The notes under the pieces are model-generated. The model was not told the DNA's origin. It ran no database searches and was given only the letters and a program-made list of their open reading frames with translations. From a bacterium (GTDB lineage Bacteria; Cyanobacteriota; Vampirovibrionia; Obscuribacterales; JAKAZS01), in NCBI GenBank assembly GCA_021815785.1, contig JAKAZS010000004.1, positions 58-64,057 of the forward strand: DNA of 64,000 bases. The letters run 5' to 3'. Both the position numbers and the translations under genes were made by a program. The first letter of the stretch is position 1. Each line of letters starts with the position of its first letter. Shown here one piece after another: positions 1-64,000 of this stretch.

Positions 1-1
1 T

Positions 2-304
2 CCCCAAAATGGCACATCTTTATGGACAGACAATTGGTGCATCCCTAAGGGAGCTGCCAATATTGATCTAGCCTACAAATGGATTAATTTTATGCTTGAT
101 CCTCAAATTGCCAAAACCAATGCTATCTTTAATGGTTATTCAACAGCTAATCAAGCTGCTCTAAACATTATGCCCCAGGAAATTATTAATGACCAAAATT
201 TTTATCCAAACGATCAGGCTCTCGATAAATGCGAAGAATTAACTGATATTGGTGAATTTATTTATAAATACAATGATTTGTGGACCAAAATAAAATGTAG
301 TTAA
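2..304 (+). CDS. 3' end of a polyamine (spermidine/putrescine-type) ABC transporter periplasmic substrate-binding protein, PotD/PotF-like; 5' end lies outside the window
   Basis: The frame is open from the window edge. The tail WTDNWCIPKGAANIDLAYKWINFMLDPQIA resembles the conserved C-terminal region of PotD-family binding proteins. Stop codon at 302-304. Confidence 0.55.
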   Translation, partial: PQNGTSLWTDNWCIPKGAANIDLAYKWINFMLDPQIAKTNAIFNGYSTANQAALNIMPQEIINDQNFYPNDQALDKCEELTDIGEFIYKYNDLWTKIKCS

Positions 305-361
305 AAACTAGCTTTAACTACATTTTATTTATATGGAGATAATATATGACCGATTTAAAAT

Positions 362-544
362 TTAATTTTGAGCCGTTAAAGGGTTTAAAGGATCAAATAT
401 ATACATTTTTTCTAATTCCTCCCGATAGATTGGATTAGTCATTGCTTCAACTGAATATAATTCATCGGCAATGTAGCTGTATTCTTTATTCTTTAATTCC
501 TCTAATCTTTGGGCTAATTTTGTTATGAGTTTACCTTGTTCCAT
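362..544 (-). CDS. hypothetical small protein (60 aa)
   Basis: ORF only; charged, probably helical sequence with no recognisable motif. Confidence 0.3.
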   Translation of the reverse strand: MEQGKLITKLAQRLEELKNKEYSYIADELYSVEAMTNPIYREELEKMYIFDPLNPLTAQN

Positions 545-878
545 TAAATTGTTTGCCTTTCTAGTTTTATTTTTGAAGTGTTGCGTTGTAATTTTTAATT
601 ATTTAATAACATTTTTAATTTTAATCATATTAAAAAAAACAACAATACTTGACATTTGCCTTAAGCTAAACCGTGAGTAAATATAATCAGCATAATTTAG
701 ATATAAAACCAGGCAATAAAACCCATTTATTTTATAAACAATTGGATTATAATGGCTATGGTTTATGTTTATAGACAGGGAAGTTTAAATTCTATTTAAC
801 CTTTTATTACATATCTGTTACACATATTATTAGCCAAAATTATCAAGACAATCAAATGAAAAACCAACATAAATATAA

Positions 879-896
879 TTTGCCAAAAACAGACTA
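879..896. repeat. short intergenic repeat TTTGCCAAAAACAGACTA (identical to 48514-48531)
   Basis: Exact 18-mer match; it lies 24 nt downstream of the recR stop. Confidence 0.6.
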
Positions 897-919
897 GAAT
901 ATGGACTTGCAACTTAGAT

Positions 920-1519
920 TTAAACCACTTCCCGCCTACCCTCTAGCGCTCGCACTAACGTAATATCATCAGCTAATTCAAGATCTGATCCTACCGGCAA
1001 TCCAAAAGCAATCCGCGTAATTTTTAAATTTAAGTGTTTTAACAATTTATTTAAATAAAGTACCGTAGTATCACCTTCAATCGTAGGATTAATGGCCAGG
1101 ATAATTTCTTCAACGCTGCCATTACTTACGCGATTAATTAATTCATGAATTTTTAAATTCTCTGGACCAATATTGGCTAAAGGTGATATCAAACCATTTA
1201 AAACATGATAAAGACCACGAAATTCTCGGGTTTTTTCAAGGGCAATCACATCTTTTGAATCAGCAACAACACATAATGATTTTACTTCCCGACGCAGATT
1301 TGCACAAATTTCACAAGGATTTAAAGCTGATAAATAAAAACAGTTTTGACACGGTTTAACTTTTTCCTTGCATTCAACTATTGATCGAGCTAACGAAGTT
1401 ACTTCATTATAAGGCAGATTAAGTACAAAAAAAGCCATTCGTTGAGCTGATTTAGGACCAACCCCAGGGAATTTCTGGAATTCATCAATTAATTTTGCTA
1501 AAGGTTGAGTATAAAACAT
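920..1519 (-). CDS. recR: recombination protein RecR
   Basis: Helix-hairpin-helix FPGVGPKSAQRMAFF, C4 zinc finger CQNC...CEIC and a Toprim-like C-terminal half. The RecR-like N-terminus starts at MFYTQPLAKLI (ATG 1519); the track extension to 1588 looks spurious. Confidence 0.9.
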   Translation of the reverse strand: MFYTQPLAKLIDEFQKFPGVGPKSAQRMAFFVLNLPYNEVTSLARSIVECKEKVKPCQNCFYLSALNPCEICANLRREVKSLCVVADSKDVIALEKTREFRGLYHVLNGLISPLANIGPENLKIHELINRVSNGSVEEIILAINPTIEGDTTVLYLNKLLKHLNLKITRIAFGLPVGSDLELADDITLVRALEGRREVV

Positions 1520-1788
1520 ATATCCATTGAATTTAAATTGCTGCCATAAACATGAATTATAGCAAAATCCAAACAGATAATAAATCAAATTATCACCCGT
1601 ATAATTTAGGAATCCTGAAAAATTCCTTTACAACAATAAGATTAATGCTAACTTTTCACAAGTCACATTATTGACTAAGAAATGACAACAGCCACTTCAT
1701 TAAAGCTACCGTTACACAGTAACTTTCAAGAAGAATGGGTTTATTGACCTAGAAATCAATGGGCGTATTTTATCATAAGAGTTTAAAA

Positions 1789-2121
1789 CTAACTGCCAAA
1801 AGGAGGCATTATTGAACCTAATTTTGAATTCATGGCTTTTTGACCAATGTCAAGAACTTTATCACAAGCATCTTTAATAGCAATTAAAACTGTATCTTCA
1901 AGGGTTTCTACATCAGTACCGGCAAAAAATTCAGGGCTGATTTTAACATCACTAAACTCAAAGGTTCCGGAACAGGTAACTTTAACCGCTCCATTACCAG
2001 CACTGCCAACAACAGTTTTACCTGACAATTCATTTTGAGCCTGCATTACTTCATTTTGCATTTTTTGCATTGATTCCATCATTTTGCTAAAATCGGGCAT
2101 ATTACTTAAATCCATGTCCAT
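1789..2121 (-). CDS. ybaB: YbaB/EbfC family nucleoid-associated protein
   Basis: 110 aa with a Met/Gln-rich N-terminus (MMESMQKMQNEVMQAQ) and GSAGNGAVKVTCSG. It sits in the classic position upstream of recR. Confidence 0.85.
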   Translation of the reverse strand: MDMDLSNMPDFSKMMESMQKMQNEVMQAQNELSGKTVVGSAGNGAVKVTCSGTFEFSDVKISPEFFAGTDVETLEDTVLIAIKDACDKVLDIGQKAMNSKLGSIMPPFGS

Positions 2122-2319
2122 CTCCTTTAAAACTTAAATTCTTTTAATTTATATGCTTATTAAGCTTAGTATAACCTAATTGACAAAGTGAACCAATTAA
2201 ATTTGTCTTAAATCAATCTTAAATTATTCTTGATAAATTAGCTTTTACAACAATTTAACCCTAAAATATAATCTAGTAATACTCATTTTCATAAAATAAT
2301 GTTTTGAGGTTAAATTAAT

Positions 2320-2496
2320 ATGAATGAAGAAGATACAAATGTTGATTTAGATGATAAAGTCGAAAATGATTTATCCTTTAAAGATGGCTTTAATTTAGTC
2401 TTAAAGAAAGTTTTAAGAAGACTTGTTTTGTTTATTTCTTTTGGTCCGGGGGTTTTAGGATTTATATGGCTAATCGGTCGCCTCTTCAAGCGTTAA
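2320..2496 (+). CDS. possible small membrane protein (58 aa), not in the ORF track
   Basis: ATG at 2320 is preceded by GAGG at 2306-2309. It translates to MNEEDTNVDLDDKVENDLSFKDGFNLVLKKVLRRLVLFISFGPGVLGFIWLIGRLFKR, an acidic head plus one hydrophobic helix. It overlaps the start of the next gene by 31 nt. Confidence 0.25.
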   Translation: MNEEDTNVDLDDKVENDLSFKDGFNLVLKKVLRRLVLFISFGPGVLGFIWLIGRLFKR

Positions 2497-3341
2497 GCAC
2501 TTTACTGCGCAGTGATCCGATAAGCTATTTAAAGCAAGACCGACCACTGTATTACGAAAAATACCAAAAAGATGACGACAAATATGGCTACAGCCTTAGA
2601 ACCCTAGCTCATTGTGAGCCATTTTTTCAATATTGTTTTGAAGAATATTTTAAAATTCAATTGACTGGTATTGAAAACATACCAAGTACTGGTTCGGGGA
2701 TTCTGGTCGGCAACCATTCGGGAATGCTGCCAATTGATGCAGTCATGATGACGATGGCCATGTGCAAATTACATCCAAGTCCAAGACGAGTTCGTTATTT
2801 AATCACCAATTTCTTCTTAAAAGTACCAGGATTATCCAATTGGATGCAGGAAACTGGTCAAGTTCGGGCGACGCTTGAAAATGCCACTAATCTAATTAAC
2901 GAAGGTGAATTAATTGGGATTTACCCTGAAGGCATTCGCGGAGTTTCCAAAACCTTTCAACACCGATACCGCTTAATTGATTTTAATCCAGGCTTTGTTA
3001 AATTAGCGATTACGCACCAAATCCCCATAATTCCCATATCAACTCTTGGTGGTGATGAAATTTTCATCAATGTCAAGAATTTAAACAGTGTAGCCAGGTT
3101 GGTTAAAATGCCATTTTTCCCTGTCACCCAAGTATTCCCATGGTTACCGTTCCCTTTAATGTTTTTACCTTTACCGGTTCAATGGCAAATAAAAATTCAT
3201 AAACCAATTCATTTAAATATTGACCCAAGCCAAGCCCACAATCGCCATTTAATTTTAAAAATAGCCCGCGAAATTCAATATACAATTCAAAAAGATTTAA
3301 ATGAAATGTATGCTAAACGCAAATCTCTCATAAACAACTAG
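2466..3341 (+). CDS. PlsC/LPLAT-superfamily acyltransferase (possibly the MGAT/DGAT2-like subgroup)
   Basis: Motif I-like VGNHSGMLPID, motif III-like IYPEGIRG, and a C-terminal FPWLPFP block. AGGA lies 5 nt upstream of the ATG. Confidence 0.7.
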   Translation: MANRSPLQALSTLLRSDPISYLKQDRPLYYEKYQKDDDKYGYSLRTLAHCEPFFQYCFEEYFKIQLTGIENIPSTGSGILVGNHSGMLPIDAVMMTMAMCKLHPSPRRVRYLITNFFLKVPGLSNWMQETGQVRATLENATNLINEGELIGIYPEGIRGVSKTFQHRYRLIDFNPGFVKLAITHQIPIIPISTLGGDEIFINVKNLNSVARLVKMPFFPVTQVFPWLPFPLMFLPLPVQWQIKIHKPIHLNIDPSQAHNRHLILKIAREIQYTIQKDLNEMYAKRKSLINN

Positions 3342-3359
3342 TTTCGGAGCAAAGCCTTA

Positions 3360-4163
3360 ATGTCAAAATTTACCCACACCCAAAAAGAATTTATCCGCCA
3401 AACTTTAAACACGCCAAATTTATTTGATTTTGATTTAAAAACCTATGTTAAAGCCCAGGCTTTTTTAGGTTTTTTTTATCATAACTGGTTTAAGGTTAAC
3501 TTTATTAACTTAGATCATATTAGCCCCGACAAACCCTGTCTAATCGTCGGCAACACTAGTTCGATAATTCCTTGGCCAGCTTTAATGTTTTCCTATGCAG
3601 CCATGAATCAATTGGGACGCAGAGTCAATATAGCTTATGACTTAGATAGTTTTGAAGATGAACGCATTTGTACTTTGGCTCGTGAAATTGGGTTTGTGCC
3701 ATTTTCTAACGATAATTTAAAGAAACTGTTTAGTCAAAATGAAATCGTAATTGTCTTTCCAGAAGCTAAGCAGGCAATCAATAAACCATTGTCAATGACT
3801 AATCGTCTTTATAGCTTTGACTGGACTTTAACCTTACCAGCTATTGAACATGGGGTTAATATTTATCCCTTAACTACGGTAGGCTGCGATGAATCAAGTC
3901 CCACTTATTTTAACTTAAACGAATTAGCTGAATATTTAGACATACCTTCATTTCCCATTACCCCATTTTTCCCTTGGCTACCATTTCCCTTTAACTTTCT
4001 GGCCTTACCTAAAAAATGGCAAATGAAAATTGGCCGAAATATTGATTACAGTGATAAGCCTAAGAATGATAAAAATGCCATTCAAGAAACCGCTAAATGG
4101 GTTAGCTTTATGCTTGAAGGTGACATACAGTCAGAAATCAATCGAATTTTACGCATGCGTTAA
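3360..4163 (+). CDS. acyltransferase-like paralog with degenerate catalytic motifs
   Basis: Aligns colinearly with the preceding gene (VGNTSSIIPWPA vs VGNHSGMLPIDA; VFPEAKQA vs IYPEGIRG). Both share the FPWLPFP..LP..WQ.KI block. Confidence 0.6.
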   Translation: MSKFTHTQKEFIRQTLNTPNLFDFDLKTYVKAQAFLGFFYHNWFKVNFINLDHISPDKPCLIVGNTSSIIPWPALMFSYAAMNQLGRRVNIAYDLDSFEDERICTLAREIGFVPFSNDNLKKLFSQNEIVIVFPEAKQAINKPLSMTNRLYSFDWTLTLPAIEHGVNIYPLTTVGCDESSPTYFNLNELAEYLDIPSFPITPFFPWLPFPFNFLALPKKWQMKIGRNIDYSDKPKNDKNAIQETAKWVSFMLEGDIQSEINRILRMR

Positions 4164-4366
4164 AACTATCGCTAGGGCTAACTAATTTTATCTAAAAAAA
4201 TAAGGGTGGGCAATCGTTAAAAATTTATTGTTTATCCCACCGGCTTAAGCCAAAATTTAACCGCTCATTTAGATTAGACTTAAGTAATTTAAACTGAGTT
4301 GGCAAATAACAATTATTTGCTAAAATAGATAAATCTTTTTTTTAATCATTAAAGTTGTCAAGGAAT

Positions 4367-5536
4367 ATGTTGATCAAGCAAAAATTATTTAATTTATTTT
4401 TTTTAATTACTATTCTGTTTTTAAACATCAATGTAAAAGCTAAAAATCTTAACGGTAGTAATACTGGTTCACTGGCAACACCTCAGTGCAATTTTAGTAC
4501 TGCTGTCAATAAGAACAAACATTCTGGTAGCAACACTGATTCATTGGCCACACCTCAGTCTAGCAGCTACTTTCGCAACAATATCACCTTAGATCAGTAC
4601 ACAAAATTCTGGACTCAATCACAAGAAAGCCTAACGCCAAGCTTAGTTACCGCTAATACCCCTTACGTATATCACTGGGGCAATTTAAACAATAAGCCCA
4701 AAGCCATTATCTTTTGCATTCACGGACTTACGATTCACGGTTATGCCTATCGTGGCATTGGTGATTTTTTAGCCAGTCATGACTATTTAGTTATATGCGC
4801 AGATCAACATGGATTTGGTCGGTTCTATAATAATTTAGATAAAAACTTGCAAGACCGCAAACTTGAATATTATGACGTGCTTAACGATTTTGAAATTCTA
4901 GTAAAAAAAATTCGCAAACTTTATCCATCAACCAAACTCTTCTGTATGGGTGAAAGTACTGGTGGCCACTTAACCCTGCGTTTTGGCTGTAAACACCCAG
5001 ATCTGGTTGATGGCCTAATTATTTCTAGCGCTTCAATGAAAACCAAAATCCCAAAACCATCTTTACTCTTTGGTACCGGCAGCCAGATTTTACGCCACCC
5101 ATTTGGTCAAATTGATTTAACCAAATTTATTGGTCAAACGATGTCTGAAGATCCTAAAACAGTTACTGAACGCATGAACGATCCGCTGGGTCGCAATTAT
5201 TTAAGTATTGAAGAAATATCTAAATACCTCTGGCTTAGCGCTCGAACCAAGCCTTTTGTTAATAAAATCCCTGCCGATTTACCAGTTTTAATTTTACAAG
5301 GTGAAATTGATTCAATATATGCTCCCCAAGGATCTATTGAAATAGCTAAACTTTTAAAATCTAAAGATAAAACTTTAAAATTACTACCCAATAGTGGCCA
5401 TGTCCTTTTAGAAACCAAATACATTAAACCCCAAACAGCTCAAACCATTCTAACCTGGCTAAATAAACACTGTCAGGCACCAGCAACAGACACCAGTTTA
5501 TCCTTAGGAGATCAACATGGCAAAACCAATGATTGA
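4367..5536 (+). CDS. secreted or membrane-anchored alpha/beta hydrolase (lysophospholipase/monoacylglycerol-lipase-like)
   Basis: Hydrophobic N-terminal signal (LFNLFFLITILFLNINVKA), HG oxyanion motif (CIHGLTIHG), nucleophile elbow GESTGGH, and late D and H residues (GEIDS, SGHVLL). I prefer the ATG at 4367 over the TTG at 4355. Confidence 0.7.
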   Translation: MLIKQKLFNLFFLITILFLNINVKAKNLNGSNTGSLATPQCNFSTAVNKNKHSGSNTDSLATPQSSSYFRNNITLDQYTKFWTQSQESLTPSLVTANTPYVYHWGNLNNKPKAIIFCIHGLTIHGYAYRGIGDFLASHDYLVICADQHGFGRFYNNLDKNLQDRKLEYYDVLNDFEILVKKIRKLYPSTKLFCMGESTGGHLTLRFGCKHPDLVDGLIISSASMKTKIPKPSLLFGTGSQILRHPFGQIDLTKFIGQTMSEDPKTVTERMNDPLGRNYLSIEEISKYLWLSARTKPFVNKIPADLPVLILQGEIDSIYAPQGSIEIAKLLKSKDKTLKLLPNSGHVLLETKYIKPQTAQTILTWLNKHCQAPATDTSLSLGDQHGKTND

Positions 5537-6215
5537 TATTAATGCCAACCTAAAATTTCAAGGTTATTTAGCACTACCTGAATCAGGCTCGGGACCAGGT
5601 TTATTGTTAATTCAAGAAATATTTGGCGTCAATAATCATATCCGAAACGTAGCGGATAATTACGCCAAACAAGGCTATGTGGTATTAGCACCGGATTTGT
5701 TCTTTAGACTTGAGCCTGGCTTTACATCTGGTTATGAACCAACTGAAATGACCAAAGCCTTTAAATATTACCAAGAATTTAACGAAGAATTAGGGCTAAT
5801 TGATTTGCAAGAAGCTTTAACCTATTTAAAAAATTTACCTTACTGTACAGGCAAGCTTGCCGTTTTAGGTTATTGCCTAGGTGGCAAATTGGCTTATCGC
5901 TTGGCTACAAAATCAAAAGATATTGCTGCAGCCGTATCGTATTATGGTGGCGGCATTGATAATTTCTTAAATGACATTGACAATCTAAATTGTCCGATAA
6001 TTTTCCACTTTGGCGCTAAAGATAGCCATATTCCACTGTCGTCAGTTACACAAATTAAAGAGGCAATCAAACACAAAAACTCTTGCAATGTATATATTTA
6101 CGATGCGGATCATGGCTTTAACTGTAATGAACGTGGTAGTTATGATGCCTCATCGGCTCAAATTGCCTTTGAGCGCTCTTTGAGTTTTATGCAAAGCATA
6201 ACTGGTTCAGCTTAA
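5517..6215 (+). CDS. dienelactone hydrolase family protein (carboxymethylenebutenolidase-like)
   Basis: Cys nucleophile elbow GYCLGG and C-terminal DADHGF; the size is typical for the family. Overlaps the previous gene by 20 nt. Confidence 0.8.
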   Translation: MAKPMIDINANLKFQGYLALPESGSGPGLLLIQEIFGVNNHIRNVADNYAKQGYVVLAPDLFFRLEPGFTSGYEPTEMTKAFKYYQEFNEELGLIDLQEALTYLKNLPYCTGKLAVLGYCLGGKLAYRLATKSKDIAAAVSYYGGGIDNFLNDIDNLNCPIIFHFGAKDSHIPLSSVTQIKEAIKHKNSCNVYIYDADHGFNCNERGSYDASSAQIAFERSLSFMQSITGSA

Positions 6216-6658
6216 AATTAAAAAGCTTAAAAGACAACCACAACCAATATGAGTATGACAAACCGAATCTCGAAACGCTACTAACAACAATGACCCAAGA
6301 CCGCTAGGTCAACCATATTCTCACGATTTGATTAATATTTTATCACTTTTTAATCACGGTCCGTTTTTGTTGAGCCAAAATTGACCTTCCCAATATATAT
6401 ACATAAATTCAATCCAACAAAGCGACGGCACTTGTCAACCAATACTGAATTCAAAACATATGCATTTTATTATTTCCATGTTATTCTAATGTATATAATT
6501 TTTCTTTAATATCCAATTATTCTTAAATTCATTGGTTAACCGAAAAGTTATATTATAATTTCATATAACACCCATAAATATTAGGTGAACGCATCTAAGT
6601 AAGTATTTTACTGCTTTGCTTGGCATAAAAATCAACTTAGCTTTAAAGGATAATAAAC

Positions 6659-8452
6659 ATGAGTAAAAATATTCCTACTTTAAATTCTGCTTCTGTAAAT
6701 ATTGATCATATTCCCAAGGAATTGAGCGATGACATTATTAAGAAATTCCCACTTAGCGCCAACCTTACTGATTATCAAACGCTTTACGATACCTTTAATT
6801 ATGATAAATCCTTAACCAACGAAATCGTTTATTATGCAGATGGCAGTATTAACGTAGCCTATAATACAATTGACCGTCATCTGGTTAACGGTCGCAAAAA
6901 CAAAGTGGCTATATATGCAATTGATAAAAACGCCACCGTAAAAAAATATACTTATTTAGATTTATTTAATTTAAGCAATCAGGTCGCTAATGCCCTAGTT
7001 AAACTCGGCGTAAAAAAAGGTGACCGAGTTTTTATATTTTTACCGCGAATTATTGAAACCTATACAGTTACATTAGCATTAGCCCGTATTGGCGCTATTG
7101 TCGGACCGCTTTTTTCAGCCTTTGGTCCAGATGCCCTTAAAGACCGACTGAGTGATAGTGGTGCCAAAATCCTAATTACCGATACCAATCTTAAAAGCCG
7201 AATTGATTCCATAAAATCCGACTTGCCCAATCTAGAGTCAATCGTAATTGTTGCAGGTAATCAGGCTAATTTAAATGCAAACGAATACTCATTTGAAGCC
7301 ATAACGCACAATGAGTCAACTGTTTTCAATAATGCGCATATGCAATTAGAAGATCCATTATACATCTTATATACTTCAGGTACAACGGGTAAACCTAAAG
7401 GAGTAGTGCACGTTCATAACGATCTTAAAAGCCAGCATATGACAACAAAATGGGTGCTCGATTTACGTGACGATGATATTTACTGGTGTACAGCTGATCC
7501 GGGCTGGGTTACGGGAATGGTTTATGGTATTTATGGCCCATTAAGTAATGGTGCTTCAATGGTCTGTTTTGAATCAGGCTTCAGTGCTAAATTGTGGTAT
7601 CAGACCCTGCAAGATCTTAATGTTACAGTTTGGTATACATCGCCAACAGCCTTAAGAATGCTCATGAAAGAAGGTGATGCTTTAGTTAGGCAATATAATT
7701 TAAATTCATTAAGACATATTTTAAGTGTGGGCGAGCCCTTAAATCCTGAAGTTATTCGTTGGGGGATGCAAGTATTTCGCTTGCCGATTCACGACAACTG
7801 GTGGCAAACTGAAACTGGTGCCCAGATGATTAGTAATTTACCATGTCTACCAATAAAACCTGGCTCCATGGGTAAACCATTGCCAGGAATTTATGCCGCT
7901 ATCGTTGACGATGAAGGCAATGAGCTTGAAGTTGGGCATCTTGGCAAATTAGTAGTTAAACCAAACTGGCCATCAATGTTTCGAACGGTGTGGCGTGATC
8001 CTGAACGCTATAATGAATATTTTAAGATAGCTAATTGGTACTTCACCGGTGATAATGCCTGGATAGATACTGATGGCTATTTTTGGTTTGTCGGTCGAGC
8101 GGACGATGTAATTAATACAGCTGGTCACCGTGTTGGCCCCTTTGAAGTTGAATCAGCGCTTCTAGAACATGAATATGTAGTTGAAGCAGGCGTTATTGGA
8201 ATTCCTGACGAAGAGCGCGGTGAAATTATTAAAGCTTTCATTGTATTAAAAGATGGTATTAAAGCTAATGAAGAAATCTTAAAAAACATCAAAGACTTTA
8301 TAAAAAAACAACTAGCCTTTCATGCCTATCCCCGTGAAATTGAAGTAAGATCCAAACTACCCAAAACCAGGTCCGGCAAAATTATGCGTCGCCTTCTTAA
8401 AGCCGAGGAACTTGGCTTGCCGCTTGGGGATCTTACTGGTCTGGAAGATTAA
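6659..8452 (+). CDS. acs: AMP-forming acetyl-CoA synthetase (acetate--CoA ligase) family
   Basis: AMP-binding motif YTSGTTGKPKG, Acs-like N-terminus INVAYNTIDRHL, and C-terminal PKTRSGKIMRRLLK. Confidence 0.75.
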   Translation: MSKNIPTLNSASVNIDHIPKELSDDIIKKFPLSANLTDYQTLYDTFNYDKSLTNEIVYYADGSINVAYNTIDRHLVNGRKNKVAIYAIDKNATVKKYTYLDLFNLSNQVANALVKLGVKKGDRVFIFLPRIIETYTVTLALARIGAIVGPLFSAFGPDALKDRLSDSGAKILITDTNLKSRIDSIKSDLPNLESIVIVAGNQANLNANEYSFEAITHNESTVFNNAHMQLEDPLYILYTSGTTGKPKGVVHVHNDLKSQHMTTKWVLDLRDDDIYWCTADPGWVTGMVYGIYGPLSNGASMVCFESGFSAKLWYQTLQDLNVTVWYTSPTALRMLMKEGDALVRQYNLNSLRHILSVGEPLNPEVIRWGMQVFRLPIHDNWWQTETGAQMISNLPCLPIKPGSMGKPLPGIYAAIVDDEGNELEVGHLGKLVVKPNWPSMFRTVWRDPERYNEYFKIANWYFTGDNAWIDTDGYFWFVGRADDVINTAGHRVGPFEVESALLEHEYVVEAGVIGIPDEERGEIIKAFIVLKDGIKANEEILKNIKDFIKKQLAFHAYPREIEVRSKLPKTRSGKIMRRLLKAEELGLPLGDLTGLED

Positions 8453-8507
8453 TATGTAAGGATAAAGTAAAAATACTCACATCAATAATTCAAGGTAAAT
8501 AATTTAA

Positions 8508-9848
8508 ATGAGCGTAACTGAATCAACATTAATTGATAGAATTCCACCCCAATCCTTAGAAGCTGAACAAGCTGTACTAGGATCATTATTAATTAGCGAA
8601 GATGCCTTAGCTCGTGTACTCGATCATCTACAACCGGAATTTTTCTATAAGAAATCACATCAGTTAATTTTTTCCAGCATGTTAGATTTATATGAAAAAC
8701 ATGAACCGATAGACATGGTTACCATTTCAGAGAATCTTAAGAACAAAGGCCTGCTTGAACAAGTTGGTGACCGCAAATATATTAGTGAATTAGCCTATCA
8801 AGTATCAACATCAGCAAATGTTGAATACTATGCTAAAATTGTTCAGGAAAAATCAACGTTGCGCAGCCTAGCCAAAGCCGGATCGGAAATAGCTGGTTAC
8901 GCTTTTGATACCAATGACGCAGATGAAGCTCTGGACAAGGCTGAGCATGTGATTTTCACGCTAGCTCAAAGACGCAATATGCAACAGTTAGTGCATATTA
9001 AAGATGTTGTTGAAGAATCCTTCCACAAAATTGAACAACGCTGGGAAAATCGTGATTCACTTTCAGGTCTGGGCTCAGGCTTTTATGACTTAGATGCCTT
9101 AACATCAGGATTTCAGCCATCTGATTTAATTATTATCGCAGCTAGGCCTTCGATGGGTAAAACCGCTTTTTGTTTAAATATTGCCCAGGAAATTGCTTGC
9201 GACCGCAAAATTCCTGTTGCCGTATTTAGCCTAGAAATGTCCCGCGAACAACTTGTCCAAAGAATGCTCTGCGCTGAGGCTCAAGTTGATGCTGGGCGCG
9301 TGCGCACTGGTCATCTGCATACCAACGATTTTACCAGATTATCGCAAGCTATGGGTAAATTAGCCGAAGCCCCCATATTTATAGATGATTCAGCGCTAAT
9401 TAATGCCTTGGAAATTAGAGCTAAAGCTCGCAGGCTTAAGGCTGAAATGAAAGGTTTAGGCCTTATAATCATTGACTACATCCAGTTAATGCAAGGCCGC
9501 AAACAGTCTGATAATCGAGTTCAGGAAATATCGGAAATATCGCGAGGCTTAAAAACTTTGGCCCGAGAATTAGAAGTTCCAGTTATTGCCCTATCACAAT
9601 TATCCAGAGCGGTCGAGGCCAGGCAAAATAAGCGACCAATGTTATCTGACCTACGCGAATCAGGAGCAATAGAACAAGATGCTGATATGGTAATGTTTAT
9701 TTATCGTGATGAGTACTACAATGCTGATACGGAAAAGCGTGGCGAAGCTGAAATCATTATCGCTAAACATCGTAATGGTCCTACTGGCACGGTAGATTTA
9801 ATTTTTCAATCAAATATCACTAAATTTGTCAATAAATCGCAAGGCTAA
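8508..9848 (+). CDS. dnaB: replicative DNA helicase DnaB
   Basis: N-terminal PPQSLEAEQAVLGSLL, Walker A ARPSMGKTAF, IIIDYIQLM, and LSQLSR..E.R. No intein is visible. Confidence 0.95.
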   Translation: MSVTESTLIDRIPPQSLEAEQAVLGSLLISEDALARVLDHLQPEFFYKKSHQLIFSSMLDLYEKHEPIDMVTISENLKNKGLLEQVGDRKYISELAYQVSTSANVEYYAKIVQEKSTLRSLAKAGSEIAGYAFDTNDADEALDKAEHVIFTLAQRRNMQQLVHIKDVVEESFHKIEQRWENRDSLSGLGSGFYDLDALTSGFQPSDLIIIAARPSMGKTAFCLNIAQEIACDRKIPVAVFSLEMSREQLVQRMLCAEAQVDAGRVRTGHLHTNDFTRLSQAMGKLAEAPIFIDDSALINALEIRAKARRLKAEMKGLGLIIIDYIQLMQGRKQSDNRVQEISEISRGLKTLARELEVPVIALSQLSRAVEARQNKRPMLSDLRESGAIEQDADMVMFIYRDEYYNADTEKRGEAEIIIAKHRNGPTGTVDLIFQSNITKFVNKSQG

Positions 9849-9960
9849 ATTTTTGCGGCAAAACTGAGATTTTATTGATTCAGATATTTTTAAGACTTAG
9901 ACCAACGACCTCACCTTTAATCAACCAATCTTATCTGTAAAGCCATCTTTAGAGGCAGCC

Positions 9961-10428
9961 ATGTCCAATAAAAGTAATAACTGGAAAACCGGTGTTCTTG
10001 GTGAAAAAATTGCTCAACGATTTTTGGAAAATAAAGGGTATCAAATTCTTGAAACCAATTACCGTGTTAGTCGCTACTGTGAAATCGATATAATAGCAAA
10101 GAACAAAGACAATATTTATGTTTTTATCGAAGTTAAAACCCGTATTAAGTATAAAAATGAATTAAGCTATACAGGCTATGATGCTATAGATTCTGCGAAA
10201 ATTAACAAATTAAATTTAGGAATGAGAAGTTATTTAAATAGTCATAATTTAACTAATACAGCCCCAGCTCAATTAGACTTAATTATTATTTGGCTTAATC
10301 CAGAAAATTTAAGTCGCGTAAATGATACCGTAATCCAACCAGAATTAAACCATAATAGGACAATCCAAAACATAAGTGAAACTGCTCAAATTAACCATGT
10401 GGAAAATATATCACTTGATCTCTTTTAA
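9961..10428 (+). CDS. YraN (UPF0102) family endonuclease-like protein with a C-terminal extension
   Basis: GEKIAQRFLENKGYQILETNYR...EIDIIAKNKDNIYVFIEVKTR matches the PD-(D/E)xK-like YraN core. Confidence 0.7.
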   Translation: MSNKSNNWKTGVLGEKIAQRFLENKGYQILETNYRVSRYCEIDIIAKNKDNIYVFIEVKTRIKYKNELSYTGYDAIDSAKINKLNLGMRSYLNSHNLTNTAPAQLDLIIIWLNPENLSRVNDTVIQPELNHNRTIQNISETAQINHVENISLDLF

Positions 10429-10441
10429 AGATTATCTTAGC

Positions 10442-10474
10442 CCAGATTTGCCAATATATTATAGCCAAATCTGG
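10442..10474. terminator. inverted repeat between convergent genes (possible bidirectional terminator)
   Basis: CCAGATTTG (10442-10450) pairs with CAAATCTGG (10466-10474): a 9-bp stem with a 15-nt loop. No clear T-tract follows. Confidence 0.25.
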
Positions 10475-10574
10475 TAACAAATTAACAACAAAATTTTCAA
10501 GGCTTGACTCTATCAGTAAAATTATCTTAATAATGCAGGTCTACCAGTAGACTTCATGATCATAATTAACCGAA

Positions 10575-11987
10575 TTAATTCAAAAGAAATACTTCATCAG
10601 TATGGAATCCGATTACTGGCTCATCAACAAATTTCATTAGATTTAAATCTAAAATACCAATCGCTTCAGTTGATTCACTGGTAACGATAATTTGATTTTT
10701 ACTAGCTAAATAAGCTAGCGCTCCAGGAAAATCAACATCTAAGGGTAATTTAATTTCAGTAATCAATTTAAAAGTTTCTGCATCAAAAACTTGTATTTTA
10801 TTATCTTTAGCAGTTGCTACATAAATATTTTTTTTAGCTAACACGATTCCTGTAGGACCATTACCAGTTGGTATCGAAGAAACAACCCGGTGTTTATTAA
10901 TATCAATAACTGAAATACTATTAGACAACCGGTTCGTTATATATGCCCTTTGGCTATCACTACTAATCGCACAGGCATTAGGCATAAGCCCTACTTTAAG
11001 AGCACATAATAAACGCTGGTTTAAAGTGGTTAACATTGAGACTCCACCAATAGCTGTATTTAAAACAATAATAAAACGGCCATCTGGTGTAACATATATT
11101 TTTCCTGGCCCAGTAGCAACACGTGTCTTCATTAAAATGCGCTTAGTCGAATATTCAATAACATCAATGTTATTGGCAGCACTTTCCGAAACGTAAAAAT
11201 AATTACTATTATTTAAACAGGCTATTCCTTTAGGAGCACAAGCTTTAGGCAAATCAATTTGATCGATAAATGCTTTAGCAGCTGGATCAAGGATGAGCAC
11301 ACGATTTTTAGCCTGATCGGTAATTAATAATTTATTCTGAAAATTAGCCATACTTGAAGGAGTTCCTTCAGTTTGGAAATCAGTAATTTTAGTTAAATTC
11401 TTTTGATCTAACATTATTATTTTACCTGAACTAGGCGATGTCAAAAAAACATAACTTGATTCTAAATTAGTCTTAATTTTATTTACTTGAACTGCAATAA
11501 TCTGATCTTCGATTACTTTAACCACATTATTGTTAATCAATGACTTTAATGATTTAGGCAAAACAAAACCCTCTGGCACTATTAAATCTGCCACAAAATT
11601 ACTTTTAAGGATTTGTTTAACCACTTTATCTGGTAATTGAGGTGGCAAAAGGATAGTCAAAAAACTACTTCGTTTAATTACCTGTAAATAAATCAAAGTA
11701 TTATTAACTACTAAAACAGTTGAATAATGGGGTTTTGTATAAATACTCAAATTTGAATCGCGCAATATAAATTTTTGATTTAAAACTATCGGGATAAACA
11801 GTCCTGCTTTTGAAGTTTCAAAACTACTATCCAACCTAAATTTACAATCAGGGTAATTTTGCGTAATAGATTTTTTCAATGGTGCACTTAACTTAGTTGC
11901 ATTGGCCGGATCGATAATTGCTATAATTATAGCAATTAAACAAACCACCTTAATTAAGTTAGCTATCAGCTTTATGCTTGAAGACAT
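10575..11987 (-). CDS. YVTN-type beta-propeller repeat protein with an N-terminal signal or anchor
   Basis: Repeated ...[19 protein letters not shown].. and GP.GI motifs, plus a hydrophobic N-terminus [20 protein letters not shown]. The start is uncertain (11987, 12017, 12032 or 12050); every option overlaps the dnaJ 3' end. Confidence 0.6.
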
Positions 11988-13188
11988 CCACAATTTTTTC
12001 AAAAAAAGATGATTCATCTTTGGAATTTTCATTATTTTTGGTATCAGCACTATTTTTTTTTTCTTTAGCCTGGTGTTTTAAAGTATCTTTAACAGTTTTA
12101 TCAATTTTTAGTGACTCTCCGCTAATTTGAGCCAACTCTTCAAAAAGTTTTATCTGCTCGCCGGATAATTTTTCTGGAGTTTTTACGATCAGATGAACAT
12201 ATTGATCTCCGCGTTTTTGAGAATTAGCTAATTTTAACGCACCCTTATCCCGAAGTGTAATAACTGTTCCAGACTGAGTACCAGGATGAATAGTTATTAC
12301 CGTATCACCTTCGATTGTTGGCACGAGAATTTCACCGCCAAGAGCCGCCATGGGGAAACTTATTGCTTTTTCTAGATGAATATTGTCGCCATCTCGGGTG
12401 AAAATTTCATGTTCTTTGACATGCAGCAATATATACAAATCACCAAAAGATCCACCTTTACGACCTTTATTGCCACCACCGGTTAATCTCAATTTAAAGC
12501 CAGACTGCACTCCCGGTGGAACATTGACTTCAAATTCCTTATTGGTTTTAACTAATCCAGCTCCTTTACAGTCAGCGCATGGTTTTTCAATAATCGTTCC
12601 ATTGCCATGACATTGAGGACAGGCAATTATTTGCACACTTTGGCCAAACCAAGAATTAACTACTTGCTGAACTTGTCCCATGCCATTACAGCCCGAACAA
12701 GTTATTGGCTTACTGCCGGCAGCTGCTCCACTGCCTTCGCATTTAGGGCAATCTTCCAATCTGTCGATTACGACTTTTTTTGTAGTACCGAAAATAGCCT
12801 CCAGAAACTCAATTTCAAGATTATATTTCAAATGTGAACCTTGTTCAGGCCCACCCCGACGGCCAAAACCCTGGCGAAAATTACCACCTAAAAATGCTTC
12901 AATAATATCTTCAAACCCAAAGCCGGCAAGATCCTGAAAATTAAAATTGTCAAAACCGGGACTAGAACCATTTATGCCTTCATGACCGTATTTATCATAA
13001 AGCTCACGCTTTTGCGGATCGGTTAAAACCTCGTAAGCTTCAGCTAATTCTTTAAAAGCCTTTTCATCACCGCTATCTTTATTATCCGGATGAAGTTTAC
13101 GAGCTTTACTGCGAAAAGATTTTTTTATATCGTCTACGGTAGCCGATTTTGCCACATCTAAAACTTCGTAATAGTCACGTTTACTCAT
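11959..13188 (-). CDS. dnaJ: molecular chaperone DnaJ
   Basis: J-domain with HPD (KLHPDNK), a G/F region, and four CxxCxGxG repeats ([32 protein letters not shown]). It also has a Lys/Asn-rich C-terminal extension. Confidence 0.95.
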
Positions 13189-13222
13189 ACTTATTAAATT
13201 CCTAACGAGTGTATAATTTTAA

Positions 13223-14188
13223 CTAGATGGTTTCGTCATCAGAACGATCGGTCCTGTTTACTTGCGGCGCTGCACCGAACAATTTGGCTATATTTTCATT
13301 TACCTGACTTGAAGATTTACTAGATTTACTGGCATTATCAGTTTTAGTTTCAGCCTGGACTTCAATGTTAGTATCATTATTTTGAGCTTCAACTTTTTCC
13401 GCTGAATCACTATCGGCGGCATTAACATTTTGGCTATTAACAACAGTCTCAGACTTAAGCTCACTAGACGACAATGTACTGGGGTCAATTTTAGCGGCCA
13501 CATTAACCAAGGCCGGTCTAATAATTTTATCGTTTAATTGATAACCTTTTCTCAACTCATGAATTACGGAATTATCCGGATGATCATTGGTAGGAATTTC
13601 CTGAACAGGTTCATGTAATCGTGGATCAAAGATCTGTCCGACAGCATCAAGGGGTTTAACACCCAAGGCTTCAAAACAGCGAATAAACGAATTGTGAACG
13701 ACATTAATGTTGTCAATTATTTTGCTAATATCCATATTGGGATTTATAGTAAGTTTGGCTCGATCAAAATCATCCATAGCAGCCAAAATACTTTCAATGG
13801 CTCGTTGCACACCCAAAACCCTATATTCATCACGTTCACGGTCAATGCGCTTGCGATAGTTTTCAAAATCAGCAGCCATTCTTTTATAAAGACCTTGAGA
13901 ATCAGCTAATTTTTTTTCTAAATCACCAACCTCGCCCTGCAGATGTTCACAACTGGCACAAACTTTGCTGCTACTGGCCTCAGTTGCATTCGGCATAAGA
14001 TCATTAATATTGGGAGCTTCTCCAGCATAAAGACTACGATAAAAAGCTTTTGCCTGATCTTTGCGTGACAACCCCAAATCATCAACTTTAGGCGGTGGGA
14101 CATTAGGCATAGATTGCTTTTGGTCATTTTCGTTAGCATCAGATGAATTGCTTTCTGATGAATTAACGTTTTCAGTAGTCATAAACAA
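13223..14188 (-). CDS. grpE: nucleotide exchange factor GrpE, unusually long (321 aa)
   Basis: GrpE core LYKRMAADFENYRKRIDRE ... FDPRLHEPV ... VIHELRKGYQLNDKIIRPALV, flanked by low-complexity N- and C-terminal extensions. The start is either TTG 14188 or ATG 14182. Confidence 0.85.
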   Translation of the reverse strand: MFMTTENVNSSESNSSDANENDQKQSMPNVPPPKVDDLGLSRKDQAKAFYRSLYAGEAPNINDLMPNATEASSSKVCASCEHLQGEVGDLEKKLADSQGLYKRMAADFENYRKRIDRERDEYRVLGVQRAIESILAAMDDFDRAKLTINPNMDISKIIDNINVVHNSFIRCFEALGVKPLDAVGQIFDPRLHEPVQEIPTNDHPDNSVIHELRKGYQLNDKIIRPALVNVAAKIDPSTLSSSELKSETVVNSQNVNAADSDSAEKVEAQNNDTNIEVQAETKTDNASKSSKSSSQVNENIAKLFGAAPQVNRTDRSDDETI

Positions 14189-14555
14189 CGAATCTCCAAA
14201 GGTTACTTAATTTAATTAATACTATTCAATTAAATCTAAAGAATATGAAATTCTAATTGGTAATATTAACCGTTACGTTAATTATACAATAATAATTTAA
14301 TTCTACTTACATTACTAACATAAGTAAAAATAAGAAATTTTAATTTACGCTGTGAATAAAGCAGATTTGACTGTTTAGAGAAATTAAAAAACTCTAAAAT
14401 ATTATTAAAATAAATTAACACATATTAGCCTAGGGTAAGGCTAATAATTTTTCAATTTATCTGCTCAAATAATTTAGACTTTCTTAAATTGCTTTTCAAT
14501 TATTGTAAAATAAGAAAATTCAAGCAATTAACTCAATAAGTTCAGGTAATTAATT

Positions 14556-15638
14556 ATGGAAAATGCCTTTATTCACAAAAATCGATTTGCTTTTGACCTT
14601 AACACTAAGTTCGCCATATATGCCCAAGGCGAATTTGCTCAAGAACACTCAAAAACAGCTCTTGGCGTCTTGCGCTATGCCCCCAGTCAAGTCACTTGCG
14701 TAATTGATAGCTACAAGGCCAATTTAAGCATCCAAGCTCTTACCGGCATTAACCATTCTGCGCCAATTGTAGCCAGTATTAAAGATGCTTTAGCCTATCA
14801 ACCAGAAGCTCTGGTATTAGGAATTTCACTTAGTGGCGGTAAATTACCTAAACACTGGCGTAACGATCTTCTTCAAGCCTGTAATTATAAATTAGATATT
14901 ATCAATGGCTTACACGACTTTTTAAGTGAAGACAGTGAATTTATAGCGCTGGCCAATAAAAATAATACCAAATTAATCGACTTACGCAAACCACCAACAA
15001 ACCTGTCCATAGCTAGTGGCAAGGCTCGATCAATAAATGCTAAGAAAATATTAACGATAGGTAGCGACTGTTCATCAGGAAAAATGACCACGGCCATTGA
15101 ATTGACTAATTATGCCAAATTACAAAATTACGACGCACGTTTCTTAGCGACTGGTCAAACAGGAATTTTAATTGCTGGTGGGCAAGGTATTGGCATCGAT
15201 CGGGTAATTGGCGATTTTATGGCCGGCGCAATCGAAAGCTTAATTCTTGAAAATCAAGCAGTAAAAGATTTTTTATTTATTGAAGGGCAAGGCTCAATCT
15301 ATCATCCAGGTTTTTCCGGAGTCACACTATCATTAATGCATGGAAGTTGTGCTGATGGTTTTATTTTATGTCATAATGCCAACCAACAAACTATTGAAGA
15401 AGGAAAAATTTTACTGCCTAATATTAATGTTATCATTAAAACTTATGAGTTATTAATGACTCATCTGGGCTCAACTAAAGTTCTTGGCATAGCAATCAAC
15501 ACCAAAGATTTAACTAATAATGATGCGCAAAATTTAATCAACTCAATAGAACAAGAAACCAACCTGCCTACAACCGATCCAGTTAGATATGGTGTTAAAA
15601 AATTATTTGATAGTATTTTAAGCAAAACCAAGGAGTGA
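14556..15638 (+). CDS. DUF1611 family protein (COG3367; DgcN-like putative N-acetyltransferase)
   Basis: P-loop-like GSDCSSGKMTT and overall DUF1611 layout. Its stop is 1 nt before the next gene. Confidence 0.65.
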   Translation: MENAFIHKNRFAFDLNTKFAIYAQGEFAQEHSKTALGVLRYAPSQVTCVIDSYKANLSIQALTGINHSAPIVASIKDALAYQPEALVLGISLSGGKLPKHWRNDLLQACNYKLDIINGLHDFLSEDSEFIALANKNNTKLIDLRKPPTNLSIASGKARSINAKKILTIGSDCSSGKMTTAIELTNYAKLQNYDARFLATGQTGILIAGGQGIGIDRVIGDFMAGAIESLILENQAVKDFLFIEGQGSIYHPGFSGVTLSLMHGSCADGFILCHNANQQTIEEGKILLPNINVIIKTYELLMTHLGSTKVLGIAINTKDLTNNDAQNLINSIEQETNLPTTDPVRYGVKKLFDSILSKTKE

Positions 15639-15639
15639 A

Positions 15640-16680
15640 ATGCAAAATATAAAATTAGACTTTGAATTATTAAATTTAGAAACAGCTGACCCTTTTGGTA
15701 TTTCTTATGGTACCAGTTCTGAGACTAAAAATATTTTAGTAAAACTAACCCATGAAGATTACTATGGCCTTGGCGAAATTGCACCAGTTAATTACCATGG
15801 TGAAGATTTCTACACAGCTCTTGCCGTTTTAGAACATTTTAAATCCATTCAGATTTTAGGCGATAATCCATTAGCAATATCTAAAATAATGGATAAAATG
15901 GACAATATTATCAGTAATCATAATTCAGTTAAAGCTGGTATCGAAATGGCCTTACATGATATTTGTGGCAAAATTTTAAATAAGCCTACGCGCAGTATTT
16001 TAGGTTTAAGCGATCGGACCTGCCCCATAACTGATTTTACCATAGGACTTGATACACTTGAAGTTATTGAGCGTAAAACTCATGCTGCTATAAAAGCTGG
16101 CTATAAAATATTAAAAGTCAAACAAGGCACCAGTTACGACAAAGATATTATCAAACGCGTGCGCAGTGTGACCAAGGAGTTACCCCTAAGAGTTGATGCT
16201 AATGGTGGCTGGACTGTTAAAGAAGCTATTTATATGGCCAATTTTTTAAGTGAACACAATGTTCAATTTATTGAACAACCTTTACCAAAAAATTCCAGTT
16301 ATGAAAACTTTAAGACTGTTCATGAACAGTCACCATTACCAATTTTTGCCGATGAAAGCATTTGTCGCGCTTCTGATGTTGCCAAATTGGGTCACGTGCT
16401 CGATGGCGTTGTCGTTAAGCTGGCAAAAACTGGTGGCATTCTCGAAGCTTTAAAAGTAATTCATACGGCCAGAGCTTTTAATCTAGAAATTATGATTGGC
16501 TGCATGATCGAATCATCCATTGGGGTGACAGCGGCAGCTCAACTAGCCTCGCTCGTCGATTATCTTGACCTTGATGGAGCTTTACTCTTAGCTAACGATC
16601 CTTATAATGGTGTTGAATTTATTAATTCACATCCAAGTTTCAAAAATCTACCTGGATTAGGTGTCTTGAAGAAAATTTAA
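15640..16680 (+). CDS. enolase-superfamily dipeptide epimerase / N-acyl amino acid racemase (L-Ala-D/L-Glu epimerase-like)
   Basis: KxK motif (ILKVKQG), metal ligands DANGGW / EQP / DES, and a second catalytic Lys in VVKLAKTGG. Confidence 0.8.
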   Translation: MQNIKLDFELLNLETADPFGISYGTSSETKNILVKLTHEDYYGLGEIAPVNYHGEDFYTALAVLEHFKSIQILGDNPLAISKIMDKMDNIISNHNSVKAGIEMALHDICGKILNKPTRSILGLSDRTCPITDFTIGLDTLEVIERKTHAAIKAGYKILKVKQGTSYDKDIIKRVRSVTKELPLRVDANGGWTVKEAIYMANFLSEHNVQFIEQPLPKNSSYENFKTVHEQSPLPIFADESICRASDVAKLGHVLDGVVVKLAKTGGILEALKVIHTARAFNLEIMIGCMIESSIGVTAAAQLASLVDYLDLDGALLLANDPYNGVEFINSHPSFKNLPGLGVLKKI

Positions 16681-16751
16681 ATTATAATCATCAATAAATA
16701 TCAGCCAAATAAATATTCAAACACCTAAGCATAGAAACAAAGCTAAAATAT

Positions 16752-18059
16752 ATGATAATTAAATTGCTTAACCAAAATTATTACCAACACATATACCTAA
16801 AATTTAAATTATTATTTTTACTAATTATATTTTTCTCAAGCATCCTAAATAATCCTGTTTTAGCTCAGTTAAGCGAATTTGAAGCCGAAGATTTAATTAA
16901 ACATGGTAATCAATTAATGAGAGACAAAGATTATAACAATGCCCTTGAAGATTATAATCATGTGCTTAAATTTTATCCAGCCAATGCTGAAGCTCTTTTT
17001 GCTCGTGGACTTGATTACATGGAACTAAAAAAATTTCAACTAGCTATATATGATTTTAACCGCAGTATTGCTAGCAATGAAAAAGTAATCTATTCATATC
17101 TTTATCGTGGCATAGCCTATGATGAACTTGATAATTTCAATAATGCCCTAAGTGATTTTAATCAAGCTTTAAGATTAGCCCCCAATACTCCTGGAGCCTA
17201 CATCAATAGAGCTAAATTATACACCAAGCATAAGAATTACTTTAACGCCATTAATGATCTTAGCGAAGCAATACGATTAAAACCTGATACCGAATCAGCA
17301 TATATAATGCGTAGCCAGACCTATTTACTCATGCATAAATATCATGAAGCAATGATCGACTGTCTCAAGGCTTTAGATCTTAATCCCAATTCCAGCAATG
17401 CTTATATATTATTAGGCCAAATTGATTTTAAACAAAATAACTATCAATCAGCTTTAGAAAATACCAATAAAGCTATTGAATTAGATCCCAAAAATATTGA
17501 GGCCTATACGCATCGCGGTCTTATCTGGATTGCTTTAAAAAAATATCGCAAGGCAATTATGGACTACAATAAAGCTATCGAAATTGAACCAAGTAATAAT
17601 AATTTGTACTATTTAGATGGAATTTGTTATTATCTTACCGAAGATTTTAAAGATGCCGCAACCCTTTTTGCCCATGGAGCTAAGTCCGCTGACAACACAA
17701 GAGTTTATTCAACTATTCTAGGTTATTTAGCCTATAGCAATCCTACCGTTAATAATGAAACCAAAGCTAAGCAATTGCTAACGAATTTAACCGGAAATAA
17801 ATCGAAATGGCCTATGCCTGTTATTCAATATCTTAAAAGCGAAATAACTGACAGCCAACTGCTTAAAATTGCTAAAAGCAATGATGAATTAACTGAAGCC
17901 CACTGTTACATAGGCTTAAATTTCCTCTTAAAAGAGCAAACACCAATAGCCAAATCAGAATTACAATGGGTCATTGATCATGGCAATAAAGAATTTACAG
18001 AATATTCACTAGCTTTAGCCTTTGTAGATTACAAAGTGAAGGTTATCCCAAAACGTTAA
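16752..18059 (+). CDS. TPR repeat protein with an N-terminal signal or anchor
   Basis: Multiple 34-aa repeats with the A..Y/F..A..L.P pattern (ALEDYNHVLKFYPANAEALF and others). Hydrophobic N-terminus LLFLLIIFFSSILNNPVLA. Confidence 0.7.
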   Translation: MIIKLLNQNYYQHIYLKFKLLFLLIIFFSSILNNPVLAQLSEFEAEDLIKHGNQLMRDKDYNNALEDYNHVLKFYPANAEALFARGLDYMELKKFQLAIYDFNRSIASNEKVIYSYLYRGIAYDELDNFNNALSDFNQALRLAPNTPGAYINRAKLYTKHKNYFNAINDLSEAIRLKPDTESAYIMRSQTYLLMHKYHEAMIDCLKALDLNPNSSNAYILLGQIDFKQNNYQSALENTNKAIELDPKNIEAYTHRGLIWIALKKYRKAIMDYNKAIEIEPSNNNLYYLDGICYYLTEDFKDAATLFAHGAKSADNTRVYSTILGYLAYSNPTVNNETKAKQLLTNLTGNKSKWPMPVIQYLKSEITDSQLLKIAKSNDELTEAHCYIGLNFLLKEQTPIAKSELQWVIDHGNKEFTEYSLALAFVDYKVKVIPKR

Positions 18060-18210
18060 ACTAATAAATTAAACCTATCTCTGGCTTCAGGGTAGTAATT
18101 ATATTGGATATATCAATATTTCAGCCTATTTTAATTCAGTGTACTTTGTTGTTGTCTACTATTTAGGAGGAAAGCCAATTGCGTATAATCATCAAAGAAC
18201 ATAAACTTAT

Positions 18211-19035
18211 TTAAAGCTTTTGGCATTTCGGGCAAAAATGTGTCCCGCGACCAGCTAATGCTATTTTGATTATTAAGGTGTTACAAATCCGGCACTTTTC
18301 ATTCTTACGGCCGTATACGTAAGCAAAGTTTTGATAATTACCATTAACCCCAAATGAATTAGTATAGTCTCGAAAACTAGTGCCACCATGTTTAATCGCC
18401 TTACTTAACACCTGTTTAGTAATTTCCAGCATTTGGGTAATTTGGCGTTGAGACAAATCCACACCCTTAGCTATTGGGTTAATTTTAGCAAAATGCAAAA
18501 TTTCATCAGCATAAATATTACCAATCCCACAAACAATTGATTGATCAAGTAAAATAGCTTTAATTGAACGTGCACTGGCTTGAATTTTTTTAACAACGAC
18601 CTTCTTATCAAAATATTCCAGTGGTTCATAACCCATCTGGGCAATTGTGTTTAAATTTTCCAGCATTTGTGCTTGGCTGGTAAAATACCACTGCTTACCT
18701 AACGCTCGCGGATCGATAAAATCAAGATAGGCCTTATTATCCAATTGCAAACTAACTCGCAAAAACTTAGTTTCATTTTTAATGGTGTCATAAATTAAAC
18801 GTCCCGACATCCGCAAATGAACGACTAAAATAGCTTCATCTTCCAAATAAATTAAAATAAATTTGCCGCGTCGTTTTATTTGAGCAATATATTTAGCTTT
18901 TAAACCCTGACTAAATTGATTACTATCTGGATAAGCTATACTACTTTCACGCAAAACCTTAACTTTAATAATTTTATGATTTTTAATTACTTGCAAATTA
19001 TTAACAATGGTTTCAACTTCAGGTAATTCAGGCAT
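18211..19035 (-). CDS. mutM: formamidopyrimidine-DNA glycosylase (Fpg/MutM)
   Basis: The catalytic N-terminus must be M-PELPEVE, so the start is the second ATG (19035). H2TH region present, plus the C-terminal zinc finger CRIC...CPKC. Confidence 0.9.
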   Translation of the reverse strand: MPELPEVETIVNNLQVIKNHKIIKVKVLRESSIAYPDSNQFSQGLKAKYIAQIKRRGKFILIYLEDEAILVVHLRMSGRLIYDTIKNETKFLRVSLQLDNKAYLDFIDPRALGKQWYFTSQAQMLENLNTIAQMGYEPLEYFDKKVVVKKIQASARSIKAILLDQSIVCGIGNIYADEILHFAKINPIAKGVDLSQRQITQMLEITKQVLSKAIKHGGTSFRDYTNSFGVNGNYQNFAYVYGRKNEKCRICNTLIIKIALAGRGTHFCPKCQKL

Positions 19036-19041
19036 AGGCAA

Positions 19042-20232
19042 TTACAAAAAATAAAAGGTGCAGGCTAAAATCAAATAAAGCGCCAAGAGTTGAAAGCCTT
19101 CAAGCCAATTACATTCACCATCTACGGCCACAAACGATAAAATAATAACCGATACAGCAATGGAAAGTACTTCAAAATAAGAAAAGCACAAATTCATAGG
19201 CTTGCCGATAATAAAACTGGCAAAAACAATAATCGGAGCCACAAAAAGCGCTATTTGACTGCCTGAACCTAAGGCAATATTAATACTTAAATCAATTTTG
19301 TTTTTCATGGCAAAATATACTGCCGTTGAATGCTCAGCAGCATTACCAATTATGGCAATTAAAATCACGCCAATAAAAGTTTGACTTAATCCCAGTGATT
19401 TAGCAAAGGGTTCAAGGCTAGCAACCAAAATATCACTTAAGACGGTTACCAAAATTGTCGCAATTACTAAAATAAACATCGCGGTTTTAAAAGACTGTTT
19501 CGTTTCAACGTTGATCGCACCAGATCCAACGCTTAATGATTGCTCCAGCGATAAATTTGTTATGCTAGTATCAGCAACTGCTGCGGTTACCCCCAAATCT
19601 GACCAATCATTACCACCAATTTCAGAAACTTTTTGCGGATCAGTTTCACTACTTCCTGTAAATAAATTTTTATGGGTTTTTAAGGTAAAAAACAAACTAG
19701 CCAAATAAGTAGAAAATAATATCACGGAAATAAATAAAGCTAGCCTTGACTCATGCAAAACTTTAAGATTATTAGATGATGCAAAATATATATAATGAAA
19801 TACGGTCGGAATAATTAAACTTATCGAAGCCAAAGCTAATAAAGTAGCTGAAGTCATTGCCGCAACTTTATTAAATCTTTGATGTTGCCGGTTAAACCCA
19901 CCAAAAAACATTGAAGCACCTAAAACTAACAACACATTACTGATAATCGAACCAGTAAGTGAGGCTTTAACAACTTCATAAAAACCACTTTTCAAAGCAG
20001 TGATAGCAATAATTAATTCACAGGCATTACCAAAACTGGCATTTAACAACCCGCCAATAACCTCACCGACATGATTAGACAGGTTTTCAGTAGCTTCGCC
20101 CATAAATTTTGCTAACGGAATAATGCCTAAACAAGCACAAACAAAACTATAAATATTTGCTCCATACCGCCATTTACAATAAATGGCCAAAGGAATAAAC
20201 AGTAACATCAACCGGTAAATTTTAGATTTCAT
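19042..20232 (-). CDS. Ca2+/H+ antiporter, CaCA (CAX/ChaA) family
   Basis: Two alpha-repeat signatures, GNACELIIAI and GNAAEHSTAV, within a polytopic membrane protein that has a central acidic/hydrophilic loop. Confidence 0.85.
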   Translation of the reverse strand: MKSKIYRLMLLFIPLAIYCKWRYGANIYSFVCACLGIIPLAKFMGEATENLSNHVGEVIGGLLNASFGNACELIIAITALKSGFYEVVKASLTGSIISNVLLVLGASMFFGGFNRQHQRFNKVAAMTSATLLALASISLIIPTVFHYIYFASSNNLKVLHESRLALFISVILFSTYLASLFFTLKTHKNLFTGSSETDPQKVSEIGGNDWSDLGVTAAVADTSITNLSLEQSLSVGSGAINVETKQSFKTAMFILVIATILVTVLSDILVASLEPFAKSLGLSQTFIGVILIAIIGNAAEHSTAVYFAMKNKIDLSINIALGSGSQIALFVAPIIVFASFIIGKPMNLCFSYFEVLSIAVSVIILSFVAVDGECNWLEGFQLLALYLILACTFYFL

Positions 20233-20375
20233 GAAGACTAAACATAAAAAAAATATTAATCAAATAGAAAATATATACATACTCATATCAATTTTATAAT
20301 AGAATTAAGAAAATAATTTTAAAATTAGCAAATTAATTTTTTACTTAATTGATAAAACAAGGATAATTAACTATC

Positions 20376-21734
20376 ATGACCGGAACCAATCTTAATGAAA
20401 AAAGTCTTCAATCTATTTCTGACGATCTCAAAAAAAACTTAGGCCAAAGTGGCGACAAGGCTTCACAGTTCCCGCTCACCCGCATGGAATGCGAAAGCGA
20501 GTTGTTTTTACAAGCCCAAAGCCAACTTGATGAAGTGGCTAAATCGATGGGTCTAGAGAAACACTTACATGAGCGACTCCGTTATCCTAAACGTGCCATG
20601 ATTGTTAGCATACCTGTAAAAATGGATGACAAAAGTGTTAAAAGCTTTGTCGGTTACCGGGTTCAACATGATGTGACTCTAGGGCCAGCTAAAGGTGGGA
20701 TACGTTTTCATCCTAGTGTCAATCTAGGTGAAGTAGCTGCATTAGCCATGCTTATGACTTGGAAATGTGCGCTTATGGGTTTACCCTATGGCGGAGCCAA
20801 AGGTGGTATTAACTGTAAGCCCTGGAATTTGTCGATAGGGGAAAACGAAAGATTAACCCGGCGTTATACTTCGGAAATTATTAATTTAATTGGTCCCGAT
20901 AAAGACATTCCAGCACCTGACATGTATACCAATGAACAAACTATGGCCTGGATCATGGATACTTATAGTATTAATGTTGGCTACACCGTTCCATCTGTGG
21001 TTACCGGTAAGCCCGTTTCTATTGGTGGCAGCCTTGGTCGTCAAGAAGCTACCGGACGTGGTGTAGCACATTGCACCAAACGAGCCAACCAGGATTTTCT
21101 TAAATTAACCAGTCATCCTCGAACTGTAATTCAAGGATTTGGCAATGTTGGCTCAATTACCGCTAAAATGCTTTATGAATCAGATTATCAGATTATTGCG
21201 GTAAGTGATGTATTTGGGGGCATTTACAATAAAAACGGCTTAGATATCCATAAACTTTTTCAACATGTGCAAAAAACTGGAAAAGTTGAAGGTTTTGAGG
21301 GTTCACAACCGGTTTCTAATGAAGCTCTTTTAGAATTAGACTGTGATATTTTAATTCCAGCTGCTCTTGGCAATCAAATCACCCAGGAAAACGTAAGTAA
21401 AATTCAAACCAAATTAATTGTTGAAGGTGCCAACGGCCCAGTTAATCCAGAAGCAGATAGCTATCTTAAAAAAAATAATGTTATTGTCGTTCCAGATATC
21501 CTGGCTAATGCTGGTGGAGTTACGGTTAGTTATTTTGAATGGGTGCAAGGCTTAATGCATTTACTCTGGAGTGAAAATGAAGTAAATAAACGCCTCGAAC
21601 AATTGATGGATAAAGCTTGCGATGAAGTATTTAAACTTAGTCTGGATAGAAATATCCGTTTAAGAATGGCTGCTTTACAAATAGGGATTTCCCGATTAGC
21701 TGAAGCCAAACAATTACGGGGTTTATACCCTTAA
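20376..21734 (+). CDS. gdhA: glutamate dehydrogenase
   Basis: Active-site region GPAKGGIRF and LPYGGAKGG; dinucleotide fold QGFGNVG. Confidence 0.9.
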   Translation: MTGTNLNEKSLQSISDDLKKNLGQSGDKASQFPLTRMECESELFLQAQSQLDEVAKSMGLEKHLHERLRYPKRAMIVSIPVKMDDKSVKSFVGYRVQHDVTLGPAKGGIRFHPSVNLGEVAALAMLMTWKCALMGLPYGGAKGGINCKPWNLSIGENERLTRRYTSEIINLIGPDKDIPAPDMYTNEQTMAWIMDTYSINVGYTVPSVVTGKPVSIGGSLGRQEATGRGVAHCTKRANQDFLKLTSHPRTVIQGFGNVGSITAKMLYESDYQIIAVSDVFGGIYNKNGLDIHKLFQHVQKTGKVEGFEGSQPVSNEALLELDCDILIPAALGNQITQENVSKIQTKLIVEGANGPVNPEADSYLKKNNVIVVPDILANAGGVTVSYFEWVQGLMHLLWSENEVNKRLEQLMDKACDEVFKLSLDRNIRLRMAALQIGISRLAEAKQLRGLYP

Positions 21735-21866
21735 GGGTATTAAGCTAAAATGGCAAAGCTAATTTTTACACAAAACTTTATTTTCCGATAAAATTCAGAT
21801 AAAAAATTCAAAAATTGGGAATTAATAATATATAACTATTTTTAGGGTTAAGTAAATTTAAAATCA

Positions 21867-23489
21867 ATGTTTAATAATAAAAAGCCATCTTCACCAAGAG
21901 ACTTAAGGTTGCCTAAACAGCGAACCATTCCTTCTTACAATGAAGTGCAGTTTTTAATGGAAGAAGCTTATAAAATCAAAGGGCGTTGGGTTGAACAACC
22001 GTTTTCCATTCCTGATCATAAATCTGAATTACTGTTATCGGTTCGTTTAAACAGTCCTCAAGAAGAGCCAAGTTGGATGCTATCGCAAATTGAAGGTAGC
22101 GAATCATCTGTATTATGGAATTATTCAAGTCGCGATTTATCGTTAATCTGCAACTTACTGTTATCCAGTTCAGGAGAAAGTACTTTACAGGATTCAGCCA
22201 TTCCTAGCGATGCCTTTTCCGGGTCCATGGGTGAAGCCACTGCAGCTTTAAATGATGGCCAAACGGTTAGCCACGGGCAATATCAAGAAGTCAACAGTTA
22301 CACCACTTTAATTTTTGATCCACCACGTCCCGGAATTAAAGCCACGCTTGAAGGCGATTTAAAGAATTTACAAGTACCCAATCTCCTCCAATCGATTAAT
22401 TTAGCAAAAATGTCTGGCTTGTTGGATGTCAGAAGTAAAGCCGATGAAACCAAAATTTACTTTAACGATGGCACGCCTTACCACTGCCTTTCACGCGATT
22501 CAAAAGGTGACATGGCCTTAATTGAACTTCTTATCTGGGAAGAAGGTGAGTTTAGATTCTGGCCCGAAGAAAAAGTCCAGGAAAAGACCGTAATGCGAAG
22601 GCTAGACTCTATCCTTATGGAAGGTGTGACATTATTAGATCAATATCGTTATTTAACCAGCCAGGGATTAAAACTTGAATCCTGTTTAATTAAGAAAAAT
22701 TCAGTAATATCTGAAGAAGAATTTAAAACTAGACTAACCAAAGGTGCCCCAATTCCTTTAAATCCCCAACTAGACTTCTACGAATTAATTGACAACCGCA
22801 GTTCGCTTTTTGATTTATTGCGCAATCGCCCTTTAAATAAAAATGAATGGATTCCGATTATGTTTAACCTGGTTTCCTGTGGTCTCATTCAAATTACCGA
22901 TCAAGCCCCAGCACAGAATCGACTAGCTTATCTAAAATCGTTAGGCTTAGATGAAGGAGCCGTTCAATCAGTTTTAAAGAGTTTAACTCGAGCCGAATCA
23001 GGGATTTTAACTTACCCTTCCTTCTTTTATTTCCTTGACCAGGAATATTTACGCTATGAATATTTTAATTTACCATTTTCCTTGGTCTTATTTAGCCTAG
23101 GACAAAGAACTAGTCCTAATGCACCAGTAGAATCGCTGCCTATGCTAGCAGTACGCAGGGCAATGCAGAGAATTGGCCTGATTAAACGTAACGTTGACAT
23201 TATTGGACACTACGAAACTTTTGACTATGGTATCATATTACCAAACACCAATTCGGCAGCAGCAATGGCGTTAACGAATAGAGTTTCTGATGTTTTACGC
23301 GAAGCTCCACTCTCATCCAATATGGATCCACGCGCATTGGCACTAGCTTTTGGCGTAGCTTCAATACCTGACGATTGCCAGGAATTAGACAAATTAGTTA
23401 ATCTGGCTAAAGCCTGTCGCGAACGCGCCAAGCAAACCAATCAAAGGGTATTTTTGGCTAGAGATTTAGGCATTAAACCAAATAGTTAA
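21867..23489 (+). CDS. DUF4388 (PATAN-like) domain protein with a degenerate GGDEF-like C-terminal domain
   Basis: DUF4388 pattern LEGDLKNLQVPNLLQSINLAKMSGLLDV...IYFNDGTPYHC...ALIELLIWEEGEFRF. The C-terminus aligns to the GGDEF fold, but the signature is replaced by GHYETFDYGIILPNT. Confidence 0.55.
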   Translation: MFNNKKPSSPRDLRLPKQRTIPSYNEVQFLMEEAYKIKGRWVEQPFSIPDHKSELLLSVRLNSPQEEPSWMLSQIEGSESSVLWNYSSRDLSLICNLLLSSSGESTLQDSAIPSDAFSGSMGEATAALNDGQTVSHGQYQEVNSYTTLIFDPPRPGIKATLEGDLKNLQVPNLLQSINLAKMSGLLDVRSKADETKIYFNDGTPYHCLSRDSKGDMALIELLIWEEGEFRFWPEEKVQEKTVMRRLDSILMEGVTLLDQYRYLTSQGLKLESCLIKKNSVISEEEFKTRLTKGAPIPLNPQLDFYELIDNRSSLFDLLRNRPLNKNEWIPIMFNLVSCGLIQITDQAPAQNRLAYLKSLGLDEGAVQSVLKSLTRAESGILTYPSFFYFLDQEYLRYEYFNLPFSLVLFSLGQRTSPNAPVESLPMLAVRRAMQRIGLIKRNVDIIGHYETFDYGIILPNTNSAAAMALTNRVSDVLREAPLSSNMDPRALALAFGVASIPDDCQELDKLVNLAKACRERAKQTNQRVFLARDLGIKPNS

Positions 23490-23564
23490 CTACTTATCGA
23501 TCATTGCTATAGCTAATCTAATTAATCAAGTAAAAGTATAAACCAAATATTTAAATAACTAGGT

Positions 23565-24695
23565 TTAACGCAACAACCAAAAACCTAAACTTAAGATTGT
23601 AAGCAATGCTACTAAAATCAACAATCTCTTGTTGCGCTGCCATTTAGTCAACGGCTTTGCAGTCGGTAAATTACTAGTTGATTTTTTTAGAACTCGATAA
23701 GGGACAAAGCTTTCTTTATACGTTTTCAAAGGAATGGCTTGCTGTAATTCATTAATAAATTCCGACATGTTTTCTTGGCGATCATGCGGAATTTTGGCTA
23801 AACCACGTGTAATCAGGGCATCTAGTTCGGGCGATATATTATTTTCAGCGCAAGCAGTACTAGGTGGCACTACTGGATCCTTAAATTTCATGGCCATAGT
23901 AGCTGCAAAATTTTTACCCAAATAAGGTACTTCGCCAGTCAAACACTCATACATAACCGTAGCAATTGAATAAATGTCACTGGTAGCCTCTAACTCTGTA
24001 CCCATACACTGTTCAGGAGACATATAGATAGGCGATCCCCAAACTTCACCCATACGCGTCAATTTATTAGCATCCTCACGGATCCGGGCAATACCAAAAT
24101 CAAAAACCTTGACCTGATATCTACTGCTATCATTATTATAAAGAAGAATAATATTAGCCGGCTTAAGATCACGATGGATTATTCCTAAACTATGGGCATG
24201 ATCTAATGCATCACAAACCTGGAGAAATATATCACGAACAAATTTTGGCTTTAACCTTCCTGATTTGGACAATAACTGTTCTAATGTTTCACCATCAAGA
24301 ATATCCATAACAAAATAGGGTTGATTCTTACGACTGGTACCATAGTCATAAACCTGAACTATACCAGGATGATTTAATCTGTACAAGGTTTCAGCCTCAC
24401 GCTGAAACCGCTTAATTATTAATTCATCAGTTTCGCCAAGCACACGCAAAGCTTTAACAGCCTTAAAAGTATTATCCGTAAAATCTTTTACACGGTAGAC
24501 AATACTCATCCCACCACTACCCAACACTGATAAAACATAATATCGACGTTTAAGAATATTGCCAACCAATAAATCTTGATTGTCATTAGGGATTACAATT
24601 CTATACAAATTGCAATCTAAAGTATTTGTATTTATACTACGTAAACAAATTTTTTTATTTATATAATATCTTAGTATTTTTTTAAAACTCAACAT
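23565..24695 (-). CDS. Hanks-type Ser/Thr protein kinase with a C-terminal transmembrane anchor
   Basis: GSGGMSIVY, AVKAL, HRDLKPANIIL, DFG, SPEQ, and a C-terminal LLILVALLTILSLGFWLL segment. Confidence 0.85.
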   Translation of the reverse strand: MLSFKKILRYYINKKICLRSINTNTLDCNLYRIVIPNDNQDLLVGNILKRRYYVLSVLGSGGMSIVYRVKDFTDNTFKAVKALRVLGETDELIIKRFQREAETLYRLNHPGIVQVYDYGTSRKNQPYFVMDILDGETLEQLLSKSGRLKPKFVRDIFLQVCDALDHAHSLGIIHRDLKPANIILLYNNDSSRYQVKVFDFGIARIREDANKLTRMGEVWGSPIYMSPEQCMGTELEATSDIYSIATVMYECLTGEVPYLGKNFAATMAMKFKDPVVPPSTACAENNISPELDALITRGLAKIPHDRQENMSEFINELQQAIPLKTYKESFVPYRVLKKSTSNLPTAKPLTKWQRNKRLLILVALLTILSLGFWLLR

Positions 24696-24747
24696 TTATC
24701 TTATACACTTCATTGATTTAAAGATTATACTAATTGCCGACCAGTAT

Positions 24748-26019
24748 TTAAGGGATATATGCATTGACGATGATCTGAAAGAAACCAAGGATAAGACCAA
24801 TTATACCGCCGAGAATCTCGAGTAACCATAATTCATTTTTGCAAATTCTTTGGACTAAGGATTCTAATTGTGGAGCTGAAAACAAATCAATTTTATTCGA
24901 AATCAAGGAATACATACCTAATTTAGGTAAAGCTTTACTTATTAATTCGCCAATTTCTCGCTTAAGATAAGCATAGGCAAAACCACTGAAGTCCTTTTTA
25001 GCTCTGGCTATCCAAGTCAGGGGAATTGTCGCTGGATTAAAATGGATAATGGCTTCCTGAACTGTTTGTCTTGCCTCAGATTCAATTCGCGAAACGGCCA
25101 GTAAAATATCTTGTTTGTGCCCAACTAAAAAAGACTCTGTTAAAGTGACAAAACTTGATTTTAAGTTAGCAATATTTTGCAAAGGTAGCGATCTTAAATC
25201 AAAATTAGCGATTTGTACCGATATTTGATCTTTAATGGCAAATCTCCTTATAATATCACTAATAAGTTCCTGGGCTGAAGCTGGTTCAGTTTCTAAAAAA
25301 GTTTTCAATTCATAACAAATTCGTTTTACACCAATAATTCGCGCCAGAATTTTATAGGCGGTACTGGCATGAGTCTGAATTGACTCTTCTAATGAATTAA
25401 TATTATGCGGAGTCAAAAGACCAAGCAGTGTCATTCTGACTTTTTGTGGTGTCACTAATTCTTCCATAATCCGACCCGCAATATTACTAGCTTGTTCATA
25501 TGAAATGCGAGCCGGTAAAATCACTTCATCAAAAACTTTATCCAGAATATTTCCAATTTTTTTACTCTCATTATTTTCCAATTCACTTAATAGCGAATTA
25601 ACAATATGTTCAAGAATTGCTGGACTAAGATCAGCTATATCACTAGCTAGCCGATGAATCTTATCAATATCACGAAATTCTCGTAAAATAGATTCAATAA
25701 ACAAATTAACAGCTAAATAAATATTTTCCTCAGTAACTAAAAGTTCAGCCTGATGAGTAATGTCTTCAGCAGTCAACAATGTTTCCGTAATCGTTGAAGC
25801 TACGGCTTGAGCAAGCTTTGTCTTACGTTTAGGGAAAATACCTGGTGTTAACGGAATTTGAATTTTGGTAAACAAAAAATAATGTGGGTTATATGGCCTG
25901 AACAATGCGGCTACAGCCATTTTAGTAGCAAGCCAGCCATGAAAGCCATAGAATAATGGGGGGAAAATTACTTTCCAAAAAATTATTGTTGGTGAACTAA
26001 ATAACGCTTCAAAACTCAT
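24748..26019 (-). CDS. DUF445-like membrane protein
   Basis: N- and C-terminal hydrophobic helices with a long helical middle; LTPGIFPKRKTKLAQAVASTITETLL resembles DUF445. It lies 52 nt upstream of the kinase gene on the same strand. Confidence 0.45.
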   Translation of the reverse strand: MSFEALFSSPTIIFWKVIFPPLFYGFHGWLATKMAVAALFRPYNPHYFLFTKIQIPLTPGIFPKRKTKLAQAVASTITETLLTAEDITHQAELLVTEENIYLAVNLFIESILREFRDIDKIHRLASDIADLSPAILEHIVNSLLSELENNESKKIGNILDKVFDEVILPARISYEQASNIAGRIMEELVTPQKVRMTLLGLLTPHNINSLEESIQTHASTAYKILARIIGVKRICYELKTFLETEPASAQELISDIIRRFAIKDQISVQIANFDLRSLPLQNIANLKSSFVTLTESFLVGHKQDILLAVSRIESEARQTVQEAIIHFNPATIPLTWIARAKKDFSGFAYAYLKREIGELISKALPKLGMYSLISNKIDLFSAPQLESLVQRICKNELWLLEILGGIIGLILGFFQIIVNAYIP

Positions 26020-26274
26020 TTAAATTAATTAATTACCCAATTATGATTGTTTTAGTTTGCCTAACTAAATTTTACTAGTTTAATAATTAATCATTGTTAG
26101 CATAATCATTATTTTATTAATTTTGAACTAGTAAAGATATATAATAAAGTTTGTAAATTTTATTATATATCGCATTAATTTCAATTATAGGATATATGTA
26201 ATTTTTATTAGCAAATTAAATTTGCATACATTAAATAATTTATTACTACTACAACTGTTTTAGGTTTAACTTAC

Positions 26275-27081
26275 ATGCAAGCTATACTCAATACATATAT
26301 TCTAATCTCCATTCTCCTGCTCCTAAATAGTCAGTTATCAGCAAGCGCAGGTGAAAATTATCTTAAATTAAAAATTGACCGTTGTAAAGCTACCCTTGAC
26401 GCTAATCCCAATGATCCTAAATACGCCCTTGAATTAGCAACCGCCTATTTATATCAAAATAACATCAAGGAAGCCATAACTGCCTATAATCATGTCTTAG
26501 CCTTAAAGTGCGATAACAACCAAAGAAGCAAAGCTTATCTAGGTTTAAGCCAGTGTTATGCAAATTTAAAAGACTTTGACAAAGCCATAAATATTCTCAA
26601 TTCGGCCTGTAAAAATATAACTAATCAATTTGCTTTATTCAGTAAATTAGGTGAATTATATATTATTACCAACAAACCCGATTTAGCCCTTAACAACTTT
26701 AAACAAGCTAGCAATTTAAGCCCTAACGACAGCAAAATCCATGTTTTCATGGGCATGGCGTATGGTTTAATGAATAAGAATACGCAGGAAGTGAATGAAG
26801 ATAAAATTGCCATAAAACTTGACCCTAAAAATAGCGATGCTTACTATTATTTAGCTTTAGCCTACCTCAATAATAATAATGTTGTTGAAGCCAAAGCCAA
26901 TACCCTCCAGGCTATTGCCACCAATCCCGAAAATGCTGATGCCTATAAACTCCTGGCCTGTATTTTTGCCTCAAGCCAAGATAAAATCAATGCTTTAAAA
27001 AACATTAATAAAGCCATTGAACTAAATCCAAGTAATGAAAATTATCAAAAAATCTTAACTAAAATCAATAAAATGCCATAG
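26275..27081 (+). CDS. secreted TPR repeat protein
   Basis: Signal peptide ILISILLLLNSQLSASA followed by tandem TPR-like repeats. Confidence 0.7.
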   Translation: MQAILNTYILISILLLLNSQLSASAGENYLKLKIDRCKATLDANPNDPKYALELATAYLYQNNIKEAITAYNHVLALKCDNNQRSKAYLGLSQCYANLKDFDKAINILNSACKNITNQFALFSKLGELYIITNKPDLALNNFKQASNLSPNDSKIHVFMGMAYGLMNKNTQEVNEDKIAIKLDPKNSDAYYYLALAYLNNNNVVEAKANTLQAIATNPENADAYKLLACIFASSQDKINALKNINKAIELNPSNENYQKILTKINKMP

Positions 27082-27373
27082 CTTTTCAAGTTTTAAAGAA
27101 ATTTTATCTATTAGAGACAATTCTTTTCCTTAGACTCTGTTTACAGACCTAAACTTTAAAATACTGTAATTTGCCTAAATCTTAACTGTTCGGAATTAAG
27201 TAAAATTACATTATTTAGCCTAATTTACTATGCGTTATATATATAAATTAAATTTTAAGGTTACCCAACTTATGCCTGATATATTGTAAACTAGTATATT
27301 GTAAAGTATGCTTTATACGAGTATAATTACTTTGTGATATTTTCACATTATTATATAAACACCCTATTTGTAA

Positions 27374-28555
27374 ATGAGGTACTATTTCGTGCTAGAACTT
27401 GCTGGTAAAAATGATAAATCAGATAAATCTGAATTAAAAGCTAAAATTAAAGTTATTGGCGTTGGTGGCGCAGGTTCTAATGCTGTAAATCGCATGATCG
27501 CAGCTGGCCTACATTCTGTAGAATTCTGGGTCTGTAATACCGATGCTCAAGCGTTAGAGTTATCAGCAGCACCTAATCGCCTCCAGATTGGTGCCAAATT
27601 AACCCGCGGACTTGGTGCTGGCGGGAATCCTATTGTCGGTCAAAAAGCAGCTGAAGAAAGTCGCGAAGAGATAATTGCCGCAATTAAAGGTGCCGATATG
27701 GTGTTTATTGCAGCCGGAATGGGTGGCGGAACCGGTACCGGTGCTGCTCCAGTTGTTGCCGAATTGGCTCGTGAAAGTGGAGCTTTAACCGTTGGTGTAG
27801 TATCTCGTCCGTTTGCCTTTGAAGGTAAACGCAGAATGACTCAAGCCGAATCAGGCATAGCCGAAATTAAAGCCCGTGTTGATACATTAATTGTTATTCC
27901 TAATCAACGACTCCTTGAAGTAGTTGATCATCGAGCTTCTATGCAAGAAGCATTTGTTGAAGCTGATAAAGTTTTAATGCAAGGAGTTCAAGGTATATCC
28001 GACATAATTACTGTTCCAGGTTTAATTAATGTAGACTTTGCTGACGTTAAAGCTATCATGCAAACCGCTGGATCTGCGCTTATGGGTGTAGGTCGGGCAA
28101 CCGGTGAAGGCAGGGCTATTGAAGCCGCTCGCAATGCCATTAACAGTCCATTACTTGAAACCACTGTTAATGGTGCCAGTGGAGTGATTTTCAGTGTAAC
28201 CGGTGGACCAGATTTAACCTTACACGAAGTTCAAGAAGCCGCTAATATTGTCTATCAGTCAGTATCAGATGAAGCTAACATTATTATCGGTGCTGTTCTG
28301 GATGAAAGACTTCATGGTGAAGTTTTAATTACGGTAATTGCAACTGGTTTTGATATGGCTTATCAGCACACTGGTCAAAATCAGCAAACAACAGTTCCCA
28401 CTCATAAAGAAACCGTCGGCCGAGAACTTAACTCCAGCCCAAAAGTTAAATCGCCATCAGCCAAACAACAGGTTGCGCAAAATCCAGAAATGAAAAAAAT
28501 CGCTTCGGATATTTTAGATATCCCTGAATTCTTACGCTCACGTCAGGAAAAATAA
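27374..28555 (+). CDS. ftsZ: cell division protein FtsZ
   Basis: [12 protein letters not shown] and the tubulin signature [12 protein letters not shown], plus C-terminal DIPEFLR. The true start may be GTG 27389, 9 nt after GAGG at 27376-27379. Confidence 0.95.
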
Positions 28556-28572
28556 CAGTTTAAAAACATAAA

Positions 28573-30120
28573 TTGTTAATAATTTTAATTATCTTAATAG
28601 GCTTGGTTCTTTATTTACCATATTTAGGTGGTTATGGCCCATTAGATCCTACTGACAGCTTTTTTCTCGAATCAGCACGCGAAATGGTAGAAACGAATCA
28701 GTTTTTACTGCCGATGTTTAATTATAAACTGTGGCTTGATAAACCGGTTTATTGCTTTTGGATAATTGCTGGTTTTTATAAGTGCTTTGGTGTAAGTACT
28801 TTTATGGGTAGACTGCCCAGTGCTTTAGCCTCTATCCTTACGGCCTGCGGAATATTTGGCCTATCAGACAAAATCGTTAACACCAGAATTAGATTTCTAA
28901 GTAGTATTTTCTATCTTTCGTTCCCGCTAATTGCCATATATAGTAGAACTCCACTGACAGACAGTATTTTAACTGGTCTGTTGACCATTACCGTACTAGC
29001 CCTATATCGTACCTTGTTTTGTGCAGATAAATTTGCCAACATCTTATTTTATCTTTGCTTAAGTCTGGCTATCCTTTGCAAAGGACCGATAGCATTGATC
29101 TTAATCATATTACTATGGCTAAGTCAATATGTTATTTATGGTATCAATCCATTTATCCAACTCAGAACCAAATTATTATCGGCAAAAGGCTTAACCCTTT
29201 TCTTTGTCATACTCATGCCCTGGTATATTATTGCTACTATCCAAACACAGGGTAAGTTTTTTTATGAATTCTTTATTCACCAAAATTTTGGCCGAATGGT
29301 AGGTAAAGTAAATCATCAAAATCCAGTTTGGTTTTATATTCCAGTTATTTTAGCTGGATTCTTACCTTATAATATATTTTTAGGCTATTTAGCCAAATAT
29401 TTAAAAAATAATCAGACACAAGATAATAACGAAAAAAAACTGTTGTTATTTTCCTTATCGTGGTCGGTTATATGTTTTACCTTATTTAGTTTAATTCCCA
29501 CCAAATTGCCAACCTACATCCTTCCGGGAAGTATTGGGATTGCAATTGCCAGTGCAATTGTTATTAATTATTTAGTTGAAGCAAATAAATTTAAATTATT
29601 AAATATTTTAAGCCTGTTTCTCGGCATTATTAGCCTTGTCTTTGCATCAAGGCTTCTTCATCTATCAAAACTACTTAATGTTATAAGTTCGACCTCTAGT
29701 TTTAGTCTATATCTATCAGGCTTTTTATTTATCGCGCTTGTTTTTAGTAAACCAAAATACAAACTAGATTTATTTATTTTAAGCTTTATTATGCTAGAAG
29801 CCTTTCTCTTACCCAATTCATTTATGACTTATTTCAATATAAGACAAACCCCCTTTAACAATATAACTAATATTATTAAAGCCAACCATGGCAGTGCTGC
29901 ACTTATATATGCCGAACAGCCCAGCATTCAGTACGAACTTAAAACAAAAGTACCCAGTATCAAATCGCAAGAGGAAATGCAAGCATACCTTGATACCAAT
30001 AATACCAACAAATATTTAATTGTACCGCAGGAAGTGGTTAATTTGCTAAAATGGCTTAAGGGCAGACCTTATACCTTTATCACCAAACAAGATAAATGGA
30101 TTTTATATAATATTCAGTAA
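28573..30120 (+). CDS. GT39/GT83-like membrane glycosyltransferase (ArnT/PMT family)
   Basis: About 12 predicted transmembrane segments. The first loop, DPTDSFFLESAREM, is typical of ArnT/PMT-type enzymes. It starts 17 nt after ftsZ. Confidence 0.65.
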   Translation: MLIILIILIGLVLYLPYLGGYGPLDPTDSFFLESAREMVETNQFLLPMFNYKLWLDKPVYCFWIIAGFYKCFGVSTFMGRLPSALASILTACGIFGLSDKIVNTRIRFLSSIFYLSFPLIAIYSRTPLTDSILTGLLTITVLALYRTLFCADKFANILFYLCLSLAILCKGPIALILIILLWLSQYVIYGINPFIQLRTKLLSAKGLTLFFVILMPWYIIATIQTQGKFFYEFFIHQNFGRMVGKVNHQNPVWFYIPVILAGFLPYNIFLGYLAKYLKNNQTQDNNEKKLLLFSLSWSVICFTLFSLIPTKLPTYILPGSIGIAIASAIVINYLVEANKFKLLNILSLFLGIISLVFASRLLHLSKLLNVISSTSSFSLYLSGFLFIALVFSKPKYKLDLFILSFIMLEAFLLPNSFMTYFNIRQTPFNNITNIIKANHGSAALIYAEQPSIQYELKTKVPSIKSQEEMQAYLDTNNTNKYLIVPQEVVNLLKWLKGRPYTFITKQDKWILYNIQ

Positions 30121-30121
30121 A

Positions 30122-31420
30122 TTACATAATACTGTTTAAAGCGGTTTCAATTATTGAAATTGTTTTCTTGATATCACTATCACTATGAGCTAAAGAAATA
30201 AAACAAGCTTCAAATTGTGATGGAGGCCAGAATAAACCAAGCTCTTTGATTTTCTTCCAAAATTGCGTAAATTTCTTCGTATCACATTTCAATGCATCTT
30301 CATAGCTATGTATTTCATTTTTATGGAAAAACAGCGAAAACATCCCAGTCGTGTGATTTATTGTTATCGGATAATTATTAGTCTTGATAATTTCTTTAAT
30401 ACCATTAACCAACTTTTCGGTTTTACCTTTTAATACTTGATACGCATTATCTTGCGTCATAACTTTTAATTGAGCTAATCCAGCAGCCATCGCTAAAGGA
30501 TTACCGGATAAGGTACCAGCTTGATAGACAGAACCAATCGGCGAAAGCATTTCCATAATTTTTTTCTTACCACCATAAGCTCCTACTGGTAAACCACCAC
30601 CAATAATTTTTCCTAAACAGGTTAAATCAGGTTCAATATTATATAATTCCTGGGCGCCACCAAGACTTACCCGAAAACCAGTCATGACTTCATCAAAAAT
30701 CAACAGACATTTATACTCATCAGCTAAAGCCCTTAGTCCTTGTAAAAACTGTATTTCTGGCAGTATTACTCCACTATTACCAATAATTGGTTCAAGAATA
30801 ATACAGGCAATATCATTGCCTTGTTCTTTCATCACTTGAGTAACTGGTTTTAACTCATTAAACGGCAGACTAAAAGTCAATTCAGTTAACACCTGGGGTA
30901 TGCCTTGTGAAGTTGCAATACCAAAAGTAGTAAGCCCCGATCCAGCCTTAACCATTAAACTATCACAATGCCCATGGTAACAGCCTTCAAATTTAATAAT
31001 TTTATTTCGCCCTGTAAAGGCTCTAGCCAATCTTATACTCGACATTGTAGCTTCAGTACCAGAATTAACCATTCTTATCATCTCAATGGATTTGACATTT
31101 TTCACAATAAACTCAGCCATTTCGACTTCAGTTTTGGTACAGGCACCAAAACTGGTACCAAAACGCAAAGACTGTTCTAAAGCTTCTAGTGTTTTTGGAT
31201 GACGATGTCCTAATACATGTGGACCAAACGCACCAACATAATCGAGATAGGGATTACTATCCATATCATAGACATATGCCCCATCAGCTGACTTAAGATA
31301 AATCGGGTCACTGTCAACACTTAAACAAGCTCTTACTGGCGAATTAACACCACCAGGAATAACTTTTTTAGCTCGGGCACATAATATATCATTGTGCGAT
31401 AACGTAAGAGTTTCACTCAT
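30122..31420 (-). CDS. hemL: glutamate-1-semialdehyde 2,1-aminomutase
   Basis: Class III aminotransferase with NSGTEA, IFDEVMTGFR, CLGKIIGGG (PLP lysine) and GTLSGNP. Confidence 0.95.
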   Translation of the reverse strand: MSETLTLSHNDILCARAKKVIPGGVNSPVRACLSVDSDPIYLKSADGAYVYDMDSNPYLDYVGAFGPHVLGHRHPKTLEALEQSLRFGTSFGACTKTEVEMAEFIVKNVKSIEMIRMVNSGTEATMSSIRLARAFTGRNKIIKFEGCYHGHCDSLMVKAGSGLTTFGIATSQGIPQVLTELTFSLPFNELKPVTQVMKEQGNDIACIILEPIIGNSGVILPEIQFLQGLRALADEYKCLLIFDEVMTGFRVSLGGAQELYNIEPDLTCLGKIIGGGLPVGAYGGKKKIMEMLSPIGSVYQAGTLSGNPLAMAAGLAQLKVMTQDNAYQVLKGKTEKLVNGIKEIIKTNNYPITINHTTGMFSLFFHKNEIHSYEDALKCDTKKFTQFWKKIKELGLFWPPSQFEACFISLAHSDSDIKKTISIIETALNSIM

Positions 31421-31500
31421 TTGTTTAATTTACCTACCTTTGTAATGAATCTTTCAACCTATTGCTACTATAGCTTCAGTTTTACTAATTTTGTTGACAG

Positions 31501-31962
31501 TTAACCAGCTGTTTCTTCATTTAATAATCTTTCAATAACCGGCTCAACCATTTTAATTGCTTTTTCTCCAGCTTGAAAATGTCGTAATTTCAATTCTTTA
31601 TCAAATAAATAATAAGCCGGAACATATTTATTGCTAAAAGAATCCGTAATCGTATGCCAATTATCCACAACAACTGGATGCCTCATTTTATAATCATGAA
31701 TTACTTCTTCGACCAATGTAATATTGGTATCACTTTCAGATCTAGGCATATGTACCGATAAGATTTTGAAACCTTGCTTAGCATATATTTCTAGCCAGCG
31801 ATTTAAATCGGGCAAAGATTCCTTACAAGATCCGCAACTTACCGAAAAGAAGTGAACGAGACTTAAACTTCCCTTAAAATATGCATTATCTAAAGCTATC
31901 GAATTATACCAATTTGTACCGCCTTCTAAACTAGGCATGGGACTTGACATGTGCAACGACAT
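31501..31962 (-). CDS. thioredoxin-fold thiol:disulfide oxidoreductase (TlpA/redoxin-like)
   Basis: CxxC motif in FFSVSCGSCKESLP; size and layout fit the redoxin family. Confidence 0.65.
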   Translation of the reverse strand: MSLHMSSPMPSLEGGTNWYNSIALDNAYFKGSLSLVHFFSVSCGSCKESLPDLNRWLEIYAKQGFKILSVHMPRSESDTNITLVEEVIHDYKMRHPVVVDNWHTITDSFSNKYVPAYYLFDKELKLRHFQAGEKAIKMVEPVIERLLNEETAG

Positions 31963-31992
31963 AAAAACTCCTCTAAATTTATACTCTTAATA

Positions 31993-32028
31993 TTTTAAGA
32001 CCGTTAAAGCTAATTAACGGCCTTAAAA
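31993..32028 (-). terminator. stem-loop downstream of the peroxiredoxin gene
   Basis: TTTTAAG-A-CCGTTAA / TTAACGG-C-CTTAAAA: 14 paired positions around one mismatch, with a 6-nt loop. AT-rich flanks but no clean U-tract. Confidence 0.3.
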
Positions 32029-32066
32029 TTTAAAAATTGATTATTGTTAAATTAACTTAAATTAAT

Positions 32067-32606
32067 TTATACAGTAAGTGGTTTTTGACCTGGTTTCCAG
32101 TTGGCTTGGCATAATCCACCAGTTTTAAGTGCTTCAAGAACACGTAAAGTTTCTTCAACCGATCGTCCAATATTTAATGAATGAACGACTTGATATTGAA
32201 GAACACCATCTGGATCAATAATGAATAGGCCTCTTAAGGCAATACCTTTATCTTCCATTAATACACCATAGTCACGACTGACATCTTTAGTAATGTCTGA
32301 AGCCAAAGGATATTTTAATGATCCTAAACCACCTTGGTCTCCTGGGGTATTAATCCACGCACGATGACTATATACACTATCCGTTGATACAGCCAATACT
32401 TCAGCGCCAACTTTCTTCATTTCATCAAGCTTTTCATTAAAAGCTTTTAGTTCAGTTGGGCAAACAAAAGTAAAATCTAAGGGATAGAAAAACATTACAA
32501 GGTATTTTCCTTTGTAATCAGACAATTTAACATTATCTTTTAATGTTTTCATGTCCTTAGTTGATGGCATATCAAAATCTGGGGCTTTTTTTCCGACTTG
32601 TAACAT
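32067..32606 (-). CDS. typical 2-Cys peroxiredoxin (AhpC/Tsa family)
   Basis: Peroxidatic Cys in DFTFVCPTE; resolving Cys in GGLCQANW. Confidence 0.9.
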   Translation of the reverse strand: MLQVGKKAPDFDMPSTKDMKTLKDNVKLSDYKGKYLVMFFYPLDFTFVCPTELKAFNEKLDEMKKVGAEVLAVSTDSVYSHRAWINTPGDQGGLGSLKYPLASDITKDVSRDYGVLMEDKGIALRGLFIIDPDGVLQYQVVHSLNIGRSVEETLRVLEALKTGGLCQANWKPGQKPLTV

Positions 32607-32704
32607 AATTACAATTACTCCTAAATAAATTAACTACAAAATTAATATTAACAACTATTTTTTTAAATCAAAAATCTTTTAATCGAAATTTAATTGTATG
32701 TTGC

Positions 32705-32902
32705 TTAAGTTTTTTCTTTAATCCATTTATTTAATTCTTGATAAAGGCTATGCGTAGCCACATATCTTGTAATTAAAGGGCTTTTAGGTTCCCAGCCAAT
32801 ATTTAACAAATGAATTAAATGTTCAGCAGGACTGGAACTATGTTTCTTTTGCTTTAATTCAGCATCAGTTGATTCGTTACTATTATTATTATTCAAGGCC
32901 AT
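32705..32902 (-). CDS. hypothetical small protein (65 aa)
   Basis: ORF only; Asn-rich N-terminus with no recognised motif. It lies upstream of the peroxiredoxin gene on the same strand. Confidence 0.3.
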   Translation of the reverse strand: MALNNNNSNESTDAELKQKKHSSSPAEHLIHLLNIGWEPKSPLITRYVATHSLYQELNKWIKEKT

Positions 32903-33176
32903 AGGTTAATTTTCTAATTCGGTAATTTAAGGTAAAGTAACGGACTCATACAAGTTAGCGAACTCATAAAACAGTCAGTTTCTAAATTATACATCTTCTT
33001 AATAGAGAGCTTAATCAACAGAATTTAATTACCAACGCTAAAATATAAAAAAAATCTAATTTTGCTAATACATAATATATTTGTTGCATAGTGTTAAAAA
33101 ATTATTTTAATTATAGTCTTTCATTGTAAATTTAAACTATTATAATAGAAAATATAATGTGGCTAGGAGTAAACTT

Positions 33177-33491
33177 GTGATTGCTATTCTTGAAGCCTGC
33201 GGTAGGCAGTATGAAGTAACCGAAGGAAAATTTTTTGATTTTGACTTTATGGAAGAACAGACCATTGGTTCAAAATTTACTTTTGACAAAGTATTAATGG
33301 TTGTCAACGATAAAGACTGTCAATTTGGCACACCTTATTTAACAAATGCCAAAGTAACCGGACAGGTTTTAGCCCATAAATTAGGCGCTAAGATGATTGT
33401 TTACAAGCAAAAGCCTAAAAAAGGCACCCGTAAAAAACAAGGACATCGTCAGCTATTTACCCGTGTCTTAATTGAAAAAATTTCCGTATAA
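33177..33491 (+). CDS. rplU: 50S ribosomal protein L21
   Basis: (M)IAILEACGRQYEV matches the L21 N-terminus. GTG 33177 sits 7 nt after AGGAG at 33165-33169; the track start at 33159 looks like an over-extension. Confidence 0.9.
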   Translation: MIAILEACGRQYEVTEGKFFDFDFMEEQTIGSKFTFDKVLMVVNDKDCQFGTPYLTNAKVTGQVLAHKLGAKMIVYKQKPKKGTRKKQGHRQLFTRVLIEKISV

Positions 33492-33518
33492 AATAAATTT
33501 AAGTAAAAGAGGTTTGTC

Positions 33519-33773
33519 ATGGCACATAAAAAGGGAGCAGGCTCCACAAGAAACGGTAGAGATAGTCAACCCAAAAAACTGGGTGTTAAATGTTATGGTG
33601 GCGAATTAGTCAAAGTTGGCAATGTATTGGTACGTCAACGCGGTACGAAAATTCACCCTGGTAAAAATGTTGATCGAGGCTGCGATGATACTTTATTTTC
33701 CTTAATGGTTGGTAAAGTTGTCTTTGAAATGTCACGCGGACGTAAACTTATCAGTGTATACCCCGTAAATTAA
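33519..33773 (+). CDS. rpmA: 50S ribosomal protein L27
   Basis: [24 protein letters not shown] is the canonical L27 N-terminus. Confidence 0.95.
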
Positions 33774-33787
33774 TTTTTTAAGATTAC

Positions 33788-35353
33788 GTGAATAAGACTG
33801 ATGATAACATTATTATTGAGTTTAAGGCTTTAAACTACTATATTGACAAGTTTAAAGAAAATAATTTAAGTTGTAAATTAATAGGTGGTGTTAACGATCT
33901 GGCTAAAGGCCAAGTACTAGGTCTAGCCTATGATTCACGTAGTGTCAAACCTGGTTATGTTTTTTTTGGTTTAATTGGTCAAAATCAGGATGGTAATAAA
34001 TATATTGACCAAGCCATTATTAATGGGGCAAGTTGTGTCATCTCCGAAATTCCGCCAAATAAACAATATGATTTGCCTTATCTAGTTGTTGACAATATTC
34101 GCTTAGTACTGGCCTTGTTTAGCCATGAATTTTATGGAAAACCTGGTGACAGTTTAAATTTAATCGGTATCACTGGTACTAATGGCAAAACTACAACTAC
34201 TCATTTATTAGAGAACTTAGTTAGTAATTTTGGCATAATTGGTACTTTAGGTGCTCGCTTTCGCCAAAGCGATATCGATAATGACAATTACCAAGTATTG
34301 AATTTTACGACACCTTTTCCTCCCGAATTACACCAAGTCTTAAACATTCAAAGAGCTAATGATATAAAAACTGTGGCCATGGAAGTTTCAAGTCATGCTT
34401 TAAGCCTTGATCGCGTAGCTTACCTTGATTTTAATATAGCCTGTTTAACCAATATTACTCAGGACCATTTAGATTTTCATAAAACCATGGAAAACTATGT
34501 GAATGCAAAGTTTAAACTGTTTGAAAATTTAATTAATAGCCCCAAAAAAAATAAATTTGCCATCCTAAATAAGGACTCAATTTATGGCCATGAATTTGAA
34601 TCAAGGCTTCAAACTCTAAATCCCCATAATCATGATGTTACTATATTGACCTATGGCTTTAATCAAGAGAGCTCTTTATTTGTTAAAAACTATACTAATT
34701 CTTTTGACTCTACCACCATTCACTTAAATGGCATATTAGGTGAATTCAGTCTAACGATTCCTGTCATTGGTGTGTTTAATATCTATAATGTCTTGGCGAC
34801 TATACTTATTGCTTACGCTTTAGGAATAGACAAAAATTTGATTATTGACCAGCTCAAAAATTTTAAAGGTGTACCAGGGAGGTTTGAACGGGTCAGTTCT
34901 GGTAATGAGCCTTTATGTATTGTCGATTATGCACATACGCCTGACGGCTTAGCTAATGTATTAAAAGCCAGCCGTGAATTAACGCCAAAATCAGGCAAAC
35001 TCATTGTGGTTTTTGGCTGTGGCGGGGACCGCGATAGTTCTAAACGACCACAAATGGGTGCTATTGCCGAAGAATTAGCCGATAGTATTATTATAACTTC
35101 AGACAATCCCCGCAGTGAAGATCCTGAACAAATTATTGCTGATATTTTATCCGGTATAAAAAAATTAAAAACCATACACGTGGAAAAGGACCGTAGTTGC
35201 GCGATAAAACTAGCCATCAGTCAAGCTAATGCTAATGATGTGATTGTTATTGCTGGCAAAGGTCATGAAAACTATCAGATAATTGGCAATGAAACTAGAT
35301 TTTTTGACGATCGCAAAGAAGCTAGAGAAAATTTAAGACTTAAAACTAGTTAG
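33788..35353 (+). CDS. murE: UDP-N-acetylmuramoyl-L-alanyl-D-glutamate--2,6-diaminopimelate ligase
   Basis: P-loop GITGTNGKTTT and Mur ligase middle and C-terminal domains. The DNPR motif (ITSDNPRSEDP) is typical of meso-DAP-adding enzymes. GTG start. Confidence 0.9.
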   Translation: MNKTDDNIIIEFKALNYYIDKFKENNLSCKLIGGVNDLAKGQVLGLAYDSRSVKPGYVFFGLIGQNQDGNKYIDQAIINGASCVISEIPPNKQYDLPYLVVDNIRLVLALFSHEFYGKPGDSLNLIGITGTNGKTTTTHLLENLVSNFGIIGTLGARFRQSDIDNDNYQVLNFTTPFPPELHQVLNIQRANDIKTVAMEVSSHALSLDRVAYLDFNIACLTNITQDHLDFHKTMENYVNAKFKLFENLINSPKKNKFAILNKDSIYGHEFESRLQTLNPHNHDVTILTYGFNQESSLFVKNYTNSFDSTTIHLNGILGEFSLTIPVIGVFNIYNVLATILIAYALGIDKNLIIDQLKNFKGVPGRFERVSSGNEPLCIVDYAHTPDGLANVLKASRELTPKSGKLIVVFGCGGDRDSSKRPQMGAIAEELADSIIITSDNPRSEDPEQIIADILSGIKKLKTIHVEKDRSCAIKLAISQANANDVIVIAGKGHENYQIIGNETRFFDDRKEARENLRLKTS

Positions 35354-35373
35354 TATTTTTTTGCTATTGACAA

Positions 35374-35381
35374 TGTATAAT
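35374..35381 (+). promoter_or_regulatory. possible extended -10 promoter element (TGTATAAT)
   Basis: TG-n-TATAAT lies 24 nt upstream of the 35406 ATG, with a GGGAG ribosome-binding site in between. There is no good -35 at 17-nt spacing. Confidence 0.3.
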
Positions 35382-35405
35382 TTAATAAGTTATCGGGAGT
35401 ATTAA

Positions 35406-36251
35406 ATGGGCATTAGTTTTAGCATTTCATCTGTTCGTGAAGGAACGGTATTTAATGTAATGCAATTCTTGAGTCTCGAACGGGTAACCGGTGTATTGAA
35501 ATTTTCCTTTGGTAACAACATTCCCGAGGCGATAGTTTACCTTGATAATGGCAATTTACTAGCAGCTGAATTTGGTTCAATTTTTGGTAATTCCGTTTTA
35601 GATGTTTTGCTTTGTCAAGAATATGCTGTAAAAGAGATTATCTTTACCCCAGAACGCTTATCCAATCTTAACATTAAAGCAAAACTAGATAAGGCAGATA
35701 AATTAGACGCCGTCATTTTAAATGTATCCAAAGATGTTGATATGTGCAAATGCCGGCATTTGATTTATGGAGCCCTTACTACCAAAATTCCCAGTGAAGA
35801 AGTTAATAAGCCGTTATTATCAATAATGTATAGTTTTGATAATTGCGCAGCTTTATGCAAACTTCAGGAAAATCCCAACTATGCTAAACAGGCACCGTTA
35901 CCCCAATGTACTTTAATTCATCAAGCCTTAACCCAAAGTCTTATCGCCTATGAACAACATCTTGTGCCAATTAAATCGTTTAAAATTCTTTTAGAAATCT
36001 TAAATCCTTTAACTGAAAAAGAATTAAATAGTTTACGTGGTTATATGAAAAGTTTATTACCTCATCCTAAAGCTACCAACATGTCATTAGAAAGATTTTA
36101 TGCTTTTGCTTCAGCCATAGAATCACTAGCCCAACGCAAATCTCCTGAAATCGGCTCTAGGGCGAGAAAAGCCATTCATGAACTCGTCAATATAATTAAG
36201 TCTAAAGATGTAGCAAAAGTAAAAGAATCTCTTAGCAACCAGAAGAATTAA
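35406..36251 (+). CDS. DUF4388 (PATAN-like) domain protein
   Basis: N-terminal FNVMQFLSLERVTGVLKF....VYLDNGNLLAAEFG...G..VLDVLL pattern; the C-terminal half is unrecognised. Confidence 0.5.
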   Translation: MGISFSISSVREGTVFNVMQFLSLERVTGVLKFSFGNNIPEAIVYLDNGNLLAAEFGSIFGNSVLDVLLCQEYAVKEIIFTPERLSNLNIKAKLDKADKLDAVILNVSKDVDMCKCRHLIYGALTTKIPSEEVNKPLLSIMYSFDNCAALCKLQENPNYAKQAPLPQCTLIHQALTQSLIAYEQHLVPIKSFKILLEILNPLTEKELNSLRGYMKSLLPHPKATNMSLERFYAFASAIESLAQRKSPEIGSRARKAIHELVNIIKSKDVAKVKESLSNQKN

Positions 36252-36324
36252 TGTTATAATAATTTTTGTTGTTAAATTTGAGCTAACAATAAAAACGTTA
36301 ATAATTAGGACGGGTTAATATCTT

Positions 36325-37779
36325 ATGCAAAAAATCGCATTAATTGGCTTAGGCGCTTCAGGTTTATTTGCTTTAAAAGAATTGGGCAATATTGAAGCTG
36401 AAATTCATATTTTTGATGTCGGCCCCAGTTACGAAAAACGCTATGCCTGCCCTATTGATCAAGGTAAATTAACGGTCTGTCCACCTAAAGCTTGTAGTTA
36501 TTGTGCGCCCGGTCAATCAGCTGGCAGTTGGAATGATTTTAAAGTTATTTTATCAGCTTCACCAGTTATAGGAGGCCGATTATATGATCTAATTGGCGAA
36601 CAAGAATTACAAACCCGCTTAAATAAAGTCAGACAAACCATATTAACGCACGCTCCAGTCGAAATTCCCATAGTCAAACCAGATGCTACCGACTTAGAAT
36701 GGATAAAACGCAAGGCTACCCTGGCTAACATGACATACCATTATCAAGAATTATTGCATTGCGGCTCGGATAATGCGCCGGCTATTAACACTTCAATACT
36801 GGATGAAATAAAAGCAAATAGCTCAAACCTGGTTTTTCATTTTGATAGCAAAGTACTAAACCTTAACGTAAAACCCGACAAATTTGAAGTGACTTTTGAT
36901 CGTTACAAAAAACCCGGTGAACCCAATATGCTAAGCTTTGATTACTGTATAGTATCGGTTGGCCGAGGCGGATCCCATTGGCTAACCCAACAGGACTTTT
37001 ATAAAAATTTAGATATTTATCCTGGTCAGGTAGATATTGGTCTAAGAGTTGAAACCAGTTGTTATTTTACCGAAGAAGTTGACCGCCGTTTTTATGAACC
37101 CAAGTTATACTACCGTTCTCAACATGCTAACGATATTGTCCGCAATTTCTGCTCGAACCCGAAGGGATTCGTCACTCCGGAAAATCATCGTGATTATGTC
37201 CTCGTTAATGGCCATTCTAAAATGTATGAAAAATCGGAAAATAATAATTTTGCGGTTTTAGTTTCCAAAACCTTTACCCGCCCATTTAAAAATCCTCAGC
37301 TTTATTCACAAACCATTGCTAAATTAGTAAATATGCTGGCTGGTGGTGGACCGTTAGTACAAAGACTTGGTGACTTACGAGCCGGTAGACGCACCAAAAC
37401 CTTAAGCAACAATTTAATCCAGCCATCACTTGAAGCTGAATGTGGCGATATTGCGTTAGCTTTTCCCCATCGCATCTTAGCCTCAATCATTGAATATTTA
37501 GACGCACTAGACAAAATCTGTCCAGGTGTAGCTTCTGATGCCACATTGCTTTATGCACCAGAATGCAAAAGTTATCCAGATTCAATTACCGTAAGTAAAA
37601 ATATGGAAACCACTATTCCTAACCTTTACATTATTGGTGATTCTAGCTCCTGGACTCGTGGGGTTGGTCAGGCGGCAACAAGTGGTATTCTGGCCGGTGA
37701 AGGAATTAAACAAAAAATAGCCGTAAAGCCAAATTTGATACCAGTATCGATCCACCCCAAATCCCAACATCTAGCCTAA
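36325..37779 (+). CDS. FAD-dependent oxidoreductase (COG2509-like)
   Basis: N-terminal dinucleotide fold IALIGLGASGLFA and a C-terminal GDSSSW.RGVGQA FAD-binding-like motif. Confidence 0.6.
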   Translation: MQKIALIGLGASGLFALKELGNIEAEIHIFDVGPSYEKRYACPIDQGKLTVCPPKACSYCAPGQSAGSWNDFKVILSASPVIGGRLYDLIGEQELQTRLNKVRQTILTHAPVEIPIVKPDATDLEWIKRKATLANMTYHYQELLHCGSDNAPAINTSILDEIKANSSNLVFHFDSKVLNLNVKPDKFEVTFDRYKKPGEPNMLSFDYCIVSVGRGGSHWLTQQDFYKNLDIYPGQVDIGLRVETSCYFTEEVDRRFYEPKLYYRSQHANDIVRNFCSNPKGFVTPENHRDYVLVNGHSKMYEKSENNNFAVLVSKTFTRPFKNPQLYSQTIAKLVNMLAGGGPLVQRLGDLRAGRRTKTLSNNLIQPSLEAECGDIALAFPHRILASIIEYLDALDKICPGVASDATLLYAPECKSYPDSITVSKNMETTIPNLYIIGDSSSWTRGVGQAATSGILAGEGIKQKIAVKPNLIPVSIHPKSQHLA

Positions 37780-37955
37780 TGAAACCTAATTCTAGTGATA
37801 ACGATTTTATCTAATATGCTAAATATAGCTAAGCCAACCATATTCAACCATGAACGGTTGTCAATTAAGTCAAAAATCATCACGTCAAATACCCTTTAAC
37901 AACCGTTATAAGTTAATGCTCATAAATACTATCAGTTAAAAGTTTAATTAAATTC

Positions 37956-38696
37956 ATGCCCGAAAATTTTAAAGATTATTTTTCTCATGATTCACAAAAC
38001 TATTTAAAATATCGTCCTCAATATCCGATTCAACTTTTTGACTATCTTAATAGCCTTACTCAACATCATAATTTAGCTTACGATTTTGGATGTGGCAATG
38101 GGCAAGCTAGTATCACCTTGGCTAAATATTACCAAGAAGTTATTGGCATTGATGGCAGTTCCAATCAGATTGCCAATGCAATTAGCCATCCCCAGGTAAA
38201 ATACAAAATTGCCTTAGCTCACAATTCTGGTCTAAAAAGTAAAAGCAGTGATCTAATTACGGTAGTAAATGCCTTACACTGGTTTCAAATTGATTTATTT
38301 TTTACGGAAGTTAAACGATTACTAAAAGATAATGGTGTCATAGCAATTTGGTGTTACAATTTGTTTACGGTAAATGCGAAAATCGATCATATTTTCGAGG
38401 TATTTTTTAACTTGCTTGAACCCTACTGGCCAACCGAAAGAGAATTAGTCAATCAAAAATATCAAACCATTACATTTCCCTTTAATGAATTAGTTACCCC
38501 AAAATTTGTAATTGCCGAAAATTGGACTTTAGATCAAATTATTGGATACATTAAAACCTGGTCGGCTTATAACAATTATGTACAAAAACACAATACCTGT
38601 CCACTTAGCAATATAATAACTAAACTCAATGACGCATGGGGGAATAAAAGCAATATAGTTAACTTTGCCATAAATTTAAGAGTTGGCCGAAACTAA
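37956..38696 (+). CDS. class I SAM-dependent methyltransferase
   Basis: Motif I AYDFGCGNGQ and post-I VIGIDGS; Methyltransf_11-like size. Confidence 0.75.
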   Translation: MPENFKDYFSHDSQNYLKYRPQYPIQLFDYLNSLTQHHNLAYDFGCGNGQASITLAKYYQEVIGIDGSSNQIANAISHPQVKYKIALAHNSGLKSKSSDLITVVNALHWFQIDLFFTEVKRLLKDNGVIAIWCYNLFTVNAKIDHIFEVFFNLLEPYWPTERELVNQKYQTITFPFNELVTPKFVIAENWTLDQIIGYIKTWSAYNNYVQKHNTCPLSNIITKLNDAWGNKSNIVNFAINLRVGRN

Positions 38697-38792
38697 AATT
38701 TGTTTATTTTAGAAAAACCAGCTAAAATAACAAGTAAAAAAATCAGATAACTATAGCTATATCTGGTTAAAAATTTTATAAAGGAAGAAATA

Positions 38793-40076
38793 GTGTTAAT
38801 CAAAAATGGCCTTGTCCTGAATCCAACTGCCAGCAATACTCTTGAAGACATCCTTGATTTGCGTATTGAAAATAACCGAATTACCCAAATAAGCACAAAC
38901 CTTAAACCGGATTCACATGAAACAATTATTGACGCCACGAATCTCTGGGTTTGCCCTGGATTTATTGATATCCACTGTCATTTACGGGACTTAAAACAAA
39001 ACGTAAGCGAAGACATTTTAAGTGGAACTACTGCTGCTGCCTCTGGTGGCTATACGACAGTTGTATCCATGGCTAATACCAGTCCACCGATTGATAATAT
39101 TCTAGCTTTAAAGGACTATAAAAAATTAATTGCCGAAAATGCCTTAATTGAAGTTTTACCTCTAGCCAGTCTAACAAAAAATCTTGAAAGTAATGAATTA
39201 GTCGAAATTTATAATCTGGCGCAAAATGATGTTATTGGTTTTTCTGATGATGGTAACCCCTTTACCAATAAAGGTTTACTATACAAAGCCTTATTACTAA
39301 CCAAAAATTTAAATAAACTAATAATTTCTCATCCTGAAGATAAAAACATTAGCTCTAATGGTGTAATGAATCAGGGTGCTAAATCTTTTAATCTTGGTTT
39401 GGCAGGAATTCCTCAATGTTCAGAATCTTCATGTATTGCCAGTGAAATTGAACTGGTTCGCGAAACAGATAGTTGCATTCATTTTTCCCATGTATCCCTA
39501 GCTGCCTCGATCAAATTAATTCACCAAGCTAAAAGTGATGGTTTAAAGGTGACTTGTGATGTAACACCACATCATTTAGCTTTAAGTGAAGATAATATTA
39601 CCAATTATAATACCAGTTTTAAAATGAACCCTCCGCTACGCAATTCATTTGATCAAATGGCGATTATTAAGGGAATCGAAACAGGTATAGTTGACGCGAT
39701 TGGCACTGATCACGCTCCTCATAGTTCATCATTAAAATGTTGTACTTTTAGTGATGCTGCTTTTGGGGTAACTGGACTTGAAACAGCCTTTAGCCTTGTT
39801 TATGAAAAAATGTATTTAAGTAATTTAATTTCCAAATTACGATTAATATCTTTATTTACGAGTGCTCCAGCTAAGATTTTAAATATTGATAGTGGTAATT
39901 TAAGTATAGGCAAACTAGCTAACTTGACGCTTATTGACCCTAATCAAAACTGGGATTTAAATAAGTATAAAACCCATTCCAAAAGTAAAAATTCCCCATT
40001 TTACAACTTAGAACTTAAAGGAAAAGTTATGCAGACAATCTTTCAAGGTAATTGCGTATACCAATTAACCATTTAA
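38793..40076 (+). CDS. pyrC: dihydroorotase
   Basis: HxH metal site DIHCHLRD, later GTDHAPH, and amidohydrolase layout. GTG start with an AGGAAG ribosome-binding site upstream. Confidence 0.85.
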   Translation: MLIKNGLVLNPTASNTLEDILDLRIENNRITQISTNLKPDSHETIIDATNLWVCPGFIDIHCHLRDLKQNVSEDILSGTTAAASGGYTTVVSMANTSPPIDNILALKDYKKLIAENALIEVLPLASLTKNLESNELVEIYNLAQNDVIGFSDDGNPFTNKGLLYKALLLTKNLNKLIISHPEDKNISSNGVMNQGAKSFNLGLAGIPQCSESSCIASEIELVRETDSCIHFSHVSLAASIKLIHQAKSDGLKVTCDVTPHHLALSEDNITNYNTSFKMNPPLRNSFDQMAIIKGIETGIVDAIGTDHAPHSSSLKCCTFSDAAFGVTGLETAFSLVYEKMYLSNLISKLRLISLFTSAPAKILNIDSGNLSIGKLANLTLIDPNQNWDLNKYKTHSKSKNSPFYNLELKGKVMQTIFQGNCVYQLTI

Positions 40077-40409
40077 AGCGTTTATTTATAAACATTTTTA
40101 ATATAGACAAACTTAAATCTTTAAAGTTCATTTGAATGACTTTTTTAATGTCATACAACCCTCTGTCTAAGCTAGATTATCCAATTAAATAAAATTATGA
40201 CATCAGCATTTAGAAAAAAACACCGTTTTATCCTAAAATTTAGCTTAGTTTTTCAGCGTCAACTATCTAGTAAAAACTTGTCGCATCTTTTATGACAATC
40301 TCAGATTAACAAATTATAATCCAGAGTCGCTAAACTCAAAAACTGTAATATTCAAAATACAAAATTCAACCTCAATTGTTTCACAATAATTGCAAAAGTT
40401 TCTAAAAAA

Positions 40410-41852
40410 CTAACCCCAATCACCAGAGCCGCCGAAGTCCATGTCACCAGAGCCATAGCCTTCGTCAGCACCGCCAAAATCGATGTCAGCATTACCATAG
40501 TCATCGCTAGAAACGTTATCATCTTTATAAATTCCATCATAGTCATTGCCTAGATCATTAACACTACCAGAACCACTATCTAGATAATTGCTATGTTGAT
40601 TAAAATCGTTAAAATCAAATTGGTCAATATTGTTATAATCATAGCCGTCGCTTATCATATTATTTTGAATATCTGATAACTTACGGTTTAATTCAAATTG
40701 ATTTAAAAGAGTCACGATCGACAAAGCTTGACCAGCCATATTCAAGACATTGTTTGAACTATAGGTGTCTGTATTTATCCAGCCTGGAACATTGTAGTTA
40801 TTATTTGACGCAGTTTCAGAAACATTTGCTTGATTATTCTTGTTAACTAGAAGGCTATCATTTAATTTTTTACTTGCCTTTTCCTCAATTTCTAAAGAGC
40901 TTTCTGACGTAACCGATGTTTTGGTACCAGTTAACTTTTCAACTTTATTTAAATAGTAACCCAAGTCTTTGTTTATAATAATAAGCATATTAATTAGCCT
41001 GGGTATATCTTTCTCCAAATTAGCATAATCGCGTTTATTGTACTTTTCTAAAATACTCGAATAACTCTTGTTTATAATATTTATATTGGCATAAAATAAG
41101 GTTAAATTTTGTGTCAACTCAGCGTTTTCTTTAATGTCAATATATTCACTAGCTTGGCTTAATTTATCGATATTTTGAAAAACCACGGTTATATTTTTTT
41201 TTAATTGGTCAATTTTGTAGTCATATATTTTAGTTTTATTTTCATGCCTTTTTTCTGAGTATATTTTATAAATAATAAAAGCGATGACAATAAATATAAA
41301 AACAGGTAAAAAGTCAAAACCAGAGACCCCATTATTATAATTCGTAGGCTCTGAACTAGGCGCAGAATTAGTTGCAGAATTAAAAGTGGTATCAGAACTA
41401 TGCACAATGTGGTTACTAGTCAGTTTAATGTTCTCAATTTTATTATTAATAGCTTTTAGCAAATTTTTTATAGCCAAATATAAATTACCTTCTTTTATAT
41501 TTGGTAAAAATTCTTTTTTTAAAATATTTTGCTTTAAGAAATCGTTATCTATATAGTTTTCATGTAAAAATTTACTGGTTATTACTTTAACCTTAGCCGA
41601 CCTTAAATCTATAACCATTAATAACCCACGTCCGCGTAAATGCCAGTTTTTTGCCAAAGCGATGGCTAAATCATCTATATTCTGACAAAGATAAGATTTT
41701 GGCAAAATAATCACTTTTGGACTGTAAGAGAAGTTAGTACAGGTTTTTGACAAATCTTGTAGTTCATCTTTAGTTAAATTGTGCCCATAGTCAATTATGG
41801 TGTCTTTAGGACATGATTTAGGTATAAAACTGGGAATATTAAAAACAGGCAA
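40410..41852 (-). CDS. TPM-domain (YgcG/TLP18.3-like) protein with a central transmembrane helix, a helical region and an acidic Gly/Asp/Tyr tail
   Basis: TPM-like IIDYGHNLTKDELQDL...VIILPKSY...LAKNWHLRGRGLLMVIDLRSAKVKV, TM helix FLPVFIFIVIAFIIYKIY, and tail GGADEGYGSGDMDFGGSGDWG. The only available start is TTG at 41852. Confidence 0.55.
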   Translation of the reverse strand: MPVFNIPSFIPKSCPKDTIIDYGHNLTKDELQDLSKTCTNFSYSPKVIILPKSYLCQNIDDLAIALAKNWHLRGRGLLMVIDLRSAKVKVITSKFLHENYIDNDFLKQNILKKEFLPNIKEGNLYLAIKNLLKAINNKIENIKLTSNHIVHSSDTTFNSATNSAPSSEPTNYNNGVSGFDFLPVFIFIVIAFIIYKIYSEKRHENKTKIYDYKIDQLKKNITVVFQNIDKLSQASEYIDIKENAELTQNLTLFYANINIINKSYSSILEKYNKRDYANLEKDIPRLINMLIIINKDLGYYLNKVEKLTGTKTSVTSESSLEIEEKASKKLNDSLLVNKNNQANVSETASNNNYNVPGWINTDTYSSNNVLNMAGQALSIVTLLNQFELNRKLSDIQNNMISDGYDYNNIDQFDFNDFNQHSNYLDSGSGSVNDLGNDYDGIYKDDNVSSDDYGNADIDFGGADEGYGSGDMDFGGSGDWG

Positions 41853-42291
41853 ATTCTTACATCAACTAGACTAGACAACCAACATTGTATGTCATAAAGT
41901 TCATTTATTTTGTACATTTAATAATAAAAAAACGATTACTACTGGATTTTGCTTACTCTACCATAATCGCATTAACACGTGTTAATAATTACTTTAGTTT
42001 TTTAAATCTTTTCTTTGCATATTAGATATTTTTCATAGATTTAATAGCTTTAAGTTAAAGAATTATAAGCTACTTGCCTAGTTTTCTTAGGTTGGTCACT
42101 CAACAGCTGTTTTCTTACAAAATTCCTTGCATAATTTCCAATTTAAGCTATTATAAATTTAAGATATTAAAGTTTATATGCTATTTATTTTAAGTCATAT
42201 AAATTTTTGCTATCTATCTGGAAACAAAATTAATTATAACTAATTTCTTTAAACAAAACACAATAAATAGCTAACTAAATGGAGTAGTTAA

Positions 42292-44148
42292 ATGTTTAAC
42301 ACCACAAATTTAAATCAAAAAATTTCTAATAAAACTCATACTGCCACCAAAAGCTCTAATTCATTATTTACAAATAATGTTCTTCATCACGGCTTAATCT
42401 TAAACATTATAACACCAATAAATAGGGTAGAAAACATTATTAATACAGTAAGTAAAAGAAATAACCCTAAACCTGTTTTACCAGTTGCGCCAGAATATAT
42501 AGTAAAAATCATAAAAGCCTATTTAACTGCCTGGTTTACCCAAAATAGAACTGGCGGCATAAGTATGATTATTACTTATGTTATAGCTGGTTTAATTATC
42601 CAGCAAGCTTTATGCATTAGTGCAGCAGCTAGTGGATTTAATTTATGTTTAATTAGCAATAAAACCAGGCAGAATCTACCTCTAAACGATAATGCCGGAA
42701 GTATTGGTTATTTTGAGCCACCAAATTCCGATCAATCTGTATTAGCTAAGAATACGGCGACTAGCTTTTCGACATTTAAGGGTGATAATTCACTAACTAA
42801 AGGTTATCAATTACCCAAATCAACACATGACGCTGGTTTAGTGGTGCGTAATCCTGAATTTGCCAATTTAATAAAATCTAGTTATGATAAAACCAGTTTA
42901 GCTGAAATCAGTAAAATCTTAGCAGCAAAAAAAACCGTACAATTAAATAGATATGAAGGTGGGGGGCATTCAGCTGTCACCATTGTCGATAAACCCAGCC
43001 TAGAATCAGCCATTGGGGGTTTACTAATTTTACAATGGGACCGCGATAATATCATGCAAGCTTTAGCTGAATATCAAGCTAAATTTAATTCCAATCTAAA
43101 AGATTTTAATATAGGTGAGGACGCATGGAAAAAAGGCTTATCGTCTTCGCTTAAATATCAAATGAAGCATCAGTTTCGTATTATTGATGTAATAGATGGT
43201 AAAACCAGTGTCAGCGACATTAACGCTCGACCCCATATTCGCTATATTGGGGTTGGCCTAGAAGATATTAATGATCCCTGGGGCAATGCCCAAAATGATG
43301 CTTTGTCCTCAATTAATTATTTATTATTTCATGCAATGAATGAAAATCATTTAAATATTGAAGACCCCTTAATTGCACCATATGCTAACAATTACGCAGT
43401 ACTTTTACCTAATTATTTTAAAACTGTTCGTGTATGGGAAGACTGGGATTTTGGCGCCTGGGAAGATAAGCGAGCTGAACACGCCTCTTCAATAGGCATG
43501 GCCTTAGCTTGTTTGCGAGAGCAAAAAACTTATGTTGATAAACATGGTTCATTAAGCTATATAACTAAAGGTAAAACTTATTCAGTCAATTCAAATGATT
43601 TAAATGATTTAATCACTAAATGTGAAAACAAATTAAAAACTTTATTACCAGACGAATTTACAAAAAGCGATGATAACAGCATTAGACATGTTGATGCAGC
43701 TTTAGTAAATCCACTTTATTTAAGTGCTTTATCACATAGAGCCTTACTTGATGATTCCATGAATTCAACCATAATTAATAATATTCAAAATCAACTTATG
43801 GGTGATATAGGTATACGTCGTTATCCTGGCGATGTTTGGGATGGCAGGGTTAATCGCAATGAATTGCCCCCAAGTATGTCGGCTCAATGGACTCATGTGT
43901 CACCGATGATTAGCGTCATATTAGCCGATATGTATGCTAGAACTAAGAATCCAGAATTATTAAAAGGCCAAATATTTCACTTTAATCGAGCTCTAGCAGC
44001 CATAGATGCTGATAGAAAAATACCCGAGGCTTACATTAGAGATAAAGATAACACCAAGTGGATTGCTGATGACAATAAACCTTTAGCTTGGTCACAAGCC
44101 AGTTTAATCGCAGCTCTAATTGCCATGCATCAAAGCATTGGTCCGTAA
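42292..44148 (+). CDS. GH15-family (glucoamylase / phosphorylase-kinase alpha-beta-like) protein, short paralog
   Basis: WGNAQNDALSSINYLLFHA and WEDWDFGAWEDKRAEHASSIGMALACL resemble the PHK-alpha/beta-type GH15 (alpha/alpha)6 domain, as does RRYPGDVWDG. The N-terminus carries a partial copy of the shared module. Confidence 0.7.
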   Translation: MFNTTNLNQKISNKTHTATKSSNSLFTNNVLHHGLILNIITPINRVENIINTVSKRNNPKPVLPVAPEYIVKIIKAYLTAWFTQNRTGGISMIITYVIAGLIIQQALCISAAASGFNLCLISNKTRQNLPLNDNAGSIGYFEPPNSDQSVLAKNTATSFSTFKGDNSLTKGYQLPKSTHDAGLVVRNPEFANLIKSSYDKTSLAEISKILAAKKTVQLNRYEGGGHSAVTIVDKPSLESAIGGLLILQWDRDNIMQALAEYQAKFNSNLKDFNIGEDAWKKGLSSSLKYQMKHQFRIIDVIDGKTSVSDINARPHIRYIGVGLEDINDPWGNAQNDALSSINYLLFHAMNENHLNIEDPLIAPYANNYAVLLPNYFKTVRVWEDWDFGAWEDKRAEHASSIGMALACLREQKTYVDKHGSLSYITKGKTYSVNSNDLNDLITKCENKLKTLLPDEFTKSDDNSIRHVDAALVNPLYLSALSHRALLDDSMNSTIINNIQNQLMGDIGIRRYPGDVWDGRVNRNELPPSMSAQWTHVSPMISVILADMYARTKNPELLKGQIFHFNRALAAIDADRKIPEAYIRDKDNTKWIADDNKPLAWSQASLIAALIAMHQSIGP

Positions 44149-44157
44149 ATTTAATTT

Positions 44158-47019
44158 TTACTGTTTTTCCAGTACAATTGCTGACCGAGGTGCAATGCTA
44201 ATATTTTGTGGTGATAATCCGGGGTCTGGGTTACTATCAGTATTTATTAATGGCTTCCAATTGCCAGGTGGCAATTGGATATTTAACGGTTCCCAATAAC
44301 TGTTAAATGCTACGTACATTGGTTTTGCTGATGGAGGGTTTAACTGCCAGGATAAAAACCGGGTATCGCTAGAAAAATCAGGTTTAAATGGGATAGTACC
44401 ATGATAAATTATGCCGTCTTGAGCCACATTGCCAATATTATGAGTTTTGCGAATTTCAATAAGTTTCTTGGCAAAATCATGAATAATTTTAGCATTAGGA
44501 TCATCGGTCAAATTCTGCCACGGCATATTGTTTAACGTCCTTTGATCGTAGGCGTTATTGTCACCTAAAGCAGTGCGTCTTATTTCATCACCGTATACCA
44601 TCATCGGTGTCCCTTTAGAAACCAGAAGCAGGGTCAAAAAGTTTTTAATCTGTTTCATTCTTAAAGCTTCAATTGCTTGTTTTTGATCTTCCGGTATATT
44701 GGCATCTTTAAGCTCACCTTCATAACCGCTATTCCAGCTATAATTATTATCAATCCCATCAGTATTGTTTTGGCCATTTTCAATATTGTGTTTGAAATTA
44801 TATGAAACCAGGTCATTCAACGTAAATCCGTCATGAGCGGTTATAAAATTTACCGAATACCTACCCAAGCTATTATTAAACATATCTGGAGATCCAGCAA
44901 TTCTTTGGGCTAACGTTCCGACCTGACCAGCATCGCTTTTAACAAACTGGCGTGCAGTATCACGAAAATTGCCGTTCCATTCTGACCACAATTTATTGTA
45001 AAAATTTCCCAAGTAATACTGATCAACACTCCATGGTTCAGCAATTAATTTTACCCTGGATAATACAGGATCATTAGCAATAGCCTGTAAAACAGGCGAA
45101 TCAGCCATTTGCGTATTATCTGGCATATATTTAAAAATGGGCGCCTCATCAAAGCGGAAACCATCAACGTGCATTTTATCTACCCAGTATCTTAAACTGT
45201 CGATAACATATTTTAATGTTTCGGGATTATTTGTGTTAACAGTATTGCCACATCCGGTATGGTCAATGTATTGGCTTTGATCAGCGGGATTAAGCAAATA
45301 ATAGCCTTCATTATCAAGCCCTTTAAAATTAACCGTTGGGCCAAACTGATTGCCTTCACGCGTATGGTTAAAGACCACGTCTAAAATTACTTCCATATTA
45401 TTTTTATGGAATTCTTTAACCATCCCCTTAAATTCATCGATTTCTTTGCCCATATTTTCAGTGGCAAATCTTGGTTCAGGAGCAAAATGGCTGGTCGGAT
45501 TATAGCCCCAGTTATCAATTAATTGTTGACCAGTAATTGGGTCAACCCGGTTGGCATCAACACGATCAAATTTAAATATCGGCATAATTTCCACAGCCGT
45601 TACGCCAAGGTCTTTTAAATAAGGTATTTTGGATACTAACCCCTTATACGTGCCTTTAATAGATCCCAGACTTTCGTCAGCATTGGTAAAAGAGCGTAAA
45701 TTTAATTCATATATGATACTATCATTCATCGCAATATTAGGATGTTTATCATTTTCCCAATTATAATCGTCTTTTACCGCAATGGCCTTGGGCATGGCAC
45801 CAAAATCATTGATATTGCTTATAAGCTTATCACGGTTTGGGTTATTTGGATTGCTATTATCGTAACCCAAAATATCTGACGTGTCAGGATTATCACCAGT
45901 TATAGCCTTTGCGTAAGGGTCAAGCAAAGCTTTATTAGGATTAAACCGGCTGCCGTCCAATTGTGGATCATAGCTGCCATCAGCACTATATAAATAAAGG
46001 CTGCCAGCAGGCAAATCATTGACGAACGAATGCCAAACACCATTGGTCTGAGCCATGGGATAAGTTTGATACGCAACTTTATCATTAGCATTGTGGAATA
46101 ACAGCAAATCCATGCTGGTTGCCTTAGGTGAATAAATGGCAAAATTAATCCCATTATCTAAAACCGTCGCTCCTAAAGGTTGAGCCGAACCAGCAGTAAT
46201 CTGTTCGCCCACAGCTTTGCTTAAATCATTACCTACGGTCACATCAGCTTGGGGTCTGGTTAAATCTTTAAATTTTGCCAATTTTGTAACACTATCATTG
46301 GCCTGATTATCGGTAACAGGGTCATGACTAAAACCAATTTTTTGGAAAGTAACGCCGGCCAATTTTTGCAGACCTGGCAATGCAACGTTCATCAAGCCGC
46401 CAGAAGCCATCGCTGAAATAGTGCCTTCCATGTTGATTGAATTTTGGTAATTATTAGTAAGGTTAGGCAATAATGTTGAAGCGCTATAATTAACAAATCC
46501 ACCGGCAGCTCCAGTTAGCGCTCTTGAAGAACCTCTGGCAATCACATTTAAATACCCATTGTTTAAATCAATTGTACTAGATAATTTGTTCCCACCTTCA
46601 AATACAGCAAAACTTGCCATGGTTCCTAAGGCATTGGCAATCCGGGTCTGGTTTTTGCCTGGTTTTTGTGCAGCCTCATATAAGCCAGCGCCAGCTATCT
46701 GACACCGGCTTTCGTTAGTTAGGATACTAGCCGTAGCCTCATCCAGTTTTAATCCAGTTGACAGTTCGGTCATACCTAATTTTAGCGCTGCTCCGGCCAT
46801 GACAAACGGCAATATTGCTCCTGTAGTTTGGCTTATGTTTTGCGTAAACCATTTAAGACTACCTGTTTGGGATTTTGCTACCGGCAAATTGGCGTCATTT
46901 TTCCCAGTTATTGTATCATATACTTTTATTACTCCCGATCCGTTTATAAATGGATTCACTACATTTTTAAGAACCCAATCGGACTTATCTTTAGTTTGAG
47001 TAATACTTATTTTATCCAT
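44158..47019 (-). CDS. glgX: GlgX/isoamylase-type glycogen debranching enzyme (GH13 with CBM48) carrying a ~270-aa N-terminal extension
   Basis: CBM48-like GATVLDNGINFAIYSP...GVWH, and GH13 conserved regions DVVFNHT, GFRFDEA, AEPWS and FITAHDGF. Confidence 0.85.
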   Translation of the reverse strand: MDKISITQTKDKSDWVLKNVVNPFINGSGVIKVYDTITGKNDANLPVAKSQTGSLKWFTQNISQTTGAILPFVMAGAALKLGMTELSTGLKLDEATASILTNESRCQIAGAGLYEAAQKPGKNQTRIANALGTMASFAVFEGGNKLSSTIDLNNGYLNVIARGSSRALTGAAGGFVNYSASTLLPNLTNNYQNSINMEGTISAMASGGLMNVALPGLQKLAGVTFQKIGFSHDPVTDNQANDSVTKLAKFKDLTRPQADVTVGNDLSKAVGEQITAGSAQPLGATVLDNGINFAIYSPKATSMDLLLFHNANDKVAYQTYPMAQTNGVWHSFVNDLPAGSLYLYSADGSYDPQLDGSRFNPNKALLDPYAKAITGDNPDTSDILGYDNSNPNNPNRDKLISNINDFGAMPKAIAVKDDYNWENDKHPNIAMNDSIIYELNLRSFTNADESLGSIKGTYKGLVSKIPYLKDLGVTAVEIMPIFKFDRVDANRVDPITGQQLIDNWGYNPTSHFAPEPRFATENMGKEIDEFKGMVKEFHKNNMEVILDVVFNHTREGNQFGPTVNFKGLDNEGYYLLNPADQSQYIDHTGCGNTVNTNNPETLKYVIDSLRYWVDKMHVDGFRFDEAPIFKYMPDNTQMADSPVLQAIANDPVLSRVKLIAEPWSVDQYYLGNFYNKLWSEWNGNFRDTARQFVKSDAGQVGTLAQRIAGSPDMFNNSLGRYSVNFITAHDGFTLNDLVSYNFKHNIENGQNNTDGIDNNYSWNSGYEGELKDANIPEDQKQAIEALRMKQIKNFLTLLLVSKGTPMMVYGDEIRRTALGDNNAYDQRTLNNMPWQNLTDDPNAKIIHDFAKKLIEIRKTHNIGNVAQDGIIYHGTIPFKPDFSSDTRFLSWQLNPPSAKPMYVAFNSYWEPLNIQLPPGNWKPLINTDSNPDPGLSPQNISIAPRSAIVLEKQ

Positions 47020-47294
47020 TATATGCTCACTAATGATAGATTGATTTAAAAAATTAGAATGACTACCTGGAATTATTTTATTTAAGATTTATTACTGTGT
47101 AACTAGTGTAAATACGAAAAATGACTTTTAAAATCATTAATTTTGCCAAAATATTTTTTGCTAATAATTAGATATAATCATATTTATATACAATTTATTC
47201 GCTGCCAAAAAAAAATCACAAATTATAATTATGCCGACGATTCCGCTTAGCAATCGCTCAATTAGACATCCGGTTTCGTAAGGTGAGACGATTA

Positions 47295-48305
47295 TCAATC
47301 ATGGCTATGTCGGTGGTGGATATCACTTATATGTTCATGGGAATGCTTTAGAGCATCATGGCTGTGTTCATGCGTGTGAAACGCAACTATGCCAGTATGC
47401 TGATGATTATGATGTCCGTCAGTGTGAATGTGAAAATGCGTGTGTGTCATACTTTCATGCCAATGGCTATGTCCGTGCATATCTTTAAGAATCAAATATA
47501 AAGATCCCATAATTAACAAAGTTGCTAAAATTTGGGTAAGATTTAAAACTTCATGAAATATCCAAACCGAAAATATTAATCCCCAAATTGACGAGGTCGC
47601 AAAAATCAATTGCGCACGTATCGCTCCAAGATTTTGACTTGCTCGAATATAAAGTATGAGACTAACACCATAGCTAAAAAAACCAATTAACATAAAATAT
47701 AAAGAATTTAACCCAAAAATCATATCTTTAAAAAAACATATACCTAGTAATAAATTAATAATGGCAGCAGTAAAACCTTTAAGAAAAACCAGTTGTGAAG
47801 GCTTTATACTATCAATGACTGATGCCAAATTATTGTCAATTGCATAAAACAGACAAGCTAAAATAATCATCATATAATTAAGTAAATTGTCGATATTAAA
47901 ATCAATATGCGTAAACATGGCTAAGGCTATAAATACACCAATTACACCAACATACGATTTCCGCGTCAAATGCTCTTTAAAAAGCAACAAGGCTATCAAT
48001 ATTGTAAAAACCGGTTCAAGATTAAACCAAATTGATACATTCATTGCTGATATTTTTTTTAAAGCTGCTAATAAACATATTGGAGCCAGAATTCCTCCAG
48101 ATAATATCAGTAAAATAATGTTTCGATTTAATTGCTTGTAAATATTGAAATTTGTTTTTAAAGTCAAAAGTGTACTAAAACTAGCACCAAGATACAATAA
48201 ACCGGACATGGTAAACGTTGAAAAATCATTAATAATTAATTTGCACAAAACCGGACTAATACCAAATAGAATCGCCGATAAGATGATATTTATAAAATGG
48301 ATCAT
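47295..48305 (-). CDS. EamA/DMT-superfamily transporter with a His-rich C-terminal tail
   Basis: About 10 hydrophobic helices in two EamA-like halves. The tail is HGHSHWHESMTHTHFHIHTDGHHNHQHTG..HTHEHSHD..HSHEH..IHHRHSHD. Confidence 0.75.
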   Translation of the reverse strand: MIHFINIILSAILFGISPVLCKLIINDFSTFTMSGLLYLGASFSTLLTLKTNFNIYKQLNRNIILLILSGGILAPICLLAALKKISAMNVSIWFNLEPVFTILIALLLFKEHLTRKSYVGVIGVFIALAMFTHIDFNIDNLLNYMMIILACLFYAIDNNLASVIDSIKPSQLVFLKGFTAAIINLLLGICFFKDMIFGLNSLYFMLIGFFSYGVSLILYIRASQNLGAIRAQLIFATSSIWGLIFSVWIFHEVLNLTQILATLLIMGSLYLILKDMHGHSHWHESMTHTHFHIHTDGHHNHQHTGIVAFHTHEHSHDALKHSHEHISDIHHRHSHD

Positions 48306-48349
48306 CTTTAATTATCTCGCCTTAATATCCTGCATTAATTCTAACAAAT
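48240..48349. repeat. 110-bp direct repeat, copy A
   Basis: Manual alignment with 49457-49566 gives 108/110 identical bases. It covers the first 22 codons of the DMT gene, a 6-nt spacer and 44 nt matching the 3' end of the 310-aa gene. Confidence 0.9.
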
Positions 48350-48513
48350 CCTCCTAAAACGGATCAACCTAAGCCTTTAATAAGTCCACCGGCTTATTAA
48401 GGTAGACTTTTAAATTAACGGGACTTGTACGATATTTTCAGATAAACCAATTAAATACAAGTATTATAGCCATTATAACACATAGCATTTACAGATTATT
48501 AGTTGTCCGTGTT

Positions 48514-48531
48514 TTTGCCAAAAACAGACTA
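48514..48531. repeat. short intergenic repeat TTTGCCAAAAACAGACTA (identical to 879-896)
   Basis: Exact 18-mer shared with 879-896. A 16-nt related copy, TAATTTGCCAAAAACA, follows at 48536-48551 and matches 876-891. Confidence 0.6.
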
Positions 48532-48661
48532 AATTTAATTTGCCAAAAACAAAATAATTAATAATGCCTTTAGTGCTTGGCGACCAATTTTAAACTTAGT
48601 TGATAAAATAAAATAAGTTTTTTTATCAATTAAAATATTAATTTAATAATCGAAAAAATTT

Positions 48662-49384
48662 TTAGCGAGTTAAATCAAAAAAATCATTTAATATTTTTTT
48701 GTTTGAACTAATGCCTAAGTATTCATTATAAGAATTAACCTGATGAAATGTTTGAAGATTTGGTTTGGTTATATTAGTCTGTAATTTTTCTATAGATCTT
48801 GTAGTTATAAGTTCATTAATTGTACTTCTTTCATTTTCACGTCGTTGAAATATAAAATTTAATTCAAGAATTAAGCCTGGCATAATAGGAAATCCATTTA
48901 ATTTAGAATGTAATTTTATAAAATTAGGATTAATGTTATCATTGTCACTAATAATTAATTCATTAAAAATGTTTACTTTAGATTTTAAAGTATCGGGATA
49001 TTTAAATTTATAAACTATGCCAGAATAATTTTTATTCTTATAAATATTTTTTTTTTGCCAGTAATCAGGATTTTTTATTAATTTTCCACCATTTACTAAA
49101 AAGCTTATAATTCCAAAACCTTGTGGATCTTGAACATTGTTAAGTGGAGTTGCAAAATAAACCTTACTTTTATGATTAATATAATACACTACATAGTCTG
49201 GTTTTTGGCAATAGACTTGAGTTTGTAGTTTCGTATTTAATAAATTAAACTGATTAGCTGAAAGATAAAGGACATGTAGGCCAAATAATTTAGTTTCTTG
49301 TTTTATTAAATAAGAATTTTTAGCTAAAACTGATAATGGGCTAAAAAATAATGAAACGATAAATATTAAAATTAATTTAGACAT
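48662..49384 (-). CDS. hypothetical secreted protein (240 aa), Asn/Lys-rich
   Basis: Signal peptide MSKLILIFIVSLFFSPLSVLA; no recognisable domain. It sits inside the repeat-bounded insertion. Confidence 0.5.
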   Translation of the reverse strand: MSKLILIFIVSLFFSPLSVLAKNSYLIKQETKLFGLHVLYLSANQFNLLNTKLQTQVYCQKPDYVVYYINHKSKVYFATPLNNVQDPQGFGIISFLVNGGKLIKNPDYWQKKNIYKNKNYSGIVYKFKYPDTLKSKVNIFNELIISDNDNINPNFIKLHSKLNGFPIMPGLILELNFIFQRRENERSTINELITTRSIEKLQTNITKPNLQTFHQVNSYNEYLGISSNKKILNDFFDLTR

Positions 49385-49433
49385 ACTTTTAATTAAGCAA
49401 TATTAGGTTTATTTTTGATTAAAAGATTATAGC

Positions 49434-49457
49434 AGTAGTTTTTATATTAAAACTACT
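49434..49457 (-). terminator. stem-loop at the insertion boundary
   Basis: AGTAGTTTT / AAAACTACT 9-bp stem with a 6-nt loop. On the minus strand it is followed by the moderately U-rich GCTATAATCTTTTAATC. Confidence 0.3.
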
Positions 49458-49522
49458 TTGCACAAAACCGGACTAATACCAAATAGAATTGCCGATAAGA
49501 AGATATTTATAAAATGGATCAT
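49442..49522 (-). pseudogene. orphan 5' fragment of the DMT transporter gene, created by the duplication
   Basis: Encodes MIHFINIFLSAILFGISPVLCK, which matches the first 22 residues of the 47295-48305 gene with one substitution. It then diverges and stops after 4 more codons. Confidence 0.8.
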
Positions 49523-49566
49523 CTTTAATTATCTCGCCTTAATATCCTGCATTAATTCTAACAAAT
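49457..49566. repeat. 110-bp direct repeat, copy B
   Basis: See copy A. Here the repeat holds the genuine 3' end of the 310-aa gene plus the orphan DMT 5' fragment. Confidence 0.9.
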
Positions 49567-58268: not shown

Positions 58269-60146
58269 ATGTCACAAGTAACTGCTATTGATACAATAAC
58301 CCAATTAGCTAAACAATTAAAAATAGATAGTATAAGGTGTACGACGCAAGCAGGCTCAGGTCACCCAACCTCGTCCATGTCAGCTAGTGACATAATGGCA
58401 GTTTTACTTGCCAAGCATTTAAATTATGATTTTGATAATCCAAAATCACTCACCAACGATCGCTTAATTTTTTCTAAAGGTCATGCCAGTCCACTACTTT
58501 ATTCACTTTACAAAGCCTGTGGCGCAATTAGCGACCAGGAATTAATGAGTTTACGTAAATTTGGTTCACGACTAGAAGGCCATCCAGTTCCCGAAATTTT
58601 ACCTTATGTAGACGTGGCAACCGGATCGCTTGGCCAAGGACTACCCATGGCTCTTGGCATGGCTATTAATGGTAAATATCTGGATAAAAATAATTATAAA
58701 GTTTATGTTTTACTGGGCGACAGTGAAATGGCCGAGGGTTCAGTCTGGGAAGCCATGAATTTAGCCTCATACTATAAACTGGATAATTTAATCGCCATAC
58801 TTGACATGAATCGTCTGGGTCAAAGAGGAGAAACCTCCATTGGTTGGAATTCAACACTGTATGCGCAAAGAGCTAGTGCTTTTGGCTTCCATACCATTGA
58901 AATTGATGGACACGACATTAATCAGATTGATAAAGCCTTAGTTGAAGCTAAAGCCAATACAGTTAAGCCAACTTTTATTATCGCCAAAACTATTAAAGGA
59001 CAAGGTGTCACACTTACGGCCAATAAAGAAAACTGGCACGGCAAACCTTTAAATGCTAGCGAAGCTAAAGATGCCATCGCCGAACTGGGCGGTATTCAAG
59101 AAGTAACGATAAAAGTAAATAAACCCAAAGAAATCAAACTACCGAAAAATGAGAAACTCGATTTAGCAACTGTTAAAACTCTGGAATTTACGGATAAAGC
59201 GTCAACTCGTGAAGTCTATGGTGATACGCTTAAAATCATTGGTGATGTCTATAAAAACATGGCTGTTATTGATGCCGAAGTTTCCAATTCTACCTATGCT
59301 GATAAATTCAAACACGCTCATAGTGAACGGTTTTTCGAAATGTTCATTAGCGAACAAGCCATGCTCGGCTGTGGTATTGGTCTAGCTAGCTTGAATAAAG
59401 TAGTATTTGCCTCAACTTTTGCTGCCTTTTTAACCAGAGCCTATGATTTTATCAGAATGGGCAGCATTTGTCGCAGCAACCTCAATCTATGTGGCTCACA
59501 CGCAGGTGTATCCATTGGCGCTGACGGCCCATCGCAAATGGCCTTAGAAGATATTGCCATGATGCGGGCAATTCATGGCAGTACGGTTTTATACCCTTGT
59601 GATGCTTATAGTGCCATGCATTTAGTAATGCTTATGGCGAACCACAATCAAGGTATCAGCTATATCAGAACTACCCGTGAAAAAACCCCAATTGTTTATA
59701 ATAAAGATACTAAATTTACTATTGGTGGCAGTCATACCCTTAAAGAATCCGCTAAGGACAAACTAACATTAATAGCAGCTGGCATAACGGTATTTGAAGC
59801 ATTAAAAGCTTATGAAGAACTAAAATCACAAAATATTAATGTAAGGGTTATCGATCTTTATTCAATTAAACCAATAGATAAAGTAGCTTTACATAAAGCA
59901 GCCAAAGAAACTGGTAAATTTATTGTCGTGGAAGATCATTTTGTTGATGGTGGCATTGGTGATGCTGTTTTAGATGCCTTTACGCTGGATCCTCATAGTG
60001 AAGTAGTACCAACAACTTGCCTGCCCCAAGTTCTTAAACTGGCAGTTCGTCGTCTTGTTGGCTCAGGCACACCCGAAGAATTAATGGACTGTGCAAAAAT
60101 TACTGCTAAACATATTGTCGAAGCTACGCATAAATTACTTAAATAA
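58269..60146 (+). CDS. tkt: transketolase, short (~625 aa) single-chain type
   Basis: AGSGHPTSSMSASDIMAVL, TPP motif LGDSEMAEGSVWEA, NLIAILDMNRLGQ, and complete Pyr and C-terminal domains. AGGAG ribosome-binding site upstream. Confidence 0.9.
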   Translation: MSQVTAIDTITQLAKQLKIDSIRCTTQAGSGHPTSSMSASDIMAVLLAKHLNYDFDNPKSLTNDRLIFSKGHASPLLYSLYKACGAISDQELMSLRKFGSRLEGHPVPEILPYVDVATGSLGQGLPMALGMAINGKYLDKNNYKVYVLLGDSEMAEGSVWEAMNLASYYKLDNLIAILDMNRLGQRGETSIGWNSTLYAQRASAFGFHTIEIDGHDINQIDKALVEAKANTVKPTFIIAKTIKGQGVTLTANKENWHGKPLNASEAKDAIAELGGIQEVTIKVNKPKEIKLPKNEKLDLATVKTLEFTDKASTREVYGDTLKIIGDVYKNMAVIDAEVSNSTYADKFKHAHSERFFEMFISEQAMLGCGIGLASLNKVVFASTFAAFLTRAYDFIRMGSICRSNLNLCGSHAGVSIGADGPSQMALEDIAMMRAIHGSTVLYPCDAYSAMHLVMLMANHNQGISYIRTTREKTPIVYNKDTKFTIGGSHTLKESAKDKLTLIAAGITVFEALKAYEELKSQNINVRVIDLYSIKPIDKVALHKAAKETGKFIVVEDHFVDGGIGDAVLDAFTLDPHSEVVPTTCLPQVLKLAVRRLVGSGTPEELMDCAKITAKHIVEATHKLLK

Positions 60147-60334
60147 TTTAGACCTTCTTATTTAAGAGCAGAATTAAATTATTTCTGGGCTGAAATATGT
60201 ATAAGAAATTATGCTGATGGATCTACATAGTTTAGAATATTTAACTGACAAGAAATAGCCTTAAAATTTATTTGTTGATTTGCGACCGGGCTTATCTCTA
60301 CGTTTAAATCAATCTTAATACAAACATAAATAGT

Positions 60335-60907
60335 TTAAATAAAATTCGTCTTAAGTATAAGTGCCTTAGCCAAAATTTCAATATAATCCTCATGGCTAAT
60401 AATTTTAGCGCCAAAACTACTCAAGTGATTAGTCTGATATTGACAGTCTAAAATCATAAACTTTTTTTGTTGAAGTCGTTTTACTAAATACACCAGGCAA
60501 ACTTTAGAAGCATCTGTTAATGTATGAAACATTGATTCACCCATAAATGCACCACCAATACTAACACCATAAAGACCGCCAACCAAATTATTTTCACAAT
60601 AAGCTTCAACACTATGAGCAAAGCCTAATTCATGTAATTTAGTATAGATATCGATAATTTTAGCACTTATCCAGGTATCATCTCGATTCGCACACATCTG
60701 CATCGTTAGTTTAAAATTCTGGTTAATTTTAATATCAAAAATTCCTTGTCTTATTTTACGTTCTAATCTTTTATGATAATGAAACTGATCAAGAAAAAAT
60801 ACACAGCGCCTAGGTGGGCAATACCAGGCTAATTCATTAAATTCATCACCCATAGGAAAAATTCCCAAGGTATAACCTTTTAATACTTCCAAATAGGTAA
60901 TATCCAT
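60335..60907 (-). CDS. aat: leucyl/phenylalanyl-tRNA--protein transferase
   Basis: GIFPMGD, WYCPPRR and GGLYGVSIGGAFMGESMF are typical Aat motifs. Confidence 0.85.
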   Translation of the reverse strand: MDITYLEVLKGYTLGIFPMGDEFNELAWYCPPRRCVFFLDQFHYHKRLERKIRQGIFDIKINQNFKLTMQMCANRDDTWISAKIIDIYTKLHELGFAHSVEAYCENNLVGGLYGVSIGGAFMGESMFHTLTDASKVCLVYLVKRLQQKKFMILDCQYQTNHLSSFGAKIISHEDYIEILAKALILKTNFI

Positions 60908-61076
60908 ATTTAATACTTAACCCTAGATTAGCTAATAAAATTGGCCCATTTCCCAAATTTTACATTGGCTATTTTTACTTAAATTCAATCTGTTTATACT
61001 ATAATTATTGGCTGCTAGTCCACATCTAATATTACAATATTAATAAAACTAATTATATTGTAATAGGCAAAAAATA

Positions 61077-61640
61077 TTACTTTGCCATCAGCATAGTTTT
61101 AGGACAATTATTATGGTGAAGATATTGCGGTAAACAATATTTAAAATTTTGGTAGGTTAATTCATTTTCTTTAAATAATTCACTGACCGATTCTTCTACA
61201 ATATTGGGTGGCAAAGTCACAAAGAAGGCATCACAGTCAAATTTATGGTCAATTCGCGTAAGGTAAAGATAGCGAGCCTCAGGATGTTTAATCGCCATCT
61301 CATATAAAATCCCACCACCAATAACCAAGATATTTTCACAAGCATCAGCCTTAACTAGAGCATCATCGAACGAAATAGCCTGAACAACATGTTGTGGCAA
61401 TTCAAGCTTTAAATTAGTGGATAATACAATATTAACCCGTTTCGGTAGCGGTTTTACTGGTAAAGATTCAAAGGTCTTACGCCCCATAATAATAGCATTT
61501 TGCTTATTGGTATCACTGGTTTTAGAAGTAATATTATAAAAATATTTTAAATCACCTTTTAGTTTCCAGGGCATGGAATTTTTACTCCCAATACCATTAT
61601 TACGGTCAACGGCTACAATTATATCAAAATGTCGCATCAT
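61077..61640 (-). CDS. folA: dihydrofolate reductase
   Basis: IVAVDRNNGIG..NSMPW, IMGRKTFES and VIGGGILY. The probable start is ATG 61640, 6 nt after GGAG; the track start at 61652 lies inside the ribosome-binding site. Confidence 0.85.
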   Translation of the reverse strand: MMRHFDIIVAVDRNNGIGSKNSMPWKLKGDLKYFYNITSKTSDTNKQNAIIMGRKTFESLPVKPLPKRVNIVLSTNLKLELPQHVVQAISFDDALVKADACENILVIGGGILYEMAIKHPEARYLYLTRIDHKFDCDAFFVTLPPNIVEESVSELFKENELTYQNFKYCLPQYLHHNNCPKTMLMAK

Positions 61641-61725
61641 TACCTTCTCCATAAAAAAGTTTTTGCTAACTCAATCGCTTCAGGCCAGCTAAAACAGTCA
61701 TTATTAATATAACACCATTTAAACG

Positions 61726-62544
61726 TTAAACCGCTATGGGCAATTTAATAAAGCCTTGGTGGACATAATTCACTAATTCAAAGTCTGCAAAAGTTAAATC
61801 AAAAAATGCTTTCTTAGCTATCTTAACAGTAGGTAATTGACCTGGTGTTCTAGTTAATTGCATTTTAACGGCATCAATATGATTTTGATAAATATGCACA
61901 TCGCCAAAACTATGAATTAAACGACCGGGCTCTAGATTACATTCATTAGCTAACATCATCGTCAATAAAGCATAGCTAGCAATATTAAAGGGTACACCAA
62001 TCGCTAAATCAGCTGAGCGCTGATATAGTTTGCAATCAAGATATTGAGTATTACGTACATAAAACTGACACATCATATGACAAGGTGGCAAAGCCATTTT
62101 ATCCAAATCAGCTACATTCCAGGCCGTTAAAATAAGGCGGCGTGAATCTGGATTGGTTTTAATCAAATGAATAATGTTTTTAATTTGATCAATATGCGAC
62201 TTAACATATTGATTCTGTTGATGGTCAAATTCAAATTTTTCCCAATAACGCCATTGATAACCATAAACTGGTCCAAGATCACCGTTTTCATCAGCCCAGT
62301 CATTCCATATAGGCGTATATTCTTTTAAATCATCATTAATATTAGTCGAGCCTTTTAAAAACCAGAGTAATTCTCTTAACACCCCATTAAAATTAACTTT
62401 TTTGGTAGTTAATAAAGGAAAACCATCTTGAATATCATAAATTGCTTGTAGACCAAACATTGATATCGTACCAACGCCGGTTCTATCTTTTTTTACTTCG
62501 CCATGCTCCAGAACCTGGGCTAATAAATCCAAATATTGCTGCAT
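61726..62544 (-). CDS. thyA: thymidylate synthase (ThyA)
   Basis: DRTGVGT, LGPVYGYQWR, active-site ALPPCH and DVHIY. Confidence 0.95.
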   Translation of the reverse strand: MQQYLDLLAQVLEHGEVKKDRTGVGTISMFGLQAIYDIQDGFPLLTTKKVNFNGVLRELLWFLKGSTNINDDLKEYTPIWNDWADENGDLGPVYGYQWRYWEKFEFDHQQNQYVKSHIDQIKNIIHLIKTNPDSRRLILTAWNVADLDKMALPPCHMMCQFYVRNTQYLDCKLYQRSADLAIGVPFNIASYALLTMMLANECNLEPGRLIHSFGDVHIYQNHIDAVKMQLTRTPGQLPTVKIAKKAFFDLTFADFELVNYVHQGFIKLPIAV

Positions 62545-62584
62545 TATTTAATTAACTCCACGGTATTAAATTGTACACCTAATT

Positions 62585-62616
62585 TTAAGGCCAATTTTAA
62601 CAAAAATTAGCCTTAA
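62585..62616 (-). terminator. strong stem-loop between the small His-rich ORF and thyA
   Basis: TTAAGGCCAATTTT / AAAATTAGCCTTAA: a 14-position stem with one mismatch and a 4-nt AACA loop. No clean U-tract. Confidence 0.3.
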
Positions 62617-62670
62617 CGTCTAGATGCATAGGTATATATATCAACAAGTCAAGCTTAATTGATATTACTC

Positions 62671-62922
62671 TCAATTTGGGTTATTACCATTGCCTGCATT
62701 ATTGCCATTGCTGGCGTTATTACCATTACGATTGACATGGCGATGACGTCGGTGATGGTGATGACGTCGATGATGGCGACGACAATTATTTGGTTGATTT
62801 TGGTTGCCCGCCTGGAAATTCTGGTTACCCAAATTATTGGCTTGAGCATGACTAGGTAGACTACTCATGCAAATACCTAAAAATATTCCTAAAGCTAAAC
62901 AAAATTTGAGAAAATTATTCAT
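62671..62922 (-). CDS. small secreted His/Arg/Asn-rich protein (83 aa)
   Basis: Signal peptide MNNFLKFCLALGIFLGICMSSLPSHA. The mature part is ANNLGNQNFQAGNQNQPNNCRRHHRRHHHHRRHRHVNRNGNNASNGNNAGNGNNPN. Confidence 0.45.
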   Translation of the reverse strand: MNNFLKFCLALGIFLGICMSSLPSHAQANNLGNQNFQAGNQNQPNNCRRHHRRHHHHRRHRHVNRNGNNASNGNNAGNGNNPN

Positions 62923-63163
62923 GATTTAGATCTCCATAAATTTTTAATTCATAATAAAGTTAATGACTTACACTTATTAATTTTAGTTTCTGGGCAAACC
63001 AGCTAAAAGCTTATAAATCAAATAAACAACTTAAAACTTACGATAATTTAACGAAAAAGTGTTCTGCTGTTTACTAAAACTTTAATAATGAAAAAATCAG
63101 CTGGCTATATAGTCAATTATTAATAGTCAATAAAAAATCTTAATGAATCAAAAATAATATTTT

Positions 63164-64000
63164 TTAAGTAACTTTTTTAAATTTAATGATAATTTTTAGG
63201 CCTGAAGGATTTTGACTACTTTCCAAACTAATCTTGCCTTTATGTGCCTTAACTATTTCGCTGACAATCGACAGACCAAGCCCAGTTCCATCGGCGGAGC
63301 TTTTGGGTATACGATAAAACCGCTCAAAAACCAGTTCCTGATGTTCTTTAGGGATACCAGGCCCATCATCTTCAACCACCAGAACAATATCCTCACTGGT
63401 TTCATAAAGGATGGCCGTTATTTTTGCACCTTCATTACAATAAGTAAGTGAATTATGCAAAAGATTTTCCACCATGGTGACGATACTGTTTGGCTCTGCA
63501 AATATATATAAGCTTTGCGATCTAGCTTCATAGCCTAAGTCCATATTTTTACTTATGGCAACAGGCACGAATTTACTTACAGTTTTTTCCACTAAATCGT
63601 TTAAATTGACACTTGTTTTCGCAAATCCTTTTTGGTTTAATGCTTCAGAAGTCAACAACGACAATAGTTGTTTAATCATATGCGCCATTTTATCAATGCC
63701 ATCTTGGGAATTAGCTAAAGCGGCACCTACTTTGTCATCTTGAGTATACGACTTAGCCAAGTCATTATAGGTTTTAATTAATGCTAATGGTGTTCTTAAA
63801 TGATGGGCAGCATTAGCAATAAAGCGTTCACGAGATTCATTATCATTTTCAATACGATTAAACAAGTCATTTATGGCTTTAACCAACGGTTTAATTTCTT
63901 GAGGAACCATTTCCTGAGATAATGGCGTTAAATTTGTACTAGATCTTTTAGCTATTGCGGCTGAAGTTGCATGCAAAGACTCTAGACTCTTTATTGACGC
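63164..64000 (-). CDS. sensor histidine kinase, C-terminal transmitter part; 5' end lies outside the window
   Basis: H-box AAHHLRTPLALI, N-box LLHNSLTY, G1 DDGPGIP and G2 GTGLGLSIV. The frame stays open to the window edge. Confidence 0.8.
   Translation of the reverse strand, partial: ASIKSLESLHATSAAIAKRSSTNLTPLSQEMVPQEIKPLVKAINDLFNRIENDNESRERFIANAAHHLRTPLALIKTYNDLAKSYTQDDKVGAALANSQDGIDKMAHMIKQLLSLLTSEALNQKGFAKTSVNLNDLVEKTVSKFVPVAISKNMDLGYEARSQSLYIFAEPNSIVTMVENLLHNSLTYCNEGAKITAILYETSEDIVLVVEDDGPGIPKEHQELVFERFYRIPKSSADGTGLGLSIVSEIVKAHKGKISLESSQNPSGLKIIIKFKKVT

What the first reader, a model, noticed from the sequence alone, without database searches (positions are those of the whole stretch)
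48240..49566. 1.1 kb AT-rich insertion flanked by a 110-bp direct duplication that splits a tightly coupled gene pair
48240-48349 and 49457-49566 are 108/110 identical by manual alignment. In copy B the 310-aa gene ends (…LLELMQDIKAR stop) and, 6 nt later, an orphan 22-codon 5' fragment of the DMT transporter begins. In copy A the intact transporter gene is preceded by a dead 44-nt copy of the 3' end of the 310-aa gene. The ancestral state was therefore [310-aa gene]-6 nt-[DMT gene]. A 1107-bp segment (48350-49456) encoding one Asn/Lys-rich secreted protein was later inserted, duplicating 110 bp. That is far longer than transposase target-site duplications, and there is no transposase or integrase. 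The pattern fits Campbell-type single crossover of a circular element carrying 110 bp of homology, or a replication-slippage or template-switch event. The insert is visibly more AT-rich than its neighbours. It also carries tandem copies of a short motif found again downstream of recR.
Basis: seen in the sequence. Interest (0 to 1): 0.65.

Follow-up and report, generated by a model that had tools for sequence, protein, structure and literature searches.

The report
Foreign gene patch with 110-bp duplication
In one mine-drainage Melainabacteria lineage, a 1.1-kb piece of another genome's gene cluster was recently pasted between two tightly coupled genes. The event duplicated 110 bp of the target, so both genes stayed intact; it is a well-documented one-off rearrangement, not a new mobile element.

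Summary
Window 48240-48349 and 49457-49566 are 108/110 identical direct repeats flanking a 1107-bp insert, and it is the only such repeat in the 64 kb.

Three related populations carry the uninterrupted arrangement, 310-aa gene, 6 nt, then the EamA/DMT gene. They are about 96-97% (one) and about 93% (two) identical to this genome. The closest one has the inferred ancestral base at both sites where the two copies differ. The insertion is therefore real, derived and recent.

The insert is not a self-contained element.
- Its 240-aa gene belongs to a small secreted-protein family. In relatives this family sits in a tandem array after a trypsin-like protease gene.
- Its "non-coding" 3' part is a decayed relic of the convergent 153/171-aa gene that borders that array.
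- It has no transposase, integrase or terminal inverted repeats, and it is single-copy.
- No donor was found. The nearest homologue is 60% identical.

The low GC matches the nearest gene-family relatives, so it is not evidence of foreign origin.

The mechanism is inferred. I favour a one-step illegitimate insertion (staggered break with fill-in, or replicative template switch). Campbell-type integration of a circle carrying the 110 bp is the main rival. No excised or circular forms were seen.

The parts
49457..49566 (-). Copy B of the 110-nt duplicated target (H). It holds the true 3' end of the 310-aa gene (stop 49531-49529), the 6-nt spacer, and an orphan copy of the first 22 codons of the EamA gene.
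48240..48349 (-). Copy A of H. It holds a dead 38-nt copy of the 310-aa gene's 3' end with its stop (mini-ORF MQDIKAR, 48335-48312), the 6-nt spacer, and the true start of the EamA gene (ATG at 48305).
48350..49456 (-). The 1107-bp insert (F). It is absent from three related populations and single-copy in this genome.
48662..49384 (-). Intact 240-aa secreted protein gene with an N-terminal signal-peptide-like segment. It belongs to a small family that is tandemly arrayed in relatives. It has no Pfam, NCBIfam or PHROG match and only a weak LolA-like fold hint.
49385..49456 (-). 5' end of the insert: hairpin GTAGTTTT-AATATA-AAAACTAC (49456-49435), then an extended -10-like TGCTATAAT (49434-49426) upstream of the 240-aa gene.
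   Evidence: read from sequence; fold -9.7 kcal/mol, z -2.4. The promoter is inferred.
48350..48616 (+). Decayed relic of the convergent 153/171-aa gene that borders the family's home locus in relatives. It has stops, a frameshift, an internal deletion of about 190 nt and small duplications. The C-terminal 19 codons (48551-48607) are 63% identical to the lineage C protein, and both proteins stop two codons further on.
48514..48557 (+). Two copies, 25 nt apart, of TTTGCCAAAAACA inside the relic. 18 nt are identical to 879-896, next to recR.
48463..48480 (-). Promoter-like TGTTATAAT / TATAAT boxes inside the relic, about 165 nt upstream of the EamA start. This is a possible new promoter for EamA (inferred).
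   Evidence: read from sequence
49442..49522 (-). Orphan 26-codon ORF (MIHFINIFLSAILFGISPVLCKVVLI), left coupled to the stop codon of the 310-aa gene.
49529..50461 (-). 310-aa gene (no family match), upstream partner of the split pair. It lies 18 nt downstream of an S9 peptidase gene.
47295..48305 (-). 336-aa EamA/DMT transporter gene with a His-rich C-terminal tail, downstream partner of the split pair.

Best explanation
Shown:
- In the immediate ancestor of this Melainabacteria population, the 310-aa gene and the EamA transporter gene were adjacent, 6 nt apart, as in three related populations.
- A 1107-bp DNA fragment was then inserted. The 110 bp spanning the gene junction ended up on both sides of it.
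- The fragment is a torn-out piece of the 'home locus' of a small secreted-protein family. It holds the last paralogue with its own promoter region, plus part of the convergent neighbour gene, already decayed.

Inferred:
- The fragment came from another, unsampled relative by horizontal transfer. No second copy exists in this genome, no copy is seen in its closest relative, and the nearest homologues are only 45-60% identical.
- The mechanism was a single illegitimate event with no element-encoded enzyme. One option is a break with ends staggered by 110 nt, filled in and joined to the captured fragment. The other is a replication template switch that copied the fragment and re-entered the chromosome 110 nt behind the point of departure.
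- The event survived because the duplication leaves both flanking genes complete. The 310-aa gene keeps its own end. EamA keeps 44 nt of native leader, including the upstream stop codon 6 nt before its ATG.
For: Repeat and gene content.

Empty sites:
- L005 and L018-L021, lineage B, 93.5% identical over 8.6 kb, single H at L018 8471-8580.
- X6, B-like.
- X5, where most contigs are 95-99% identical and one contig skips exactly 1217 nt, 48239 to 49457.

Polarity and timing:
- Both copies share all 7 differences from lineage B, and each copy has one private change.
- The X5 allele carries the ancestral base at both private sites. A crossover between the present copies could not leave that haplotype on the chromosome.

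Origin of the fragment:
- The family array MutS2 - trypsin-like - par1 - par2(-par3) - convergent 153/171-aa gene - glycerate kinase is seen in lineages B and C.
- The relic of the 153/171-aa gene lies 45 nt from the stop of the 240-aa gene.

Foreign or non-duplicative origin:
- Depth over the insert is close to the flanks.
- The X5 strain covers every 600-nt bin of 18 kb except the insert.
- Insert words occur only in runs of one study.
- The best homologue is 60% identical; the one from the 93.5%-identical lineage B is 45%.

Not a mobile element:
- No Pfam, NCBIfam or PHROG hit.
- No integrase or transposase within +/-10 kb.
- No terminal inverted repeats: score 8 against a shuffle mean of 7.6.
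- No Rfam hit.
Against: - The donor sequence is unknown, so junction microhomology, the signature of template switching or end joining, cannot be read. Only 1 nt is ambiguous at the right junction.
- The final structure is identical to that left by Campbell-type integration.
- The relic's indels could have formed during the event or could predate it.
- The GC of the 240-aa gene (23%) matches the family genes of the recipient's own genus (24-26%), not those of lineage C (29-34%). That would fit an origin inside the genus.
- Absence of the insert from X5 rests on fragmentary contigs at about 3x depth.
- Only Logan contigs were available, not raw reads, so rare excised or circular forms cannot be excluded.
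Confidence: 0.5

Rival explanations
1. Campbell-type integration. A small circular molecule carrying the 1107-bp fragment plus one copy of the 110-bp junction sequence recombined with the chromosomal junction by a single RecA-dependent crossover. This duplicated the 110 bp. The structure could then excise and re-enter other strains the same way.
For: - The product, H-F-H with H equal to a contiguous piece of the empty site, is exactly what a single crossover gives.
- Single crossovers in E. coli with only 109-950 bp of homology produced such flanking duplications (PMC3240628).
- DprA and RecR are present in this clade, so transformation and recombination functions are plausible.
Against: - The circle would itself need two illegitimate joins (H to F at both ends) before integration. 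That is one more step than a direct insertion.
- No contig shows a circle junction or an empty site in the four insert-bearing runs, and depth over the insert is close to the flanks.
- The empty-site haplotype in X5 is not one that excision from the present copies would leave.
- F is a chromosomal fragment containing a pseudogene relic, not a replicon.
Confidence: 0.25
2. Remnant of a larger event. A much longer foreign or duplicated segment (merodiploid or large Campbell insert with long homology) first entered the locus. Deletions then trimmed it until only F and two 110-bp stubs remained, with selection keeping both flanking genes whole.
For: - The relic inside F shows an internal deletion of about 190 nt and small duplications, so deletions have acted on this DNA.
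- Transformation can create large tandem duplications through alternative pairing (PMC3784515).
Against: - It needs at least three events with end points that happen to spare both ORFs.
- The two H copies differ by only 2 nt, which leaves little time.
- No intermediate forms appear in any of the assemblies.
Confidence: 0.1
3. Old insertion with concerted evolution. The insertion predates the split from the relatives. The two repeats were kept alike by gene conversion, and each empty-site lineage lost the insert by recombination between the repeats.
For: - Direct repeats of 110 bp placed 1.1 kb apart can recombine.
- The decay of the relic looks older than 2 substitutions in 220 nt would suggest.
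Against: - It requires at least two or three independent precise losses plus conversion across all 7 lineage-specific sites.
- The X5 haplotype (ancestral, ancestral) is not a product of crossover between the present copies.
- The 240-aa gene and the relic are equally distant from lineages B and C, which fits a pre-decayed foreign fragment.
Confidence: 0.05
4. Transposase-mediated insertion in trans by an IS1634/IS1549-type enzyme, which is known to make long, variable target duplications.
For: IS1549 and IS1634 generate direct repeats of 8-514 bp (PMC2266710), so 110 bp is within range.
Against: - No transposase in the insert or within +/-10 kb.
- No terminal inverted repeats.
- Single copy.
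- The content is a gene plus a pseudogene fragment of a chromosomal locus.
Confidence: 0.02
5. Assembly artefact. The repeat-flanked insert is a chimera made by the assembler.
For: Some short contigs break in or near the repeats (L003 starts at 49415, L004 ends at 48276).
Against: - k=141 contigs longer than the 110-nt repeat bridge both copies in independent samples.
- Two MAG or assembly versions differing by 17 SNPs share the structure.
- Logan contigs of four runs cross both junctions with even depth.
Confidence: 0.01

Closest known systems
Insertion-duplication by single crossover (Campbell-type integration of a circular DNA carrying a short chromosomal segment), e.g. E. coli conjugation recombinants with 109-950-bp lacZ duplications (PMC3240628)
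   Same: Identical end product: the insert is flanked by direct copies of a contiguous target segment of about 110 bp, and no element-encoded enzyme is needed.
   Different: In the known cases the circle is an engineered plasmid that already carries the homology. Here F is a fragment of a foreign chromosome with no replicon, and no circle or excision product was seen.
Replicative template-switch or break-repair insertions with flanking micro-duplication (FoSTeS/MMBIR-type complex insertions; captured filler DNA at double-strand breaks). Recalled from my own knowledge; papers only listed.
   Same: One event inserts a copy of distant DNA and duplicates the target at the re-entry point. There are no terminal repeats and no recombinase.
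   Different: These events are described mainly in eukaryotes and in E. coli amplification systems. The defining junction microhomology could not be tested because the donor is unknown.
IS1549 / IS1634 insertion sequences with long variable target duplications (8-514 bp; PMC2266710)
   Same: The target duplication is of comparable length.
   Different: Those are autonomous IS elements with a transposase and defined ends, present in many copies. This insert has none of those features.
Homology-facilitated illegitimate recombination and orphan-fragment arrays at T6SS/Rhs loci (PMC5361080; PMC3240628)
   Same: Foreign DNA is captured next to conserved sequence, leaving orphaned gene pieces behind.
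   Different: That process normally deletes or displaces recipient DNA rather than duplicating it. No homologous anchor between F and the target is visible here.
Integrative elements that duplicate the end of a target gene so that it stays intact (phage 21 / e14 at icd, tRNA-targeting islands). Recalled from my own knowledge.
   Same: The direct repeats contain the 3' end of a gene, so the interrupted gene remains complete.
   Different: Those elements carry an integrase and many element genes. Here there is no integrase, and the repeat also contains the 5' end of the next gene.

Membership tests
Insertion sequence / transposon (including IS1634-type with long target duplications) | Encodes, or is bounded by the ends recognised by, a transposase | tested here: not met
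   The only intact ORF, the 240-aa gene, has no Pfam, NCBIfam or PHROG hit. No transposase lies within +/-10 kb.
Insertion sequence / transposon (including IS1634-type with long target duplications) | Terminal inverted repeats | tested here: not met
   The best local alignment of the two ends scores 8 against a shuffle mean of 7.6; 232 of 500 shuffles score as well or better.
Insertion sequence / transposon (including IS1634-type with long target duplications) | Flanking target-site duplication | tested here: met
   A 110-nt direct repeat equal to the single-copy empty site.
Insertion sequence / transposon (including IS1634-type with long target duplications) | Several copies per genome or other insertion sites | tested here: not met
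   No second copy in the window. Depth over the insert is close to the flanks. Insert words occur only in one study.
Site-specific integrative element (prophage, ICE, or integrase-less derivative flanked by att sites) | Integrase or recombinase gene in or next to the element | tested here: not met
   Pfam labels of all genes within +/-10 kb show none.
Site-specific integrative element (prophage, ICE, or integrase-less derivative flanked by att sites) | Element genes (replication, transfer, phage) or their relics | tested here: not met
   The content is a chromosomal paralogue plus a relic of its chromosomal neighbour. No viral contig encodes the family.
Site-specific integrative element (prophage, ICE, or integrase-less derivative flanked by att sites) | Excised circular form and empty site coexisting in the population | tested here: inconclusive
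   No joints in the four insert-bearing runs. However, only assembled contigs were available, and they drop rare variants.
Campbell-type insertion-duplication | Flanking repeats are two copies of one contiguous target segment long enough for homologous recombination | tested here: met
   110 nt, 108/110 identical. There is a precedent with 109 bp (PMC3240628).
Campbell-type insertion-duplication | A circular donor that carries the homology together with the insert | not testable with these tools
   This needs raw reads or long reads, or a donor genome. Neither was available.
Template-switch / break-repair insertion with target duplication | Inserted DNA is a copy of sequence from elsewhere | tested here: met
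   The gene order (last paralogue, convergent 153/171-aa gene) reproduces the home locus of lineages B and C. The donor itself was not found.
Template-switch / break-repair insertion with target duplication | Microhomology of a few nt at both junctions between donor and target | not testable with these tools
   The donor flanks are unknown. Only a 1-nt ambiguity is seen at the right junction.
Integron gene cassette | attC recombination site and a nearby IntI integrase / attI | tested here: not met
   No integrase nearby. No Rfam or structured-element hit. The repeats are host coding sequence.
LolA/LolB-like fold (for the 240-aa cargo protein) | Open beta-barrel with a helical plug, supported by a confident model and fold match | tested here: inconclusive
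   Model mean pLDDT is 58.6. LolA and ependymin recur among Foldseek PDB hits, but at TM 0.2-0.3. There is no sequence hit to PDB or Pfam.

The most novel reading that the evidence does not exclude
The H-F-H structure could be a working, enzyme-free mobile cassette. Recombination between the 110-bp copies would release a 1217-bp circle carrying the gene plus one copy of the junction. After uptake, that circle could re-insert by host recombination into any related strain that has the empty junction. A single gene would then spread through a population without any transposase or integrase, always landing in the same place and never breaking the flanking genes. Alternatively, this clade might possess an unknown activity that makes target duplications of about 100 bp when capturing foreign DNA.
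Probability: 0.08. Interest if true: 0.65.

Novelty: new member of a known kind. Interest (0 to 1): 0.35.

Why it matters
This is an unusually clean natural record of how a bacterium can gain a single foreign gene with no mobile-element machinery.
- The pre-insertion allele, the product and the kind of donor locus can all be read.
- The 110-bp duplication explains why an insertion inside a translationally coupled gene pair was tolerated.
- It shows that AT-rich 'islands' flanked by long repeats need not be elements.
- It gives a concrete case for testing whether illegitimate capture or recombination-driven cassettes contribute to gene flow in uncultivated Melainabacteria.

It does not reveal a new molecular system.

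Tried and rejected
- Rfam scan of 47000-50600 at E<=1 found nothing.
- The promoter/terminator consensus scan was no better than shuffles.
- Pfam, NCBIfam and PHROG searches of the 240-aa and 310-aa proteins gave no family. Ten remote relatives from the 1.8-billion-protein search also had no Pfam.
- A PDB profile search gave no hit.
- The structure model was too weak for a firm fold call.
- JGI metagenome and IMG/VR scans for the family found no relatives.
- Metatranscriptome runs from the same study hold none of the locus, so expression could not be checked.
- The second difference between lineages A and B (about 2 kb with a TPM-domain gene, 40078-42105) was checked for the same signature. 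It has no flanking repeat, so the 110-bp duplication is not a recurrent feature here.
- The hairpin at the left end of the insert is only marginally better than shuffles and was not used as evidence.
- Low GC as a sign of foreign origin was rejected, because the lineage B family genes are equally AT-rich.
Full report
**1.

The repeat finder reports 48234-48349 and 49451-49566 as a two-copy direct repeat (116 nt, 97%). Alignment gives a sharp 110-nt core, 48240-48349 (copy A) and 49457-49566 (copy B), with two mismatches. It is the only long near-identical direct repeat in the 64-kb window.

All genes here are on the minus strand: an S9 peptidase (52378..50480), a 310-aa protein with no family match (50461..49529), a 240-aa protein (49384..48662), a 336-aa EamA/DMT transporter (48305..47295) and an isoamylase.

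- Copy B translates as ...LLELMQDIKAR, stop, two codons, then MIHFINIFLSAILFGISPVLCK, running into the insert and stopping after 26 codons.
- Copy A translates as stop, EDLLELMQDIKAR, stop, two codons, then the intact transporter.

Each repeat therefore holds the last 12 full codons (the 13th-from-last only in part) plus the stop of the 310-aa gene, the 6-nt spacer, and the first 22 codons of EamA.

**2. It is not an assembly artefact**

- The window is identical to a 196-kb MEGAHIT contig (L001).
- A MAG contig, GCA_027399115.1 (L002), differs by 17 SNPs in 20.7 kb. None is in the repeats or the insert.
- Shorter k=141 contigs from two further samples bridge copy B (L004) and copy A (L003). 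At k=141 a 110-nt repeat can only be crossed by real reads.
- Logan contigs from four runs cross both junctions. Depth over the insert is about 9, against about 10.5 on the flanks. The insert is therefore single-copy and present in essentially the whole population.

**3. Organism and relatives**

The contigs are labelled Candidatus Melainabacteria and come from mine-drainage metagenomes. I distinguish four groups:

- **Lineage A**: the window.
- **Lineage B**: GCA_027371815.1, with contigs L005 and L018-L021. It is 93.5% identical to A over 8.6 kb.
- **The X5 strain**: from another study. Most of its contigs are 95-99% identical to A.
- **Lineage C**: GCA_027399165.1 and others. Its 305-aa orthologue is 73% identical.

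**4. The empty site exists, three times**

- In B, the 22.5-kb contig L018 reads S9 peptidase, 310-aa gene, 6 nt, EamA, isoamylase, with a single H at 8471-8580.
- A B-like population in run X6 is also uninterrupted.
- In run X5, a contig about 99% identical to the window skips exactly 1217 nt, from 48239 to 49457. Across 18 kb, the insert is the only stretch that this strain does not cover.
- In C, the 305-aa gene is followed by a convergent oxidoreductase gene. The 310-EamA pairing is therefore specific to the A/B clade.

**5. Polarity and age**

Orphan gene ends can only arise from a previously contiguous junction, so the interrupted state is the derived one.

- Copies A and B share all seven differences from the B allele, and each has one private change.
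- The private change in the functional EamA start is synonymous (GCA to GCG). The one in the orphan fragment is Ile to Phe.
- The X5 allele has the ancestral base at both private sites. A crossover between the present copies would leave (A,G), (T,G) or (T,A) on the chromosome, never (A,A). X5 is therefore the pre-insertion allele or a very early revertant, not a recent excision.

The insertion thus postdates the A/B split and lies near or after the A/X5 split.

**6. What the insert is**

The 240-aa protein has only a handful of close relatives among 5.8 billion clustered proteins. An exhaustive profile search adds only remote, unannotated relatives.

In lineages B and C the family sits at one 'home locus': MutS2, a trypsin-like protease, two or three tandem paralogues, a convergent 153/171-aa gene, then glycerate kinase.

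The 312 nt of the insert that looked non-coding carry a relic of that convergent gene on the opposite strand.
- 48551-48607 reads KIINNAFSAWRPILNLVDK, against ELVNDAFAVWRPILSLVDK in C. Both proteins stop two codons further on.
- The first codons of the insert match the region around residues 40-60.
- In between there are stops, a frameshift, a deletion of about 190 nt and small duplications.

The insert is therefore a fragment torn out of a home locus. It runs from 72 nt upstream of the last paralogue to about codon 38 of the convergent neighbour.

**7. Where it came from**

- The 240-aa protein is 60% identical to the second paralogue of C. It is 48-54% identical to the third paralogue of C, and only 45% identical to the last paralogue of B, whose genome is 93.5% identical to A.
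- The relic is about 55% identical at the DNA level to both the B and the C genes.
- No second copy exists in A. No copy is seen in X5. Insert words occur only in runs of one study. No closer homologue appears in any database searched.
- With only two substitutions in 220 nt of repeat, the relic's decay must largely predate the insertion, or have arisen during it.

The most economical reading is horizontal acquisition from an unsampled relative. The caveat is that the gene's 23% GC matches the family genes of B (24-26%) and not those of C (29-34%). For the same reason, AT-richness says nothing about foreign origin.

**8. It is not a mobile element**

- No protein-family, phage-family or RNA-family hit.
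- No integrase or transposase within 10 kb on either side.
- No terminal inverted repeats.
- One copy only.
- Long target duplications are not unknown for transposases: IS1549 and IS1634 make 8-514 bp (PMC2266710).

**9. Mechanism (inferred)**

Every model must create two illegitimate joints, H-right to F-left and F-right to H-left.

- **One-step event (favoured).** Either a break staggered by 110 nt is filled in and joined to a captured fragment, or a replication template switch copies F and re-enters 110 nt behind its exit. Either one does this directly.
- **Campbell-type integration.** This gives the same product, and 109 bp of homology is known to suffice (PMC3240628). It first needs a circle containing both H and F, which means the same two joints plus a crossover. 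It is more attractive as a way for the structure to spread than as its origin.
- **Larger insertion trimmed by deletions.** This is possible but needs more steps.

These models cannot be separated without the donor sequence or raw reads. I put about 0.5 on the one-step event, 0.25 on Campbell-type integration, and 0.1 on trimming of a larger insertion.

**10. Consequences for the genes (inferred from sequence)**

- The 310-aa gene is unchanged. It is now followed by a coupled 26-codon hydrophobic orphan ORF.
- The 240-aa gene brings its own extended -10-like box, TGCTATAAT, at 49434-49426.
- EamA keeps 44 nt of native leader. This includes a 7-codon remnant ORF (MQDIKAR) that ends at the original stop, 6 nt before the EamA ATG, so termination-reinitiation coupling could persist.
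- A TGTTATAAT box inside the relic (48480-48472), or read-through from the 240-aa gene, could supply transcription.
- No consensus terminator lies within the insert.
- Expression could not be checked, because the metatranscriptomes hold no words of the locus.

**11. The cargo**

The protein has a signal-peptide-like N-terminus and is rich in Asn and Lys. The AlphaFold model is weak (pLDDT 58.6). LolA, LolB and ependymin-type folds recur among low-scoring PDB matches (TM 0.2-0.3). This is a lead and no more. Its home-locus position next to a secreted trypsin-like protease is the only functional hint.

**12. Verdict**

The interpretation needs adjusting in four ways:
- The insert is a fragment of a chromosomal gene array with a pseudogene relic, and probably foreign.
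- Its low GC is a family trait.
- There is no sign of ongoing mobility.
- The Campbell circle is one of several mechanisms that fit.

This is a neat, datable example of enzyme-free gene gain in an uncultivated lineage. It is of moderate interest and is not a new kind of system.

Noticed in passing
window 40078-42105: A segment of about 2 kb with a 480-aa TPM-domain gene (40410..41852, minus strand) is present here and in the X5 strain. In lineage B it is replaced by 72 nt (L018 14602-14673). No direct repeat longer than 10 nt flanks it, so it is a different kind of event from the 110-bp case.
   Followed up: partly
window 879-896 and 48514-48531 (second copy at 48539): An exact 18-nt match, TTTGCCAAAAACAGACTA, lies just downstream of recR and inside the pseudogene relic, where it is tandemly repeated 25 nt apart. 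The 13-nt core gives 4 matches against 0.63 expected from shuffles. Inside the relic it overlies codons homologous to 'KPKT' of the 171-aa gene. Whether it is a real shared motif or chance is unresolved.
   Followed up: partly
window 47295-47470 (3' end of the EamA gene): The EamA/DMT transporter ends in a tail of about 55 residues very rich in His (…HGHSHWHESMTHTHFHIHTDGHHNHQHTG…HRHSHD). This suggests metal binding, which would fit a mine-drainage habitat.
   Followed up: no
L007 6164-6880 with L012 1-677: In lineage C, the third tandem paralogue of the 240-aa family carries an in-frame TAA (L007 6362-6364) inside an otherwise conserved reading frame. It is either a young pseudogene or a read-through.
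   Followed up: partly
L015 7427-9324: In GCA_027338865.1, the S9 peptidase upstream of the 305-aa gene is called as two pieces (454 aa + 63 aa). The same gene is 621 aa in sister assemblies, so this is a likely frameshift or assembly error.
   Followed up: no
L015, L022-L027 (lineage C): The 305-aa orthologue is followed by a convergent Pyr_redox_2 gene, serpin, tryptophan dioxygenase and DprA instead of EamA and isoamylase. The tight 310-aa/EamA coupling is a clade-specific arrangement.
   Followed up: partly
window 42292-44148 and 53466-55652: Two GH15 (glucoamylase-type) paralogues about 75% identical at the DNA level flank the region, along with an isoamylase. In lineage B the first one is shorter (529 aa against 618 aa).
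   Followed up: no
window 40126-40326 (run X5): One X5 contig skips 199 nt here and carries 21 unplaced letters nearby. This is another small structural difference between the X5 strain and this genome.
   Followed up: no
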